From: a virus
Lineage: Duplodnaviria > Caudoviricetes
IMG/VR virus record: IMGVR_UViG_3300037781_000042
Location: 64,001 to 128,000 of that record
Length of the DNA: 64,000 nucleotides
Strand: one strand, 5' to 3'
Shown: positions 1 to 64,000 of the stretch, in pieces
Position numbering within the stretch: the stretch's first letter is position 1
How the letters are laid out: each line of letters begins with the position of its first letter
The notes under the pieces: model-generated
What the model saw: only the letters and a program-made list of their open reading frames with translations
What the model was told of the DNA's origin: nothing
Database searches by the model: none
Position numbers and translations under genes: made by a program

Positions 1-336
1 TTCAGGAAATTCTTTCCTTTCTAAATGATCTTCTAAATTAGGAATAATTTCTATTCCATTTTTATATTTAGGTTCTTTTCTAAATTCTTCTTTTTTCTTT
101 CTTTCGTTTTCAACATAGAGTGCATTTAAAATAAATTTTTCTGCTCTTTCATCGTCTATTCCATAAGAAATGCCGCCTTCCGAATCTCTCGAATCCCAAA
201 TTCTATCGAATTCTATATCTTCTGTTTCTTCATTTATTCTAAAACCTAATGCTAAACCTAATGGATGGAAAAATTGTCTATTTGCTTCTTGTAGATAACC
301 AAGATCTCTAAATTCTTTAAGTGATAAGTATTTCAT
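1..336 (-). CDS. Hypothetical phage protein, 3'-truncated by window edge
   Basis: Manual translation from ATG at 336: MKYLSLKEFRDLGYLQEANRQFFHPLGLALGFRINEE..., open to position 1; directly downstream of 339..1325. Confidence 0.75.
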   Translation of the reverse strand, partial: MKYLSLKEFRDLGYLQEANRQFFHPLGLALGFRINEETEDIEFDRIWDSRDSEGGISYGIDDERAEKFILNALYVENERKKKEEFRKEPKYKNGIEIIPNLEDHLERKEFPE

Positions 337-338
337 TT

Positions 339-1325
339 TTAATCTAATAATTTGTTTTGATGAATGGAAGTAAAATCTATATTTATTTTTTCGACATCTT
401 CTTTTTTTATCGAATATTCTGTTATTTTTTCTTCATTTATAGAAGAACATATAATTAAATTTTTATTGTGTGGGTTATCTTTCAAATATTTTAATAAAAC
501 GTTTGGGTTATCTTTTAATCTTATAATTTCATTTTTAATAAATTGAATATGTGTTGGTACTTTAGGAGACAATAATATTAATTCATCTTTATTTACCCAA
601 AATTTATTTATCTGAGAGATAGATTTTTTTATATCTAATAAATTGAATTTTTTATTGACTTCTATTAAATTATTAATAACTTCTTTATAATAAATTTCTA
701 CTAAAAACAACTTATTTTCAAAATCCATTTTTTTAATAATTCCTATATGATCATGTAATTCTAGTTTAGTAGATTCTATTTTTACTAATTGTCCTACATT
801 AAATTCTAATTCAAAACGAATATTTTTAATACTATTATAAGAAATTAATTCTTTTTCTTTGTATTCTATATTATTTGAATCATTATTATCAAATATGTAA
901 TTACATACATATTTATTTTCTTTTTCTGAATCATATTGAACTTCTTCATTTACAATTTCTTTTACTTTTAAAGCTTTTTCAAAATCATTTTCAGTTCCTT
1001 TTTTAAATACTATTTCATCTACAGAAAATATTTTAGGTTTAACATAACTAGTAAAATCCTCTACTACATCAGCTTTAATTTGTTCTTTAGGAGGATTTTT
1101 AAAATTTAAGGCATCTTCTGGTAAAATTACAGATAATTGTTCTAATGTTAAAAGTAATGTAGAGATTTTATTCGTAGAATCTGATAAATTAGATAGTGTA
1201 ACTTCATAAATATTTTTTTCTATAGAAGATTTCTTGTCTACTTCAAGTTTAATTTTTAGAATTTTAACTTCTTGGTTATTATAGAGAACTATTTCTCCTT
1301 TCTTAGGCAATCTTTTCATTTTCAA
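339..1325 (-). CDS. Protein with four tandem small beta-barrel (SH3/KOW/Tudor-like) repeats
   Basis: Repeated starts KKGEIVLY / FSVDEIVFK / FNVGQLVKI / FIKNEIIRL, each ending in an L/E-L-x-x-I/L-type strand. Confidence 0.5.
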   Translation of the reverse strand: MKMKRLPKKGEIVLYNNQEVKILKIKLEVDKKSSIEKNIYEVTLSNLSDSTNKISTLLLTLEQLSVILPEDALNFKNPPKEQIKADVVEDFTSYVKPKIFSVDEIVFKKGTENDFEKALKVKEIVNEEVQYDSEKENKYVCNYIFDNNDSNNIEYKEKELISYNSIKNIRFELEFNVGQLVKIESTKLELHDHIGIIKKMDFENKLFLVEIYYKEVINNLIEVNKKFNLLDIKKSISQINKFWVNKDELILLSPKVPTHIQFIKNEIIRLKDNPNVLLKYLKDNPHNKNLIICSSINEEKITEYSIKKEDVEKINIDFTSIHQNKLLD

Positions 1326-1429
1326 ATTATTTTTTATTAAAAAAGAAAATCTACTACTATGACATATAAAAATTTACAAATCATTAAGGATTCTTTAAAA
1401 ACTAAATAGTAGTAGATTTTTAGATATGT

Positions 1430-1708
1430 TTATTTTAAAGCAACCCAACAGCTGCTGCTTTTACCGCCAGATTCTGAAGAATTAGAATATCCAACAAGTT
1501 TACATTTTTTAGCTTGTTCAGCTTCTTTGTAGTTATCAGTTACAAAAACCTGATTGGCATTTTTGTAATTGTTTCTTAGGAAAACAGTAATTTTTTCAAT
1601 TCTGCTTTTTGCTCGACCATTGGTGTTGAAACCTGCTTGCTCTAAAAGACTTTCAGCCATATTTCTATATTTAGAAGGTCTTCCTTTTGTAGTGTTATTT
1701 GACGACAT
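1430..1708 (-). CDS. Small basic protein with AT-hook-like KGRPSK motif
   Basis: 92-aa ORF, GGGAG SD upstream, TTKGRPSKYR near N-terminus. Confidence 0.6.
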   Translation of the reverse strand: MSSNNTTKGRPSKYRNMAESLLEQAGFNTNGRAKSRIEKITVFLRNNYKNANQVFVTDNYKEAEQAKKCKLVGYSNSSESGGKSSSCWVALK

Positions 1709-1746
1709 GCCAAACTCCCTTTTATGTTAAAAAAAAATAATTTATA

Positions 1747-1778
1747 TTAATTATACTTTGATTTTTTTAAAAAGTTTT
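1747..1778 (-). promoter_or_regulatory. Class-2 promoter candidate AAAACTTTT-N10-AAAGTATAATTAA (copy 1)
   Basis: Same bipartite motif and spacing at 54368-54399(-) and 61072-61103(+), each directly upstream of a gene. Confidence 0.65.
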
Positions 1779-1782
1779 TAAA

Positions 1783-2292
1783 TTAATCAATTTCTTCAAT
1801 ATTAATAATAGAATTTATATTTAAATTTTTCTCCCCTAAATTATCTAAATATTCTATTATATGTAATCTTAATTTTTTTAATTCTTTTATTCTAAGTTCA
1901 GAATATTCATTTTCGTTTCCTTTTTCAAAATCTTCTAATATTTTAGAATTGTGAAATTTAATTTTATCATCTATTAAACATAGAAGTAATTTTTTAGCTT
2001 CTACACCAGAAAAAGATCCTTCTATTAATTTTATGTTTTCACTCATAAGTTTTTATTTTATTTAAAATTATATATTCTCTAACTTAGAAATATGTTCTTT
2101 AAATCCTTCCATGAAAGCTGTAACATCTTCTTCGTATGATGTATCCCAATCGGTCCAAGGAAAAATAATTTCATTCTTTGCTCTTATTTCAAATATTCTA
2201 TCGTATTTTTCTTCCCATGAATATTTATCAGAATCAAATATTTTCTTACATTTTAAATATATCTTAACAAGTTTTTCTGTTTTCGTGTTCAA
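1783..2292 (-). other. Two small hypothetical ORFs (1783..2046, 2068..2292)
   Basis: ORF track; co-oriented and tightly packed. Confidence 0.65.
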
Positions 2293-2989
2293 CTAATTTC
2301 CTTTCTAAATTTATTTTATACATATAGTTTAAATCACTTCTAAGCCTTCTAATTCTACTTTTTATTGTATTAATGTTAATATTTTGGTGCCTTGCTATAT
2401 CTTGTTCTTTCATTTTAAAAATAAACTTATCATTGTACAGTTCTTGAAAATCTTCAGGTAAATGTTTTACTATCTCATCTAAAACCTGTTTCTTTAGAAC
2501 AGGAATTTCAATTGTTCCATCAAAATGAGAATGATCTTGAACTACTGTTAATGAATAAAGACTATGTAAATGAGTTGCTCTATCTTTATTAGGAGTAGGA
2601 TCTTTAGAATAAGTACAATAAAAATCTGGAGGATTTTCTTTTATTTCAGAAATAAGTTTGTCTTTTCTAGCTTCTAATATTTTATAAAGTTCATATTGAG
2701 CAATTCTATAAATCCAAGTAGTAAATCTGCGATTAGTATCATACATCTCTATATTTTTATAGACTTTAAAAAAGGTAGAAGCTACTGCATCGTTAACAAT
2801 TTCTATATGAACTAAATAAGAACTATCATATCCTTTAAATTTTTTACTACAATGTTGTTTTAAAGGAATGCTTAAACATTCATAAAGTTGACTATAAAGT
2901 AAATTTGCTTCTTTAGGGTATTTTTCGGAATCTATTTCCTTTAATTTTTTACCCAATTCCTGCAAATTTATTTTATACTTTTTTCTCAT
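2264..2989 (-). CDS. RNA polymerase sigma-70 factor, ECF-like
   Basis: Region-2-like DAVASTFFKVYKNIEMYDTNRRFTTWIYRIA and region-4 HTH LPEDFQELY...KEQDIARHQNININTIKSRIRRLR. Confidence 0.85.
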   Translation of the reverse strand: MRKKYKINLQELGKKLKEIDSEKYPKEANLLYSQLYECLSIPLKQHCSKKFKGYDSSYLVHIEIVNDAVASTFFKVYKNIEMYDTNRRFTTWIYRIAQYELYKILEARKDKLISEIKENPPDFYCTYSKDPTPNKDRATHLHSLYSLTVVQDHSHFDGTIEIPVLKKQVLDEIVKHLPEDFQELYNDKFIFKMKEQDIARHQNININTIKSRIRRLRSDLNYMYKINLERKLVEHENRKTC

Positions 2990-3176
2990 TGTTGTGCTTT
3001 GTTCTTAGAACGTTTGAAGAAAAACCAAATACTGCACATATTACTACAAGATACCAATTTTCTAACATAAAGGAAGAATATGTTTTTTCAGGAGAAGCAA
3101 AAAATAAGTATGCTCCATAGATTGCTACTAGTAATCCTAATGCCATTAGAATATTGCTTAGATGTTTGTAAATCAT
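2973..3176 (-). CDS. Small two-TM membrane protein
   Basis: Two hydrophobic stretches in 67 aa. Confidence 0.6.
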   Translation of the reverse strand: MIYKHLSNILMALGLLVAIYGAYLFFASPEKTYSSFMLENWYLVVICAVFGFSSNVLRTKHNNEKKV

Positions 3177-3514
3177 CTGTAATTTTCTCCATTTTTCATT
3201 GCCTGTAAAAATCTTAACATTTCTCCTTCAAAATGTTCTTCTTTAATATTTGCAAAGCTTTGTTGTATAGTCATTTGAATAGCATTCTTTTCAATTTCAT
3301 CTTCTGTTTTCATATACTCTAATCTATATTTAGAAAGTTCTTGTCTTTTACCTTCTATGTAAGATTGTGTTTCTTCGAATACTTCCCTTTTTACATTTTC
3401 TTTCATAGGTTCGGTTACAGATGATTTCCAAATTCCTAAAAGATCTAGACCAAAGACTAATAAAAATATACCTAATATTATTCCTATGAAATATAATCCT
3501 ATTTTTGTTTTCAT
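3173..3514 (-). CDS. Membrane-anchored hypothetical protein
   Basis: N-terminal TM then ENVKREVFEETQSYIEGKRQELSKY; ATGA overlap with neighbour. Confidence 0.7.
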   Translation of the reverse strand: MKTKIGLYFIGIILGIFLLVFGLDLLGIWKSSVTEPMKENVKREVFEETQSYIEGKRQELSKYRLEYMKTEDEIEKNAIQMTIQQSFANIKEEHFEGEMLRFLQAMKNGENYR

Positions 3515-3522
3515 GTTTTTAC

Positions 3523-4053
3523 CTATTGTTTTAATTTAAATGGAGATACTATAATTTCTTGCTCTATGTATACTGGATGCGGTTCTCCTTGATCATCTAA
3601 TAACATTATCCAAGTTGCTGATAATCCTTCTGGCATAAATAATCCATTAGGATCTACTTGAGGAACTACTTGAAGTTCTCCCGCATCCTGATATTTAGAA
3701 AAACCTAAATTTCTTGCATCTACTATCTTTTTAGGATTTGTAAATTGTATAGAATAAGGAAGTCCATATCCTAAGCATTTACCAAGATAGATAAGCTCTC
3801 CCGTATAAGATGTAATATAAGCATGACAAATTAAATCTTCTTTATCGCGAAGTTCGAATATCATTTTAGCAAGTTTTCTTTCTTGAAAATTTGTAATTGC
3901 TGGCATTCCTACTTGTCTTTGTGCTTCATCCATAAACTTTTCAGTTGCTTCTGCCATTTTATTATCAGCTACATTTTCGACTTTAGGTTCTTGACATCCT
4001 AAAAGTAATGATATTCCTAATATAGTAAGTGTTGTTAATATAATTTTTTTCAT
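3523..4053 (-). CDS. Putative lipoprotein
   Basis: Signal peptide with lipobox LLLGC; body motifs GMPAITNFQERK, GYGLPYS, DPNGLF. Confidence 0.7.
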   Translation of the reverse strand: MKKIILTTLTILGISLLLGCQEPKVENVADNKMAEATEKFMDEAQRQVGMPAITNFQERKLAKMIFELRDKEDLICHAYITSYTGELIYLGKCLGYGLPYSIQFTNPKKIVDARNLGFSKYQDAGELQVVPQVDPNGLFMPEGLSATWIMLLDDQGEPHPVYIEQEIIVSPFKLKQ

Positions 4054-4080
4054 TTTAAAAAATCCTTATTTGTTTAAAAA

Positions 4081-5558
4081 TTAATCTATTGTTTCTCTTG
4101 TAGTTGTTCTAATTTTAATTGATGTATACGAAGGTTCTCTTTGATCTCCTTTATACTGATCTATATGAATTGTTGATTTATCTGCATCAAATCCTATTTT
4201 TTCTGATAATAATTTTAACAATTCTTTTTCGTTTAATACTATTTCTTTTGTTACTTCTGCCATTTTTATACTCCGAAATCTTGTACTGCTTCCCAATAAA
4301 GGCCATTCAATATTTCTTTTACTGTTTCTAATTCTACATCTTTGTCTAAGAGAAACTGTCCATGTTCGACATATTTTTCTCCGTTACTTTTCCACCATTC
4401 CTGTTCGCCAGTAAGGTCATTTTCTACATATTCTTTTATTAAATCATAATCTGTTTTCATATTAAAGTTTTTCTCGATATTTATTTAAAAAGTAGTCTGT
4501 TGTTTACTCTTGTAATTGTTCTAATTTTGTCCACATTCCACCAACAGTTTTTGTTAAGTTAATATTTTTTGTTGGTTCTTCAGGTACTTTTTTAAATTGC
4601 CACCATTCTGATCCATCGTGTTCATGTCTTTCTAACCACCAGTCTTTTCCTACTATAAGTAAATCTACTGCTACATTTTGCGACCCAAATCCATTATTAT
4701 ATTCAACATTAGATATTTCTTCGAAATTTTTCCAATCTGTTTTAATATTTATATTTCCGACCCATTGTACATCTTCTGGTGTTAAGTTATGATAATTTAA
4801 TTTTTCAATCGTCTCGGTTAATAAATTCATAATTTTCTCCATCCCTCATTAGGGTCATTAAATTGTGGTCTATCATCAGGATCAGGTCGAGCCTTTTGAT
4901 CACCATATTGTTCTTTTAATTCTTGTTGCTCTTCTTGTAAATGTTTGTAATTAAATCTTACTCCTGGTATTTCTTCAACCTCTATAAAATAATTATTTGA
5001 TTCCTCTTGTATTTTAGATATAGTTGCTATGCCGCCGATTCTATCATCTTTTCCTCTATAAACATACATTGCTCCTCGAATGTAAATTTTATCTCCTATT
5101 GCTGGAATGCTCATAAGATGTTCTCCTTAAAAAATTGATACATCGTAATGTAAATGATAAAAATTAATTAACATAAATAAAAATATTGTTAAATCAATTA
5201 CAGCCCAAAATAAATGCACTCCTGGAGTTTGTAAATAAGTTTTTCTTCTGCTTCCTATAACTCCCTTTATAATTATAAGTACTGTATATAGGAGACCAAG
5301 TTCCCACCAATAACTACTAAAGAAGGATGCGCCTAACCATAAAAGCTCAAAAGTATTTTGTGCATATAATATAGAACGATAATTTTTTTCTTCTTCGGAT
5401 AATAAATCTTTTATTTTTTCTTTTGGTACAAAAGGCGAAACATCTTTAAGCTTATTATTAATAGAATTTCTAACTGGAGTTGCTCTTGTGTGACCTACAA
5501 TAAAGACAATATTAAAAAATACTATTAATAAGACTAAAAAATTTAATACGTGTATCAT
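4081..5558 (-). other. Block of small hypothetical ORFs (4081..4263, 4266..4460, 4504..4842, 4827..5114, 5127..5558 multi-TM)
   Basis: ORF track; 4504..4842 is a paralogue of 50358..50666 (DLLxVGKDWWLER...W.FK..P). Confidence 0.7.
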
Positions 5559-5575
5559 GATATGTTTTCCTATAA

Positions 5576-5611
5576 GTGTTAATTGAATATGATGTAATAT
5601 AAAATTTTTAC
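5576..5611 (-). promoter_or_regulatory. Class-1 promoter repeat, copy 1 (upstream part divergent)
   Basis: Minus strand AAAATTTTATATTACATCATATTCAATTAACAC upstream of 5127..5558. Confidence 0.65.
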
Positions 5612-6314
5612 TAATAAATAGAAAAAATTCTTAATTCGGGATCTTCTTTTGGTGAAAATTTAAATAGTTCTTTAAATGTTTCTTTTAATTTATTATCTAA
5701 TAAAGGAAGGTCTTTAAAATTAATTACGTCTTCATCATCTTCATCATAACTTAAGTATTTTCCAAAGAAAACATTTTTTGATCCTTCCGGTTCAAAAATA
5801 GAAAATGGACAATCTGGCTGCCCTTCAATATAAGGACGATACTTATCATCCCATAAATCTACTAAATGCGCTATTAAAAGATCTCTTGGAATTTTAAATC
5901 CATATAAAAGTACTTTATCTTGTGACATTCCCATTTTGTTGCTCCTTAATTTTATATTTGGGTAATATTTAATCTATAATCTTTTCCTTGTCCTGCATCA
6001 ACTGATGCATCAATTCCATAAGGAAAACACATATTTAATAAAAATCTTTGTGCGTAAATTAAAGAAAATGTTTCATCTTCATTATCATACCATCCCCAAT
6101 AATCAGGTCCACCTTCATTAATGTTTTCAACGTTTTGTTCTTTTGCTATTGATACTTCTACTTTAATAATATCATTTACTTCTTTTCCATATAACGATAC
6201 TGTAGATTCATGAATTCCAAAATGATCAAAATATTTTCCATATTCAGGGTGTGTTGAAATAACACAATTTACAATATATGTTTTTTGAAAATCTTCTTCT
6301 TTAATTTCTTTCAT
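5611..6314 (-). other. Two hypothetical ORFs (5611..5934, 5952..6314)
   Basis: ORF track; SD-like AAGGAG and AAAGGAAG upstream. Confidence 0.7.
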
Positions 6315-6337
6315 GATTACTTCCTTTTTAATATTTG

Positions 6338-6465
6338 AGGCGAGGGCAGGACTCGAACCTGCAATTGGCTGTACCTATATAACCATAATCTATGTTAGTG
6401 GATTTCGAACCAAACTCTCATACAACCTTTCAGATAATAGCGTTTACCAATTTCGCCACCTCGTC
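6338..6465 (-). ncRNA. tRNA-like RNA (128 nt) with Leu-type D arm and canonical T arm but a ~77-nt insert replacing anticodon/variable arms
   Basis: GACGAGG-TG-GCG AAATTGGTAAA CGC ...77 nt... GCAGG TTCGAGT CCTGC-CCTCGCC-T; GC-rich island in intergenic space. Confidence 0.75.
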
Positions 6466-6470
6466 TCAAT

Positions 6471-6881
6471 TTAAATTATTACTCCTTTAGAATCCAATTC
6501 CTGTTGTAATTTCATAATTTTATTCGTTAATTGTTGTTTAGTCATTTCATGCCAAGGTCCATCTGGAATTAACCTATAACACAATACACCATCAACTATT
6601 TGTTCTATGTAATACATAACTTTTCCTTAATTTATAATTTTTTCTGATTCTACGTCAACCTTTAAATCTTTTCCTAATTGTTTTCTATTTTGAACAATTT
6701 TATAAATCATTATTTTATGGTCACCATGAATCTCCATGGATATTTCTTTTTCTTTCATATATTGTGCTAATTGAATAGAATCTTCAGGAATTTTAAAACC
6801 TTCATTAATAAAAGTATCTCTAGTCCATGATTCAATTTGATCATTCAAATTTCTAGTTATTTGTTTTATTTCGTTATTCAT
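6471..6881 (-). other. Two small hypothetical ORFs (6471..6617 48 aa found manually; 6627..6881)
   Basis: MYYIEQIVDGVLCYRLIPDGPWHEM... ends a few nt before the tRNA-like RNA. Confidence 0.6.
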
Positions 6882-6895
6882 ATATTATTCTTTAA

Positions 6896-6945
6896 TTGTT
6901 AATTGAATGTAATGTAATATAAGAAAAATTTTTTAAATAAAAAAA
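6896..6945 (-). promoter_or_regulatory. Class-1 promoter repeat, copy 2
   Basis: TTTTTTTATTTAAAAAATTTTTCTTATATTACATTACATTCAATTAACAA on minus strand. Confidence 0.75.
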
Positions 6946-7004
6946 TAAATCTTCATTTTTATTTAAAAATATATAAATTATTGAACATTCAATGATAAAA
7001 TTAA

Positions 7005-10000
7005 ATGCAAAAGAATTTATATTTCACATCACCAAATCAGCCTCACTTCATAGAAATTAATAATAATTTTTCTGAAAAGAAAGAGTATAGAATTTATTTT
7101 GAAGGAGAGACTTTAAATTTATTTTTATTAGAAGGAGTATCTATAACTAATTATGATACTTTTGATAATGGATATGTGTTAACAGTAGATGAAGGAGAAT
7201 CTAGGTACTTAGAAATTTATCCAAAATGTGGAGATGTTTCTATTGATGCTTATGTAGATTGTATAATAGAATCTGCAGATCAAGATTTTACAGATATTAA
7301 TAGATTGAATTTAGCTTTAAGAAAAGAGAGATTTGGAAAGAATGTTCCTTTATATTCTACATTTGAAAAGAAATTTAAAGAATTTGAAAAAGAAGAATAT
7401 GAAACTTATGCTTTACAAAATATAAATCCTTTACTTTCTGGAAATGTTAAATTAAGAATAGATTCTAAAAATAAATTATATTTTACTTTATTTGATGAAG
7501 TAACAGAATCTAATAACGATAAATTATATTCAAGAGTAGTAAAAAACGGATCTGATTATTTAAATGAACTAACAAAATTCTTTAAAGATTTAGAAAGAAA
7601 GACTGATAGTTTTTATGAAAATATAGTAGTTGAAAATTACAATTCAAGAGACGGAGCATCTTTAAAATCTCAAATTAGAGATGATATTTATTCTGCAGGT
7701 GCATATAATATTCCTTCAGAAACTCATAAAGAAAAATTTGCAATTTTTGCTCCTTTATATCTTGAAAATAAAATACCTTCTAAGTTTGTAATTTTTAAAA
7801 GAGAAAAAGTAAATGATTTAAAAAATTCTGAATTATTTAAAGATTTAACAATTGTAAAAAGTTTTGATTTATCTAAAAATTCAGAGTTAGGAAAGTTTAT
7901 AGATAGAACAAAAGAAACTATAAATTTTGAAAAACCTCACGTAAAAAGTGTAATTAATGATAACTCTGTTCTTTTAGAAATAACAGGAATGGATCCAGAA
8001 GCTTCTTCAATTGCTACAGTATATGAAGATATAACTGATTATGCTTTTAAAGAATCTACTATTTTAGATTTTGAATCTTATGTTACTGATACTTATAAAA
8101 GAAGAAAACTTGTTTCTCATAGAATATTAAATTTAGAATTTTTATTTGATGATGATTTAGAAGAAAACGAAATGTATTCGTATTTTGGAATGTATGTAGA
8201 TGATTTAGACATCTCTAAATACGAATTAGATTTAAATCATTATGGAAAAGATGTTTATAATAAATGTACTTTAGGAATTGGAAGTTCTGTAGATTCATTA
8301 AAAGTTTCTACTCAAATACCAGATATTTCAAAGTATATTAATACTAATGACAGAATATTCTATTTAAAAGATGCTTCAAACAATTTTCATAATTTAAAAT
8401 CTACTTCTGAATATGAATTTAAATTAAAAAATTCTACAAGCATTTGTGACTTTGCTAAAAATGTAGATGAACAGGTTGTTATTAAAGATTCAGATATTAT
8501 TAAAGATGCTAAACCTTATGTAAACGTTTCGTTTGATGATAACATTTATTCAAATACACAGTTAGTAATAACTCAAAATACGAATAAATATGAAATAGAT
8601 TTTATAGAAGATGTAGTAACAGTAGATTATTATGAACATTCTCAAATAGAAAATATTTTTCCTATTACTTTAATAGATGATAATACTATTCAAATAGAAG
8701 AATATGTTTATATTCCTGATTCTGAAATAGTAACTTTAATAGATCCAAGTTCTGAAATTTCAGTAGAATCTTCTTATTCTATTAATAGTGGAAGTTATAC
8801 ACAAATTGTATTTTCAGATGCTATCGATTTAAGTTCAATTACACACATTAAAATAATAGAAAAACCTAAACTGAAAGCAGAAGTTACTTTAGGTGTTAAT
8901 TTAGAAGAAACATTAGCTAAATTAGTAGAAAAAGTTTCTTTATTAGATAATTTTCCATTTGAAATAGTTCAAGAAGCAAATGAAATTTTTATATGTTCTA
9001 CTAATAGTTTAAAGTTTAATGTTACTTTAGATACTACTAATTCTTCTACTGATTTATCTAAGATAAAAAGATTCAGTAATGATTTAACGTTAACCGCTTC
9101 TACTGTAGGAGGAGTAACAGTAACTTCTAATGTATCATCTTTTAATTCTGTAAATCTAACAAATGATTATCTTTATCCTATAGATAGTTATTACTCAGAA
9201 TATTTTAATGAAGGAGATTATTTATATGACATTGGTTCAGTTCATTCAGAATCTTTACCAATTGATGAAACTTCTTATACGATAAGATATATGAATGGGT
9301 TAGAAGTAATAAAACTTCCTAAAGAAAAAACTATTAAAAAGATTTATAAACCAAGTTCTTTATGTTTAGGACTTTTTAGTTTTTATGATGTTAGAAGATT
9401 TGATACTCAAATGGTAACAAATGATTTTAATTTCATTAAAGCTGAATATCAGAAACTTTATAAGAAATTTGCTCCTTCTGAAAAATTAGTTCCTAGAATG
9501 ATTTATAAATTGAAAAATGTAGGGAGTATTCCTATTACGGTTTCAGTTAGATATGGAATAGAAGATTCTTGGAAACATACAGAAGTAACTAGATTAACTG
9601 TAGGAGCAAATTCTACTAGACAGTTTTCTACCTTTCTTTCGGATTATAGTTTAACCGAATATAATGAAGATATTGAGTTTAGATATTTTTTAGTAGATGA
9701 TAATGAATTAAGTGGAAACATCTATGCTTATAATTTAAATCTATTTGAAGATCCTGATTTATTAAACTTTGATCCTGAATTTCCAAATACTTCTTATGAT
9801 AGTAAAAAGAAACAAAACGAAATAGATATTCAAAAACAAAATGAAAATCCTGATTTCGTTTACTATCAAGATGCTAGAAGTGAATATTTTAGATTAGAAG
9901 AATATTCAAACGTAGATTCTACAATAGAAGATATTATATCAAATAGAAATGTAAAATGGACAGATTATAAATTCAAAGATTCTAAAGCTCAACCTCATAG

Positions 10001-12758
10001 ATTAAACTTTAGTCCTGCTTTAGGAAAAACCGGATACATGTCTACATTTACAAATTTTGAAAGTTTACCAGAACTTCATCCTCATGAATGGTTTATGATG
10101 GAAGAATTTCCAAGTCACTTATCAGTTTACGAAGGATCAGAAGGAAATTATTTATTTTCAAGAGTTTCTAAGAGTTTACTTTTAGATACTAACTATGACT
10201 ATTTTACAGAATATTTTTCAAATGGTCATTTAGGAGTAGATGAAATAAGTGGAAAAGATTTAAAAATTTCTAGAAAAGATAATTATGGAATTTTTTATAG
10301 ATCTTCTTTAGATGAATATGAAGTTCCTTATAAAGGGGTAAAATATAGATTTAAGTCTGAAACTGATTTAAGTGGATATAAATTTGCAATTGTTCATAGT
10401 ACACGTCCTGATTTAGAATCTAATACACAATCTATAATTGATCATTGTGAGGTACCGGATGTTGGATATGATTGTAAAGATTTAGGAATTTTACCTAAAT
10501 TACAGTATGCAATTGATGATTTAGTATTAGGAGATCAAACTGTAAATATTTCAGTTTCTGTTATAAATTCTGGAACTTCTGTTACTATTCCAGAATTAAC
10601 AAGTACTACAGTAGAAAATTCTGGTTCTTTATTTACTTTAGGACAATTTGGTACTGAATTATTAAATGCTTTAAATAAATGGAAAGCAGCATTTGAAAAT
10701 ATTTATAATACTTCAAATGGATACGGAGGAAACTTAACTATTGCATTTAGTACAAAAACTGAAAATGGAAATTATCCTGTAGGAGAATTTTATATTACAG
10801 ACGATCAGAAAACTACAAGTAAAATAGGAGACATTAGAATTGGAATGGCTAAAATTCCAGATACGGATGTTGCTAAAACTTTATACATTTCTCAATCTGA
10901 TTTTAATTCAAAATTTGATTATGTTACTCCTTCAATAATCATTAATTCAAATGCTATTTTAAGAAAAAATGATGACGTTGCCCCTGAGGCATTTTCATTA
11001 TCTTATATTATGGCACACGAATTGGGACATGCTTTTGGTTTAGGTCACGTAGACAGAGAAGCTTCTTTAATGAAACCTACAATTCAATTTAGTTATGATT
11101 TAGGAAACATAGAAAATGAAGATGATTGTATTATAAGTATTTATGGAGAACCTTTACCTGTAGAAGATAATAGTGTTGATTTCGATTGTTCTTTAAGTAG
11201 ATTTAGAAAGAAAGATTCTTTTGAATTTATAGTAAATGAAACATTTAAAACAATAACACTTAAAATCTGTGTAGACGTTCCTAATTATATCAATTTAGAT
11301 TCTAAAAAATCTTTTGTAGATATGTATGTTTCTAATTCATTAAAAAGAATAGCTTCTTATGACGGTGTTCATACTTTAGAAGGATTAGATTTAAGTATTC
11401 CAATTATAGATCTTTCTATAAAAAATGTTGTTTTAGAAAATGATAATGTTTATGCTTTTGCTAAACAGCATTTAGATTTATTTACAAATGGAGAAAATTC
11501 AGAATATTCTTCTTATAGAATAAGAGATGTTAAAAATAATGAAAATGATTTTACAATAGACTATTTAGCACTTACATATACAAATGTTAATTATACATTA
11601 AAGAAATCTTTTGATAAAACAGGTTCTGTAAATAAAGCATTATTGACTAGAATTAAAGATGGATACGATAGTTCTTTAAATATGAAAATACCTTTATTGA
11701 CTAAAGAGTATTTTGAAGATTCTTATTTTTATAGAATATTAGGAGGAGATTCTATATCTAAAGCAAACTATAAATTAACTTTAGATTATTTAAGTGCAAT
11801 AAGTGAAGAAATTCCAATTGAAGGTTCTGATATAACTTTTGATTTTGATATTCTTCCACTTAAAAACGTAAGACTTGAAAATATTAAAATACCAGTATTA
11901 AAGAATAAAGAAGATGGACCGCATTTTAAATTAGAAGAAGCACAAGTAAATACTTCATTACTTAGAGCAGAAGGTGAATACGATCCGATGACAGATAAAT
12001 TAACTTATTTTTCTTTAAGAGAAGATTATAATTTATCTACATTATTTCAAATAGATTTTTATAAATTGAATACTAAGTTTTTATGGAACCATTTAAACTT
12101 TGCTAAGCATGAAGAGTTAATTAAAAAGATGGGACCTTCTGATCAATTGAAACAAAATATAAAAGAAAATGAATTTTCAATGTATCAAAAAACTCAGAAG
12201 TTTGCAAATAACTTAAAAACTTTATATTCTTCTGTTTTAGATCAAGATTCATATTCTTATTATTCAAATACAAATGAACAAAAGCTTTCGGGATTCTTTG
12301 ATCCATTATTAAATAGAAACTATTTTAATTCTCAACTTATTAATAGTTCTACAGAAATTGATTTAAATATTCTAAGTAAACACGTAACGTTTAATCAAGT
12401 TAAAGAACAATTAACAGTAAACGTAAACGTTAAAGAAGCGTTAAGAGATGAATTACTTTCTTTAATACTTCCTTATTATGAAAGGATATATCCTCTTTCA
12501 ATAGAAGCAAAAATAGAAGATAGTTTAAAAAGATTAATTTTTAATGACTTAGAGAATCTTTATTCAGTCGATAGTATTAACATATTAAGTAAAGATTCTA
12601 TAGAAACTACTTATGTTAATATTTTTGAAAATGATATGATAAGAGATTCTAATTTTAACGTTGAAGATACAAGTAAGGAAATTATTGAATTAAAAAGACC
12701 TTTAGAAAAAGGAAGAAAACTTAAATTTAATATTAAAATTAGTTTTAAGTATATTTAA
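7005..12758 (+). CDS. Large putative virion/baseplate-associated protein with internal metzincin (zinc metalloprotease) domain
   Basis: 1917 aa; first gene of block with fibre and baseplate genes; HELGHAFGLGH at 11016-11048 followed by Met-turn SLMKP. Confidence 0.6.
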   Translation: MQKNLYFTSPNQPHFIEINNNFSEKKEYRIYFEGETLNLFLLEGVSITNYDTFDNGYVLTVDEGESRYLEIYPKCGDVSIDAYVDCIIESADQDFTDINRLNLALRKERFGKNVPLYSTFEKKFKEFEKEEYETYALQNINPLLSGNVKLRIDSKNKLYFTLFDEVTESNNDKLYSRVVKNGSDYLNELTKFFKDLERKTDSFYENIVVENYNSRDGASLKSQIRDDIYSAGAYNIPSETHKEKFAIFAPLYLENKIPSKFVIFKREKVNDLKNSELFKDLTIVKSFDLSKNSELGKFIDRTKETINFEKPHVKSVINDNSVLLEITGMDPEASSIATVYEDITDYAFKESTILDFESYVTDTYKRRKLVSHRILNLEFLFDDDLEENEMYSYFGMYVDDLDISKYELDLNHYGKDVYNKCTLGIGSSVDSLKVSTQIPDISKYINTNDRIFYLKDASNNFHNLKSTSEYEFKLKNSTSICDFAKNVDEQVVIKDSDIIKDAKPYVNVSFDDNIYSNTQLVITQNTNKYEIDFIEDVVTVDYYEHSQIENIFPITLIDDNTIQIEEYVYIPDSEIVTLIDPSSEISVESSYSINSGSYTQIVFSDAIDLSSITHIKIIEKPKLKAEVTLGVNLEETLAKLVEKVSLLDNFPFEIVQEANEIFICSTNSLKFNVTLDTTNSSTDLSKIKRFSNDLTLTASTVGGVTVTSNVSSFNSVNLTNDYLYPIDSYYSEYFNEGDYLYDIGSVHSESLPIDETSYTIRYMNGLEVIKLPKEKTIKKIYKPSSLCLGLFSFYDVRRFDTQMVTNDFNFIKAEYQKLYKKFAPSEKLVPRMIYKLKNVGSIPITVSVRYGIEDSWKHTEVTRLTVGANSTRQFSTFLSDYSLTEYNEDIEFRYFLVDDNELSGNIYAYNLNLFEDPDLLNFDPEFPNTSYDSKKKQNEIDIQKQNENPDFVYYQDARSEYFRLEEYSNVDSTIEDIISNRNVKWTDYKFKDSKAQPHRLNFSPALGKTGYMSTFTNFESLPELHPHEWFMMEEFPSHLSVYEGSEGNYLFSRVSKSLLLDTNYDYFTEYFSNGHLGVDEISGKDLKISRKDNYGIFYRSSLDEYEVPYKGVKYRFKSETDLSGYKFAIVHSTRPDLESNTQSIIDHCEVPDVGYDCKDLGILPKLQYAIDDLVLGDQTVNISVSVINSGTSVTIPELTSTTVENSGSLFTLGQFGTELLNALNKWKAAFENIYNTSNGYGGNLTIAFSTKTENGNYPVGEFYITDDQKTTSKIGDIRIGMAKIPDTDVAKTLYISQSDFNSKFDYVTPSIIINSNAILRKNDDVAPEAFSLSYIMAHELGHAFGLGHVDREASLMKPTIQFSYDLGNIENEDDCIISIYGEPLPVEDNSVDFDCSLSRFRKKDSFEFIVNETFKTITLKICVDVPNYINLDSKKSFVDMYVSNSLKRIASYDGVHTLEGLDLSIPIIDLSIKNVVLENDNVYAFAKQHLDLFTNGENSEYSSYRIRDVKNNENDFTIDYLALTYTNVNYTLKKSFDKTGSVNKALLTRIKDGYDSSLNMKIPLLTKEYFEDSYFYRILGGDSISKANYKLTLDYLSAISEEIPIEGSDITFDFDILPLKNVRLENIKIPVLKNKEDGPHFKLEEAQVNTSLLRAEGEYDPMTDKLTYFSLREDYNLSTLFQIDFYKLNTKFLWNHLNFAKHEELIKKMGPSDQLKQNIKENEFSMYQKTQKFANNLKTLYSSVLDQDSYSYYSNTNEQKLSGFFDPLLNRNYFNSQLINSSTEIDLNILSKHVTFNQVKEQLTVNVNVKEALRDELLSLILPYYERIYPLSIEAKIEDSLKRLIFNDLENLYSVDSINILSKDSIETTYVNIFENDMIRDSNFNVEDTSKEIIELKRPLEKGRKLKFNIKISFKYI
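12511..12758 (+). repeat. Direct repeat copy A (3' end of 1917-aa gene)
   Basis: 248 bp homologous to 14158-14402; two near-identical blocks around a diverged ~45-bp core. Confidence 0.95.
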
Positions 12759-12900
12759 TAAATTTACACTTTCATTAATAGATACTCCGTTTTCAGAAAC
12801 AAGGGTATTTTCAAAAAGTTGTTCTAATTTAATTTGTAATTTTGTCATCTTTTTAATCGTTTTTTATAAACTATATATTTCTGCAAAATATATATAGAGT

Positions 12901-14124
12901 ATGAAGCAGAATAAAGCATATAAATTAAGGATATATCCAAACAAAGAACAAAAAGTTTTACTTGATAAGACTTTTGGTTGCGTGAGGTTTGTTTACAATA
13001 ATGCTTTAGCCTATAAAGAAGAACTTTATGCACATTCTAAACAAAGGTACACTAAGTATGATTCAATAAATGATTTAACTAAAATCAAGAAAATTGAAGA
13101 ATACTCTTGGTTAAAGGAAGTTGATTCAGTTGCTCTTCAGCAGTCACTTATAGATATGGATAGAGCATACCAGAATTTCTTTAAAAATAAAAGAGGATTT
13201 CCAAAATTTAAATCTAAACATGGAAAAAATATTTATAGAACCAATAATATTAGAGGAGCAATTCATACTAAAGGTTCTAAGATAAAGTTACCTAAATTAG
13301 GTTACATTAAATTCAGGGACCCTAGAACCATTGAGGGAAAGATTAAATATGTAACGGTATCTAGGACTCCAACTGGAAAGTATTTTGCTTCAGTTTTGGT
13401 TGAATATGATTTTACGTCTCAGCCAAAAAATAAAATAAACATCTCAAATATTTTTGCTGCCGACATGTCTTGTAAAGACATGATGGTGAGTGAAGAAATG
13501 GAATTTGAAAACCAAAAATTCTATAGAAAAGTACAAAATAAACTAAAAAGGAAACAAAGAAATCTAGCAAGGAAAAAGAAAGGTTCAAACAACAGAAACA
13601 AAGCAAAATTGAAGATTGCAAGATTACATGAAAAGATAAAGAATCAGAGGAAAGAATATCAAAGAAACCTTGCTAACATGTTAGTTTCTAAATTTGATGT
13701 CTTTGTATTTGAAGATTTAAACGTTGAAGGAATAAAGAAATTTAATTCCGGTATTTCTAAAACAATTGCTTCTGATTTTAGTTGGTCAAAATTCCTTTCT
13801 TTTCTTGAATGGAAATGTTTTAAAGAAAACAAGCATTTTATAAAAATAGATAGATTTTTCCCTTCAAGCAAGTTATGTAACGAATGCGGAACTATTAAAG
13901 AAGATTTGTCTTTAAAGGATAGAACGTATACATGTGATTGCGGACACACAATTAATAGAGACATTAATGCTGCTCGTAATATAAAGCGAGAAGGCGTTGG
14001 TGAACTAGTAAAACAAGGAATAAACCTTGTATATAAAAATTCTACTGTCGGCTGGACAGAAAGTTACGCTTGTGGAGATATGACTGAGGTTACAAGGTCA
14101 GCCCAAGAAGTTTCTTATAGTTAA
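12901..14124 (+). CDS. tnpB: RNA-guided endonuclease TnpB (IS200/IS605 family, no TnpA nearby)
   Basis: N-terminal KAYKLRIYPNKEQ...FGCVRFVYN; RuvC acidic residues in FAADMS, VFEDLNV and RDINAARNI; zinc finger CNECG...CDCG. Confidence 0.95.
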   Translation: MKQNKAYKLRIYPNKEQKVLLDKTFGCVRFVYNNALAYKEELYAHSKQRYTKYDSINDLTKIKKIEEYSWLKEVDSVALQQSLIDMDRAYQNFFKNKRGFPKFKSKHGKNIYRTNNIRGAIHTKGSKIKLPKLGYIKFRDPRTIEGKIKYVTVSRTPTGKYFASVLVEYDFTSQPKNKINISNIFAADMSCKDMMVSEEMEFENQKFYRKVQNKLKRKQRNLARKKKGSNNRNKAKLKIARLHEKIKNQRKEYQRNLANMLVSKFDVFVFEDLNVEGIKKFNSGISKTIASDFSWSKFLSFLEWKCFKENKHFIKIDRFFPSSKLCNECGTIKEDLSLKDRTYTCDCGHTINRDINAARNIKREGVGELVKQGINLVYKNSTVGWTESYACGDMTEVTRSAQEVSYS

Positions 14125-14144
14125 AATAAGAAATACAGTATAAC
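14041..14144 (+). ncRNA. TnpB omegaRNA/reRNA scaffold 3' part and IS right end
   Basis: ACTGTCGG..ACAGAAAGTTACGCTTGTGGAGA..TGAC..GTCA..CAAGAAG, hairpin TTTCTTAT-AGTTAAA-ATAAGAAA, ending AGTATAAC; typical tnpB 3' overlap architecture. Confidence 0.7.
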
Positions 14145-14402
14145 TTAGATGATGTGGAAATAGAAGATAGTTTAAAAAGATTAATTTTCAATGACTTAGA
14201 GAAGCTTTATTCAATTGATAGCATTAACATATTAAGTAAAGATTCTACATCAACAGAGTACACTGAAAGTGATTTAGACTTAATTATAGACTCTAATTTT
14301 AACGTTGAAGATACAAGCAAAGAAATTATTGAATTAAAAAGACCTTTAGAAAAAGGAAGAAAACTTAAATTTAATATTAAAATTAGTTTTAAGTACATTT
14401 AA
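14145..14402 (+). pseudogene. Displaced 3' fragment (copy B) of the 1917-aa gene
   Basis: In-frame LDDVEIEDSLKRLIFNDLEKLYSID...KFNIKISFKYI*, allelic to the C-terminus of 7005..12758. Confidence 0.85.
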
Positions 14403-14418
14403 AAAATAAGAAATAAAA

Positions 14419-17400
14419 ATGGCATTAAATTTAAACGAAATAAAAGTAACCGAATCTACTCAAGTATTGGTAGATAAGTTAAATGAAAATTTTCAATTAA
14501 TAGCAAATTCTAATGGAGGACCTGAAGGAAAATCAGGAAATCCTGGAGGTGCTGGATTACCAGGTCCTAGAGGCCCTGTAGGTTTAACAGGTCCGACGGG
14601 TCAAAGAGGATCTAAATGGTGGAACATAGCAAATACTGCTTTACTTCCAAATGCAGCAATTGTAGGAGACTATGCTGTAATATCTACTAACGGAGATTTT
14701 TATGAGCTTAAAAATGATGGGTGGATAAAGCAAGGAACTTTTAATTTTTCTCAAGGATTAACATTTGATTTAGAAGACATAAGTTATACTTCAGCAGATG
14801 GAGAAGCAGAAACAAGTTTAAAAACTTTAATTAATGCTAAGACAAATAATACTTTATTACTTACAAATATAGATAAACCTGATTCTTCATTAGGACTTCA
14901 AATTCCTACACACGATAGTCCAGGAGATTCGTATCCTTTTATTCAAGGAAGTGATTCTCTTTATAAAGATTTATATGACTATAAATTAAAAATTTACAAC
15001 TCAGGTAATTCAGAAGATGATACTACCCAAATGTATGGTCGTCATATTCATTTAGGAAATTCTTTTGCAATGACTCAAAAATCTGGATGGTTAACAAATT
15101 CAGGATTTACTATAGGAGTTGATTTACATATAGATGACATAAATGATACAGGAGAAGGAAGAGAAATTTTATCTATTGAAGGTAGAACATCAGGAAATCC
15201 AGAGCATTTACATAGACTTCAAATTGAAAATGCTGATTTTTGGGTAAATACTTTTAGAATAGGAAAGAACGGAACTACTTCTGTAGGTTTTGCAGATGAT
15301 TATACACCAACACAAAAATTAGAAATAAACGGTGGAATTAGAATAGGAGATACTTCTATTGAAACAGACGGTTCTATTCGATTTAAAGATGGAGAATTTC
15401 AAGGTTTTGATGGAACAGAATGGGTAGATCTTTCAATTACTGCACAAGAAGTAGTTGATTTAATTAAAACAAATCAAGCATCATTTAATGATAAAGTAAT
15501 AGATACTTCAGGAGATGGAGGAGTTATATTTGGCGACATGTCTTCTGTTGGAACATTAAAAGCAGGAGCTGTTAGATATAATTCAGGCACAGGAGATTTT
15601 GAAGGTTACAATGGAACTTCTTGGGTTGTTTTAAATAATAAAGTAAGTTTAGGAAGTACTGGTGGTCCAGGAGAACCTGGTGGTCCAGGCGGAACAGGAA
15701 ATTTTGTAGACGAAAACGGAGATCCAATAAATTCTAAGATTGCTGTAAATACTAATGATCCTTTAAATGCAGGAAATCCTATTTATGAAGGATTAGTATT
15801 AACATCAGAAGACGGATCAGTTACTTTAAATCAAAGTGTATTAGAATCTAAATATTCAGTAGTTGATTTATCATCTAATGGAATATTTGGTGCAGTAGAT
15901 TCAGAAGGAAATCCTATTTCAGTAAAAGGATTTGATATTAATTCAGATGACATTCAAGTAGATAAAAACATTTCTGATGGAAAAATAAACTATCAACTTA
16001 AATTATCTGATTCATCTAAATTTAAAGATGCTGTAAATGGTGCATTTGATCTTAGATCTTCTGATGGAACTGTTATTGCAAATCCACCTTCAGATGAAAA
16101 AACATATTGGGATTTAAAAGTTTCCCCTGGAGCAGGCTTACAAGAAACTCAACCTGCAGCAGCTAGATATACTGGTGATACTGCTACTCCCGATTTAGAA
16201 TATTCAGCTGCTTATGGTGGACATTATTCTTATCTTTCATTTGAAACAAAAGATTTTGATGCAAATTGTAATATTACTTCTAAAGATCCTTTAACTATAG
16301 AAGTAGAAAAAGGACAAAATGGATATTATAGCGTTTCAGCGAGAGTAAGATTTACTATTGATACTTATCCTGGCGGAACTTTGGCATCGGTAAAACTTTG
16401 TGTATTTAAAGATAATGAAGTTATCTCTGTTTTAAATTCTGTAACGACTGGAGATTCTTATGACATTACACATAATAATTCTAAAGAATACGAATTACAA
16501 GGAACCGATTTAGTTGATTTTGCTTGTGATACGCAAGATTGTTCAAACAGTTTTAAAATTGGTGTTGTAGTTGATTTTGGAACTTCTTCTGGGACAGGAA
16601 GCCTTTCAATGGGAGATTCTTCGGTAGCTATTCATAGAATAACATCAGTTACTCAAGATTCTGTAGATGCTTATTTGTTATCATCTAATACAGCATTTAC
16701 TGAAGTTACTTTACATGACGTTTCAAATGTAGAAACAGCAAATCTAGTATCTGTTGTAAATGATGGACATTTAAAACTTGCGTTACCTCAATACATTACG
16801 TATGAAATTTTAGATGATACTTATTTAAAGATAGATGCAAATATAACAGCTTTACAAGCAGCACTAGATCCTAATTCTACAATTTTAACAAATTCTTATT
16901 CTACTATTAGAGTAGATACTTCATTTACTCATAATTCTGATAATGATAGTGAATTAGAATTTATTTCTGGAGATAATGTTAGTTTAAGTTTAACTGATAA
17001 TCAATTAACTATAAACTCTACGGCTCCTAAACCTACAGTACAAAGCGATGGAGCAAATGTTGCTTCTACTTACGACAATATAGATTTTAGTTCAGAATTT
17101 TCAGTTACTGAAGCAGGTGGTAAAGTTTCTGTTTCAATGAATACGAGTAATTCTGGAGGAAAACATAATGTTATTCATTTAAGTACAAATTATTATGGAT
17201 ATTTAAGTACTATTCAATCAGGAACAAATGAAGATATTCAAGCAGGTATTTTAAACTATAATACGTTTTCAAATGCTGCGGCTGCTGGAATTAGATATAG
17301 ATCAGTAGGAGAAGAAATTTTAGATTCTGATTTAGGCGCAATTTCTCATGGAGATTTAACTGGTGGTATTGTATTAGTACCAGAAGAAACTGCTAAATAT

Positions 17401-17865
17401 TCAATATCTACAAACGTTGGAATTGATTTTGTAATGTTTAATGAAGCATTTAGTCCGGTTGTAAATTATACAACAAATGATTTAGGTCACGCTGGAATTG
17501 GTTTATTTAAATTAAGTGGAGGCGGATCATATACAATCAAAACTGGTTTAGGAACTGCATCTGCTTCATTAGTAAAAATGTTAGGATCTGCAAGTACTCC
17601 TATAGATATAATGAGAACTTGGAATAAAAACGGTTCTCCTGATAGAGTAAGTCTTGCAACATGTACTAGAATAGGAGGAACAACTATTTTAGAATTAACA
17701 GAAGATGAAAAATACGTCTTTGGTGTTGTTACTGGACCTGCTCGAACTTATATAGATGTTTATCGTAGAAAATCAAACGAGTTAACCGTTCAGTCTTTAG
17801 GACAAATGGACGATTTTAAAGCTCTATTATATGATGCTGATATTTCAGTTGAAAAAATTCTATAA
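14419..17865 (+). CDS. Tail-fibre/receptor-binding-like structural protein with collagen-like repeats
   Basis: N-terminal LVDKLNENFQLI; Gly-X-Y run GPEGKSGNPGGAGLPGPRGPVGLTGPTGQRG; internal repeat G.IRF..G.FQG(F/Y)DGT.WV.L twice; beta-rich C-terminus. Confidence 0.7.
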   Translation: MALNLNEIKVTESTQVLVDKLNENFQLIANSNGGPEGKSGNPGGAGLPGPRGPVGLTGPTGQRGSKWWNIANTALLPNAAIVGDYAVISTNGDFYELKNDGWIKQGTFNFSQGLTFDLEDISYTSADGEAETSLKTLINAKTNNTLLLTNIDKPDSSLGLQIPTHDSPGDSYPFIQGSDSLYKDLYDYKLKIYNSGNSEDDTTQMYGRHIHLGNSFAMTQKSGWLTNSGFTIGVDLHIDDINDTGEGREILSIEGRTSGNPEHLHRLQIENADFWVNTFRIGKNGTTSVGFADDYTPTQKLEINGGIRIGDTSIETDGSIRFKDGEFQGFDGTEWVDLSITAQEVVDLIKTNQASFNDKVIDTSGDGGVIFGDMSSVGTLKAGAVRYNSGTGDFEGYNGTSWVVLNNKVSLGSTGGPGEPGGPGGTGNFVDENGDPINSKIAVNTNDPLNAGNPIYEGLVLTSEDGSVTLNQSVLESKYSVVDLSSNGIFGAVDSEGNPISVKGFDINSDDIQVDKNISDGKINYQLKLSDSSKFKDAVNGAFDLRSSDGTVIANPPSDEKTYWDLKVSPGAGLQETQPAAARYTGDTATPDLEYSAAYGGHYSYLSFETKDFDANCNITSKDPLTIEVEKGQNGYYSVSARVRFTIDTYPGGTLASVKLCVFKDNEVISVLNSVTTGDSYDITHNNSKEYELQGTDLVDFACDTQDCSNSFKIGVVVDFGTSSGTGSLSMGDSSVAIHRITSVTQDSVDAYLLSSNTAFTEVTLHDVSNVETANLVSVVNDGHLKLALPQYITYEILDDTYLKIDANITALQAALDPNSTILTNSYSTIRVDTSFTHNSDNDSELEFISGDNVSLSLTDNQLTINSTAPKPTVQSDGANVASTYDNIDFSSEFSVTEAGGKVSVSMNTSNSGGKHNVIHLSTNYYGYLSTIQSGTNEDIQAGILNYNTFSNAAAAGIRYRSVGEEILDSDLGAISHGDLTGGIVLVPEETAKYSISTNVGIDFVMFNEAFSPVVNYTTNDLGHAGIGLFKLSGGGSYTIKTGLGTASASLVKMLGSASTPIDIMRTWNKNGSPDRVSLATCTRIGGTTILELTEDEKYVFGVVTGPARTYIDVYRRKSNELTVQSLGQMDDFKALLYDADISVEKIL

Positions 17866-17888
17866 GTAGAATATTAAAAAGAAAATAA

Positions 17889-19568
17889 ATGAAACAAATA
17901 TTTAAAGAATCAAGAATCAAGTTTAGTGAATTACTTTCTGACGCAAGAACGTATTTAACTGAAGTTCATAATCAAAATAATAAGACATATACTCCTGCTT
18001 CTCCGTTTGGACAAATTCTTACTGCAGTAGTAGGGTTAACAGAGAAAGTTTTTTATTATATTGAAGATGCTATTTCAGAAAACAATATTAATTCTGCTTC
18101 TAGATCTTCTTCTAAAAGAGGATTAATTGCTTTAACTGGTTATCAACCTAAAAACGCTACATCTGCTTCAGGTTTAGCAACAATAAGATATAACGGAAAG
18201 CAACCTTTAGATTCTCAAGTAAATCAAATAATACTTCCTAATTATACAAGAGTTTTTTGTCCTGCTAATAATTTATATTATTTAACACAATCGAATTCCG
18301 AAATACGTTTTTATTCAAATGATAAAGAAAAAACGATTTCCGTAAAACTTATTCAAGGTGAAATATTTGAACAAACTTTTACAGGAACTGGATTATCATT
18401 ACAAAGTTTTAGAATAAATGAAAGATTTTCTGACTTTGTAGATTTAGATAGTTTAGTAGTAAAAGTAAACGGGTTAGTAAGTAAAAGATATTATGGATTA
18501 AATGATATTCCTTTAGGAGAACTTGGTTATCAAGTTAGAACTTCTGTAGGAGGAGGAATAGATATATTTTTTGGAACTCTTTACAATGGAACTCCACCAC
18601 CCCCAGGAGCTACTATTTCTGTTTCATATATTAAAAATTCAGGATCTGCTGGAAATATTATAGATGCTAGAGATTTAAGATTTGAATTTGTAGACGAAGG
18701 TTTTGATAATCAAGGAAATTCTATAGATTTAAATGAATATTTAAGTGTAGAAGCACAAGAAGGTTTAGTATTAGGATCTAATCCAGAACCTATAGACGTA
18801 ACTGTAATTTCAGGACCTAAACACTCAAGATCATTTGTTCTTTCAAATACAGATGCTTATGAATCTTATTTAAATAGAATGAATTATTTTTCTACTGTAG
18901 ATGTATTTAATACATTTGAAGATGATAATTTAGATGACGATAATGTTGTTTATATGTTCTTAATTCCTAATTTATCATTAAGAATTTCTCCTAAGTACAA
19001 TTATTTTACTGCTCCTTTGAGTTCATTTTTAATGACAGGACAAGAGACTACTCAGTTATTAGAAACTATTGAAGGATCTGGACAAGTAATGATAGGAACA
19101 GAATTTGAAATAATTCAACCTACTATTAAGAAGTTCACATTACATGTAATTATTAATTACTTTAAAGGACATTCTAAAGAATTAATTAGAACAAATATTA
19201 TTGATCAGCTTTCTGATTATTTTATTAATTATACTCGAAGAGATACTATTCCTAAATCTGATATAATTGCAATGATTGAATATGTAGACGGAGTAGATTC
19301 AGTAAATGTTTATTTTAAAGAAGATCCTGCTAATTATTCAGTAAATGATGATACTTATATTACTGAAATGGGAGACATTCAAATAGGTAAAAAAGATTAT
19401 CCTATAATTAGAGGTGGATGGACTGATGATACTGGAGTAACTTACTTAGAAGATCTTTCAGAAAATTTACCTTCATCTTTAAATATTACATTTAATAAAG
19501 AAGTCGAAAAGAATTCAAATAGAATTAAAAATAAAAGTTTAGTAACACAAATAAGAAATAGAAGATAA
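17889..19568 (+). CDS. Baseplate wedge subunit (T4 gp6 / baseplate J-like)
   Basis: ASPFGQIL..V, SASRSSS..GL..LTGY.P..ATSASG, GSAGNI, late DVFN..DDNVVYMFLIP pattern; next to fibre gene. Confidence 0.7.
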   Translation: MKQIFKESRIKFSELLSDARTYLTEVHNQNNKTYTPASPFGQILTAVVGLTEKVFYYIEDAISENNINSASRSSSKRGLIALTGYQPKNATSASGLATIRYNGKQPLDSQVNQIILPNYTRVFCPANNLYYLTQSNSEIRFYSNDKEKTISVKLIQGEIFEQTFTGTGLSLQSFRINERFSDFVDLDSLVVKVNGLVSKRYYGLNDIPLGELGYQVRTSVGGGIDIFFGTLYNGTPPPPGATISVSYIKNSGSAGNIIDARDLRFEFVDEGFDNQGNSIDLNEYLSVEAQEGLVLGSNPEPIDVTVISGPKHSRSFVLSNTDAYESYLNRMNYFSTVDVFNTFEDDNLDDDNVVYMFLIPNLSLRISPKYNYFTAPLSSFLMTGQETTQLLETIEGSGQVMIGTEFEIIQPTIKKFTLHVIINYFKGHSKELIRTNIIDQLSDYFINYTRRDTIPKSDIIAMIEYVDGVDSVNVYFKEDPANYSVNDDTYITEMGDIQIGKKDYPIIRGGWTDDTGVTYLEDLSENLPSSLNITFNKEVEKNSNRIKNKSLVTQIRNRR

Positions 19569-19569
19569 C

Positions 19570-19869
19570 ATGGAAAAACTATATAAAAATTTTAAAGATT
19601 TTTCAGTAAATGAAGATTTTTATCAAGAAAGATCAGAAAGAAAAATAACAGAAGAAGAAATATTAGAAGAATTAAATAAAGTTTCTATTGAAGAAGATGA
19701 AAGATTTAATGTAGGAACTAAACTAGATATAGGATTTACTTCTCCTAATATTCCAAAGGTAGAAGCAAATGAAATAATTGAAGAAGTAATTTCTTTGATG
19801 GAAGAAAAATTTAATTTGCACTATAAAGTAGATTACGTAAGTTCTACTGGATTTGTTCTAGTTATTTAA
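19570..19869 (+). CDS. Hypothetical acidic protein
   Basis: 99 aa, 1 nt after baseplate gene; stop overlaps the convergent gene. Confidence 0.6.
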   Translation: MEKLYKNFKDFSVNEDFYQERSERKITEEEILEELNKVSIEEDERFNVGTKLDIGFTSPNIPKVEANEIIEEVISLMEEKFNLHYKVDYVSSTGFVLVI

Positions 19870-20878
19870 GGAATTATTAACTCGTGATTATCATACATAT
19901 AGTTAAATCTTTGTTTTGATATTTCATGTAAAAAGGTTTCACCTGGGACAAACTTAGCCTCTCTAAAGAATGTCATAGTTTTTTGATCTCTTGTGAATTC
20001 ATAAATGTCACCAGATAATATACGATTATCTTTGTCAAAATTTCTAAGATGTATGTAGTATATGTTCATTTGATTATACTTAAATCTGAAGCTGTAATAC
20101 TTTCCTTTTTCAAGTAGTTCATCAATATTATTTAAAATTATCTCTTCTAAATCTTTTCGTTTTTTATTTACTCTACGCTTATTTGAAATAAACTCACCAA
20201 AGGCTTCTCTATCTTCTCTAATTGAACTATGTCCATTCAATTCTAATTGTACCTTCATGTAATCATCTTTAAGGTCGTGATACTTTTGGTTAGCATCAGA
20301 AATTTCTTCCCATTTAGTTTTACTGTCCATTCAGGACCTCCCAAAATCTTTGTGGTAAATAAATATTTTCAACTTCTATAGCACTTTGAAAAAATGGAGC
20401 AATTTGATATGGTTTATATCCAGCAAGACAGCATTTGTAATATTACTTGCTTGAAATTCTTTCTATCATTTTTTATCCTTTTTTCATATCAATTTTCATA
20501 AAAATTTATATACATATTACGAATGTAATTAATTCTATAAATACCTTCTTCTGCACTTGCATACACAAAAAGTTTCATTCTTTCTCTAATATCTTTTAAA
20601 TTAGAAAGAATTTCAGTAGTAGGAAGATTTTCAAATATTTCAAGTTCTAAATGGGTACTTTCTTTTTGTGTTGAATCTCCGTAAAATTTTAAAGTACCGC
20701 ATGTTTTTAACAGTGCACCGTATTGTGCAGCGTCTGGATCATTATATAAAAATGCCATTCCATTTTTAATTTTTTCGATATACTTCTCTAAAACACCATC
20801 AGCAAAAACAATTTCATATTCACCTGGAGTGTCGACAAAATCTTTCCAATCTTTTATTTCAATATATTTTTTATTCAT
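19866..20878 (-). other. Hypothetical ORFs 19866..20330 and 20489..20878
   Basis: ORF track. Confidence 0.7.
20320..20469 (-). pseudogene. 50-codon ORF interrupted by TAA at codon 9
   Basis: MIERISSK*YYKCCLAGYKPYQIAPFFQSAIEVENIYLPQRFWEVLNGQ*; fills the gap and overlaps next ATG. Confidence 0.4.
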
Positions 20879-21632
20879 AATGAGTGTTCCACCTTCTATG
20901 ATATATTTCAGGATCTGATCCTATGAAATATGTGATATATCCTACAATTAATAACCCTATTAAACTGAAACCTACGTTTCCTGCTATTCTTTTTATCAAT
21001 ATATCCTCATAAGAAATTATATAAGGAATAATTCCCATAGTTCCTAGTATTGATGCAATAAGAATAAGTAAAGGAACAAATAATAGAAAATATCTCATTA
21101 AATATCCACTATCAATAAATCCTGAAATTCTATTTGTTATAGAAAGATCATTTCCCCATTTATGAACTAAATAATAAAATTCATCGGTTAATTTTATAAA
21201 CATTAAAGGATCCTTTGGTTCTTTTTCCAGTTTTAAAGAATTCAGAGGAGCAACTATAAAGTAATCATCATGGTTAATATCTGTTCCAATATTTTCTTTT
21301 GCTTCTTTTATTTTTTGAGGAAGCTCTGGTGGGATAGTTCCTTTATAATATTGAGTTTCAACAAATCTTAAATTATAATTTAAACAAAGCTTTTTAATTT
21401 CTGATTTACTAAAAATTCTTTTAGTATCTAAATTTTTACCAAATTTTCTTTCAGTATTTTCTTTTGCTTTCTCATAATGAGAAAAAGAAAAACCTGCTTC
21501 AGACAAAATCTCTTTATCTTCTTCTACTGCATCTTCTAAAACATCTTTAAAATGTTCTACTATAAAAGAACTTTCTTCAGTTTCTTTCTCTCTCATTTTT
21601 AATAATTTCTGTTCTAAGTCTATTGTTAACAT
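20871..21632 (-). CDS. Hypothetical protein with C-terminal TM segments
   Basis: IKKLCLNYNLRF...YKGTIP...DPLMF...YYLVHKWG; weak similarity to 41441..42391. Confidence 0.7.
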   Translation of the reverse strand: MLTIDLEQKLLKMREKETEESSFIVEHFKDVLEDAVEEDKEILSEAGFSFSHYEKAKENTERKFGKNLDTKRIFSKSEIKKLCLNYNLRFVETQYYKGTIPPELPQKIKEAKENIGTDINHDDYFIVAPLNSLKLEKEPKDPLMFIKLTDEFYYLVHKWGNDLSITNRISGFIDSGYLMRYFLLFVPLLILIASILGTMGIIPYIISYEDILIKRIAGNVGFSLIGLLIVGYITYFIGSDPEIYHRRWNTHYE

Positions 21633-21633
21633 G

Positions 21634-24600
21634 TTAATCTCCTATATGTTTATTAATTTCTATTGATATAAAATCAAATAATTCTTTAAATTGTTTTCTA
21701 TTTATACTTTTAAAATATCCTTCTTTAAATTCATTTTCAATATGTCTTCCTTGTGTTGCTCTAACTATTAATTCTACTTCAGGTTCTTTTTCAAACGAGA
21801 ATAATTCAGCATTTACTTCGACACAATCTAACCATGCAGAAATACAAATACATTCTTCATCTAATGAATAAATATTTAACTCTGGATTTTTTGATACATT
21901 TAAATATACAATAAGATTTTCTATAAATTCTTTACAAATAATTCTAAGATTTTCTTTTTCTGTTGAAGTAGGTTTAGATAACTCAGTTATTAAAAAATTT
22001 ATTTTATTTTGTATTTCTTCTATTTTAAAAATATTCATTATTTTATTTTTCTTGGGTGTAATTCGTCAGGTTTTCCATAGTCCTTTAAAATCTTTTTATC
22101 TGTTACTTCATCAATGAATGTTCTAAAATATAAAAATTTATTAAAATTAAAATCATCTTCAAGCAACAAATTAAATAAACCTTTTTGATTTGATTTATTA
22201 GATTTCAGTATTTTCTTTTCTTCTTCATATTCTTTAGATAATGAATCCTTTAAAATACTTTCTAAAATTTCAATTTTTTCCAATTGACTTAAAGAAGATT
22301 CTTGTAAAGATAGATATTCTTCATAATAAAGATCTGCTAAAAGAACTTCTATTTTATTTTGGAAATTTATTAAAGATCGTTTATTTTTTTCGTATTTTTC
22401 TTCCCATTCTTTATACTTATTTGTTCTAAATGAACAAGTTTCTTTTTTATGAAATATTTTTTCCATTAATTGGATATATTTCAAAGATGGTCCCTTTCTT
22501 GGTGGTTTAGTTATTCCCATAAAAATCCCTTAATTTTTACCATTCTTTTTGATTTTATTGTTCTTGCGAAACTTTGTCTTCGATATTAAAATCTGTCTGT
22601 TCAATTTTATAACAATTTCTCCAAAAACCTGTGACAAAATCGCCAAGTCCTGACGACTGCCTATCATTTTTATTAATTTCTTCTTTGATAGATTCTGAGT
22701 CACATATTTGAACATCTGCTATACCACCAAAAAACATTAGAAAATAATCTCCAATTTCTATAGGTTCTGTATTTTTAAAACATGAAAAATTATATTTACC
22801 TTCATAACCTTCTACTACGGTTCTAAAAAATTCCATATCTGGGTTAGTTTTCCACCTATGTTTTAAATCTTTAGTTTCACCATTGTCATCTACAAATGTT
22901 ATAATATCAGCATTAATTACTGTCTTTGTATCTGGAGACCAGGATTTAAAATCAGATAGTTGTATATCTTCTATATCTTTATCTATATCAAGTAAATCTT
23001 CTCGTGTTAATAATATTTTCATTTTTTATCTCTAATTTTTTCCATAATTTATTTGCACCCACAATATTAAACTTGCCATCAATAATCTTACTAATACTAA
23101 TAGTGCGCCCATTCCCCAGAATACCCAAAATGCTATAGAATGTTCTTTATTTAAAGCAACTGCAAGAAATGTATAAATATGAGCAAATACAAATGAAGTA
23201 AACACTTTCCAAATCATTGTATTTAAAGTTATTTGTTTTTTATCAATTAGTTTTAGAACAGATTTTATTAAATCATTTTTATCATTAATACTCATACAAC
23301 TATTATTTTTCTTTTTTTAATTGATTAGTGTACCTAGAACTTATATCACAGTTTTTAATTTCTTTCGCATTTAATTTTTCTTTAAGATCTGCTACCGTTC
23401 CCATAATATCGCATCTTATAATTTTTCCATCTGCTACAAATAATTGTCCATAATAGACTCTATAAGAATCTTCTAGAATTATTTCATTTAATTTTTCCAT
23501 TGTTTTTCTCCACTAGGTGAACTTCATATTCATAGCTATCTAAATTAAATAAATATAACAATTCTCTATCATCTAATTTTTGTATAGAAGGTTTTACTCT
23601 ATCTTTAAATTGAACAATTGTGTTTTTATCATACTTAGTAGAACCAAAAATAAATTTAATTTTTTTCTCTTCTACAGAGTATGTTTCATTTTTATTCAGT
23701 ATTACATACGAAAGGTTGTCTCGTTCGTCAATTACTGTTTTTATATTTGAAATTTTACAAGGAAATTCCTGTACTTTTATTTTTTCAGTATTAAATGCAC
23801 TTACACAAAGGGATAAAAAAACATTAATACAAGTAAGAATAATAAGAGTAACAGCTATAACCTCAAATCTTTTTTTATCATCAAATAGAGAAACAGCAAA
23901 ACTACCAATTAACATACTTAAAACTATTGCAAGCATTTTATTTTCTCCATCCAATTCTTACATTAAAACTAACTATTGTAAATACTATGGATTCTACTAT
24001 CCATAAAAGCACTAATAAAAACGTATGATTAAAATTTTTTAACAGACTAAAAGTTTCATTTAGAGATCCTGTAATAATTAAAAAACATAAAAGCATTAAA
24101 ATAGGAGGAAGAAAAATACCTACTAAAAAATCTATTTTCTTAAATTTCATTTTTATTTCTCCTAAATTATCCTTTTACTTTTTCAATCGCTTCTTCAAAT
24201 ATTTCCTTAGTAGCAGTCATAAATTCTTCTTCAGATATAAGAGAAAATCCTACTTTGTTTACTAGTAAATCAAAAGATGTACGTTGTCCATTTCTATCAA
24301 TTCCTGAAATAACCAAAACAACATCTCTCAAAGATTCTTTAAAGAATGGTCCATTAGTAGTAATATCTTTAATTTTACCTACGATAAAAGATGTTTCTAT
24401 ATAGCGACCAACAAATTCTTCTTTCAATTTATTAAAATTCTTTTTTTCTAAAGTCTCTACTTCTTTTTTATACAATTCTAATTTTTCATCTAATAAATTC
24501 ATTTTAAACCTCTATTTTAAAGTTATTAATACCGTAACCGCCGTCAACATAATCAGTAAGTAATTCGTCTAAATCTTCACTTTCATAGACGTCCCAATTC

Positions 24601-24902
24601 TCAAACGAATCGTTTTCCAATATATCTATAAGCTTCTCAAAAGTAACATCTTCACCTTTAAAATCTTTTTCGATTTTGTCTCTTTCTAATAACCACATTC
24701 CTTCCTGTCTTTCATATTCTTGGTTCCATCCTTCTTGGATTCTAACCAACCAAAAATCATGAGTATCTAAACAAAGAAAAAATCTTTTGTAATTTCCGTC
24801 ATCATAACCTTGATTTGCTTTAAAGGCAAGATCAGTAATTTCTGTATACTGTGCAAACTTAAAGGTAAGTTCATCAAACATTTCTTGTAATGTCTTTTCC
24901 AT
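21634..24902 (-). other. Block of hypothetical ORFs (21634..22038, 22038..22520, 22555..23022, 23032..23295, 23303..23500, 23484..23954, 23938..24150, 24167..24502, 24504..24902)
   Basis: ORF track; abutting or overlapping, several with TM segments. Confidence 0.7.
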
Positions 24903-24920
24903 ATTTTACTTTTCCTATAA

Positions 24921-24970
24921 TTGTTAATTGAATATGATGTAATATAAGAAAAATTTTTTAAATAAAAAAA
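24921..24970 (-). promoter_or_regulatory. Class-1 promoter repeat, copy 3
   Basis: TTTTTTTATTTAAAAAATTTTTCTTATATTACATCATATTCAATTAACAA. Confidence 0.75.
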
Positions 24971-25070
24971 TTAAATTTTAAATATTTCTAAAGTTTTATT
25001 CTAAATGCACTAGGGAGTGCAGAGGAGCATCAGGTTTAATTTTATGTGTGATGATGTATGTAACTGTATT

Positions 25071-25106
25071 AAAAACAAAAGGCCTCCAGAATTAATCTAT
25101 GAGGCC
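25071..25106 (-). terminator. Intrinsic terminator
   Basis: GGCCTC...GAGGCC stem followed by TTTTGTTTTT on minus strand. Confidence 0.75.
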
Positions 25107-25128
25107 CAGAGGAGGAAATTATTTTTTA

Positions 25129-25454
25129 TTATTCTGATTTTTCTAATAAATCTCGTTTTTTAGTAAGTTCTTTTTCTAGATCAAGTTCAATAGTTCTTAA
25201 TTTGGAGGCAGTATCAAAATTTTGAACATCTACGAAAAATATTTTCTTTTGTTTTGTTTCTTTTATTTTTGCTTCTATTTTTGAGATGTCTTTCATAAGT
25301 TCATAATTATTTACTATTTTAAGAGCTTCTTTTAGAGCATTTATAGTTTCAGAATCGAGAGATTGTTTTAATCCTTCTTTTATTTCTGAATCACTAATAA
25401 CAGAATTTTCTATATGGTGTGTTCTAATTTTTGTTTAATTTTTGAAATTTTCAT
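25129..25454 (-). pseudogene. Frameshifted ORF encoding a UVR (UvrB/C-type) coiled-coil motif
   Basis: MKISKIKQKLEHTI* continues in -1 frame as HIENSVISD...IKETKQKKIFFVDVQNFDTASKLRTIELDL...SE*. Confidence 0.5.
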
Positions 25455-25466
25455 TGTATTTCCATT

Positions 25467-26328
25467 TTACTTAGTATTTAATTTTGCGTATTCTTCTTTA
25501 CTTTTTGATATAGCGCGTAGATGATGAATCATACTTGATATAGGGTTTGCTATTTCATCACATTGGATCCATTCAATTAATTTACTTTTCAATTCTTCTT
25601 CTGTTTTAACCCAAAATACGTAACTAATTTTATTTGGATTAATTAACTCAGCTGGTGCAATTTGTATTTCTATATTGTTTTTAGACGTATAATAATTAAA
25701 ATTTAATTTTAATAAAGAATATGTAGAATGTTTATCAGATATACTAAGAATATATGAAATTCTACACGAGTCACTATAAGTATTTGAATCAAAAAATGAA
25801 ACAGAACATTTAAATTCACCATCTGTATCTTTTTCCATAGCATTTGCAATTTCTACTAATATCTTTACTACATTAATATTATCGTCTTCGTTTCCAAATT
25901 TCCAAATTTTACTCATCTTCAAATTCCTCATTGAAATCTAATTTTAAATGTAAATGTTTTCCAATATGACTTTCTAATTCTGTAAATATAGAACGTCCGT
26001 CTTGTACAATATAATCAAATCCACCATATCCACATGTCCATTCAGAATAGCATCCTGAAATATGTTCAGAATATAACATTGAATTTACTGTTTCGGCAAC
26101 TACTTGTTCAAAAGAATAAGTTTCATCAAATTTTTCTTCTGTTACAACATACCTCATAAAAAGTCTTTTACCGTTTACGTGATTTTCCCAATGCTCTTGT
26201 TCATCTTCATCGAATAATTCCATTAACATCTGATAAAGTGATTTATCATCAATTGTAATGTCTTCTATATCGGTACAACATGTTAAACTTACAGATGATC
26301 CTCTACCTATTTTTCCTTTTATTTCCAT
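25467..26328 (-). other. Hypothetical ORFs 25467..25931 and 25909..26328
   Basis: 25909..26328 resembles 43512..43949 (SE.T.GY...G.S....L.S.I.K..HL). Confidence 0.7.
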
Positions 26329-26335
26329 TTTCCCT

Positions 26336-27829
26336 TTAATTTGTTATATCTATAATAGTTGTTTTAGGTGGAGTTAACTTTGCTCTTTCTCTTATTTCAG
26401 AAAATTTAGATTTTTGTCTAACTATTTTTCCATTTAAGAAAGCAATTTTTAGTTGATCATCTCCTAGTTCTTCGGACATTGCATATAGTTTAGGATCTGT
26501 AGAAGAAGAAACAGTTACTAAATCTCCTGTTTTAGAATCTTCTATAAGTTTTAGTTTTCCTTTCTTAGAAGACTTTCCTTGATCAGTAATAGGATCTTTG
26601 TAAATATCAATTGTTGTTCCATCTCTTTTTTCTGCATAACATGCTTTAAAAGCAAACTTTAAAGAATCTCTATTTACTTTTTGATGAAGTCCTCCACCCA
26701 TACCAAATACTATATTTGAAGTTGCCCAATTAGAAGTAGTCATCATAGATAAAATATTTCGAATATCTTCTAATCCAATACCGTCTCCCCAGATTAAACC
26801 TATTTGAGGTGGAAGGACTTTATATCCTCTTTCATTTATAGATATTTCTAAATTGTCTTCTAGGATATTTAGTATTCTAGTAAGTACTTTTTTAGGATCT
26901 CCTGAATCCGGTCGAATAACTATCTTTTTAGTTCCTGAAAGAATTTCATCTTTAAATTCTCCACAAACCCAATTTTCTACAACATTATAAATGTTATAAG
27001 AATCTGATACTATAGAAACTATTTTCTCTTCAGGACAAAGGTCAATTAATTTTTTGAATTGATCTTTTTCTCCTTCTTTTCCATTAATTGTCATTACAGA
27101 ATGTTCCGAAGCCATTACTGAATAACCAGGAATTTGCTCTTCCTTTCCATGAAATTTTTCTATAAATCTCATAGCTGATGTTGTATCAGTTCCTAAGAAG
27201 TTTATAAGATGAGCAGCTCCTGCAAGATATGCAGATTCGTGTCCAACAGATCCTCTCATTCCAAAATCATGTAATGCAAAAGGAAGATATGCTTCCATTT
27301 CTTCTGCAGAAAGAGTTAAGAAAGCAAAAGCTGAAATTAGTGCTTTAATTTCTCTTGAAAGTGTAGCTACTGAAGTAGTATACCAAAGATGTGTCAAATA
27401 AGTTTCTACGTAATTAGTTAACCATTTAGCTGTTTCTCCTGGCATATCAGAGTCGGTGTTTTCTACTGTCATTAAAACATTTCCAATTGGAACTACAGAT
27501 CCTTCCGGAACTGCTTTAATTTTTAAAGGTAAAGTTCCGTTATGTTTTTCTAAAAGATAGTTAAATCCTTCTTCATTAAATACTTCATAACCAAAATGAT
27601 TCTTATAGAATTCTTTTGCTTCTTCAATACCTTCTTTAGTAAATTGAATTCCTTCTAGATTTTCTAAAAGATAGTCCAATCCATATACTACTACAGACGG
27701 TTCAGTTATAAAAGGTTCTTTAAATCCTCTTGCTTCAAAATAAGAGTATATTTTAGTTACGTCTTCTGGGTATTGTTGGTGATGACCGACTTTATAAGAG
27801 TCCGATCCATATAATAATTCAAACTTCAT
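26336..27829 (-). CDS. nadV: Nicotinamide phosphoribosyltransferase (Nampt/NadV)
   Basis: SDSYKVGH, LHDFGMRG, ASEHS, SIVSDSY, IRPDSGDP, WGDGI, FGMGGGL motifs. Confidence 0.95.
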   Translation of the reverse strand: MKFELLYGSDSYKVGHHQQYPEDVTKIYSYFEARGFKEPFITEPSVVVYGLDYLLENLEGIQFTKEGIEEAKEFYKNHFGYEVFNEEGFNYLLEKHNGTLPLKIKAVPEGSVVPIGNVLMTVENTDSDMPGETAKWLTNYVETYLTHLWYTTSVATLSREIKALISAFAFLTLSAEEMEAYLPFALHDFGMRGSVGHESAYLAGAAHLINFLGTDTTSAMRFIEKFHGKEEQIPGYSVMASEHSVMTINGKEGEKDQFKKLIDLCPEEKIVSIVSDSYNIYNVVENWVCGEFKDEILSGTKKIVIRPDSGDPKKVLTRILNILEDNLEISINERGYKVLPPQIGLIWGDGIGLEDIRNILSMMTTSNWATSNIVFGMGGGLHQKVNRDSLKFAFKACYAEKRDGTTIDIYKDPITDQGKSSKKGKLKLIEDSKTGDLVTVSSSTDPKLYAMSEELGDDQLKIAFLNGKIVRQKSKFSEIRERAKLTPPKTTIIDITN

Positions 27830-27841
27830 TTTTTATTTCTC

Positions 27842-28033
27842 CTAGGCAATAGGCCCATTGTGTTCATATTCTCCTTCAGGAAGTTCTCCTTCAGGACTAG
27901 TTGCTTCTAAAGTATCTCTTTCATCAAATTGTAATTCTTGTTGAGGTTCTTTTGTAGAATCTTCTTTAGAATTTTGATTATCATTACAGCTTATTAAAAA
28001 TAATAAAGCGATTAAAATTAAATATTTTTTCAT
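27842..28033 (-). CDS. Small putative lipoprotein
   Basis: Signal peptide ending LISC. Confidence 0.6.
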   Translation of the reverse strand: MKKYLILIALLFLISCNDNQNSKEDSTKEPQQELQFDERDTLEATSPEGELPEGEYEHNGPIA

Positions 28034-28035
28034 TT

Positions 28036-28230
28036 TTATTTCTCCTCTTTTAAATGTATTGTTGCTGGATGAAAATTGTGAAATTTAGAAATTTCTCTAT
28101 TATCTTTCCACATACATTCAATAGAGCGATATACTAAATCTTCTTCAAGTATTCCAATTATTTTCATATCAGGTCCTCCTGAATTTAATACCACTATATC
28201 ACCTATTTTAAAATTATGTTTTTGTGACAT
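28036..28230 (-). CDS. YodC/DUF2158-like small protein
   Basis: FKIGDIVVLNSGGPDMKI...ECMW pattern. Confidence 0.75.
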   Translation of the reverse strand: MSQKHNFKIGDIVVLNSGGPDMKIIGILEEDLVYRSIECMWKDNREISKFHNFHPATIHLKEEK

Positions 28231-28241
28231 GATATGTACCT

Positions 28242-29648
28242 TTAAATAAAATTATTATAAACATATTTATTTAGTCTATAATTGATTTGTCCATAGCTCA
28301 TCCCTGATATTTTAGCCATTTTAGCAATTTTTCCATCTGCTTTGTCAGAAAGCTCTCTTAAATTACTAGCCATTTCAGAATGATTATTTAACTTCGTACT
28401 CAGTTTGATATTCCAATTAAGTTGACTGTTTGAAAGTCTTCCATTTGTAGAATCCTTTTTTGAAGAAGGTCTTCCTTTTTTACCACCTACCTTTAACTTT
28501 CTAGCTCTATATAGTATTTGATCTCTAGTAAGTCCTGATATTTGAGCAGCTTTTTTATAAGTTCCTGCTATTTTTAAAATATCTTTTAGATTTTCTTTTA
28601 CTATTTCTTTTGAATTATTTTTTAAATCTAATTTTTCTTTCCATGTAGGTTCCTTTTTGCCATAACGTTCTGCTATGCTTTTCTTTGGAGTAAAATCTTC
28701 ATCTTCAAAATCTAAAGTAGGTTCGTATTGTTTAATTTTATAAAGATCAATATCATGCAGTTTTTCTTTTAGTCTTTCTGCTAAAATAAAATGTTCATCC
28801 ATTAGATCATCAGAACTTAAAGAATTTAAATCAAACCATTTCAATTCAACTATATCATCACTAGGTCTCGGGGTTCCCCACATATATTCTACAGCATATA
28901 AAGTAGTTAAAGGCTTTACAGCTTCACCACTGTATCTCCAATCATCTACTAATCTAGAAGTAACATATTTTATATCTTGACTTACTTCAATATCGTTTCC
29001 TGCTTCTTCCTTTAATTCTCTTATTGCTGCTCTTTCTAAACTTTCATCTGTAGTATCTACGAAACCTCCAATAAATCTATATTTAGTTTCTCCGTCCTTT
29101 CTAGCAAGTAATACTTTTTCTTCTTGTCTTTTAATTACTGCTATATCTACAGTTGGAATAGGATTAAAATATCTATCATTTACTGAATAGTTAATACCAA
29201 TTCTAAATGCTTCTTCAGCAAGTAAACTATTTTTATGTTCTTCTCTAATTTCTGTTCCGGATACAAATACATCTGTTTCAAGTTCTAAAGTTTCATGAAC
29301 TCCGTGATACCTACTTATAAATGAATCTCTTGATCCATAAAGAACTATTGACCTTCCAGGAAAGATTTCTGAAATTCTTTTATCCAATTCAATAGACCAT
29401 TCTTTATCACTTCTTTTATCTCCTATAGAATGAATAGAAAGTCCTACTTCTGGAAAAGTAGATTGCATCATATTTCTTCTAGTGTTGTAGTCATAAGGAT
29501 TTTTAGGAAGTCCTCTCGTATGTCCTACCCCTAAAAATATTGCAATTTGTTTATGATTATCTAATACTGTTTGAATAGTATTTTTATGTCCTTCATGTAA
29601 ATAAGGAACCTGAAATCTTCCAACAATTATTCCAACATCTGCGCTCAT
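28242..29648 (-). CDS. nadM: Bifunctional NMN adenylyltransferase/Nudix hydrolase (NadM-Nudix) with C-terminal tandem Fis-like HTH extension
   Basis: VGRFQVPYLHEGH (HxGH); Nudix box GGFVDTTDESLERAAIRELKEEAG; extra ~165 aa with two HTH-like segments. Confidence 0.9.
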   Translation of the reverse strand: MSADVGIIVGRFQVPYLHEGHKNTIQTVLDNHKQIAIFLGVGHTRGLPKNPYDYNTRRNMMQSTFPEVGLSIHSIGDKRSDKEWSIELDKRISEIFPGRSIVLYGSRDSFISRYHGVHETLELETDVFVSGTEIREEHKNSLLAEEAFRIGINYSVNDRYFNPIPTVDIAVIKRQEEKVLLARKDGETKYRFIGGFVDTTDESLERAAIRELKEEAGNDIEVSQDIKYVTSRLVDDWRYSGEAVKPLTTLYAVEYMWGTPRPSDDIVELKWFDLNSLSSDDLMDEHFILAERLKEKLHDIDLYKIKQYEPTLDFEDEDFTPKKSIAERYGKKEPTWKEKLDLKNNSKEIVKENLKDILKIAGTYKKAAQISGLTRDQILYRARKLKVGGKKGRPSSKKDSTNGRLSNSQLNWNIKLSTKLNNHSEMASNLRELSDKADGKIAKMAKISGMSYGQINYRLNKYVYNNFI

Positions 29649-29665
29649 TTTTTATTCTCCTCTTT

Positions 29666-30739
29666 TTATAAAATTGTGTTATAGTTCATAAAATTAGGAA
29701 CTATTCTTTTTAAATGAATTGTTATCTCTGCGTTTCTTAAAATAAGAATATCGCCTTTTCGTTCTATGATATGTTTTTTATCAAATCTTCCATCGCGATT
29801 GGATATATCTTCTTCACATTCTATTAGAGAAGATACCCAAATAGAATCATCCTCTGTTATAAAATCTGGAATGCTTTTTTGTTTTAGTTTATATTCTATT
29901 TCTTTATCATTGATTAAAACTTTTGCCAACTCAAAATTGATTAAAGAATTTCTATATCTAATATTTAGAATCTTTAACATTTCATGTATATTTTCTTCTT
30001 TATGAATTAAATAATCTTCTACAATAGTTTGTAAAATATCAAAATTCATTTCAATTAACGGAGAAACTTGAATAATTTTTTGAATCATTGATTCTGGAAC
30101 ATTTAAATCTTCACAATAATCTCTAATAACATCAGTTGAAAGTTCTTCATAAGTAAAATGATAATAAATTCTTCCTGGTCTATTTAAGTAAAATTCATTT
30201 ATTTTATGAAGTTTGTTTTCAGAAAGAAGAATTAATCTTTTAAAACTATTTACACCATCAAATAATGAAAGTAGTTTACTCTGTCCACCTTCTTCATCAT
30301 AATATAAATCAGGATAATTTTTTGCAAATTCATCGAATACTAGAACACATTCTTTTAACGAATTTAGAAAATTTAAAAATTGTTCATCTGTATAGTTTGA
30401 ATTTATAAGAACTATAGGGAGTTCTTTTTCTTCTATAAAAGTGTTTGCTAATTTCTTAATTAACAAAGTTTTACCAGAACCTTTAAGTCCTGTCAAAAGA
30501 ACACCTAAAGAAGTATCTTTTGATTCATAAGTTTTCATAATTCTAGAAATTCTTTTATCTACATCTCCGTATATTTTTTCAGGAAGCTCAAATTTAGGTT
30601 TATTTATTTTTAAAAAATATCCTAAAGAAAGACTATGTTCTACCGAATAAACTCCAGGTGAAATTTTTTCTTTAATCGAATTATCTGCAAAGTTAATAAC
30701 AGATATTTTATCGTTATCGTGGATGTATCTAGTTTTCAT
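29666..30739 (-). CDS. AAA+ ATPase
   Basis: Walker A GLKGSGKT, Walker B LVFDEFAK, NRPGRIYYH. Confidence 0.85.
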   Translation of the reverse strand: MKTRYIHDNDKISVINFADNSIKEKISPGVYSVEHSLSLGYFLKINKPKFELPEKIYGDVDKRISRIMKTYESKDTSLGVLLTGLKGSGKTLLIKKLANTFIEEKELPIVLINSNYTDEQFLNFLNSLKECVLVFDEFAKNYPDLYYDEEGGQSKLLSLFDGVNSFKRLILLSENKLHKINEFYLNRPGRIYYHFTYEELSTDVIRDYCEDLNVPESMIQKIIQVSPLIEMNFDILQTIVEDYLIHKEENIHEMLKILNIRYRNSLINFELAKVLINDKEIEYKLKQKSIPDFITEDDSIWVSSLIECEEDISNRDGRFDKKHIIERKGDILILRNAEITIHLKRIVPNFMNYNTIL

Positions 30740-31307
30740 CGGTTACTTCTTTTTCTCCCCATTGTATAAAAATATCCTTTGTATCATTACCATTTGTGTT
30801 TTTATAAGTATTTAGAACGCGATAATAGATTTCATTTTCATCTAAATATTCTTTCACTATTTGAAATTGAGATTGATTATATTTTTGAGTAGAAACTTCT
30901 ACTCCTTCTATAACAGTAGAAATTGCTCCTTCTTCAGCAGCTTTAGACATAAAGTGATATATGTCCAATTCTATACGATCTTTACGTATAGGTTCATTTC
31001 TAGCTACTTTTTCTTGTAATTTTTGTTTTAGTTCAGTACTCATTTTTACTCCTTTGTTTATTCTATCATCTTGAAAAACTTTATATTTATTTTCCCAATA
31101 TATTTGATTTCCTTGGTCGTCAAATTCGTTTTTTGCCCAAAGTCCCATAGAATTTATCATATAAATTTGATTGCCATTTTTATCATATTCTCTCTTTGTC
31201 CAGAAACCTGAACTATTTTCATGGTATATTAGATTTCCATTTTTATCGTATAATTCTATAGGATATTTTATTTTTCTAAATAAATTTCTTACTTCCATTT
31301 TAAACAC
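30729..31307 (-). CDS. YD-like repeat protein (YDKNGNxIY x3) apparently fused to a second ORF
   Basis: Three repeats in the N-half; internal AAAGGAG-ATG (MSTEL) start. Confidence 0.6.
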   Translation of the reverse strand: MFKMEVRNLFRKIKYPIELYDKNGNLIYHENSSGFWTKREYDKNGNQIYMINSMGLWAKNEFDDQGNQIYWENKYKVFQDDRINKGVKMSTELKQKLQEKVARNEPIRKDRIELDIYHFMSKAAEEGAISTVIEGVEVSTQKYNQSQFQIVKEYLDENEIYYRVLNTYKNTNGNDTKDIFIQWGEKEVTDEN

Positions 31308-32421
31308 CTTCTATTAAATAGGGTTTACGCATATAATTATCTTTTGAATCGGGATCTTCTTCTAAAATAAATATCAAAGTATCTTTTTCTAATTTACGTT
31401 CTAGTACATATTTATCTTCCCGTCTTTCAATAATGTTTTCTGAATCTAAAGAAAATCCTCTGTTTAACTCTTCTCCGAATAAAATCTTTTCTATTTTTTC
31501 ATCTTCAAATTCTAAATATCCTTTACGAAGCTTCGTGTTCCATCCATTTCCAATGAAATCTTCAAAAAGTCTTTTTTGTTTAAATTTAACTTCTTTATCA
31601 TTTAAATATAATTTAGATACTTTGAATTTAGTATATCCTCTATCTATAAATTCAACATTTAAATGTTTAAATGAATTATAAAACTTTGGTTCTCTGTGAA
31701 TTTTGTAATCATCTACCAATGCTTGTAGAATATCAAAATTAAAGTCTACTATACTACTAGACATAGAAGCTAATTCATTAGCAAGATTTTCAGGAACTCC
31801 ATGATCTATACAATATTCTTTAACTGTATCTACATCTAAATTAGAATATTTATAGTGATAAAGAATTCTGCCCGGTCTATTTTTAAAATACCTACAAACA
31901 TCATAAGCATTATTTTCTGTTAAAATTATTAATCTTTTATAGTCACTATTTACTCCATCAAATAATGAAAGCAAACTTGCTTGATTTTCATGTCTTCCAT
32001 ATACTTTGGCAAATTCATCAAATACTAAAACACATTCTCCTAATGAATTTATGACATTAAAAAAACTATCTCCAGAAAAGGCTTGAGTTATTAAAATAAC
32101 AGGAAGATTTTTTTCTTCTAAAAAAACATTTGAAATTTTCTTAGCTAAAAGAGATTTACCAGTTCCTTTTAATCCTGTTAATAATATGCCCAAAGAAGAA
32201 TCTCTAGATTCATAAGATTTACATATTCTATTTTCTCTGTCCTGTATTGGACCATAGAATTTTTCAGGAAGTTTAAATTTTTGATTTACTATTTTTAAAC
32301 AAAACCCTGCTTGAGTTTCTATTATAGTATAAATAAGCGGTTTTAATTTTTTAGACGCGTTTGTAGGGTCTATTTTAGAAATATTTACTATGTCATTATC
32401 ATAAATATATGTGATGTCCAA
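31300..32421 (-). CDS. AAA+ ATPase (paralogue of 29666..30739)
   Basis: GLKGTGKS, LVFDEFAK, NRPGRILYH. Confidence 0.85.
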   Translation of the reverse strand: MDITYIYDNDIVNISKIDPTNASKKLKPLIYTIIETQAGFCLKIVNQKFKLPEKFYGPIQDRENRICKSYESRDSSLGILLTGLKGTGKSLLAKKISNVFLEEKNLPVILITQAFSGDSFFNVINSLGECVLVFDEFAKVYGRHENQASLLSLFDGVNSDYKRLIILTENNAYDVCRYFKNRPGRILYHYKYSNLDVDTVKEYCIDHGVPENLANELASMSSSIVDFNFDILQALVDDYKIHREPKFYNSFKHLNVEFIDRGYTKFKVSKLYLNDKEVKFKQKRLFEDFIGNGWNTKLRKGYLEFEDEKIEKILFGEELNRGFSLDSENIIERREDKYVLERKLEKDTLIFILEEDPDSKDNYMRKPYLIEGV

Positions 32422-32422
32422 T

Positions 32423-32821
32423 TTATGCTCCTTGTGATATTAAATATGTGATATAAAAAATAATATTTAGTACTAATGCTACATTGACAGAAATTTTAAT
32501 TCTTTTTCCTGCATTTTCTTCTGGAATAAATTTCTTTACATGAGGTGTAATTTTATCTGTAGACATTATATAAAATGAAGATATTGCTAAAAAACATACT
32601 CTCCAAATATAAAAATAATCTAATGGCAATTCAGATAAACTATAAAAACTATTTAAAATAATAACTGAACAAATCATAGCACTTGTAATTATAATTGATT
32701 TTTTATATTTCTTATCTACCAGTAAAGTTCCAGCATAACCGCCAAAAATATAAGTTAAAGCGCTGCCCGTTCCTAATATAAAAATTATAAATGTTGATAT
32801 TAGTATTGATATGAAATCCAT
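32423..32821 (-). CDS. Multi-TM membrane protein
   Basis: Four hydrophobic stretches in 132 aa. Confidence 0.65.
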   Translation of the reverse strand: MDFISILISTFIIFILGTGSALTYIFGGYAGTLLVDKKYKKSIIITSAMICSVIILNSFYSLSELPLDYFYIWRVCFLAISSFYIMSTDKITPHVKKFIPEENAGKRIKISVNVALVLNIIFYITYLISQGA

Positions 32822-32834
32822 TTTTCTCTCTAAA

Positions 32835-32882
32835 GTTAATTGAATATAGTGTAATATAAGAAAAAATTTTTAAATAAAAAAA
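32835..32882 (-). promoter_or_regulatory. Class-1 promoter repeat, copy 4
   Basis: TTTTTTTATTTAAAAATTTTTTCTTATATTACACTATATTCAATTAAC. Confidence 0.75.
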
Positions 32883-34037
32883 TTATTTTACACTTTTAAG
32901 TTTTTGAACAGTAAAATTATAGTCTCTAAAAAGTTCTGAAAGTCTTAGCATTGCATTCATAGCAATATTTTGATCTTCTATTTTAGTAGCTCTTTTTAAA
33001 TCTTCTGTAATAGGAGGATATGTAGAAGATCCTTTTTTCCACCATCCTATTTTCTTGTCATCTTTTAAAATCTTAATACAAAACTGTTTTTTCACGTCCA
33101 GTCTTCTCCTAGTCCTCTTTCTTCTAATCGTTTTCTTGTAGGTAAATAAGAAGTTGTATATGATCCGTTCCAGTCTATTCCATTTGTATAACTATCAAAC
33201 ATTTCGGTTTCTCTTTCAGGATCACATTCTTCAAAGTATTCTTCTCTTGAAGAAATTTCTAAATATTTTCCAGTTTCTAATTTTTCCATATTTATAGGAC
33301 GGGTAAATGTTATCCAAATTGATTTATAGGTTGTCGAATCTCCAATAGTAAAATCTAAACCTGCTGTAAGTCCTTTATAAATTGCTTGAACGCTTAATTG
33401 GGAAAGATAACTATCTCTATCTTGCCAATTTGAATGATGTACTACAGCATCTTCGCATATAGAAATTAGTTCTTCTCTCGTGTATTTTTTATTACTCATT
33501 TTCTAATCCTATTAAATAATCATTTCCTAATTCATTTTTTAAAGTTTCTTGTATTTTTAAATATTCTTGTTTTGTATCTTCCAGCATTCGTTTTTTATTT
33601 TCAATTATTTCTTTTAAAATATTCTTAAATTTTTCTTTATTTGTTTGAAAATAAAGTTTGCTTTTTCTTTCTTCTATTTTATTTAGAATTACAGTTTTTC
33701 TCCACTCTCTTTTTATTTCATTAAAAGTTTCTTCTGAAATTTCTATATCTTTTAATGGAGTAGCAAGTACATAAGAATAAATAGAATCTTTAAATGTATG
33801 ATAAAGATCTTGATTTAATATTTCATCATCTACTAATTTTTTAAGATCTCTTTTAGAAAGTTCAAAACTTTTTAGATCAATAAAAATAGAATATTTTTTT
33901 AAATAAAAAATTACACCATCTGAAAGCAAATGATAAATTCTATGTTTAGGTACAATCTTTTCATTTTCTTTGCTTATTATGTATGATACAATGTGATCTA
34001 TCTTTTTATAAAGATTCTCGAAGTCTTTCTTTTCCAT
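32883..34037 (-). other. Hypothetical ORFs 32883..33095, 33092..33499, 33492..34037
   Basis: ORF track; overlapping start/stop codons. Confidence 0.7.
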
Positions 34038-34062
34038 ATTTATTCCTCATTTGGATTATCTT

Positions 34063-35019
34063 CTAACATAGTTCTTCTCCGGTAGCATCAAGCGAATCGT
34101 TTGGCGCAAGTTGAGTATGTAAGGCTTTTATAGTATTTTCTAAAATATGCCATTTAATATAAATATTATGTGGAACAATATCTAATACTTCTCTTGTTAT
34201 GTCATCCCTAAAAGTATCATTAACTTTTTTAGGAAGTAAAATACTTATAGAAGGTCTTACTAAGATAGTATGAGAAGTATAATAAACATCAACTACACCA
34301 TATTTTTTTAATTCTATTTGTAGTTGTTTATTCAGGTCTTCTTCTAATTTACTATTTTTATCTTCTATGACATCTTTCTTTTCTTCAATAGAAGACTTTC
34401 TTTTTTCATATTCTTCTTTAGAAATTTCTTTTCCTTTATAAGTATACGTTACTTGTAAATCATCCTTTGTGTTTTTATTGTTCAACGCTCCCATTTGATT
34501 GTGTTCTTTTTCTGCTCTTTTAAAAGCTTCATACATTTCTTCAAAACTATATGAACAATCTTTTTTAAAAATACTAAAAGATCCAACACTTCCAATTTTA
34601 GGCATTTCTTTTGAACTTAGTCCCGTTTTCAAAAAATCTACTCCAGAAAAAGATACTTCTGATGAATCGTTTGATGGATGATTATAAACAAAAGAAGAAT
34701 CTATTTGATGAACATCTACTCCCATAGATACTACCGTTTCCCAAACTGTTAAAGAATAGTAAGGAGTTTTTATATTGAACTCTAATTTAGGTTTATCTTC
34801 TAATGCAGTTAAAATCTTATTTGCTGTATCTAAACTTATTTTTAAAGCTCCATTCGTTCGATGATTAAAGGGTTTAACCAATCCTCCGTCAATATTTTCT
34901 GGAAAATTTTTAGATGAATTAATCCATATAAGTATACCTGTTTCAGTATCATATTTTAATTGTATTTTAATGTTTCCATATTTTATAGAAACTAAGCTAT
35001 CTTTAATATCATTTCTCAT
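34063..35019 (-). CDS. Paralogue family B protein
   Basis: IKIQLKYDTETGILIW; YSLTVWET..MG; SFEEMYEAFKRAEK. Confidence 0.65.
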   Translation of the reverse strand: MRNDIKDSLVSIKYGNIKIQLKYDTETGILIWINSSKNFPENIDGGLVKPFNHRTNGALKISLDTANKILTALEDKPKLEFNIKTPYYSLTVWETVVSMGVDVHQIDSSFVYNHPSNDSSEVSFSGVDFLKTGLSSKEMPKIGSVGSFSIFKKDCSYSFEEMYEAFKRAEKEHNQMGALNNKNTKDDLQVTYTYKGKEISKEEYEKRKSSIEEKKDVIEDKNSKLEEDLNKQLQIELKKYGVVDVYYTSHTILVRPSISILLPKKVNDTFRDDITREVLDIVPHNIYIKWHILENTIKALHTQLAPNDSLDATGEELC

Positions 35020-35031
35020 TTAATTTTCTCC

Positions 35032-35568
35032 TTATTTGTATACGTAAATATTCTTTTCTTCCTGTATACTTTTTAATGTAATAACATTTGTTTTAGTTCG
35101 GTTATTATATGCATTTTCCCAACATTTATATTTTTGTAAAATTTGAATTAATTCTGATACTCCATATTCAAACAAATGAGGAAATTTATCCAAGTATGCA
35201 TTTATAAAATTTTTAATTTCTTCTGGAACATCTGGATCATCTATATCTTCTTCTGTTATTTCAGAAGATTCAAGAACTTTAAATAAAAGTATAGTTGTTT
35301 TATGATCGTCTATTTTAAATTGTCTTTTAAAATAATCTTCTTTTAATGCTTCATGGATTTCTTCTTCCTTTGGTCCTAAAGGATAAGCTTTCCATTCAAA
35401 TGAATTAATAAAAATTTTTTCTTCTTTAATTAATGAAGTAGCTAAAACATAAACCTGAAAAAACAATTGTATAATTTTTAATCTACTATAATCATTATCT
35501 TCTTTTATAAATCCTTTTAAATATAGTTTTAAAACAAAGTACCTAAATATTTTAAATTTAATTTTCAT
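35032..35568 (-). CDS. Panacea (SocA/DUF4065)-like antitoxin domain protein
   Basis: SRLKIIQLFF...F..KAYPLGPKEEEIH...ELIQILQKYKCWENAY...ITLKSI matches the Panacea pattern. Confidence 0.6.
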   Translation of the reverse strand: MKIKFKIFRYFVLKLYLKGFIKEDNDYSRLKIIQLFFQVYVLATSLIKEEKIFINSFEWKAYPLGPKEEEIHEALKEDYFKRQFKIDDHKTTILLFKVLESSEITEEDIDDPDVPEEIKNFINAYLDKFPHLFEYGVSELIQILQKYKCWENAYNNRTKTNVITLKSIQEEKNIYVYK

Positions 35569-36136
35569 TTGACATAAATCTATTTACCATAATCCAAAAA
35601 ATAAGAATATAAGACATGTCTCCTTTAGAATACAAAGGAATATTTTCTTGTATCTGAGAATATATTTCATTACATTCTTCTTCATAATTTTCTTCTAATT
35701 CATTTCTTAAAGAATAAAAAGTATGATTGTAATTATAAGGAGTAGGGTAGTGATCAAATTTATTTTTAAAATTATATTGTTTGTACTGATCTTCTAAAAA
35801 GGAAACCAACATTTTAATTTTTTCTTCTATAGAGACAGACGAATCTAAAAGAAGTAAATAATTTTCAGGAAATCTAGAAGAAATTATATTTTCAATTTCT
35901 TCTTCAACTTTAAAATGAATTAAAGTATATTTTTCCATTGGCATTTTTATTGCTTCTTTTACTTTAAAAACATCTTTTAAATAAGTAGCAAACTTTTCCA
36001 AAACAACCTCTTTTAATTTTGAATCCATTCTATTTATAAATTCTCTTTTCTCTTTTTCAGATGTATCGTACATATCTCTCCATAAATCTGTTTCTCGAAC
36101 ATCTGATTTCATACAAACAAATTCTGTTTGTTTCAT
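35558..36136 (-). CDS. Paralogue family A protein
   Basis: IENIISSRFPENYLLLLD motif. Confidence 0.6.
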   Translation of the reverse strand: MKQTEFVCMKSDVRETDLWRDMYDTSEKEKREFINRMDSKLKEVVLEKFATYLKDVFKVKEAIKMPMEKYTLIHFKVEEEIENIISSRFPENYLLLLDSSVSIEEKIKMLVSFLEDQYKQYNFKNKFDHYPTPYNYNHTFYSLRNELEENYEEECNEIYSQIQENIPLYSKGDMSYILIFWIMVNRFMSNEN

Positions 36137-36137
36137 T

Positions 36138-36937
36138 TTAGTACCTTAAATATTTTATACTTTTTAATTCTAGTAGAAGATTATTTTTATGAGATTTTAA
36201 TTTATCTTCTTCTTCCTCATATTGTTTATATCTTTTATTTGCATAAGTATGTGTATGTTTTCTTTCTTCTTTAGAACCTAACAAATATGCCATTCCAAAA
36301 ATTGCGAGATCTTCTTGAAGATCTTCAATCTTTTTATCTGTCTCCTTTATTTCTTTTTTAAGAAATCTTCTTTTTAATATTTTTTGAAGTAAATTCATTT
36401 TTTTAATCTCCTACAAATTTCTTCAAATGCATCAAATACATATAAAAGACGAGAAATGATTTTCCTTATATGAGGAACATCATCATAGTCAATAGACTTT
36501 GGTAATTTTTCAATTAAATGTACTATATAATAACCATCATAAGGTTCATCTACATAGCTTTTGATGTCTTCAAAATATTCTTTTTCTTCTTCTGTTAAAT
36601 CAGGATTTTTTAATTTTTCATCTATTTCTTTTATTGTTTCTTCAGGATCAAATTCTTCTGGTTCTTGGCAAGAATTCATTGTTAATTTTTCTAACCAATA
36701 GTCATCACTTACTCTTCCTTCTGGGTTTGGATAAAAAGATTTGCAAAAAATATAATTTCCGTAAGATCCTGTTACAACTAAAACATCATCAAAATTAGTA
36801 AATTTTATGTTTTGAGAAGTAGTATCAGATTTCTTTAAATGATGAATTATTATGTCCTCAGTCTTTTTAATAATTAAGTCATGTTTGCTCCAGTCTAAGT
36901 TTTTTCTTGATTCTGGTTTCATTCCATTTTCTCCCAA
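36138..36937 (-). other. Hypothetical ORFs 36138..36398 and 36395..36937
   Basis: ORF track. Confidence 0.7.
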
Positions 36938-37617
36938 ACAAAAGATCTTTTGATCATTTTTTCTATTATTTTTCTATTTTCTTGTTCTATGTTCCATCCT
37001 ACAGAATGATGAAAACTTTTATCTTTAAGATATTTTTTATTTCTAATATTCATAAATAATATAAAAGTTTTATTTAAGTTTTTATCATCTAATAATGATT
37101 CTATTAAAGTATTAAATTTGTTTTCATCTTCCATTTGATCTAATAATAAATAGATACTAGGAAAATTTTCACTTATTACATTATTTACTATTACTTCCAT
37201 TTCTAAGAAATTTTCTTCTTTTAAAATATCTTCATCTATTTGTAAACATTCCGTAAACTCTATTTCATTTTCTTTATATTGTTGTTCATTTTCTAACTGT
37301 TCTTGCTTTTCTTCAGCTCTGTTCTTTTTAAAATTCCACCATTTAAATTTTAAATAATCTATAAATGTAAATAAAACAGGAACTCTATCTATTTCTGGAT
37401 AGTCCCTAAAATCCCAACTTCTTATTTTTTTCGGATTCTGTTTATAAATTTCTAAAAATTTTTTAAAAGTAAGCTTATAATATTTTTCTTCTAAAATACT
37501 TTCTTTCGAATCTCTAAAGCCTACTATTAACTCTACTGTTCCAAAAATACTAAAAATAATTACAGTAGCTCCTGCTATTAATGATAAAAATAATAATACA
37601 TCTAAGAAAATATCCAT
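36919..37617 (-). CDS. Membrane-anchored paralogue family A protein
   Basis: N-terminal TM, LTFKKFLEIY, VNNVISENFPSIYLLLD. Confidence 0.65.
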   Translation of the reverse strand: MDIFLDVLLFLSLIAGATVIIFSIFGTVELIVGFRDSKESILEEKYYKLTFKKFLEIYKQNPKKIRSWDFRDYPEIDRVPVLFTFIDYLKFKWWNFKKNRAEEKQEQLENEQQYKENEIEFTECLQIDEDILKEENFLEMEVIVNNVISENFPSIYLLLDQMEDENKFNTLIESLLDDKNLNKTFILFMNIRNKKYLKDKSFHHSVGWNIEQENRKIIEKMIKRSFVWEKME

Positions 37618-37619
37618 AT

Positions 37620-39104
37620 TTAATCCCCTAATCTGATTGTTGAATTTATAGGATCTTCACATTTTTTATATCCAAGTTCAAGTAAATCTTCTTGTAATCT
37701 ATAAAAAAGATCGTGTTCGTCCATTCCTTTATTTCTATATTTAATAATCAACTGATTGCTATCTCTTTCGAATCTAGTAGTATCCATATCTTCTTTAGTA
37801 CTTTCAAAAAAGCATTCTAACCAACAGCATCTTGATTTATATTCTAATTTAAAAATATTCATCTTTTACCCAAATACTTTTTTCTATATTCTCTTAATTC
37901 TTTAACTTTAATTTTAGGGTCTTTCATTTTTTCTAAATGCTTTTTCTTTGGTGCTTTAATATACATCTTTTAATTCTAAATTTTTAATTTCTAAACATCT
38001 TCTAAGTTCTGCTAATATTTCAATTATATCTTTTCTGAATTCTTTTTCAAAGTAACCCGAAATTTGAAAATCTATTACTTTACAATTTAAGTTTTTTAAA
38101 GTAAGTATTTTATTTTCTTTTAAAGAATCTATAAATGAATTTACTTCTAATTTTATTTGATCTTTTTGGACTTCAGTATTTTTTAAAATTTTTAAAGTAA
38201 ATTCATCTATAGTTGTAGTAATCATTTAAGTAAACCATAAATTATGTAAATTATAACCATTGCTAGAAGAATATAAAATAAAACTATAAAAAATCTATGA
38301 ACTTTATTTTCTTCTGTTTGTGTAAGATCTTCACTTGATCCTTTAATTAATTTAAAACCGTCTTGTCCAAATCCTAAAAACAATAATATATTTCTAATCA
38401 AATATTGCCTTTTAGTTGTTAATAATCATGTCTTTTACTTCTTTAAATCCGTTATTCCAATATGGAATAAAACGAAGCCAAAGAAGAACTGATATTATAA
38501 GAGATATAATATTTGAAACAAAATTATCTCCTATAAACATTGCTAGTATATTTGATGTAAGTACAAATATTAAAAACAATGACACTGTATAAACTATACC
38601 ATATAGTAAATACATTTTTTGTTTATTCTTCATTTTCTTCTCCTTTAATAGGTAAAAAAGTTAATTTTAAAGCTTTCCAATAAGTAAATGTTTTATAGTC
38701 TTCTTTTAAAGATACTTTGAAATATCCTAAATCAAAACATCCTTCTACTATTTCATCTTTAAATGCCTTAATTGTTTGATTAGATGTTTTAAGTAATTCT
38801 ATTGCTGTTTTATATTGCTTGTATAAATCGTAAAAAATTCCAATAAAAATTAATGATATAGTCGTAAGTCCGATTACGAGAGCTAGAGTTTCTATTTTCA
38901 TTTGCTTTCCATTTCCTCTTTTATTAAATGCAATGCTAATACAAGTCCTTCAGATCTTCCCAAAGATTGAGATTTATCTGTAAAATATGATATTGAATGT
39001 TTTTCATAATTTTCTTCTTTTATCAAATCTCTTTCTTGTCTTTCTTTTTGAATTCTATTAGTTACTTCTTTATAAAGTCTTTCTAATTTTTCTGTTTGGC
39101 TCAT
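37620..39104 (-). other. Block of small hypothetical ORFs (37620..37862, 37956..38225, 38412..38633, 38623..38901, 38898..39104, plus a TTG-start 59-aa ORF in the 38226-38411 gap)
   Basis: ORF track and manual translation. Confidence 0.6.
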
Positions 39105-39730
39105 GATATAGTTTCCTTTTTAATAAACATTTGTTTCATTATTTGACGTAAAAGTACTTTAGTAGTTTTAGTAGGTCTAAGACTTCCGCTTGAATGACAT
39201 TTACTTACAAAATCTTTATTAGAAATTAAATTTTCTATTAACTCTTCTTTATTTGTACAATTATCATCTATTAATGCTAAATATAATTCCGGATCATATT
39301 CACTTAATATAAAATTTAAAGATTCTGAAATTTCATCTATACTATCTTTTGATATATCTTTAATATCAAGATTGTATTCTTTTTTCGGTTTTGCTTTTTT
39401 AATCTTATTGCTTTCTTCAACTTCTTTTTGGTTTCTTCTTTTTTCGAACATGTTCCATATTCTAAATTTAATACGTTCAAAATAATTTGTAAATACTACC
39501 GGGTAACCTCCTAGTTCTGGATATATTAAAGTATTGCTTGTATAATATTCAACTTTATATTCTTCTGCTTCTTTTTTAAATTCTTTAAATGTAAAGCTAT
39601 GATATTTTCTCATAGTCAACCATTTTTTATGGTCAAGATAAAAAGGAAGTGTTACAATTAACCACAAGAAAAACATTATTATTATAGCAATAGTTCCTAT
39701 AGTTAAAATAGCTGCAAAAATTTCATTCAT
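39101..39730 (-). CDS. Membrane-anchored paralogue family A protein
   Basis: N-terminal TM, FTFKEFKKEA, LNFILSEYDPELYLALID. Confidence 0.65.
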   Translation of the reverse strand: MNEIFAAILTIGTIAIIIMFFLWLIVTLPFYLDHKKWLTMRKYHSFTFKEFKKEAEEYKVEYYTSNTLIYPELGGYPVVFTNYFERIKFRIWNMFEKRRNQKEVEESNKIKKAKPKKEYNLDIKDISKDSIDEISESLNFILSEYDPELYLALIDDNCTNKEELIENLISNKDFVSKCHSSGSLRPTKTTKVLLRQIMKQMFIKKETIS

Positions 39731-39735
39731 TTAAA

Positions 39736-40402
39736 TTATCTCCTTTTAATCTTAATTAAATCTTTTTTAAATGGAGTAGGATTATCAAAAAAGATAATTG
39801 AATATTCTTGTAAAGGCTTCCAATGATCTCCATATCTTAAATCTTTACATTTGTATTTTCCAAAGCCTTTATATAATTCTATTCCTTTAAGATCTTTTAC
39901 TTCATCTAATACTTCTTCATAAGAAACAAAATCTTTACAGATGTCTTTTTCTATTTCTTTTAAATTATCACATATTTCTTCAAAAGAAATATTAGTTTTT
40001 TCTAAAGAAATTGTGCTTTCTGCGCTAAGCATTCCAAATGTAGGAAAATTAGTAGTGTATAATTGAGTAGGCCTTACATAATCTATTAGACATTTTTCAG
40101 AAACTTTATATTTAAAATCAACTTTCATTTGTAACCCCAAAGAAGTCATTATCAAAAGTTTGACTTTTTATTACTCTATCATTTTCTTTAACTTTTTCTT
40201 TAATAAAATCTACAAAAGAAAACCAATTTTCTGTGGCAACACACGGTCGTGAACCATCTCTCAAAACAGATACAATATCTGCTGCTTTTGCAGAATTATT
40301 AAGTTTCTTTTTCCATTCAGATCCATACAAAATACCAAATGCTTCAGCTAAAGTATCAGTATCTAGATGTGTTGCTTCATATAATAATTTTTTGTTATCC
40401 AT
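39736..40402 (-). other. 39736..40155 (family B C-module only) and hypothetical 40118..40402
   Basis: ISFEEICDNLKEIEK...YEEVLDEVKDLKGIELY...W.PL...SI.FF shared with 44197..44934. Confidence 0.6.
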
Positions 40403-40417
40403 TGTATTTTTCTCTAA

Positions 40418-40467
40418 GTGTTAATTGAATATGATGTAATATAAGAAAAATTTTTTAAATAAAAAAA
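40418..40467 (-). promoter_or_regulatory. Class-1 promoter repeat, copy 5
   Basis: TTTTTTTATTTAAAAAATTTTTCTTATATTACATCATATTCAATTAACAC. Confidence 0.75.
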
Positions 40468-40473
40468 TATTTT

Positions 40474-40743
40474 TTAAAGTCCTAGGTTAATTGACTCTTC
40501 AGCATAGTTAATAAATTTATCATAGAATTGTTTTTCTATTTTTAGAGATCCAATTTCTCCCTTCTTTAATTCTTTTGACATCTCCCTAGAAATTAAACCT
40601 ATTTCATTTGAATGAACACATATAAAATTTTTAAATGTCTTATTATCTTTCCAATGAATTTGTTGTAACTTATCGTCGTATTTAATTTCTAGTGACCAAT
40701 TTTTTCCTTCTAATTTTTTAAAATCCATAATTAACATATCCAA
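40474..40743 (-). CDS. Family B N-module-only protein
   Basis: WSLEIKYDDKLQQIHW. Confidence 0.55.
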   Translation of the reverse strand: MDMLIMDFKKLEGKNWSLEIKYDDKLQQIHWKDNKTFKNFICVHSNEIGLISREMSKELKKGEIGSLKIEKQFYDKFINYAEESINLGL

Positions 40744-40746
40744 AAA

Positions 40747-41439
40747 TTATAAAAAGGTTTTTTCTAAAAGTTGTTTTACTTTATGAATATTTTTTTGTTT
40801 TGAATTTTCATTCCTACTATTTTTAATTTCAAAATTTTTAAATACTTTATTTTTAGTAAGGTGATCAAAAAGATCATTTTTTATAATAGTATCAAATACT
40901 AATTCTTTTTCTTTTTTTGATAAATTTTGATTTAATTCTAAATATTCTGTTGGATAATGATTACTGATTATAGAATTAAGAATTTTTTCTATCATTAAAA
41001 AATTATCTTCATTTAAAATTTCTTCACTCCAAGTGTTTGGATATTCTTTTTTATTTATTTGTCTATTTATTTTACTTTCTCTAACAGATAAAATTCTATT
41101 ACTTTCTGAAAGGATGTTTTGTTTGAATTTCCAAATTTTAAACATTGCATAACTAATAATACTGTTAAATAGTATTAATCTATGTTTATAATGTACAAAA
41201 TTATAATAATCAGTGAGTGTATAATCTGGGTTAATGTCTTCTTCTGTTGTTATATCATCAGGATTACTTTTATAAATATTTATAAATTCTCTATAAGTAA
41301 ATTTATAGTATTTTTTATAAGTAACCCAATCTTTATGATGTAAATACTCTTTAATTAATTTGTATGATATAGAAAATAAAAGGTAGCTCCAGATACAAAT
41401 TGTAAAAGTTAATAATATGAAATGATAATTGAATTTCAT
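40747..41439 (-). CDS. Membrane-anchored paralogue family A protein
   Basis: N-terminal TM, FTYREFINIYKSNP, ILNSIISNHYPTEYLELN. Confidence 0.65.
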   Translation of the reverse strand: MKFNYHFILLTFTICIWSYLLFSISYKLIKEYLHHKDWVTYKKYYKFTYREFINIYKSNPDDITTEEDINPDYTLTDYYNFVHYKHRLILFNSIISYAMFKIWKFKQNILSESNRILSVRESKINRQINKKEYPNTWSEEILNEDNFLMIEKILNSIISNHYPTEYLELNQNLSKKEKELVFDTIIKNDLFDHLTKNKVFKNFEIKNSRNENSKQKNIHKVKQLLEKTFL

Positions 41440-41440
41440 T

Positions 41441-44157
41441 TTATTTTTCTTTTATTTCATTTAAAGATTTATTTGAAGATTCTACTTCCCACGGGCCACC
41501 CGCTATTAAATAAAATTCACCATATTGTATTAGTCTATTAAATTCTTTTTCTTGATCTTTTCCTTTAATAGAATTATAATGAAGTGGTAGAAGATAGCAT
41601 GCAATTTCATTATTATGATATTTTTCATATTTATCAATATCTGTATAATCTTGTGCGGACAATTCATTTATTCCACGTGTAACATAACTTTCATAGGCAT
41701 GTTCTATACGTGAGTTATATTTAATAGGAGCAAAAACGTATTTATTAACCAAATTAAATTTATCTTTTTTTCTTTCTTCTTCTACTTTAAAATTTCCTTC
41801 TTTAAAAATTTTATCAATTTCTTTTTTATCATAGTTATAATCATCGTAGTGGTCATAGTCACCCAGTAAAAAAGATTTTAAAGATAATGAATAAACTAAA
41901 TCATCATAAGGGATTTTTAATTTTGAAATTTTATCTATTTCTAAAGATGGCACTTCTTGGGTATATCTTGCAGATTTATAAAGCCCTAAAAAATATTTGT
42001 TAGATAATTCTGTTAATTTTCTATGAGTAATTATTTTATTTTCGGGACATTTTTCTTTAAAATATTTTAATCCTTCTATCATTATCAAATTTTGTTCTAT
42101 TGTATATTTTTTATTTCTTAAATCGATTAATTCTTCATAATTAAAACTGTCCAAAAAATCATATTTTTTTAATTGATCTAACTTCTTTGATTCATCACCA
42201 GCAGATAATTTTTCTAATTCTTTTTTAAGTTCTTCTTCTTTTGAAATTTCAGAATCCTGATATTCTAATATTTCAGAAGTAATTTCTTTCCTTACATCTT
42301 GTTTAATTATAGATTTTTCTTCTTGTATTTTATTTTTTTCTAAAGTAGTTTTTTCTTCAGCACCTCTTTTTCTACACGATAAACCAAACATCTCTATTCT
42401 CCTATTTTTAAAGGTTTTATATCAGGAAAATTTTCTTCGAACATAGAATTAAATAACTCTTTTCCCTTATCATCAAACTTTAACATTTCAAATAATTCAT
42501 TAAATTTTTCTTTAGTAATTTTATTTCTTTCTTTTACTATACTGGGAGTAATTGTAGTTTTTCCCGGAAGCCAATTAGATTCTATGATTACTCCTTCCCA
42601 TACAATAAAGCTCCATGCTCTTTTTTCTATTACAGGAAACATTTTATCTTTAAATACTTTTCCTAAAGATAGTAAAGTTATTCGAACTTTTTTAATGTCG
42701 TCTTCTTTCATAGAAAAATAATATGTATTTTCAACTTCTTTTAAATCTTGAAAATATTCTTTATATTTATATTCATTTATTCTATCCTGTAAAATAGAAG
42801 TATTATAATTATAAACATCCATAAATTTATCTTTTTGATCCTTTAAAAATTTTGAATTTTCTTCTAAATCATTTAAAGACATTTTATCAATATACTTTTT
42901 TATTTCTTCTTCTGTGTATTTTTCCATTACTCTATTTCCTCTGATTCTCTATGTTTTAAAGCAATATCACTTAATTCGTTTTTAATTTTTCGTAATCGTT
43001 TTTCATTAAAGCTTTTAAATTTACTATCTCTTATATGCTTCTTTTGATATGAAAGATTTTTACAAATATGCGTGTCATGTTGTATTAATTTAACTTCAAT
43101 ATAAAAAGAATCTTCTGAATCAAATTTAGTAATTTCTACATCTTCAAAATCTACTTCTATGCTTCTAGTTTCTTTCATTTCATTTCTCTATCGTATTTAT
43201 GAGTTAATGTTTTAAGAGGATCTATTCCTCCATAATCTTTTAATATTTTATCTACTAAAGAAACTGGAACATGTCCGTAGACTGTTTCTGTAGGATATTC
43301 TGGATCTTCTGCATATTCCATCAATTCTGGAATTTTTATACTTGGATAGCCTATTTCAACTTGAGTATAAAAATCAGCAGCATCTCTCCTAGGATCACAA
43401 TAATGTCCCCAGCTTGCTTGTACACTTAAATTAAGATCGTCAATACAATAAATTCTTGTTTTCATTTGTACAATATCAGAAATATTATATTCTTTATCTT
43501 TTATAAATTCGTTAATTGTCATTATCATCCTTCTTGTTTGTAAATAATTCTATTTCTAAATGAACATATTTATCTATGTTTGAAGATAAAATATTTATTA
43601 ATGAATGACCACCTATTTTAAATTCTTCTTTAGTATACATATAACCAGTTAATTCACTTCCATAAATAGGAACATGTGTTACTTTTGGAGATCCAAAAAT
43701 ATAATTCAAATAATCAAGTTGAATAGTTTCAGGATCTATCTCTTCTTCAGAAATATAATATTTTACGTTAGCATACTTATATTTCCACCCTATTTTTTCT
43801 TCCATTTCTTCAGAAAGAATTACTGTTGAAGTTTCTTCTAAATCTTTTCCTGAAACGGTTTTAGTTCTAGTAGTTGAAATAATTTCAACACATCTATTTT
43901 TTTCTATCTTTCCGTTAAATACTATTAATTTATATTCTTCACCAGTCATGATTTATTTTTATTTATAAATTTTCAAATTTTTTAATTATTGGTTCTATTA
44001 GTTTTCTTTGTTGAATCAATATCTTTTTTTCAACATCACCTAATTCTTGGGTTTCAACATCTGTTACCAGTCTATTATTAATATCATCATATTGATAGAT
44101 AAGAGCATTTTCTATTATGGATGTTTCTAGGTCAGTTAATTCTACTTTTTTAGTCAT
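41441..44157 (-). other. Block of hypothetical ORFs (41441..42391, 42394..42927, 42927..43178, 43175..43528, 43512..43949, 43963..44157)
   Basis: ORF track; 43175..43528 carries LSVQASWGHYCDPR...VEIGYPS. Confidence 0.7.
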
Positions 44158-44196
44158 TTTTTCTTTCCTTTATTACTTCTATTACTTCAGATGTTT

Positions 44197-44934
44197 TCAC
44201 TTAGCCCTCCTTAGTTTGATTAGACCGCGTTCAACAGCTTCTCGCATACTGAAAAATTGTATTGATAATCTTGTCAAAGGGAACCAATCCCAAAACTCTA
44301 ATACATAGCTATATTCATACTTCTTCATAGCTTCATATAACTCCATTTCCTCCAATCCTTCTAACTCTTTAACAACCGTGTCATAAGTTAGTTTGCTTGT
44401 CTGCTGCTCTGCTCTTTCGAGTGCTTTGCAAAGGTCGGTGAAGGTGTAGTTGATTTCGGATTTGTGAATATCGCTCTTTGTGCCACTCATACCGAAATAA
44501 GGATAAATGTTTTCGACAAAAAGTTCTGTTGTTTCTTCTTTATCAATAGAAATATCTCTAGCAAACTCTAGGTCATTGATATTGGTGTTCCACTTAAACC
44601 CCTCTTTAATCCAAATAGTCTCCGCTCCTACTTTGTCTTCAGTTTCCCAAATCTTTATCTTGAAGTTCGGATTATCAAAAGTTCTTTCGGTTATAATCTT
44701 AGGTTTGGTTAGGTTGTCGAGATGCTTAGTAAGATGATTAAATACGTATTGAGAATAAATCAAAGCGTTTTTTCTATCTTGATTCATCTTTGATATTAAT
44801 TGGTCTGCTTCTGAATAGGGGAGGTAATAAGGTATTTCTCCACACCTGTCATTCCAAAGCACCATTCCCATATCCTCATCATATTTAATCTTAATTTCCC
44901 AATCTTCCCCTTTGTAGTGTTTTAGTCTGCTCAT
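44197..44934 (-). CDS. Paralogue family B protein (GC-elevated)
   Basis: WEIKIKYDEDMGMVLW; FKIKIWETEDKVGAETIWI; YTFTDLCKALERAEQ. Confidence 0.65.
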   Translation of the reverse strand: MSRLKHYKGEDWEIKIKYDEDMGMVLWNDRCGEIPYYLPYSEADQLISKMNQDRKNALIYSQYVFNHLTKHLDNLTKPKIITERTFDNPNFKIKIWETEDKVGAETIWIKEGFKWNTNINDLEFARDISIDKEETTELFVENIYPYFGMSGTKSDIHKSEINYTFTDLCKALERAEQQTSKLTYDTVVKELEGLEEMELYEAMKKYEYSYVLEFWDWFPLTRLSIQFFSMREAVERGLIKLRRAK

Positions 44935-45304
44935 TTCAAAACCTCATATTTTTGTTTAACTTCTTGCTCGGATAATATAGAGTAATCTTTATAACTATGT
45001 CTTGCTAACATCATCTTTAATTCTTTTGTGAAGTTCCCTTCCCATTTAAAAGCTTCAATTTGTGGGGTGTTTTTCCTAATTAGTTTCATTTTTCATTGTC
45101 ATTAGTTTTCATATACATTCCATAAATTAGTGACCAAAATATAAAAAACGTTAAAGTAATACCACCTATTTTCCATATATTTTCCCATACTGTAAAATCA
45201 AATGTTAAATGGATAAATGAAAAAATCAAGTAGACAATAATAGTTATAGTTATTAAGCCAATTATCCAATTTTTGCTTTTGTGGTATTTTATATTCTTAC
45301 TCAT
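44931..45304 (-). other. Small ORFs 44931..45089 (52 aa, manual; similar to 49533..49784) and 45086..45304 (two TM)
   Basis: MKLIRKNTPQIEAFKWEG vs MKVIKKKPEEFHAYQWNG. Confidence 0.55.
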
Positions 45305-45639
45305 TTTTCTAGTAACTTTAATTTATTAATAAGGTCTTTATGTTTCTTTCTTTCTAATTTAACAACATCCGCAGGTGCTTTTAAAATAAAAGATTCATTA
45401 TTTAATTTACTTTCTATTTTACTAATATAAGATTTTAATCTTTGTATTTCTTCTTTCTGTCTTTTTAACCATTCTTCTTTTACATCTTTCCCAACAGTCA
45501 TATAAATTACACAATCGCCATCTACTTTTAATAAAATATTTGACTCTAAATCAATATCATCTGTATAAATTATTTCACTTGCTCCAATAATATTTTTCAC
45601 CAAATTTTCATTCTGGTTTATAACTTTATCAAGTCTCAT
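45301..45639 (-). CDS. Stand-alone valyl-tRNA synthetase C-terminal coiled-coil (tRNA-binding arm)-like protein
   Basis: EIQRLKSYISKIESKLNNESFILKAPADVVKLERKK matches the ValRS C-terminal KL.N..F..KAP..VV..E..K signature. Confidence 0.8.
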   Translation of the reverse strand: MRLDKVINQNENLVKNIIGASEIIYTDDIDLESNILLKVDGDCVIYMTVGKDVKEEWLKRQKEEIQRLKSYISKIESKLNNESFILKAPADVVKLERKKHKDLINKLKLLEK

Positions 45640-46744
45640 TATATTTCTCTAATAATAAATTTAATCTTTCTATTTCATCTTCTTCAGCCCTTCTTTTCAA
45701 ATATTCCATTTCCTCTATCTTTTCTTCTCTTTCTATTCTTAATTCGTCTTCTTTTATTCTTTTTAGAATATCCATCTTTTCTTGTTCTTTCTTTTTCCAA
45801 TCTTTAAAATCTGTATACAGATCATCTATACTAACGTTAAAATATTCTTTATTACCCTCTGAATCTACTGGATAATGATCGTACATAAAAGAAAGAATCG
45901 TTTCCTTTCCCTTCTTTTCTACTGTTAGTGGTGCTCCGTATTCCATTTTTTGAACTGCCCAATTGTCCGAATATTTTTCTTTAAGTACTTTAAAGAATTT
46001 ATCGTACATATAATCTAATACTTCTTCTAATTCTTCTTTTTTGAAATGTTTCATTTTGATTTCACCGTAAGTTTTATTTGAAATGTTTCATTTTGATTTC
46101 ACCGTAAGTTTTATACCATATCTTTTATCATTAGGTACCCTACCACAATACACACAATTAATAACCATATCACAGTAGCCAATTCTCCAAATGTTATTAC
46201 ACTAAATGCAACAGCATACGCAAAAATTACTGTCGCAACTGTTACTACTAGTGATAGTCCTAGTGCTTTCCAATTCATTTTTAATTCTCCTTTATTTATG
46301 TTAAACCTTATCATCTTCATCTAATAAATTAGCAAGTAAATTCGTTTCTTCGGTTTGAGGAATTCCATATTTTTTCATCAATTCATTTAATTGAACAATT
46401 TCAGATCTTTTTACAGCTTCTAAACGTTCTTTTTCTGCTTTTTCTTGAGCTTCTATTTTTCTTTTTTCTTCAAGCTCTTTTTCTTTTTGAAAATCTTCAG
46501 CTGTTTTTTCAAAATCTTCGACCGTAACTTGAAAGGTGTAGTATTCAGTATTTCCACAATAGTAGTCTTCGTGTTGGAATCCATACTGATAATGTTTGTC
46601 TGTAGTGTAATCCTTCCAAATCAATAAAAAATCATCATTTTTATCTATATGATCAGTAAATTTTGAACCATATTTTAATTTACATGCATTCCATACTTTA
46701 TCATACAATTCTTTGGCAATTTTGTCTATTTCTTTTGTGTCCAT
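45629..46744 (-). other. Hypothetical ORFs 45629..46054, 46111..46320 (TM), 46301..46744
   Basis: ORF track. Confidence 0.7.
46041..46114. repeat. Perfect 37-bp tandem duplication spanning stop codon, RBS and next start
   Basis: ttgaaatgtttcattttgatttcaccgtaagttttat at 46041-46077 and 46078-46114. Confidence 0.95.
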
Positions 46745-47346
46745 TTTTTTATCTCCTTTAAAGTATTCATTAACTTAAAAAATTCTTTTTCTTGTTTTTC
46801 AAAATCTTTTTCTATTTCAGTATATTGAATTGAATTTTCTTGTAAGAAATTTTCAATCCTAGAATCAATTTTCATAGAATCTTCTAGTGATTGATTTCTT
46901 CCTATTTCTGAATAAGTTTCAGGATTTCTTTTTACAAAGTAATTAATATTGTTTTTATTTTTAAAAGTTTCAACTAAAAACTTATCATGTAAATCGTGAA
47001 TTGTTTGTAAATATTTCTTTTCTGCTGGAAGAATATTTTCATTTTCTAATTGTCTATCTAATTCTATTTGAGAATAAATAGATCCTAAAAGAATAGGAGA
47101 ATCAGTAACTACATAATCATAATGCATTTCTGCTATTTCTTGATAATAAACCTGTTTAGCAGAAACATAATACTGTTTAGATAAAGCAGTAGAATTATTT
47201 TCAAATGTTTTCTTTTTAGCATATTCATTTACTAATTCAACATTAAATCCATCTAACTTCATTTTATAAAATAACCCTGCAGATGATGTCGATTTTCCTG
47301 CTCCAGGACCTGCAAAGAAATTAATTATTGTTGGTTTCATTTTCAT
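46726..47346 (-). CDS. P-loop nucleoside/nucleotide kinase (NadR/AAA_28-like)
   Basis: IINFFAGPGAGKST, ELVNEYAK, VVTDSPILLG, R.Q...S..ID. Confidence 0.75.
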   Translation of the reverse strand: MKMKPTIINFFAGPGAGKSTSSAGLFYKMKLDGFNVELVNEYAKKKTFENNSTALSKQYYVSAKQVYYQEIAEMHYDYVVTDSPILLGSIYSQIELDRQLENENILPAEKKYLQTIHDLHDKFLVETFKNKNNINYFVKRNPETYSEIGRNQSLEDSMKIDSRIENFLQENSIQYTEIEKDFEKQEKEFFKLMNTLKEIKKWTQKK

Positions 47347-47358
47347 TTATATTATTAA

Positions 47359-47407
47359 TGTTAATTAAATGTGATGTAATATAAGAAAAATTTTTTAAAT
47401 AAAAAAA
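47359..47407 (-). promoter_or_regulatory. Class-1 promoter repeat, copy 6
   Basis: TTTTTTTATTTAAAAAATTTTTCTTATATTACATCACATTTAATTAACA. Confidence 0.75.
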
Positions 47408-47420
47408 TTAATTTTAAAAT

Positions 47421-47455
47421 AAAAACAACAAAAGGTATATGTTACTATACCTTTT
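47421..47455 (-). terminator. Intrinsic terminator (possibly bidirectional)
   Basis: AAAAGGTAT/ATACCTTTT hairpin with adjacent T-rich tract on minus strand. Confidence 0.65.
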
Positions 47456-47498
47456 ATGCTTTAAATTAAATCTGAATCATTTCTGTGATAACCTTAAG

Positions 47499-47777
47499 TT
47501 ATATAGCAATAGTTTTTAATTTATCGCCGCACATTTTTTGAAGAATTTCATGCGCGTCGTCCATTAAAAATCCATCATATTGTTTTCCTAATACTCTACC
47601 TTCTACTAATTGACTATAGATAATAGGTTCTGGTATTTCAACGTTAAATATTTTTGCTTGATATTTTAAAGATTCTGCTTTCTGTTTAGATGAACAAATA
47701 ATAGGATATTTTCTATCTGCTGATTGTAATACAAGTGCAGACGTTCTTCCAGATGCTCTATTTGTTAATATTGTCAT
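47499..47777 (-). CDS. Small protein with degenerate P-loop-like motifs
   Basis: NRASGRT and FLMDDA in 92 aa. Confidence 0.45.
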   Translation of the reverse strand: MTILTNRASGRTSALVLQSADRKYPIICSSKQKAESLKYQAKIFNVEIPEPIIYSQLVEGRVLGKQYDGFLMDDAHEILQKMCGDKLKTIAI

Positions 47778-47929
47778 TTTATTCTCCTTTTAATAAATTA
47801 ATTAATAATCTTTGCTTATTGTTTATAAGAAGTAGATTTTTTTCATAATCATTTTCTCCATAGTATTTTCTTCCATATTCAAGTCTTTCAATTCTTTTAT
47901 CTAACTCTTCTAATTCTTTAATATTTTTT

Positions 47930-48942
47930 TCATTTTAAACTATTCTCGTATTCTTGTAGTATGCTATAAAGAACCTCTATAGATGAATAATCTTCAATTA
48001 TTTCTAAAATCTTTATTTTATCTAAAATAAGTTTTTTTAAAACTTCTTCTTTTTTAGTACATGTTTTTTCTTCTATTTCTTCAAGTGCTTCACAAAGCTC
48101 TTTAAACGTATAATCAATTTCATTTGTCCAAATGGCGTCTTTTGAGAATTCCATTCCAAATGCAAATATACAGTCATCACTATAAATAGATGTAACTTCA
48201 TTAGAATTAATTACGATACTGAAATTGTTTTTATTATCATTTTCTGAATTATAATAAAAATCTTCTTTAATCCAAATAGTTTCTATTCCTACAGCATTTA
48301 GATTTTCCCAAACTCTAATATGAAAATTTTCATTGTGAAATACTTTTTCATTTTGAATAATAGAATCTAAAAAATTAACTAGATTTTTATAGGATCTTTT
48401 CGTCGTGGTTGTGCTATTCCAAATAGATTCTATTTGAATACGATTTATAGTAGAAATTAAACTTGAAGTCATTTCTGCGTAATAAGGACTTTCAGATACT
48501 TCGTCTATATAAGATTTTATTTTACCTTTCAATCGTCTATATAGTAAAAGATTGGTATCTTCATCAAATTTAATTTGGATTTCCCATCCATCTTTTTTAT
48601 AAGTTCTTATTTTATTCATTTTATTTTTTCTGATTGTTTATGTCTATTGCTAATTATAGCCTTCTTCCTAATAAATTCAGAATCACACTCTTCCAACCCC
48701 TCAAATAACAGAGCTAAATCGTCAAATGTTTCTCTATCCATTTTCATACTATCTTTAGAGTTTTTCCCACTATTTATCTTTACAATCTCATCTGTTTGTA
48801 CAATCATTGAAAACGGAAATATTCGTATACCTTTTGGTATATTACCTCTTCTGTTCCAATGTGCTGTTGATGTTTCTTCATCATACCAGAACTCCATTTG
48901 CCATTCGTATCCCGAAAAAATATTTTTTGTATTATTGCTCAA
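47930..48942 (-). other. Family B proteins 47930..48619 (full core) and 48616..48942 (N-module only)
   Basis: WEIQIKFDEDTNLLLY / FHIRVWENLNAVGIETIWI / YTFKELCEALEEIEE; WQMEFWYDEETSTAHW. Confidence 0.6.
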
Positions 48943-49784
48943 GACATTTCCTCAAAGTTATCTTTATAATATTGTTCTGCAACTAACCATTGATCTTTAT
49001 GATTTTCGGGATTTCTTGCTATCATATCTCCTAATTTAGGACTTCCGTTTTTTAAATCTGCTTCTGAAATAGAAATTTGTACTGAAAGACTGTTGACATT
49101 ACCAGCTATAAAATCATATAAATTGAAATGATCAATATCATGAATTGTAACGGGTCTCATTTCTGCAACATTAGTTCTTCTATATTTTTTCCAACTCATT
49201 TTTCAAGCTCTTTTAATTTATTTAATTCTTCATTCATTTGATGTAAAATTTTTATTTGATTTCCATTCAATTTATTTTTTCTTTGTTTCAGTTCGTGTAA
49301 TAAATGAACAATAGTTTCACAAATATATTCATCTGTGTAATATGGACTAAAATCATATAAATTAACAGGTTCTATTTTCTCATAACTTGTAAAATTGTTC
49401 CATATCATTTTAAGAGTATTCATCAAGTGCATAGTGTCCATGTCTTTAGGAAATAAAAATTTTCCAGGATTTGTTCTCCATTTAAAATTTTCATTGATTG
49501 GATAATTATTTAAAACTATATCAGTGATCATTTTATTTTTTATAATATTTGTTAAAATCTTCTTCTGTTAATTTTTGACACATTTTATTTCTATCTATTA
49601 ATAAATATTCTCCTTTGTAAATATTTTGCCAATTTACAGAAACGTGGTAATCATCTTTATCAAAATAAACTACTATTCCAGTTTCTTCTCTAACCTTCTT
49701 TGCGTATTCACAATACTCTTCCCATGTACTTCCATTCCATTGATATGCATGAAATTCTTCTGGTTTTTTCTTAATTACTTTCAT
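48939..49784 (-). other. Hypothetical ORFs 48939..49199, 49196..49531, 49533..49784
   Basis: ORF track; overlapping start/stop codons. Confidence 0.7.
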
Positions 49785-50361
49785 CTATTTCTTCTATTAA
49801 TTCTGGATTTTCAAAACAATTACCTATTACTTCGCAACCTAAATGCTTTAATAGTTCTTCTTCGTCTTTAAAATTATATTCATCTAAAAGATATTGTAAA
49901 TCTCCTTCAGGTCCTAACCACTTATCTATTGACATACCCCATTCATCTAATACTATTTCTCTATCATATTCTAATGCAACATAAAATAAAGAAAATTCTA
50001 GAGTTCCGAAATTATCAACTAATAATATTTCTTCATCTATAAAAGGTTCTAAATATCCTACGCCTCCTAAAGGACCTGGAAATTCTTCTCGGCGTCTATT
50101 GATATGTTTATATCTTATAAAGTCACCGTCATAAATTTTCTGTTGATTTTTATCTTTTAATCTTACATATTGCATGGTAATACATTCTACTTCTCCTGAA
50201 CCATCTTCGTATAATTTTGATTGTAGTTCATAGGATTTATTCCCTTCATCATCATCGTCTGGTGGAGTTACTAATACCCACAATCCATATCTTAAAACAG
50301 GTAACATTAATTTACGTTTAATATCCCATGCTCTAAATTCTAATTCTTTATTTTCTATCAT
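49771..50361 (-). CDS. YopX family protein
   Basis: LEFRAWD...MQY..LKDKN...IYDGD...EVIGNCFENPEL. Confidence 0.85.
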   Translation of the reverse strand: MIENKELEFRAWDIKRKLMLPVLRYGLWVLVTPPDDDDEGNKSYELQSKLYEDGSGEVECITMQYVRLKDKNQQKIYDGDFIRYKHINRRREEFPGPLGGVGYLEPFIDEEILLVDNFGTLEFSLFYVALEYDREIVLDEWGMSIDKWLGPEGDLQYLLDEYNFKDEEELLKHLGCEVIGNCFENPELIEEIDESN

Positions 50362-50666
50362 AAATCAGTATTTCCTATAATTTTTCCAGTATCTCTAGTT
50401 TCAGCAGGTTCCTTAGGAAGTCTTTTAAATTCCCAACATTCAAAACCTTCATAAGTTCTTCTTTCTAACCACCAATCTTTTCCTACTACAAGCAAATCTC
50501 TAGAAATTTGAATAGGATAATATCGATCATCATATTCTTGATCTGCTAATTCTTTGAATTTTTCTATGTCTATTTTTACTTGAGGGGTTCCTATCCAAAC
50601 AACATCTTCTAAGGTCAATTTGTATTTATGTAGTGTGTCAACAGTTTCTTTTAAAAAATTTATCAA
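50358..50666 (-). CDS. Hypothetical protein, paralogue of 4504..4842
   Basis: NFLKET...L...L..EDV.WIG...DLLVVGKDWWLERR.Y.G.E.W.FK..P. Confidence 0.7.
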   Translation of the reverse strand: MINFLKETVDTLHKYKLTLEDVVWIGTPQVKIDIEKFKELADQEYDDRYYPIQISRDLLVVGKDWWLERRTYEGFECWEFKRLPKEPAETRDTGKIIGNTDL

Positions 50667-50692
50667 TTTTATTTCTCCTTTAAAAATAAAAA

Positions 50693-50768
50693 TCCTACTT
50701 TATTAATTCAGAGACTCTACTAAAAATCTCTATCTTTGTATGGGGGTTTTCAATTTAATAAAGTAGGA
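50693..50768 (-). other. Structured intergenic RNA element / terminator-like
   Basis: Perfect 14-bp stem TCCTACTTTATTAA/TTAATAAAGTAGGA enclosing a C5 loop and an 8-bp sub-hairpin, followed by a T-tract. Confidence 0.55.
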
Positions 50769-50772
50769 CCAT

Positions 50773-53634
50773 TTAATTATTATCTAACATTGTTTCTATT
50801 GAAACTTTATTTTCTTCTTTTTGTAATTTTTTAATTTTTCTATTATTTTTAAACTTTACCCAAAAATAAAATTTAACATAATTTAAAAAATTAAATTTAA
50901 CATTTATTCCGTTAAGACTAACCATATCATAACCGGGATCTATGTGGTACATCTTTTCATTTTCCCAAAGAATTTTAAATTCTTTAAAAGTCATTTCACA
51001 GTATTTTCTTTTGATTACTCTTTTTCTATAACTAAGGAAATATAATAAAACTCCATCTATAATAAATGAAAATATTAACATTGCTAACAATGTTATTAAA
51101 ATTATTGTTATAACTGTTATCATATAAATTCCTTTTAATTAAAATATAAATTTCTTAAAATAAGTAATAACAAATCTTCCCCATAAATTTCATGTTCTTT
51201 TATTATTTCTTTTCCTTCAAAATCTTTTGATATATTTTCAATTAGAGTAAAGATATTTTCTCTTTCTTTTTCTAATTTTTCTTTATATAAAATCTTATGT
51301 AATATTTTTCTTTTAATAGAATTTTCTTTAGAAGTAATTGTTCTATTGTGTAATTTTAAAAATTGTTTGCAATGATGTTCAGCTAAAATATTTTCAATCG
51401 AAGACTCTAAATTATAAAAATATTCTCTGTTTATATCATAGATTTTCTGTATTTCATCTTCTCTAAATCTTACATATAAATCTAATTTTTCTTCAGACAT
51501 TCTTCTGGTATGATGCCACATTTTATTATCAAACAGTTTCTTTTTTGCCTTTCGAATTGCATAATGAGCAGAACCTTTAGAAAAATCTTCATATAAACCA
51601 ACCAAATTTCTAGCCATTACATTCCCTCAAATAATCATTGATAATTATTTCTTTTGCTAATTCTTCTTCAGAATAAAAAGAAAAGATATACTGATTTTTT
51701 TCATTGTAAATATGATTAGCTAAAGCATTTAGCTTTGTTTTTAATTTTACCATACGTTCATCTTGAATATTAAAAGTTTCAAGTTTTTTAGGTATTGCAT
51801 GAGGAACTATTTCGTTTAAAATACTTCTTTTTTCTTCTTTACTTGTAATATTAGACAATTGAATCAGTGTATCGGGAAAAGAATTATATAAAAAATTATC
51901 AAATAACTCTAATAACTCTAAAAAAGGTTTCTTGCTTTGAGAATTAATAAATATTTTAAAAGCTTTTTTCTTTTGTTCATTATATCTTTTATTGTAATTT
52001 AAATGTAATTGTTTTGTTTCTACTAAATTAGAAATAGAATATAAATTATATTTTTTATTCATTTCTGAATTAATGTAGAATTCGGAAAGAAGAACAAATT
52101 CTTTTTTATTTACATTGTATAATTTTGAATCTTTTAAACAATTTAAATTTTTACTTTTTACTACAGAAGCAGTTATTGTTTCTATTTCATGTTGGTGATA
52201 CTCAGATAATGAATTATCTGACTTTTTATACCCATATTCTTCTGTAAGACTATCTTGAAGATATTTAAGATATTCTTCATAAGTACTTTGAGAATGAGTG
52301 TTACAATTAGCCATTATATCATCCCTCAATACTAAACATTTTATTAACTATAATAGTAGGAAAGTTATTTTCATAAGAAATATCAATACCCAAGGCTTTT
52401 ATTTTGTTTTCCGAACGTTCAATAAAATTAAAAAGTTCAGAGAGAGGTTCTAAATTATCAAGAGTATTATATGTAGCATTTAAATAACTAATCATAGATG
52501 TTAGATGTCTTTCTTTGTTAATTCCATTTACTAAATTTAAATACATTTCAGGATATTTTTCTGAAAACAATTTATCTATAGAATCTTTTATTTCTACTAA
52601 AAGCTTAAAATCTTTTTCTTTTAATTTTTGATATTCCTTTTCTTGATTTTTTCTAGAATGTGAAGGATCACTTGTTCCCCATTCTAAATCATCTTCTTCA
52701 ACCCAAAGATGTTCGAAAATATCATCGAATAAATAGTCTTTGTCTGGAATAGATATTTTGCCTATTTGTAAATTTGTCATGTAAATACCTTAAAAAATAA
52801 ATCTTCTATTATTATTTCAGTTTCCTTATATTCTTTCCAAATGTTTTTTCTGATTTTTGATATAAGCTCTGAAATGAGTGCTTTTTCTTCTAAATTAAGT
52901 TCTTTTAAAATATCTTCAACGATTTCTTTTTTAGAAGAATCATTTTCATCAAGTAATTCAATGTATCTTTCTGGAAATTTCTTAAACACTATATTGTGCA
53001 AAATATCTTCTAATTTTGTTTTTATTTCAATATCAGAAAAAAGTAAATACATTAATTGTTCTTTTTCAGTAGCATAGAAAGAAAAAATTTCTCTAGGATT
53101 AATATCAATAGGTTTTCCTTCAATATCAAAAATTAAAGGAGAAGTATCTATAAATGGACGATGTGTATGTCTATGAACTTTATTAGTTATAAAATTTATA
53201 TGTTTTCTTTTATGTTCCTTTCCGACTATTCTTCTACCGTCAGTAATTTTAATTTCTTCAATTTCTTCAGTATTTAAAAATACTTCCATGGAAATAGTAA
53301 CATTAGAATAAAAAGAATTATTAATATCTTGTTCTACATTAGAAATTTTAGTTTCTATTTGAAATCCTTCTTCTTTATGAAAACATTTAGAACATAATTT
53401 ATAAAGTTCCTTTATTTTTTCATCTTTATCTGCACTAAAACAAGTAAATGTTGTAAAATAAATAATATCTAAAGAAGTTGATTCATCACTAAAATAAGGT
53501 GCACCTAGATCAAGAAACTTACTCATAAAACCTTTTAGCAAATTAACCACGTCATTAGGTTCTATGTTTACATTTAGTAAAGAGGATTTGCAGCATTCTT
53601 CTGAAGTTCCTATAAACTCTTCAAATGTTATCAT
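50773..53634 (-). other. Tandem run of family A proteins (50773..51123, 51135..51617, 51610..52329, 52319..52780, 52777..53634)
   Basis: MTFKEFKILWE (TM module); IENILAEHH.K.FL.L; FDNFLYNSFPDTLIQL; IDKLFSEKYPEMYLNL; LHNIVFKKFPERYIELLD. Confidence 0.55.
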
Positions 53635-53652
53635 AAGTGCACCTTTTAGATT

Positions 53653-54333
53653 TTACTTCTTAGCTGAACCTGTTTTCTTTTTTGCAGATTTTTTAATTCT
53701 TTCGAATTCGTCATCTACTTCAGAACTTCCAAGTTCTTCAAATTGTTTTTCAAATGAAGTGTCATCATCAATCATTTCTTCATAGGCATCGGCAATATCT
53801 TGCTCTTTGTTAATATCTTCTTCTAAAGATTTAAAATCAGCAAGTCCTGAATCTCCAATTCCTAAAGATGCTTCATTTAATTCTTTTTGAATTGTTGCGT
53901 GACTCTTTCTAGCTTTCAAACTTTCAACTTGAATTTGCATCGTTTCATACTTACTTTCAAGACGTTCTTTCTGCGCTTTTAGTTTAGTAGAAGCTGTAGT
54001 TGCTTGAGTTAACATCTTTTCATACATCTTTAAATTATTTTGATGTACTAATTTCTTTCTAATTGCCGATTTAGCAAGTTCATCTTCACCTTCTTCAATT
54101 GCTCTTTTAGCTTTTGATTCAAGGTCTTTGATTGTATGTTTTTCTAAATCAACTTTTCTTTCAATTGATTTTTGATTTGCGAGAGCTTTAGCTGTTGCTT
54201 TAATTGATTCAGCAACTTTTTCTTTTACATCTCTCATAGATTGATCTAACATTTTGGAAGTATCTTCCATAGAATCTAAAGCACTGTTAGCTTCTGCTTT
54301 AAACCAGGTTTTTATTCGTTTGAATAGTCCCAT
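53653..54333 (-). CDS. PspA/IM30 (ESCRT-III-like) family protein
   Basis: MGLFKRIK..FKAEANSALDSMED..KMLDQ.MRD; A..A...GEDELA..A; long coiled coil; C-terminal VDDEFERIK. Confidence 0.9.
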   Translation of the reverse strand: MGLFKRIKTWFKAEANSALDSMEDTSKMLDQSMRDVKEKVAESIKATAKALANQKSIERKVDLEKHTIKDLESKAKRAIEEGEDELAKSAIRKKLVHQNNLKMYEKMLTQATTASTKLKAQKERLESKYETMQIQVESLKARKSHATIQKELNEASLGIGDSGLADFKSLEEDINKEQDIADAYEEMIDDDTSFEKQFEELGSSEVDDEFERIKKSAKKKTGSAKK

Positions 54334-54367
54334 ACTATTTTTCTCCTTTTATAGTGAATAAGTTATA

Positions 54368-54399
54368 TTAATTATACTTTCGTTTCTTTGAAAAGTTTT
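54368..54399 (-). promoter_or_regulatory. Class-2 promoter candidate (copy 2) upstream of PspA homologue
   Basis: AAAACTTTT-CAAAGAAACG-AAAGTATAATTAA. Confidence 0.65.
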
Positions 54400-55177
54400 C
54401 TTTAAAAATTTTCTTAAATTTTGAATACGGTGATATTTTCTTTTTAGGTTTTTGATATTTTTCTCTTAAATTAATCTTTCCTTTATTTTTTAAAGAATTT
54501 CTATTTTGGTATCTATCATAATCAAAATCATCAAATAATAGACTTTCTCCAAATTCGTCTTCCCAATTTTCTCCAAAAACTTCATTGTAGTAATCATATA
54601 AATTGAATTGTTGATATGTTTTCTCAGGTGGTTCAATTGTTCCATCTAAGTAAACCAATCTTTCTCTATTATAATCTATTACTTCACATGTATCAGAATA
54701 ATACTCTCTATGAACAAAATTTCTTAATTTTTCCATATCAGTTATATTTTCTTCTACTAATCCTTCTCTTACAAGACCTGCAAATAAATTATTTGAAAGG
54801 TCTATATCTCTTTGGGGAACTTGTATTTTATAACAAGCAGCTTCTCCAACTTCTGATATAAACATTCCAGTAGAAAAACCTTCTAATCTATGTTCAATTA
54901 CCCAATCACTTGCGTGACACCAAATATAAATATTGTTACCTTCTTTTTCTTTTAAAGCCTGAATAAATTCAGGATCTCTAAATAAATTACCCCAACTAAA
55001 TAATCCAAAAGGACTCCCGTGGCCTAACATAATAACTAAATCAGCTTCTTTAATATCCTGAAGTATGTTATTATTATGAGTGTATCTTCTATAAACCTTT
55101 TTATCTGGGAGGTCCTCATAGATAGGTTTTAAGAAATCTGTTGATTTGTCTATTGTATGTAATACTACCGTTTTCAT
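54368..55177 (-). CDS. Hypothetical protein with possible clan-CD (caspase/CHAT-like) His-Cys dyad
   Basis: LVIMLGHGS ... IYIWCHAS, both following hydrophobic beta strands. Confidence 0.4.
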   Translation of the reverse strand: MKTVVLHTIDKSTDFLKPIYEDLPDKKVYRRYTHNNNILQDIKEADLVIMLGHGSPFGLFSWGNLFRDPEFIQALKEKEGNNIYIWCHASDWVIEHRLEGFSTGMFISEVGEAACYKIQVPQRDIDLSNNLFAGLVREGLVEENITDMEKLRNFVHREYYSDTCEVIDYNRERLVYLDGTIEPPEKTYQQFNLYDYYNEVFGENWEDEFGESLLFDDFDYDRYQNRNSLKNKGKINLREKYQKPKKKISPYSKFKKIFKENFSKKRKYN

Positions 55178-55191
55178 TTTATTTTCCTAAA

Positions 55192-55240
55192 TGTTAATTG
55201 AATGTGTTGTAATATAAGAAAAATTTTTTAAATAAAAAAA
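55192..55240 (-). promoter_or_regulatory. Class-1 promoter repeat, copy 7
   Basis: TTTTTTTATTTAAAAAATTTTTCTTATATTACAACACATTCAATTAACA. Confidence 0.75.
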
Positions 55241-55241
55241 T

Positions 55242-58200
55242 TTATTTTTCAATTTTAGATGGATATACTTTAAAACTACAAGAAAGTTTATGTTCCGAAG
55301 GTTTTACAAAAAGCTTTAAAGATATTTGAATAGCTAACCAAAGACATAAAATAATGAGAATAGTTCTAGTAGGTTTTGATCGAAAGAACAGTTTTGATTT
55401 AATTTTAAAATCATTAAATTTACTATGAGAATTTCCATTTCCCATAATTTCTTTTAGAACTCTTTTTAATGAATCTGTGTCTTCTAAATTAAATTCCTCT
55501 TCTTCAGTAAACATACTATTACAATGATTAGTAGACAAATCATTTAAATTTATTTTTAAAGTATGCCATAGCCATGAAAAAGTAATAGTATCTTTATTGT
55601 CAGTCCATACATGGACTAGTGGTTTCTTTAATTTTTCAGGAGAAGCATCAATAATGAGATTTGCTATTTTATCTATTTTTGTGTCATCGCCTACACGTTG
55701 TTTTAGTAATTCAATTTTATCTAAAACGTTTTGAATTTCTTGTTGATTCATTTATCTTCTCCTTCTAATGTTATTCTTTTTTGAGAATGTTCTAAATTAT
55801 AATTTTCATCATCTGTAACAAAGAAGTCTATTTGAGGATAATTTAATTCAAAAACTTTTTTATCCATGAAGTTTTTATATTCTTCATTCTCATCTAACTT
55901 TATTTTTACTATTTTAAAGTAGAATCCATTTACTATAGGAGTAAAAAAACATAATTCATAAATTTCAATATCTTCTTCAGTAAGATCAAATTTTTCTATA
56001 AGTTCATTTTTAAGTTTAAATAATTCTTTCTTTAATTTTTCTACATTTTCTGAGTATTGGACACCCTTATTACTCAAAGCTTTGATTGATTTTTCTAAAG
56101 CTTCATCTAACCTTATATCATATCTCAGTGGTGTCCCCATCGCACAAGAGTTTCTTATTGATTTTAAAATTTCTATTGCTTCTTGATTGTCCATAATATT
56201 CTTTAATTTAGTGATATTCTATACATATAATGAATGTTTCCTTCTTTTATTCCTTGTAAATATTCTTCATAAGTAAAATCAATTCCTAATATAAGAGCTG
56301 ATTTAAAATGTATTTTTGATTCTTCTTTTTCTATAACCATAAAAGCCTTTTAATTGTTAAACACAAAGTATATTTTTTGTACATTTCCATTTAGCATGTG
56401 ATAAAGATATTCTTCTATTGTGAAGTGTATACCATTTATTACTATGGATTTTAATTTGATAAAATTTTCTTTAAAATTTACTTCTTTAAGAACATTCAAA
56501 TCAGATATAGGATTTCCTAAAAGATTCCCGAATACCCAATCTACGATGTCTTCATTACTTATTTCTTCCATATTAATATTATCTGGAACAGTAAATTCAA
56601 AATCGTTAAATGTTATTTCATTAAAAATTAAATTATTTTTCATTTAACTTTTTCTTATTGTATTTGATACTTTTAATTTCTATAGGAGAAGTACTTTTTT
56701 CATAAATCATCCCGATATCACCACAAAATTGTCCAAAATAATAAAATGAATCTACTTCAAATACATGATATTTAGGAAAGTCTTTTTTTAATAAATAAAA
56801 ATCAGGACCCCAAAAACATACATCCATAGTATCTGTCTTTCCATCTATTTCTAAAATAATTTCAGGATCTATCATATAATAACTAGAATCTATATTTTCA
56901 TTATTTTCAGTTGCTTTAACAAATAAAAATGCCATTCCACAAGCAACAAGTACAATTGTACCTATGTAAATAATTAAAAATTTTAGTGGTGAACTATTCA
57001 TTTATTTAACCCTCCTCTTTCTATCCATTTTTGTACATTTTCAGGGCTTCCATGAGAAATTGAAGGAAGCTGATTATAAATATAGGAACAAATTTCAGGA
57101 AGTAAATGCTTATTAATATAATCTGCTTTTCCTACTGCACCCATAAGATTATTTTCCAACACTGCTTGTAAAAAAGATCCTGTAGGTATTCCTTTATCTA
57201 CGTATCTTTGTAAACTTTCTTTTATATTATCAGGTATTTCCATTTTCATCCTCGTGTATTGAATCTTCGTGTAATAATTGACATTCTTCTTCGATAAAAG
57301 GTTCTTCTAATCGATCTAATATTTTAATTAAATCTTTATTTGTTTTTATTCTTTCTTTTAAAAAACGATTTTTTGTTTCTAATGTAGATCTCATACTATT
57401 AATCTCTAACTGCGTTATGTTTTCTATATCAAATACAAATTTTTTAAATTCGTTATTTTTTATGTTATTATTAGATTCGACTTTAATAGTAGATCCCGTA
57501 TAGTATGAAGATACTTGTTGAATAAACCAAAATTCAAGTAACCAAAGTATTTTACGATCATCTGTGTTAAGAGAAATCACGAAGAAATTATCATCTGTAA
57601 AATATGTAGAATAATTTGAAAAAGCTTCTCCTATTTCTTTATCAAATTCTTTTAAAGGAGATAAAGAATCTAATAGTTCTCCTCCTAAAAATATTTGTTG
57701 TACTTCTCCTAAATGATACTCTACATCTAATAAAAAATCAAGATATTTTATTTTCATTTTTTGCGGCCACTTACTAAATACATTCTTTTTCATTTTTAAG
57801 GCTCCAATATTTTTTGTCTATATTCTTCTAACCATTCACTTTTAATTTTTCCTTTTAATCCAGATAAAAGGATATAAGATTTTTTATCATTTAAAGCTTC
57901 TAATGTTTTTAATCCAGCATCTACTAATTCATCATCGTCTTCATTTTCAATAATAAAATTTTCAATAAATGAATAACATGTTGGATGTACTTCTGTCCAT
58001 TCAAATAAACGAAGAACAGTTAAAAATTTAAATTGCCAAAATATATCTTGTTCTAAAGCAGTAGAACACATTAATCCAGTTAATTCTTTATCAGAAAGAA
58101 AATAAGAATATTTTAAAAATATTCTTTCTAAAATATGTTCTTGTTCCGGTAAAGTATTTTTATACTCTTTTAGAAACATTTGTTTCTTTGCAGGTTTATC

Positions 58201-59337
58201 AAAATCGGTAAACTGCTCCATATAAGAAATATAATCTTTTATTTTTTCTTTGTCATTAAAAATAAAACTAAAAGTTTTTTCAATAACAAAATCCCATTCT
58301 GTTTCAATATTTGTTTTAGCATCAGGATTTATTTGTACTATCTTTCCATTTTCTTTAAATGTAAACCTAATAGGTCCATTATGTGAAGTACAATCATCTA
58401 TATGAAATATTTCAAAATCCTTTTTCATTCTATTTTCTCCCTAGTTAATTTAATAGTCTCTAATTCTTCTTCATCTATTTTATAAAAAACAGTTCCTTTC
58501 CTTTCATAAGAAATAATTAAATCTTTAAATGTATCTTCTTTTACATTTGGACCAAATATTACATTTTTAGGTACATACTCTAAATTTACAAATTTTTCTA
58601 CCAATTTATCTATTTTATTTTTATAAAAAAAGTTAGTATTGAAAAAAATATAATCTGGATCATCAGTAATTAATTTATCTAATTTTTCAGGCCAATTGTA
58701 TAAATTTAAATAATCTCCTATTTGAACAAGATTAGCAATATCTGAAAAATCTTCAAAAAGATACTCATTAGGATAAATAGAATCTTCAATATAGTCTCCT
58801 TCCAATATAGCAACTGTAGATTTTTTCATTTTATGTCTGTTCTTTAAAATTAATAATTTTATTCATTTCAGAAATAACCTTTTCTTTCCATTCATTATGA
58901 TATATTCTTTTAAATCCAAAATATCTAGTTCCATTTCCATTTTTAATTTCATCGATTTCTTTTTTAGAATCTTTAATTTCTTTTTTATAATTATCAATTA
59001 TTTTATTTAATTCCTCTATTCTACTATTATCAATCTTCTGCATCTGTTCATCGAAATCATTAATAGCCGTTTGTATAATCTCTTCAATCTTTTTTCTATC
59101 TTTTTCTTTATGATAATAAATTTGTCCGCCATACATTGCACGACCATCTTTTTGAAAAACTATACTATACATATTAGAACCAGATAAAAAGGGATCTAAC
59201 TTTTCTCTATGAGGTGAAAAATACTTCTCATTTGCATCTTTAACAGTAAATTCTTCAATGCATTTATCATAATGATAAGAATTATCAAAATACTGCATCT
59301 TTAAAATTACTACTTTATCGCCAATTTCAAATTTCAT
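55242..59337 (-). other. Block of hypothetical ORFs (55242..55751, 55748..56194, 56350..56643, 56633..57001, 56998..57249, 57230..57793, 57796..58428, 58425..58829, 58831..59337)
   Basis: ORF track; abutting or overlapping. Confidence 0.7.
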
Positions 59338-59367
59338 TTTTTCCTTTATTGTAATTTCATTTGAAAC

Positions 59368-59398
59368 AAATATAAGAAAAATTTTTTAAATAAAAAAA
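59368..59398 (-). promoter_or_regulatory. Class-1 promoter repeat, copy 8 (TATATTTG variant)
   Basis: TTTTTTTATTTAAAAAATTTTTCTTATATTT followed by G; TATATTTG fits the Bacteroidota -7 consensus TAnnTTTG. Confidence 0.7.
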
Positions 59399-59423
59399 TC
59401 CTTACTAAAATTAATTAGTAAGG
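59392..59423 (-). terminator. Intrinsic terminator of tmRNA
   Basis: CCTTACTAA/TTAGTAAGG hairpin followed by T-tract just 3' of the tmRNA. Confidence 0.75.
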
Positions 59424-59433
59424 ACTTAGTTTG

Positions 59434-59789
59434 TGGAGCAGGCGGGGAACGATCCCGCGTCTTTTGCAATCCTATTAATAAATATACTACAAGTTTAGTT
59501 AATTTATAAATTTCCTAAATAGTTAACTAATTAACAAGTACTATTTAGTAGATAATTAAGAATTTCGATTTTGTATCATCATCAACTTCCAAAATCTATT
59601 TCTAAAGTATTTCGACGTTTTTAATTACATTATAGAAAGTATTCATTAAAACGTATTAGCTAGGCTGCTAACGAAGCGTACTGAGTTTCGTCAGTTACTT
59701 AGTATCAGTGTTTATTTAAGTGTCGAGACCTTTACCAACACTACTTGCAATTCATTAAATTGATCCAAAATCGAATCCTAAACTGCCCC
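59434..59789 (-). ncRNA. ssrA: tmRNA (356 nt), tag peptide (A)DETQYASLAA
   Basis: 5' GGGGCAG...GGATTCGA; 3' T stem GCGGG/CCCGC and CTGCTCC-A with G3.U70; tag ORF 59692-59660 after GTAACT. Confidence 0.92.
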
Positions 59790-59790
59790 A

Positions 59791-60645
59791 TTATTTTAAA
59801 TATGTAATTTTCCCCGTTTCTAAATCTATCTTTAACCTTTGATGTTTTTTAATATTTGAAGGTCGAATATTTCTTTTAGTAAAATAAGAAGTTCCGTTAT
59901 CTAATGAAAATAAATTATCTATAAAAAGTTCTCTATTAGATGGAATAAAAGCAAAATTAGATATTGTATAAAGTGTCCATTCAGTTTCTTCATTTACTTC
60001 AGAAATTTTTTGTATTATTTTTTCTGTATCATCTAAAGAATCGAAAACGTATACTCTGTCTGGATGTTTAAATTTACTATTTTTAGATTTAGGAATTAAT
60101 CCCCTTTTCAATATTTTATTTTCATATCTTGCTGGTGATAAATGATAAAGAGTTTTAGGAATTTTTTCTTTATCAAATATTTTCATAGGATGAATTGGTT
60201 CAAATTGAAATGTTAAAACATATCCATCTTTTATTTTTTCATAATTTAAAATTTTAAATATATCATTTCCGCTTGATGAAGAAAAAAAGTTTTTATCTTT
60301 AATTAATGACCAATTATTACAGATCCACCCATAAGTAGAATTTATTTTTTCATAGACATCTTTAAATAATAAAACATCTTCATTTGATATTTTATCTATA
60401 AATACATCTATTAAAAAACGTTCTTCGTTTATTTTTTTAATATAAATTTTATTTCCAAAGTTTTTATCTAGTAAAGATTTAACAGAATCTTGATGATATG
60501 AAGTAATTAAACCTTCATATAATTTTCTATATTCTTCTTGTTCTTTTTCATAAGAAGGAGAACCAAAATAATAAAGCTCCCTATCTGGTGCAGAACAAAA
60601 TTCTAAAAATTTTTGATAACTATTTTCTGTATTTTCTTTTTCCAT
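59791..60645 (-). CDS. Protein with C-terminal ADP-ribosyltransferase/Tpt1(KptA)-like motif
   Basis: LYHLSP..YENKILKRGLIPK...HPDRVYVF; ends 1 nt before the tmRNA 5' end. Confidence 0.5.
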   Translation of the reverse strand: MEKENTENSYQKFLEFCSAPDRELYYFGSPSYEKEQEEYRKLYEGLITSYHQDSVKSLLDKNFGNKIYIKKINEERFLIDVFIDKISNEDVLLFKDVYEKINSTYGWICNNWSLIKDKNFFSSSSGNDIFKILNYEKIKDGYVLTFQFEPIHPMKIFDKEKIPKTLYHLSPARYENKILKRGLIPKSKNSKFKHPDRVYVFDSLDDTEKIIQKISEVNEETEWTLYTISNFAFIPSNRELFIDNLFSLDNGTSYFTKRNIRPSNIKKHQRLKIDLETGKITYLK

Positions 60646-60648
60646 AAG

Positions 60649-61017
60649 TTATATATTTTTATTAAAAATTTCAAAGAAATCTTCAAGTATCTTTTCGTTG
60701 CCCATTTTATAATAAATAAGTTTTAATTCTTCGACTGAATTATCTTTTATAGATAATAAACTATTATAACCGCTTTCATTATCATAATAAAAGAATTCAG
60801 CATGAAAGAATAAGTATTTAAAATTCCAACTTATACATATAGAATCATCATCTACTCCATATATTCTAATTTCACCTTCAATTAAATGAAGATAATTTTT
60901 AAAATGTTTTATAAACTCTTTGTATGCATGATTTATCCCTTGCCTTTCAGTTTCACTAGGACTTTTTAGTTTACTAATTTCTTCTTGTATTTTATTTTTT
61001 ACTTCACGTAAAGTCAT
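60649..61017 (-). CDS. Hypothetical protein
   Basis: ORF track. Confidence 0.65.
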   Translation of the reverse strand: MTLREVKNKIQEEISKLKSPSETERQGINHAYKEFIKHFKNYLHLIEGEIRIYGVDDDSICISWNFKYLFFHAEFFYYDNESGYNSLLSIKDNSVEELKLIYYKMGNEKILEDFFEIFNKNI

Positions 61018-61071
61018 TTTATATTCCTGCTGTTTTAATTATTTTAACTTAATAAAATTTTTCTTCATATA

Positions 61072-61103
61072 AAAACTTTTTACATTTTTAAAAGTATTAT
61101 TAA
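61072..61103 (+). promoter_or_regulatory. Class-2 promoter candidate (copy 3) upstream of helicase
   Basis: AAAACTTTT-TACATTTTTA-AAAGTATTATTAA, 2 nt before ATG. Confidence 0.55.
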
Positions 61104-61105
61104 AC

Positions 61106-62815
61106 ATGAAAATTAAATATTCACAAGAAAGATTACATCAAATAATTGATGAATTATTTCCAAATTTAGAATTTAGGAAATATCAAAAAGAAGCAATAGT
61201 AATGATTTTGCAAGCATATCAAAATGACCCAAAATCAAATGTTATTTTAGATGCCCCTACAGGAACTGGAAAATCTATAATAGCTTTAGTTTCTTCTAAA
61301 GTTTTATCTAGTCAATACTTTAAGAAGGAATGTTATATTTTAACTTCTGAAACTTATTTACAGGATCAGTACGAAAAATCTGTTGCACAATTTGATTTTA
61401 AAGCTCCTTCTATAAAAGGAATTGATAGATACAATTGTACTATTAATTTAGATAAAATTTCTTTAGGAGACTGTAAAATAAAAGGAATTACAGGGCAAGC
61501 TTTAAGAAAATTGGATTGCTATTCTACATGTCCTTATTATTCCAGAAGAGATGCTGCTTCAAGATCAAAAATAGCAGTATTGAATTATAATTACTGGATA
61601 ATTCAACAAACTTTTGTAAATGCTACAACCGATCATCCATTATTTACTAAGAGAGATGCAACATTTTTTGATGAAGCTCACAACATAGTTCAAATAGTAA
61701 ATAATCACTTTTCTCCTAGGATAACTGAATCTATTCCAAAAAGAGCAAAAACGATATTAGAATACTATTCTTCTAAAAATTTAATTTCTTCTAAAAGAAA
61801 ATCTGAGCTTTTAAATCATGTATCTAGATTAGTTACTTCTATTTTAGCAGGAATAGATAATAATGATTTTGGAAATTTGGTAGAATTAAAACATACTTTG
61901 AAAGATATTTTAATTCCTTCTGATCAAGTTAGAGGAGCTACTTTATTTGGAACCGATACTCAATTAAATACAGAACAAAGAAAGTGTTTATCAGCAGTAG
62001 ATTTTATAAAGGATGTTCATTGTAAAGTAGAAGATTATATTGATATTATTGCAAAAAACGTAAAAGAACTTTTAGTTAGAACTGAAAAAGAAAATGAAGT
62101 TGCTTATTTTTGTTCAGATGAAAGTTATATGATGGAAAAACAATTTCATAAATATTACAATTTTGGAGTATTTATGAGTGCTACTTTTTTAAATCATGAT
62201 TTCTTTGTAAAATATAGTAATATGAAAAATGTACAAGTAATCAAAATACCAACTACATTTGATTTTTCTAAATCTCCTATTTATTATAGTAAGAAATTTA
62301 ATATGAGTTTCTATAAGAAAAAAGAATCTAGACCTGGACAAGCAGAGAAAATAAATGAAATAGTAAATAAATATGAGTCGGGAATTATTCATACAGGATC
62401 TTATGAAAATGCAAATTATTTAAAAGATACTATTAAAAATAAAAAGATTAAGTATTATAAAAATACGACAGAGAAAAAAGAACTTATAGAAAAATTGAGT
62501 GAGGATAAGAATTTCTTTATTGCCGGTCCAAGTTTATTAGAAGGATTAGATTTAGCAGGAGAAATTTCAAGATGTCAAATATTTATGAAAATTCCTTTTT
62601 TAAATTTAGGAGATAGATTTACAAAGGTACGATTTGACAAAAATAAATTATGGTATGCCTGGGAAACTTCATTAAATTTTGTTCAAGGTATAGGAAGATC
62701 AAATAGATTTGTAGAAGATTATTGTGATACTTATATTTTAGATTCGAGTTTTGAAAGACTAAGACAAGCAAAAATGATACCTGAGTATATAGAAAACAGA
62801 ATTCAAATAATTTAA
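61106..62815 (+). CDS. DinG/XPD-family SF2 helicase with putative Fe-S cluster
   Basis: LDAPTGTGKS; FFDEAHN; four Cys C..C..C..CPYY; LLEGLDL...IFMKIPF; QGIGRSNR. Confidence 0.85.
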   Translation: MKIKYSQERLHQIIDELFPNLEFRKYQKEAIVMILQAYQNDPKSNVILDAPTGTGKSIIALVSSKVLSSQYFKKECYILTSETYLQDQYEKSVAQFDFKAPSIKGIDRYNCTINLDKISLGDCKIKGITGQALRKLDCYSTCPYYSRRDAASRSKIAVLNYNYWIIQQTFVNATTDHPLFTKRDATFFDEAHNIVQIVNNHFSPRITESIPKRAKTILEYYSSKNLISSKRKSELLNHVSRLVTSILAGIDNNDFGNLVELKHTLKDILIPSDQVRGATLFGTDTQLNTEQRKCLSAVDFIKDVHCKVEDYIDIIAKNVKELLVRTEKENEVAYFCSDESYMMEKQFHKYYNFGVFMSATFLNHDFFVKYSNMKNVQVIKIPTTFDFSKSPIYYSKKFNMSFYKKKESRPGQAEKINEIVNKYESGIIHTGSYENANYLKDTIKNKKIKYYKNTTEKKELIEKLSEDKNFFIAGPSLLEGLDLAGEISRCQIFMKIPFLNLGDRFTKVRFDKNKLWYAWETSLNFVQGIGRSNRFVEDYCDTYILDSSFERLRQAKMIPEYIENRIQII

Positions 62816-62831
62816 AAGGAAGAAGATAAGT

Positions 62832-64000
62832 ATGGATATTGTTAAAGTAGATATAGGAACAGAAGAAATTCTTGTTGTTGATGGTGAACCTAGATTTGGA
62901 GCGAACCTACTTGACGGATTTCCTACTGATTTTTTAGGTTTAATAATTTTAGGTTATCAAACAGGTAGAAAAAATCAACCTTTAAGATATAAAGAATTGG
63001 AATTTGGGGGCCATGAAGATTTTAAAAAATGGTTAGAAAAAACAAAAGGGAGAGTTTAAAATGAAAGGATTTTTATCAATATCAGTAATTGGGATTATAG
63101 CAGTAGTTCTACTTGGAGCGTATTATTATTCAACGGTTGAATTTGTTGAATTAAAAGTAAATGATAAAGAAATAACAGTATCTGGAAATCATGAAAATAC
63201 TTCAAGTAAATATTTAATATTCACAGATGATGAAGTTTTTGAAAATACCGATAGTTGGTTGTTTTTAAAATTCAATAGTTCTGATATTCAAAATAAATTG
63301 AAACCAAATAAAAAGTATGTTGTAAAAGTGGTTGGATGGAGAATTCCGTTTTTATCAATGTACAGAAATGTATTGGAGGTACACAAATGAAAATACAAAA
63401 TGTAACCATAGAACCTAATGAATGGGGAGAAGGAGAAAGATTTCTATTATTAATTGACGGGGAAGAAGTTTTATCAGCAGGAAGCGGAGAACCTGAAGAT
63501 AATAGTTTAGGAAGAGATTTATCTTTTGTTTATAAAATTTCAGAATTTATGAAATCTTCATACGAAGCAGGAGTAAGAAAAGAACCTTTGAACGTTGAAA
63601 ATCTATCGTTTGATGATTGGGAACAATATGAGAACTGGAAAGGAAATGGAAAATAATTTTGAAAGAATTACCGTAAAGCTTATTTTAGGAACATTATTAA
63701 TTTTTGTTTTAACTTATGCTTTTTTAGTAAAATATTTCAGTGTCACTGAAATGTGGATAACATCATTTATAGTAACATCTATTATTGTATATTTAGAAGA
63801 AAGGAAAAAATGAATAGTATTTTAAAAACAACTATTAAAGAAGAAGGAAATATAGTCCAAATCATAGTTTATGTAGACTATAAAGAAGTATGTAACCTAG
63901 ACGGAGAAGATTTAGGAAATTGGGACTGCGAAATTAACAATTTAACAGAATTATTTAAAATTGACTTTGATTCTTATGTAGAAATAGAATTTGAATCTAT
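62832..64000 (+). other. Small hypothetical ORFs (62832..63059, 63061..63390 signal-anchored, 63387..63656, 63646..63813 two-TM, 63810..>64000 partial)
   Basis: ORF track with manually adjusted starts; overlapping ATGA junctions. Confidence 0.65.

Follow-up and report, generated by a model that had tools for sequence, protein, structure and literature searches.

How did a tnpB gene come to lie between two copies of the 3' end of one large tail-module gene of a phage, and does the RNA-guided nuclease that it encodes drive its spread? The question is raised by the window, the 64,000-nt stretch of DNA analyzed here, which belongs to a viral contig of 211.6 kb (82% complete) from pond metagenomes; the phage itself is T4-like and of jumbo size, its capsid of the gp23 type. 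The features that carry the first part of the argument are these:

7005–12758 (+): 1917-aa gene, with a Peptidase_M10 domain at residues 1217–1374 and orthologues P0002, P0003 and P0005
12489–14138 (no strand): block absent from phage L004, its junction ambiguous by TAT
12492–12758 (+): copy A, the last 88 codons and stop of the 1917-aa gene
12492–12510 (+): 19 nt specific to copy A (PLSIEAK), replacing the 16 nt AACTTAGATGATGTGG (NLDDV) found in both copy B and L004
12759–12767 (+): spacer TAAATTTAC after the copy A stop, containing TAM-like TTTAC at 12763–12767
12901–14124 (+): tnpB, 407 aa, RuvC residues D188/E271/D354 intact
14142–14402 (+): copy B, the resident 3' end now displaced (86 codons and stop), in frame and stop-free
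14419–17865 (+): next gene, 1148 aa, with weak tail-fiber PHROG matches

The gene copies and the inserted block

The tnpB product matches HTH_OrfB_IS605, OrfB_IS605 and Cas12f1-like_TNB in Pfam and aligns with ISDra2 TnpB (E 7e-72), where D188, E271 and D354 fall on D191, E278 and D361; across 22 homologues these columns show little or no variation. The closest tnpB relative is P0007 (83%). An earlier, sequence-only reading of this locus had described a tnpB with all three RuvC acidic residues and no tnpA, and both points hold: the triad is kept, and no Y1 transposase TnpA (PF01797) was found in the whole 211.6-kb contig, itself 82% complete. Among relatives, a Y1_Tnp gene is present in L010 and, in decayed form, in L003, and the clade is thus a true IS200/IS605 family. 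GenBank phage records gave short tnpB similarities only.

The direct repeat on either side of tnpB is real, its first arm matching at 92% (12511–12607 vs 14158–14254) and its second at 94% (12639–12763 vs 14283–14407), but the displaced copy starts at 14139–14142 rather than at 14158, as had been proposed. Copy A has nothing that corresponds to the first 16 nt of the displaced copy, AACTTAGATGATGTGG, and L002 encodes the related NLNDI at the NLDDV position; beyond this stretch the copies are identical for 30 nt. Two other details of the sequence-only reading are confirmed by alignment, namely a fully diverged center of about 45 nt between the arms, where copy A is 3 nt longer, and a final stretch of about 110 nt with three differences, all synonymous (AGT/AGC, AAG/AAA, TAT/TAC). 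The central block differs in L002, L003 and L004, and between samples it varies in both copies with identical flanks: in run X5 copy A, the first copy, varies and tnpB and copy B are constant, and in run X7 the passage from tnpB to the copy B start is unchanged and the central block is different. Orthologues of the 1917-aa gene are P0002 (60%), P0003 (38%) and P0005, which is the empty allele. The gene had also been called essential and structural, a label that is unproven, since it has only the Peptidase_M10 domain and a tail-fiber-like neighbor in its favor.

Phage L004 offers the state without the insertion. The 1650-bp block 12489–14138 is missing from this phage, which is 95–96.5% identical elsewhere, and 12488 is joined to 14139 within a 16,124-nt contig of depth 44.9; TAT is common to both sides of the joint, so that the block can equally be written 12492–14141. 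Divergence between L004 and the window is about 4% and even on either side of the junction, and in L004 the next gene lies directly 3' of the large gene. The gene end of L004 is of the copy B type, at the junction as well as across the central block, which identifies copy A plus tnpB as the inserted block and copy B as the displaced resident end; copy B and L004 differ by 7 synonymous and 3 non-synonymous codons. Comparison with L004, which lacks exactly this block and resembles copy B rather than copy A at the junction, thus indicates that the inserted unit, a foreign 3' end with tnpB, makes the ORF whole again and moves the resident 3' end downstream, as had been predicted. Copy B as a small ancestral gene paralogous to the C-terminus was considered and rejected: L002 does have an 86-aa ORF at the corresponding place, but it is unrelated (16% identity), and in L003 and L004 nothing stands there.

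Neither a donor form without the duplication, with the IS between the large gene and the next gene, nor the duplication without the IS was found. IMG/VR searched with the empty junction, the right end and the alternative left junction gave 0 matches, as did JGI metagenomes searched with the copy A central block.

It is hardly credible that the arrangement is a chimera assembled from two strains that carry allele A and allele B respectively. The k=31 contig graph would allow it, as exact repeats of 30 and 74 nt leave upstream-to-A and upstream-to-B ambiguous; against this, both repeats are shorter than a read, and single contigs (12722–13830, 13801–14187 and 12722–14395) link tnpB to the A end on the left and the B start on the right. 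The full order occurs in two JGI assemblies, the second of which (L005) is 99.9% identical over 14.6 kb, and piece depths agree within a run. Further JGI contigs (L091, L092) run from tnpB through copy B to the next gene, and Logan contigs from several runs repeat the order, one of them unbroken over 12722–14395. These independent JGI and Logan contigs argue that the A-tnpB-B structure is not the chimera that the earlier reading had kept in view.

Element ends and guide register

What the nuclease may be doing depends on where the element ends, for which these features are needed:

12768–12900 (+): decayed left end, without tnpA, and promoter-like stretch; 12868–12895 is a near-exact copy of G000:C1:39536-39563
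14017–14138 (+): omegaRNA scaffold, 75.3 bits to a covariance model from six relatives
14111–14133 (+): perfect 8-bp hairpin TTTCTTAT / ATAAGAAA with loop AGTTAAA; the family tail-like TAGTTAA (14118–14124) lies partly inside
14123–14135 (+): AAAATAAGAAATA, identical to 14403–14415 in the spacer that separates copy B from the next gene
14125–14140 (+): AATAAGAAATACAGTA, candidate guide if the right end is 14124, with no related target in IMG/VR
14142–14157 (+): AACTTAGATGATGTGG, candidate guide and protospacer if the right end is 14138–14141, preceded by TATAT in the empty allele

On the left, L010 and L180 hold the same IS in two contexts, and their common sequence begins directly after TTTAT, as other subfamilies likewise show. 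The ACAAGGG motif lies 35 nt past TTTAC in the window vs 38 nt past TTTAT in L010 and L180, the motif reading ACAAGGGT in the window and ACAAGGGG in those two. In the window element the left-end hairpin is weak and the right-end hairpin remodelled. A left end at 12860 was rejected, as the loose ends at 12860 and 12894 in many runs reflect a 35-nt promoter-like motif also present at G000:C1:39536; TTTAA (including the stop codon) as TAM, with TTTAC in L010, was ruled out by the L010 vs L180 boundary after TTTAT.

On the right, 13 of the 28 predicted pairs of the scaffold model covary among relatives. The match reaches 75.3 bits to 14138 (E 6e-13) vs 68.3 bits when cut at 14124, where it stays full-length and keeps 3 of 4 tail pairs; Rfam returned no known family and no intron fold, only a chance miRNA match. 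The tail that ends at 14124, TATAGTTAA, resembles TATAGTTAC of L008 and the family tail TAGTTCAA, whose pairing with the scaffold 5' GGAAT is kept or covarying in all six relatives. The 8-bp hairpin, for its part, is followed by an 8-nt tail, TACAGTAT, that ends exactly at the junction and is unable to pair with 5' GGAAT. A right end at 14124 therefore keeps the tail pairing and has no hairpin, and one at 14138–14141 has the hairpin and no tail pairing; the former lies 15 nt past CAAGAA, vs 22–43 nt in relatives. Because two incompatible right ends fit, a homing mechanism is not established by these comparisons, and of the earlier proposal the inserted unit with its displaced end is supported, the homing route being a possible one.

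The guide differs accordingly. With the end at 14124, neither the window nor the empty allele contains a TAM-flanked match to AATAAGAAATACAGTA, whose 17-mer gave 16 unrelated chance matches in IMG/VR. With the end at 14138–14141, the putative target, TATAT plus 16 nt, occurs in B-type alleles and gives way to other sequence in copy A; TATAT is one mismatch from the family TAM TTTAT, and the L004 protospacer differs at positions 3 and 4, both synonymous. Exact copies of AAAATAAGAAATA in the 64 kb are the two listed above only.

Members of the IS200/IS605 family make no target duplication, and a direct duplication of about 260 nt of gene end flanks the window element. The earlier reading had suggested looking among tnpB homologues for this architecture: of 81 viral loci L008 alone is comparable, outwardly alike in its copy-IS-copy order and carrying TTTAC on the left, and in 71 bacterial relatives no flank duplication exceeds 29 nt. 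L008 has no TAM-like motif at its displaced-copy junction, and a search for its empty allele returned its own contig only. A 67-nt flank repeat at L020 proved to be a left-end copy directly 3' of the right end, the remnant of a tandem insertion. In runs X7 and X8, 12713–13759 occurs in another genomic context with unrelated flanks, which shows that illegitimate transfer is ongoing in this community.

Weighing the explanations

We favor, at about even confidence, a passenger IS within a partial duplication made by recombination, its guide a fossil. A tnpA-less IS200/IS605 (IS1341-type) tnpB-omegaRNA element would occupy, in the canonical way, the short spacer that follows a complete foreign copy A, bounded on the left by TTTAC at 12767/12768 and on the right by TATAGTTAA at 14124. 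The block would then comprise copy A, a 9-nt spacer, the IS and 14–17 nt of the spacer normally found before the next gene, joined through TAT microhomology to codon ~1830 of the gene of an IS-less relative, either by an illegitimate crossover between co-infecting phages or, alternatively, by the IS landing in the spare DNA of an existing partial tandem duplication. The frame would stay whole because copy A is complete, and resident copy B would survive as a silent remnant. AATAAGAAATACAGTA would be a fossil of the donor spacer; as it lacks a TAM-flanked match in the window or empty allele, TnpB is probably not now pushing the block into L004-type genomes. The junction falls at the distal end of this guide segment, where TnpB cuts, and hints that a TnpB-made break may have begun the rearrangement. 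In favor of the passenger IS are the empty allele of L004, which makes the block an insertion and copy B the resident type; the family-like left boundary and right end; the 13 nt that follow 14122 and recur exactly in the spacer ahead of the next gene; the two flanks, left and right, which when rejoined give a spacer resembling that of L002; the full-length 68-bit match of the truncated scaffold with its tail pairs; the true IS200/IS605 clade; the X7 and X8 fragments; and L008, with TTTAC and no TAM-like junction motif. Even so, this explanation must accept four features as coincidences. It is opposed by the perfect hairpin at the terminal-hairpin position of every relative, with the junction 8 nt on and 7 bits gained in the model; by the short distance past CAAGAA; by a copy-B-only stretch next to the junction of 16 nt, one guide length, encoding NLDDV in B and L004 and NLNDI in L002; by TATAT 5' of it and the two synonymous seed changes in L004; and by the missing donor form.

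The four features named as coincidences would be explained by a self-rescuing, RNA-guided homing cassette, a TnpA-independent cleave-and-rescue device whose TnpB would take as guide the 16 nt that open the displaced end; we regard this as possible and rather doubtful. Its right end would be the hairpin plus TACAGTAT; TnpB would cut element-free alleles at the boundary between TATAT and AACTTAGATGATGTGG inside an important virion-module gene of competing phages, the donor would repair the break, with homology arms provided by the upstream gene and copy B, and the carried, recoded copy A would restore the ORF and be immune, its protospacer replaced. The hairpin then takes its family position, with the best model alignment ending at 14138 and a right-end length inside the family range; A and B differ over exactly the protospacer; a TAM-like TATAT precedes the site; the seed changes of L004 are as expected for a resistant allele; TnpB and its triad are intact; the tnpB-to-copy-B start is unchanged in X7 where the central block differs; and TnpA-independent, TnpB-driven IS605 spread between replicons is already recognized (PMC13565253, PMC10055086). 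Set against it, TACAGTAT cannot make the conserved GGAAT pairing, and the 13-nt spacer identity, the TAGTTAA tail and the TTTAC boundary would all become coincidences. The self junction after AGTAT has the same three TAM-proximal bases as TATAT, giving weak self/target discrimination; X5, where the first copy varies and tnpB and copy B do not, shows the opposite of a cassette carrying copy A; L008 lacks the motif; and the cleavage and homing step is read from sequence comparison. A third proposal, which we judge improbable, is a stored alternative C-terminus, copy B being a silent second copy of a hypervariable end and tnpB a mere passenger in a non-essential spacer. Conversion between the conserved 30-nt and 125-nt flanks would swap the block of about 45 nt into the expressed gene, perhaps altering partner or receptor contacts. 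The variation of the central block in both copies (X5, X7) and among L002, L003 and L004, the weak tail-fiber matches next door and the intact, in-frame copy B, mostly synonymous vs the functional L004 allele, fit this proposal; opposed to it are the absence of the duplication from L002, L003 and L004, a single silent copy, no recombinase or repeat machinery nearby and no strain seen with the copy B block in the expressed position.

Relation to known systems

For tnpB-only (IS1341-type) IS200/IS605 elements and TnpB-omegaRNA homing, the closest comparisons are in Meers 2023 (PMC10055086) and a review (PMC13565253). The likeness lies in the HTH, OrfB, zinc-ribbon and RuvC triad, an omegaRNA overlapping the gene 3' end, a TAM-like pentamer 5' of the left end, relatives with Y1 TnpA and a guide taken from DNA past the right end. 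Karvelis 2021 reportedly belongs beside these for the TnpB-omegaRNA system. Unlike them, the window element resides in a phage without tnpA, within a 1650-bp block that includes a complete replacement 3' end of the neighboring gene, and is flanked by the duplication of about 260 nt; its omegaRNA terminal hairpin or tail is remodelled, which leaves the guide register uncertain. The free-standing Seg and Mob homing endonucleases of T-even phages, known for intronless homing that co-converts flanking markers, similarly have a nuclease gene between or in conserved phage genes, with flanking donor sequence (here copy A) traveling along, and donor immunity would likewise come from sequence differences at the cut site. 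Recognition here would be RNA-guided rather than protein-based, and their co-conversion replaces recipient sequence, whereas here the recipient end is kept as a downstream duplicate.

IStrons, which combine a group I intron with TnpB (PMC10690162), and inteins are also selfish nuclease elements inside genes whose function stays intact; here restoration would occur at the DNA level through the carried end, without splicing. If homing were true, this would be the first natural RNA-guided nuclease element to invade coding sequence with a resistant replacement of the part displaced. It would join introns and inteins as a third solution, would parallel in nature the engineered cleave-and-rescue gene drives, and would show by what route TnpB elements can last and move among lytic phages that have no transposase. 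On the ordinary reading, L004 and the window form a dated before-and-after pair for IS605 carriage between phage genomes by illegitimate recombination, and they offer a hint, open to test, that the distal guide end is where the junction arises.

Replacement gene ends are also brought by e14 and phage 21 in icd, by tRNA-gene islands and by SXT in prfC, and these too supply a near-identical substitute for the displaced part, with mostly synonymous differences. They rely on integrases of the tyrosine or serine type acting at att sites, and their crossover cuts off the displaced part; the window locus has no integrase, and its displaced fragment overlaps the carried one from end to end. Mosaic tail-fiber gene ends and silent cassettes are known from the Mu G and P1 C segments and from pilE/pilS-type conversion. 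Unlike those, the window has no invertase, no inverted orientation and one silent copy, with tnpB between the copies; like them, it has adjacent alternative C-terminal segments with conserved flanks and a block that is hypervariable between strains.

Insertion of the block and the displaced gene end

The IMG/VR viral contig that holds the window (bases 64001-128000) spans 211.6 kb, is 82% complete, and contributes a stretch found in 16 or more metagenome runs of pond and aquatic origin. The repeat and tnpB gene match the description in the sequence-only reading: copy A completes the 1917-aa gene and copy B lies downstream of tnpB. TnpB itself (407 aa; alignment to ISDra2 TnpB, E 7e-72) has the RuvC residues D188, E271 and D354 all in place. 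It is the sole tnpB of the phage contig, and a search across that contig for a Y1 transposase returned none, in keeping with the reported lack of tnpA. Between the copies are 11 synonymous and 17 non-synonymous codon differences, all but two of the latter in two blocks, the opening 6-7 codons and ~15 codons at the centre; over the final 110 nt there are indeed three differences only, all synonymous. Copy B starts at 14139-14142, and its first 16 nt (AACTTAGATGATGTGG, encoding NLDDV) match L004, a phage with an empty allele. The related NLNDI occupies the same place in L002, a phage with an orthologue of the gene; in copy A the place is taken by 19 unrelated nt (PLSIEAK).

Word-index searches revealed runs with the upstream gene and without the tnpB stretch: in X15 and X16 the shares were 0.46 versus 0.06-0.07. 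Aligned to the window, the X16 contigs include one of 16,124 nt (L004; depth 44.9) that joins 12488 directly to 14139, omitting 1650 nt, with TAT common to both sides of the joint. Identity to the window is 95-96.5% on both sides of the block (12489-14138, copy A plus the tnpB element) and, once the block is taken out, divergence stays even at ~4% from one side of the junction to the other; in L004 the 1915-aa large gene is followed at once by the 1148-aa gene. Because the L004 3′ end is of the copy-B type in both variable blocks and carries the matching 16 nt, it demonstrates the descriptive half of what had been proposed: a foreign 3′ end with tnpB was inserted, and the resident gene end was displaced downstream. 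Copy B, which differs from the working L004 allele by 7 synonymous and 3 non-synonymous changes, is still open and in frame.

That the duplication is an artefact is very improbable. A chimeric assembly of two strains is contradicted by L005, a second JGI assembly (3300037602; 99.9% identity over 14.6 kb, order unchanged), by two more JGI samples with the order tnpB, copy B, next gene (L091, L092), and by Logan contigs that connect the element on its left with the end of one copy and on its right with the start of the other. In run X5, a single contig covers 12722-14395.

Peptidase_M10 is the only recognised domain of the 1917-aa gene, for which no PHROG match was found. In relatives (L003, a second phage with an orthologue) the large gene follows genes for a prohead protease and a gp23-type capsid protein; the gene downstream of the locus has weak tail-fibre matches. 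The label "structural" is therefore plausible, and "essential" conjectural. A 48-aa minus-strand ORF (window 12700-12849), which begins at 12849, runs back across the end of copy A and is also listed by the gene caller in L005 (7210-7356), is probably spurious.

The element family and its ends

The nearest relatives of the window tnpB are IS200/IS605 elements (50-60% identity), among which L010 has a Y1_Tnp gene directly 5′ of tnpB and L003 a frame-shifted Y1_Tnp remnant. Family ends were fixed from identical IS copies in different contexts: the left boundary falls directly after TTTAT, and the right end is a variable hairpin followed by TAGTTCAA, as observed in L076/L078, in four copies within one Pseudalkalibacillus genome, and in L010/L178/L180. 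Alignment of six close relatives gave a fold with 13 covarying pairs, in which the tail pairs with the scaffold's 5′ GGAAT.

In L003, a more distant relative of the phage, a homologous tnpB (411 aa) and the tnpA remnant (7245-8770) separate the gp23-type capsid gene from the orthologue of the large gene (38% protein identity); no flank duplication is found there. The closest cellular tnpB (L094, 52% identity) is from an uncultured Tangfeifania sp. MAG (Bacteroidota), others being mostly from Bacillota at 40-45%, a weak hint at the host range of the IS clade. The 28-35 nt directly 5′ of tnpB (window 12868-12895) are a near-exact copy of 39536-39563 in the whole phage contig (L089:1500-1530), a divergent-promoter region (TTGACA, 17-19 nt, TATAAA); judging from this likeness, a phage-type promoter that replaced tnpA may drive tnpB.

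Two placements of the right end

Candidate guides and targets for the two right ends
14125-14140: guide for a right end at 14124
TTTAC or TTTAT + AATAAGAAATACAGTA: candidate target of that guide
14142-14157: guide for a right end at 14138-14141
TATAT + AACTTAGATGATGTGG: candidate target of that guide, copy-B type
TATAT + AATCTAGATGATGTGG: the same target, L004 variant

We give about an even chance to a canonical IS, now transposase-less, carried in a partial duplication made by recombination, its guide a fossil. Its right end would read CAAGAAG TTTCTTATAG TTAA, with 14124 as the last base; TTTCTTATAG is similar to the loop of the L003 hairpin (TTTCTTTTAG), TAGTTAA looks like the family tail minus one base, and the right end of L008, a further phage locus, is near-identical (TATAGTTAC). 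The TAG of the tail is the tnpB stop codon in L008, as in L010 and L175. With truncation at 14124, the covariance-model match remains full-length (68.3 bits, 3/4 tail pairs kept). The 13 nt from 14123 exactly copy the spacer separating copy B from the next gene, with just these two exact copies in 64 kb. On the left, TTTAC (12763-12767) stands 35 nt ahead of ACAAGGGT, and in L010 TTTAT stands 38 nt ahead of ACAAGGGG. Together, these features point to ordinary spacer insertion in some donor lineage: the IS would have landed between TAAATTTAC, after the gene's stop, and AATAAGAAATA, before the next gene, and the block would later have been joined to the resident gene 14-17 nt beyond the right end.

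A self-rescuing homing cassette, with its right end at 14138-14141 and its guide on copy B, is possible, if doubtful. Here TTTCTTAT (14111-14118) pairs with ATAAGAAA (14126-14133) over 8 bp without a mismatch; this hairpin lies one base past CAAGAA, exactly the hairpin position in all relatives, and an 8-nt tail then leads to the junction. The covariance model aligns best when the hairpin is included and the match runs to 14138 (75.3 bits), although the tail pairing is then lost. The right end would extend 32 nt after GAA, against 22-43 nt in relatives and 15 nt with an end at 14124. The guide would be exactly the 16 nt replaced in copy A, and in the empty allele TATAT, one mismatch from TTTAT, lies immediately 5′ of this candidate target, within which L004 has two changes (positions 3 and 4), both synonymous. 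Evidence for either right end would become coincidence under the other, at roughly 1 in 100 to 1 in 1000; on sequence alone the two appear tied, and the population contigs favour neither clearly. A stored alternative C-terminus with a passenger IS is unlikely. That TnpB can drive spread between replicons independently of TnpA is already accepted (PMC13565253; PMC10055086); the papers examined do not describe a replacement gene end being carried along.

Other loci and population variants

Comparison of 800 nt each side of tnpB at 81 viral loci (mismatched control pairs gave 3/285 weak matches) added one phage case, L008, and 71 bacterial tnpB loci gave no flank match >29 nt. In L008 the 3′ end of a 170-aa ORF is duplicated over 162 nt at 96% identity (1419-1580, 2971-3132); the first copy completes the ORF and the second starts 1 nt after TATAGTTAC, just ahead of the next gene. 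On this evidence, the copy-tnpB-copy architecture recurs at least once more in phages. TTTAC precedes the left end; no TAM-like motif was found 5′ of the upstream duplicated segment, nor any empty allele for the locus, and its sequence lends no support to guide-directed insertion at the junction. A terminator-like hairpin with 11 perfect bp follows the first L008 copy, and its second arm is not duplicated. At L020, the right end GTAGTTCAA directly adjoins 67 nt repeated from the hairpin region at the left end of the element itself (2904-2970, 4190-4256); this is a left-end remnant, ruled out as a gene-end duplication. Such a right-end/left-end junction would be expected if the element had inserted in tandem at a single TAM, or from a circle junction.

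Within the gene end, the ~45-nt central block (window 12540-12640 / 14190-14280) is hypervariable: it differs among copy A, copy B, L002 and L003. In runs X5 and X7 it appears swapped for other sequence between identical flanks. At contig level, the first copy in X5 is another allele from 12428 on, with 12722-14395 (element plus copy B) unaltered and at greater depth than the flanking sequence. X7 keeps the 5′ blocks and element as in the window, with both central blocks different. In X7 and X8, a fragment (12713-13759) spanning the gene's final 46 nt, the spacer and the first 860 nt of tnpB lies in unrelated context at depth higher than the phage flanks; as these contigs run into unrelated sequence on both sides, they point to a truncated copy in another genome. 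The contig patterns of the three runs thus suggest that the central block is a recombination hot spot and that pieces of the locus move by illegitimate events.

Follow-up and report, generated by a model that had tools for sequence, protein, structure and literature searches.

The locus described here lies in a jumbo phage (~212 kb) recovered from pond metagenomes. The window, that is the whole stretch of 64,000 nucleotides analysed, covers bases 64001-128000 of a viral IMG/VR record of 211,581 bp (82% complete), and all features discussed below are on its plus strand. An ORF of 1917 aa is followed by a 142-nt spacer, a tnpB gene, a short tail, a gene-end fragment and a gene for a collagen-like fibre. 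The latter shows 15-18% divergence at 16000-17000 between the carrier and the phage with the empty allele presented below. The large ORF (7005..12758) is a full-length virion-type gene with an M10 metzincin domain (Pfam Peptidase_M10). It is probably essential for the phage. Its last 89 codons, from 12492 onwards, constitute one copy of a repeated gene end, hereafter copy A, which completes the 1917-aa ORF. The fragment located beyond tnpB (14142..14402), hereafter copy B, comprises 87 codons and a stop; it has no proper start but contains neither a frameshift nor an internal stop codon, and 13 of its 261 nt are different in the empty allele.

Known alleles of the virion gene are P0123 (1915 aa) and P0132 (1913 aa), and two scans of viral contigs yielded no others. 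Two protein searches with the virion gene returned its own phage cluster, a single outgroup and the copy-B ORF, and nothing else. In the outgroup phage (L064) the gene is 58% identical and uninterrupted. It is followed there by a gene of 86 aa, which was considered as a counterpart of the displaced gene end and ruled out, its sequence being unrelated. Neither the scans of viral contigs nor the protein searches revealed a second phage lineage with the module or a phage of the copy-A type.

The tnpB gene (12901..14124) encodes a protein of 407 aa which matches the Pfam profiles HTH_OrfB, OrfB_IS605 and the Cas12f-like TNB (zinc-ribbon). ISDra2 TnpB is equally long, and its structures in the PDB match the protein over residues 2-372 (E 7e-72). 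The RuvC residues (D188, E271 and D354) and the zinc-finger cysteines (CxxC/CxC) are all present, and the protein, judged on these motifs, looks functional. The gene is preceded by a 30-nt module (12865..12894) identical to one other site of the genome (G000 39533-39562), located before a long fibre-like gene. This module probably corresponds to a phage promoter now driving tnpB.

There is a single copy of tnpB in the 211-kb record, and no Y1 HUH transposase gene (PF01797) was found in that record, which is 82% complete. The TnpB relatives used for comparison are 50-56% identical and were taken from viral and metagenome contigs. They belong to full IS605-type elements in which tnpA abuts tnpB directly upstream and in which the left end forms a hairpin (CCACGTCC-TTCA-GGGCGTGG) after TTTAT. 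At the present locus, the region 12492-12900 contains no hairpin resembling the right end, and TATAT runs on into coding sequence homologous to the gene. The idea that the first 19 nt of copy A may be a remnant of a left end is not favoured, as they have no similarity to the left ends of the relatives and form no hairpin. To judge from this gene content, the locus goes back to an IS200/IS605 element from which tnpA and the left end are gone, leaving a solo tnpB-omegaRNA cassette. One TnpB protein, P0002, is 83% identical to that of the carrier; a search for its DNA source gave no result, and a metagenome scan gave no match for P0002. No close TnpB relatives were found in species genomes, where the best match is 52% identical (a Tangfeifania MAG), and a search of viral contigs yielded no second copy of this right end. 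A duplicated gene end was observed in none of the 11 relatives with enough flanking sequence. Among the relatives examined, the layout with a spare gene end is limited to this single locus.

The right end carries a hairpin, TTTCTTAT-AGTTAAA-ATAAGAAA (14111-14133), preceded by GAAG (14107-14110) and followed by TACAGTATAAC (14134-14144), in agreement with a first-pass annotation of this DNA. In the TnpB relatives, a hairpin is found at the same place after a conserved motif (CAGCCCAAGAA). The letters of the stem differ from one relative to another (CCAGCTCC/GGGGCTGG, CCACTTCC/GGGAGTGG and CCAACTC/GAGTTGG) while their pairing is kept. Since both the place and the pairing are maintained despite the changed stem sequence, the hairpin is, on this comparative evidence, more than a chance palindrome. 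It forms the last part of a predicted omegaRNA scaffold (13992..14141), which overlaps the 3' end of tnpB and shows conserved blocks and compensatory pairs across 15 relatives. The core, conserved at the nucleotide level upstream of the hairpin, starts at about 14017, and the scaffold ends in the hairpin and an 8-nt tail (TACAGTAT). Compensatory changes are observed for 10 of the 20 predicted pairs (15 sequences). A search with nhmmer using the scaffold gave a single match in the genome. The Rfam scan of 12700-14500 returned no family above chance, and no intron was detected in this interval. When the spacer and the scaffold were folded as single sequences, the results were no better than for shuffled sequences, so that the case for the scaffold structure rests on comparison.

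The limits of the insert are given by an empty allele. Logan contigs from four runs were compared with positions 10500-16000 of the window. A 16,124-bp contig from run X15 (an aquatic metagenome, 2025) carries the uninterrupted gene; this contig, L056, was recovered via the protein cluster of the virion gene. This phage, from a different metagenome, is ~97% identical to the carrier. The X15 contig covers 10500-12488 with 50 differences, skips 1650 nt and resumes over 14139-16000 with 57 differences. Three letters, TAT, fit on either side of the skipped segment and leave a 3-nt ambiguity of register: the 1650-bp insert missing from this contig corresponds to 12492..14141, with registers from 12489-14138 up to 12492-14141. 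It contains, in order, copy A (in frame), the 142-nt spacer, the intact tnpB and the omegaRNA scaffold. The junction of the empty allele reads ...GGATATAT|AATCTAGATGATGTGG, in frame as YYERIY-NLDDVE. In L056 it can be followed further (...GAAAGGATATAT then AATCTAGATGATGTGGAAATAGAAG; frame YYERIY-NLDDVEIEDS), and the gene ends with sequence of the copy-B type, including the copy-B version of a second variable patch discussed below. At the locus, the only difference between the carrier and this ~97% identical phage is the precise 1650-bp insert behind TATAT. The insertion is not accompanied by a target-site duplication, the comparison of empty and filled alleles showing just the 3-nt TAT ambiguity. 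The 250-bp repeat, judged by the outgroup comparison given below, is an imported allele and not a target duplication. The cassette is present in every pond run in which the phage occurs, and no polymorphism was seen within one population; no RNA run was found to contain the locus. A filled and an empty allele are known at the same site among close relatives.

Because the empty allele joins 12488-12491 to 14139-14142, the right boundary lies at 14138-14141 and not at 14144, where it had initially been placed. Within this range 14141 is favoured, because the right ends of the relatives stop 8 nt past the hairpin. In the subfamily whose members share one right end, similarity stops at this distance in 7 independent contexts (TAGTTCAA, then unrelated flanks), and the last base of the 8 nt that follow the hairpin here is 14141. 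The element/flank junction is therefore most likely 14141|14142. This moves the annotated end by 3 nt, within the uncertainty then attached to it (up to ~12 nt earlier). The letters encoding 'EIQ', which had been regarded as possible gene sequence since they are in frame, belong to the right end according to the empty-allele boundary. The 20 nt at 14145-14164 do share the reading frame of the gene fragment, which terminates with a stop codon at 14400-14402.

The corrected boundary also bears on the cleavage site. In IS608, the 4 nt located 5' of the hairpin reportedly pair with the cleavage site (AAAG with TTAC, GAAT with TCAA), a rule said to go back to Barabas et al. in 2008. The rule fits the relatives at both ends: the left hairpin is preceded by AAAA, which goes with TTAT, and the right one by GAAT, which goes with TCAA. 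It does not fit the present locus, where GAAG predicts TCAC and the element ends in GTAT. This mismatch is consistent with a right end that is no longer constrained by a transposase. The TAAC previously proposed as a decayed TCAC has to be abandoned as a cleavage site: its last three letters, AAC, encode an Asn of the uninterrupted gene, for which the empty allele and the outgroup both use AAT.

The left flank of the insert ends with TATAT (12487..12491), a TAM-like motif that precedes copy A in the carrier and the target in the empty allele. The left ends of the relatives are preceded by TTTAT in 4 independent contexts, and the outgroup L064 has TTTAT at the codons matching TATAT. The TAM of this TnpB is predicted to be TATAT/TTTAT-like on the basis of relatives which are ~53% identical. 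A TAM immediately 5' of the target in empty alleles was expected from the first-pass annotation, and TATAT occupies this position in L056.

The predicted guide, as positioned by the boundary evidence, is AACTTAGATGATGTGG (16 nt, 14142..14157, or up to 14161 if the guide is 20 nt long) and is identical to the opening 16 nt of the native gene end that was displaced. The empty allele identifies the sequence right after the right end as this displaced end and hence, as had been proposed, as the candidate guide. In the 211-kb genome its sole perfect match is at copy B and no other close match exceeds the control level. Matches to a 12-nt seed with at most 2 mismatches are common across this AT-rich genome and are uninformative. 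Any IS200/IS605 insertion produces, by construction, a guide that matches the sequence in the position of copy B; what is not trivial is the state of copy A. Copy B is preceded by the tail of the right end (..AGTAT) and not by the native flank. The GTAT of the right end differs from the TAM-like ATAT by one base, and discrimination between them at copy B is assumed. The sole known empty allele shows two synonymous mismatches to the guide, at positions 3 and 4, and may itself be resistant to cleavage.

Copy A keeps TATAT, but of the first 12 positions of the guide it fails to match 11, and of the first 16 it fails to match 13. Dra2 TnpB requires a heteroduplex of ~12-16 bp for cleavage, and mismatches at positions 1-4 abolish unwinding by Ymu1 TnpB (PMC12803034). 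In view of these published requirements and of the 11 mismatches in the 12-nt seed, copy A should be immune to the guide. The mismatches are carried by a patch of 19 nt (12492..12510) which faces 16 nt in copy B and includes a 3-nt insertion. The rest of copy A (12511..12763) is 92-94% identical to copy B outside the second variable patch: the two copies (12511-12763 and 14158-14407) align as two blocks with this level of identity, separated by the divergent patch, and homology stops 5 nt past the stop codon. The count of 8 mismatches in 13 nt obtained previously is reproduced in its original register, where 12498-12517 and 14145-14164 differ at positions 2, 4, 5, 6, 9, 11, 12 and 13, and near-identity does begin only beyond the mismatched stretch, at 12511/14158. 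In the register adopted here, the heavy mismatch of the resident full-length gene is again found (11 of 12), behind the same TAM-like motif.

At the target, copy B, the empty allele and the outgroup share NL(D/N)D(V/I)(E/P), while copy A has PLSIEAK, with one extra codon. When changes are polarised by the outgroup, 15 substitutions in 261 columns are specific to copy A, and 7 of them fall in the 18 ungapped columns of the target (hypergeometric P ~1e-5, for a test window set by the TAM and the guide length yet picked after the patch was seen). The 3-nt insertion of copy A also falls in the target. Substitutions specific to copy B and the empty allele (hereafter B/E) amount to 0 in the target and 12 elsewhere. 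Read against the outgroup, the mismatch patch is derived, specific to copy A and centred on the target, as self-cleavage avoidance would predict. The second patch (12603-12645 in copy A, 14250-14289 in copy B) is about as divergent as the target patch. It varies in the copy-A and B/E lineages as well as in the outgroup and looks like ordinary hypervariability. The earlier view that divergence is concentrated at the self-cleavage site therefore holds for the copy-A-specific changes, which cluster in the target, but not for divergence as such, the second patch being about equally divergent. Overall, the substance of that interpretation stands (a guide derived from the displaced end, a mismatched copy A), whereas its exact boundary and its cleavage-site argument do not.

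Copy A keeps 12 ancestral states that were lost by both copy B and the empty allele. Because of these retained states, copy A is placed by the outgroup comparison in a lineage outside the B/E clade. To the left of the junction, the gene body is ~2.5% divergent from the empty allele, the same value as for the rest of the genome. A co-conversion tract was considered there, in view of 5 differences in 12410-12452, and was rejected as too weak against the ~2.5% background. Since the part of the gene that precedes the junction is close to the empty allele and copy A lies outside the B/E clade, copy A is, on this phylogenetic pattern, an imported allele on a B/E-type backbone. The outgroup gene being uninterrupted as well, the uninterrupted B-type state is the ancestral one under the same polarisation.

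We consider it reasonably probable that the locus is a homing cassette built on TnpB, which a spare gene end resistant to the guide has rendered harmless; its activity is one that we infer from sequence. Most likely, TnpA would first have inserted the element in the ordinary way behind a TAM, as suggested by the exact right end and by the TAM-like motif that immediately precedes the insertion point. At a later step, copy A and the spacer would have replaced the left end and tnpA. Transcription past the scaffold would add the initial ~16 nt of copy B, which would serve as guide. TnpB would then cut TATAT followed by AACTTAGATGATGTGG, which corresponds to the uninterrupted allele of related phages (also behind TTTAT). 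In a mixed infection, the break would be repaired from the cassette-bearing genome, with the gene body as left and copy B as right homology arm, and the whole module would be copied in the manner of homing or of a gene drive. The carrier would be protected at copy B by the loss of the TAM, the GTAT of the right end preceding it, and at copy A, where the TAM is kept, by the replacement of the target. The spare end would render harmless an insertion into a probably essential gene. A wider proposal can only be tentative, and we rate it somewhat below an even chance: TnpB elements might colonise essential phage genes with the help of a recoded, guide-resistant spare end, behave as transposase-free RNA-guided gene drives between phage lineages, and also cut the virion genes of competitors in co-infection.

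Part of these observations would also be accounted for by a single rescue without homing, in which an IS605 element hit the gene, a recombinant with a foreign gene end survived and tnpB persisted as a passenger. The patch would then be a by-product of the junction, or of the history of the foreign allele, and not of guide avoidance. Such an origin would agree with a layout unique among the relatives examined, with the disappearance of the left end and of tnpA, with the fixation of the cassette in all pond runs containing the phage, and with the two seed mismatches of the sole empty allele. We nevertheless regard it as unlikely, although it is the alternative to which we give most weight: tnpB and the omegaRNA scaffold show no decay, a phage promoter-like module lies directly before tnpB, and the copy-A-specific changes cluster exactly in the 16-21 nt behind the TAM. 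Moreover, if tnpB is active, a rescue would still need a copy A that does not match the guide. The rescue and homing readings therefore overlap, as an active tnpB demands a non-matching copy A either way.

The cassette might instead be kept as a weapon and not as a drive, TnpB cutting the virion gene of competing phages in co-infection while copying would be incidental. The target does lie in a conserved stretch, NL(D/N)D(V/I) being common to the carrier and the 58% identical outgroup, and the module before tnpB resembles a promoter of the late type. This would be a form of interference competition comparable to that of the PhiPA3 intron endonuclease, and precedents are given in PMC11620839 and in the review PMC13565253. 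Such a role is compatible with homing and does not exclude it. Taken alone, it leaves the retention of the displaced end beside the scaffold unexplained, and we hold it to be improbable as the full account. Least credible of all, and in our opinion very improbable, is a coincidence in which both patches are ordinary variable loops of the virion protein C-terminus and an IS landed next to one of them, or in which the 'empty' contig results from a secondary deletion. The second patch is variable in all three lineages, and the divergence of the fibre gene noted above suggests that mosaic variation is common in this region. However, the target patch is conserved between B/E and the 58% identical outgroup and is changed in copy A only, and the outgroup is also uninterrupted, which makes the B-type state ancestral. 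Had a deletion arisen by recombination between copies A and B, its breakpoint should lie inside their homology, whereas the observed junction is 20 nt upstream, at an overlap of 3 nt.

TnpB, from which Cas12 descends, is regarded as a homing nuclease which keeps IS200/IS605 elements in bacterial chromosomes. To our knowledge, little work has addressed how TnpB elements live in lytic phages, in which few genes are dispensable and a transposase is lacking. The present locus stands out as an unusual variant of a TnpB element with well-defined limits. It provides a testable case, with natural filled and empty alleles, an outgroup and a defined guide and TAM, and includes its own internal control, a resident gene copy that must escape cutting. 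If the cassette proves active, it would represent a second route, besides that of IStrons, by which TnpB becomes harmless inside genes, as well as a transposase-free spread of TnpB between viruses by homing and a natural case of target recoding to escape the element's own guide.

RNA-guided homing by IS200/IS605 TnpB was reportedly described by Karvelis and colleagues in 2021 and by Meers and colleagues in 2023. Restorative homing is documented for IS605 elements (PMC10055086; review PMC13565253). The cassette shares with the IS200/IS605 elements (ISDra2, IS608 and IS605) a TnpB with the length and motifs of that of ISDra2, a scaffold overlapping the 3' end of tnpB and closing in a subterminal hairpin, a guide corresponding to the flank beside the right end, and an insertion that lies behind an AT-rich TAM and leaves the target unduplicated. 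Unlike these elements, it lacks both tnpA and a left end and occurs in one copy, so that peel-and-paste transposition is impossible from this locus. Its left half consists instead of part of a gene of the host phage itself, in a version drawn from a different allele lineage, and of the probable phage promoter module.

IStrons associate an IS605 or IS607 element with a group I intron (PMC10690162). As in IStrons, a TnpB element located in a gene would neutralise its own damage and keep its guide. However, IStrons repair the transcript by splicing, whereas the repair here would operate at the DNA level through a spare, guide-mismatched end. Incoming elements that restore a gene end are exemplified by e14 and phage 21 in the icd gene of E. 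coli and by elements inserted in the 3' ends of tRNA genes. As with e14 and phage 21 in icd, the insert supplies a diverged 3' end and the native end remains as a fragment directly beyond it. In contrast to these elements, which rely on an integrase and att sites, there is no recombinase here, and the displaced end would double as the guide. The free-standing homing endonucleases of T-even phages (Seg, Mob) carry out intronless homing with co-conversion. The present locus resembles them in having a nuclease gene beside a putatively cleavage-resistant allele of a conserved phage gene, with putatively sensitive alleles in related phages and a spread expected to occur via break repair in mixed infection. 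It differs from them in that Seg and Mob depend on recognition by the protein and are intergenic, while the present cassette would use a guide RNA and a TAM, lies within a gene and is associated with a duplicated gene end. The proposed cassette would thus combine the restorative homing of IS605 elements with a gene-restoring layout of the icd type, and as a whole would resemble the intronless homing of T-even phages.

The predicted TnpB guide, which is formed by the first 16 nt of the displaced native gene end (copy B, window 14142-14157), shows mismatches to the empty allele at positions 3 and 4 only (L056:5573-5576 compared with window 14142-14147; L056 is a contig from an approximately 97% identical phage lacking the cassette). 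The codons at the start of the guide are AAC TTA while those of the empty allele are AAT CTA, and both differences are synonymous. The 58%-identical, uninterrupted outgroup phage (contig L064) carries AAT TTA, placing the filled and empty lineages each one change away. The differences at guide positions 3 and 4 could be seed changes that arose either as escape or by drift.

Upstream of tnpB lies a perfect 30-nt repeat, TATAAACTATATATTTCTGCAAAATATATA, present in only two copies in the 211-kb genome. One copy (window 12865-12894) is located 6 nt upstream of the tnpB start and the other (G000:C1:39533-39562, in whole-genome coordinates) is flanked by a minus-strand gene on one side and a long fibre-like gene on the other. 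This repeat is likely to be a phage promoter module that was captured by tnpB or placed ahead of it. Other assemblies include a gene call for a 48-aa minus-strand ORF (window 12702-12848) that overlaps the spacer and the end of copy A in antisense. This ORF falls into no known family, and it is probably spurious.

Downstream, the collagen-like fibre gene (window 16000-17000) exhibits 15-18% divergence between the filled phage and L056 over about 1 kb; outside this stretch their divergence is 2-3%. The divergent stretch probably represents a host-range region swapped by recombination. In the outgroup, the virion and fibre genes are separated by an additional 86-aa gene of unknown function (L064:7083-7343), and this intergenic slot is therefore variable among relatives.

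The pond metagenome run X1 also includes a 704-nt contig of low depth (4.4x) matching window 13127-13830. It shows 121 differences from the window tnpB (about 83% identity) and probably corresponds to P0002, a protein 83% identical to the window TnpB, that is, to a second related tnpB of the community.

In L055, a 1.9-kb metagenome contig, the omegaRNA 3' core and hairpin occur twice (L055:40-90 and L055:980-1030), at a spacing of 940 nt. The second core has no tnpB upstream and may correspond to a miniature derivative or to a solo right end or guide unit. In the relative on contig L013, tnpA is truncated (L013:3900-4000) and resemblance to other elements begins only within its final ~100 nt; loss of the left part therefore occurs elsewhere among these elements too.
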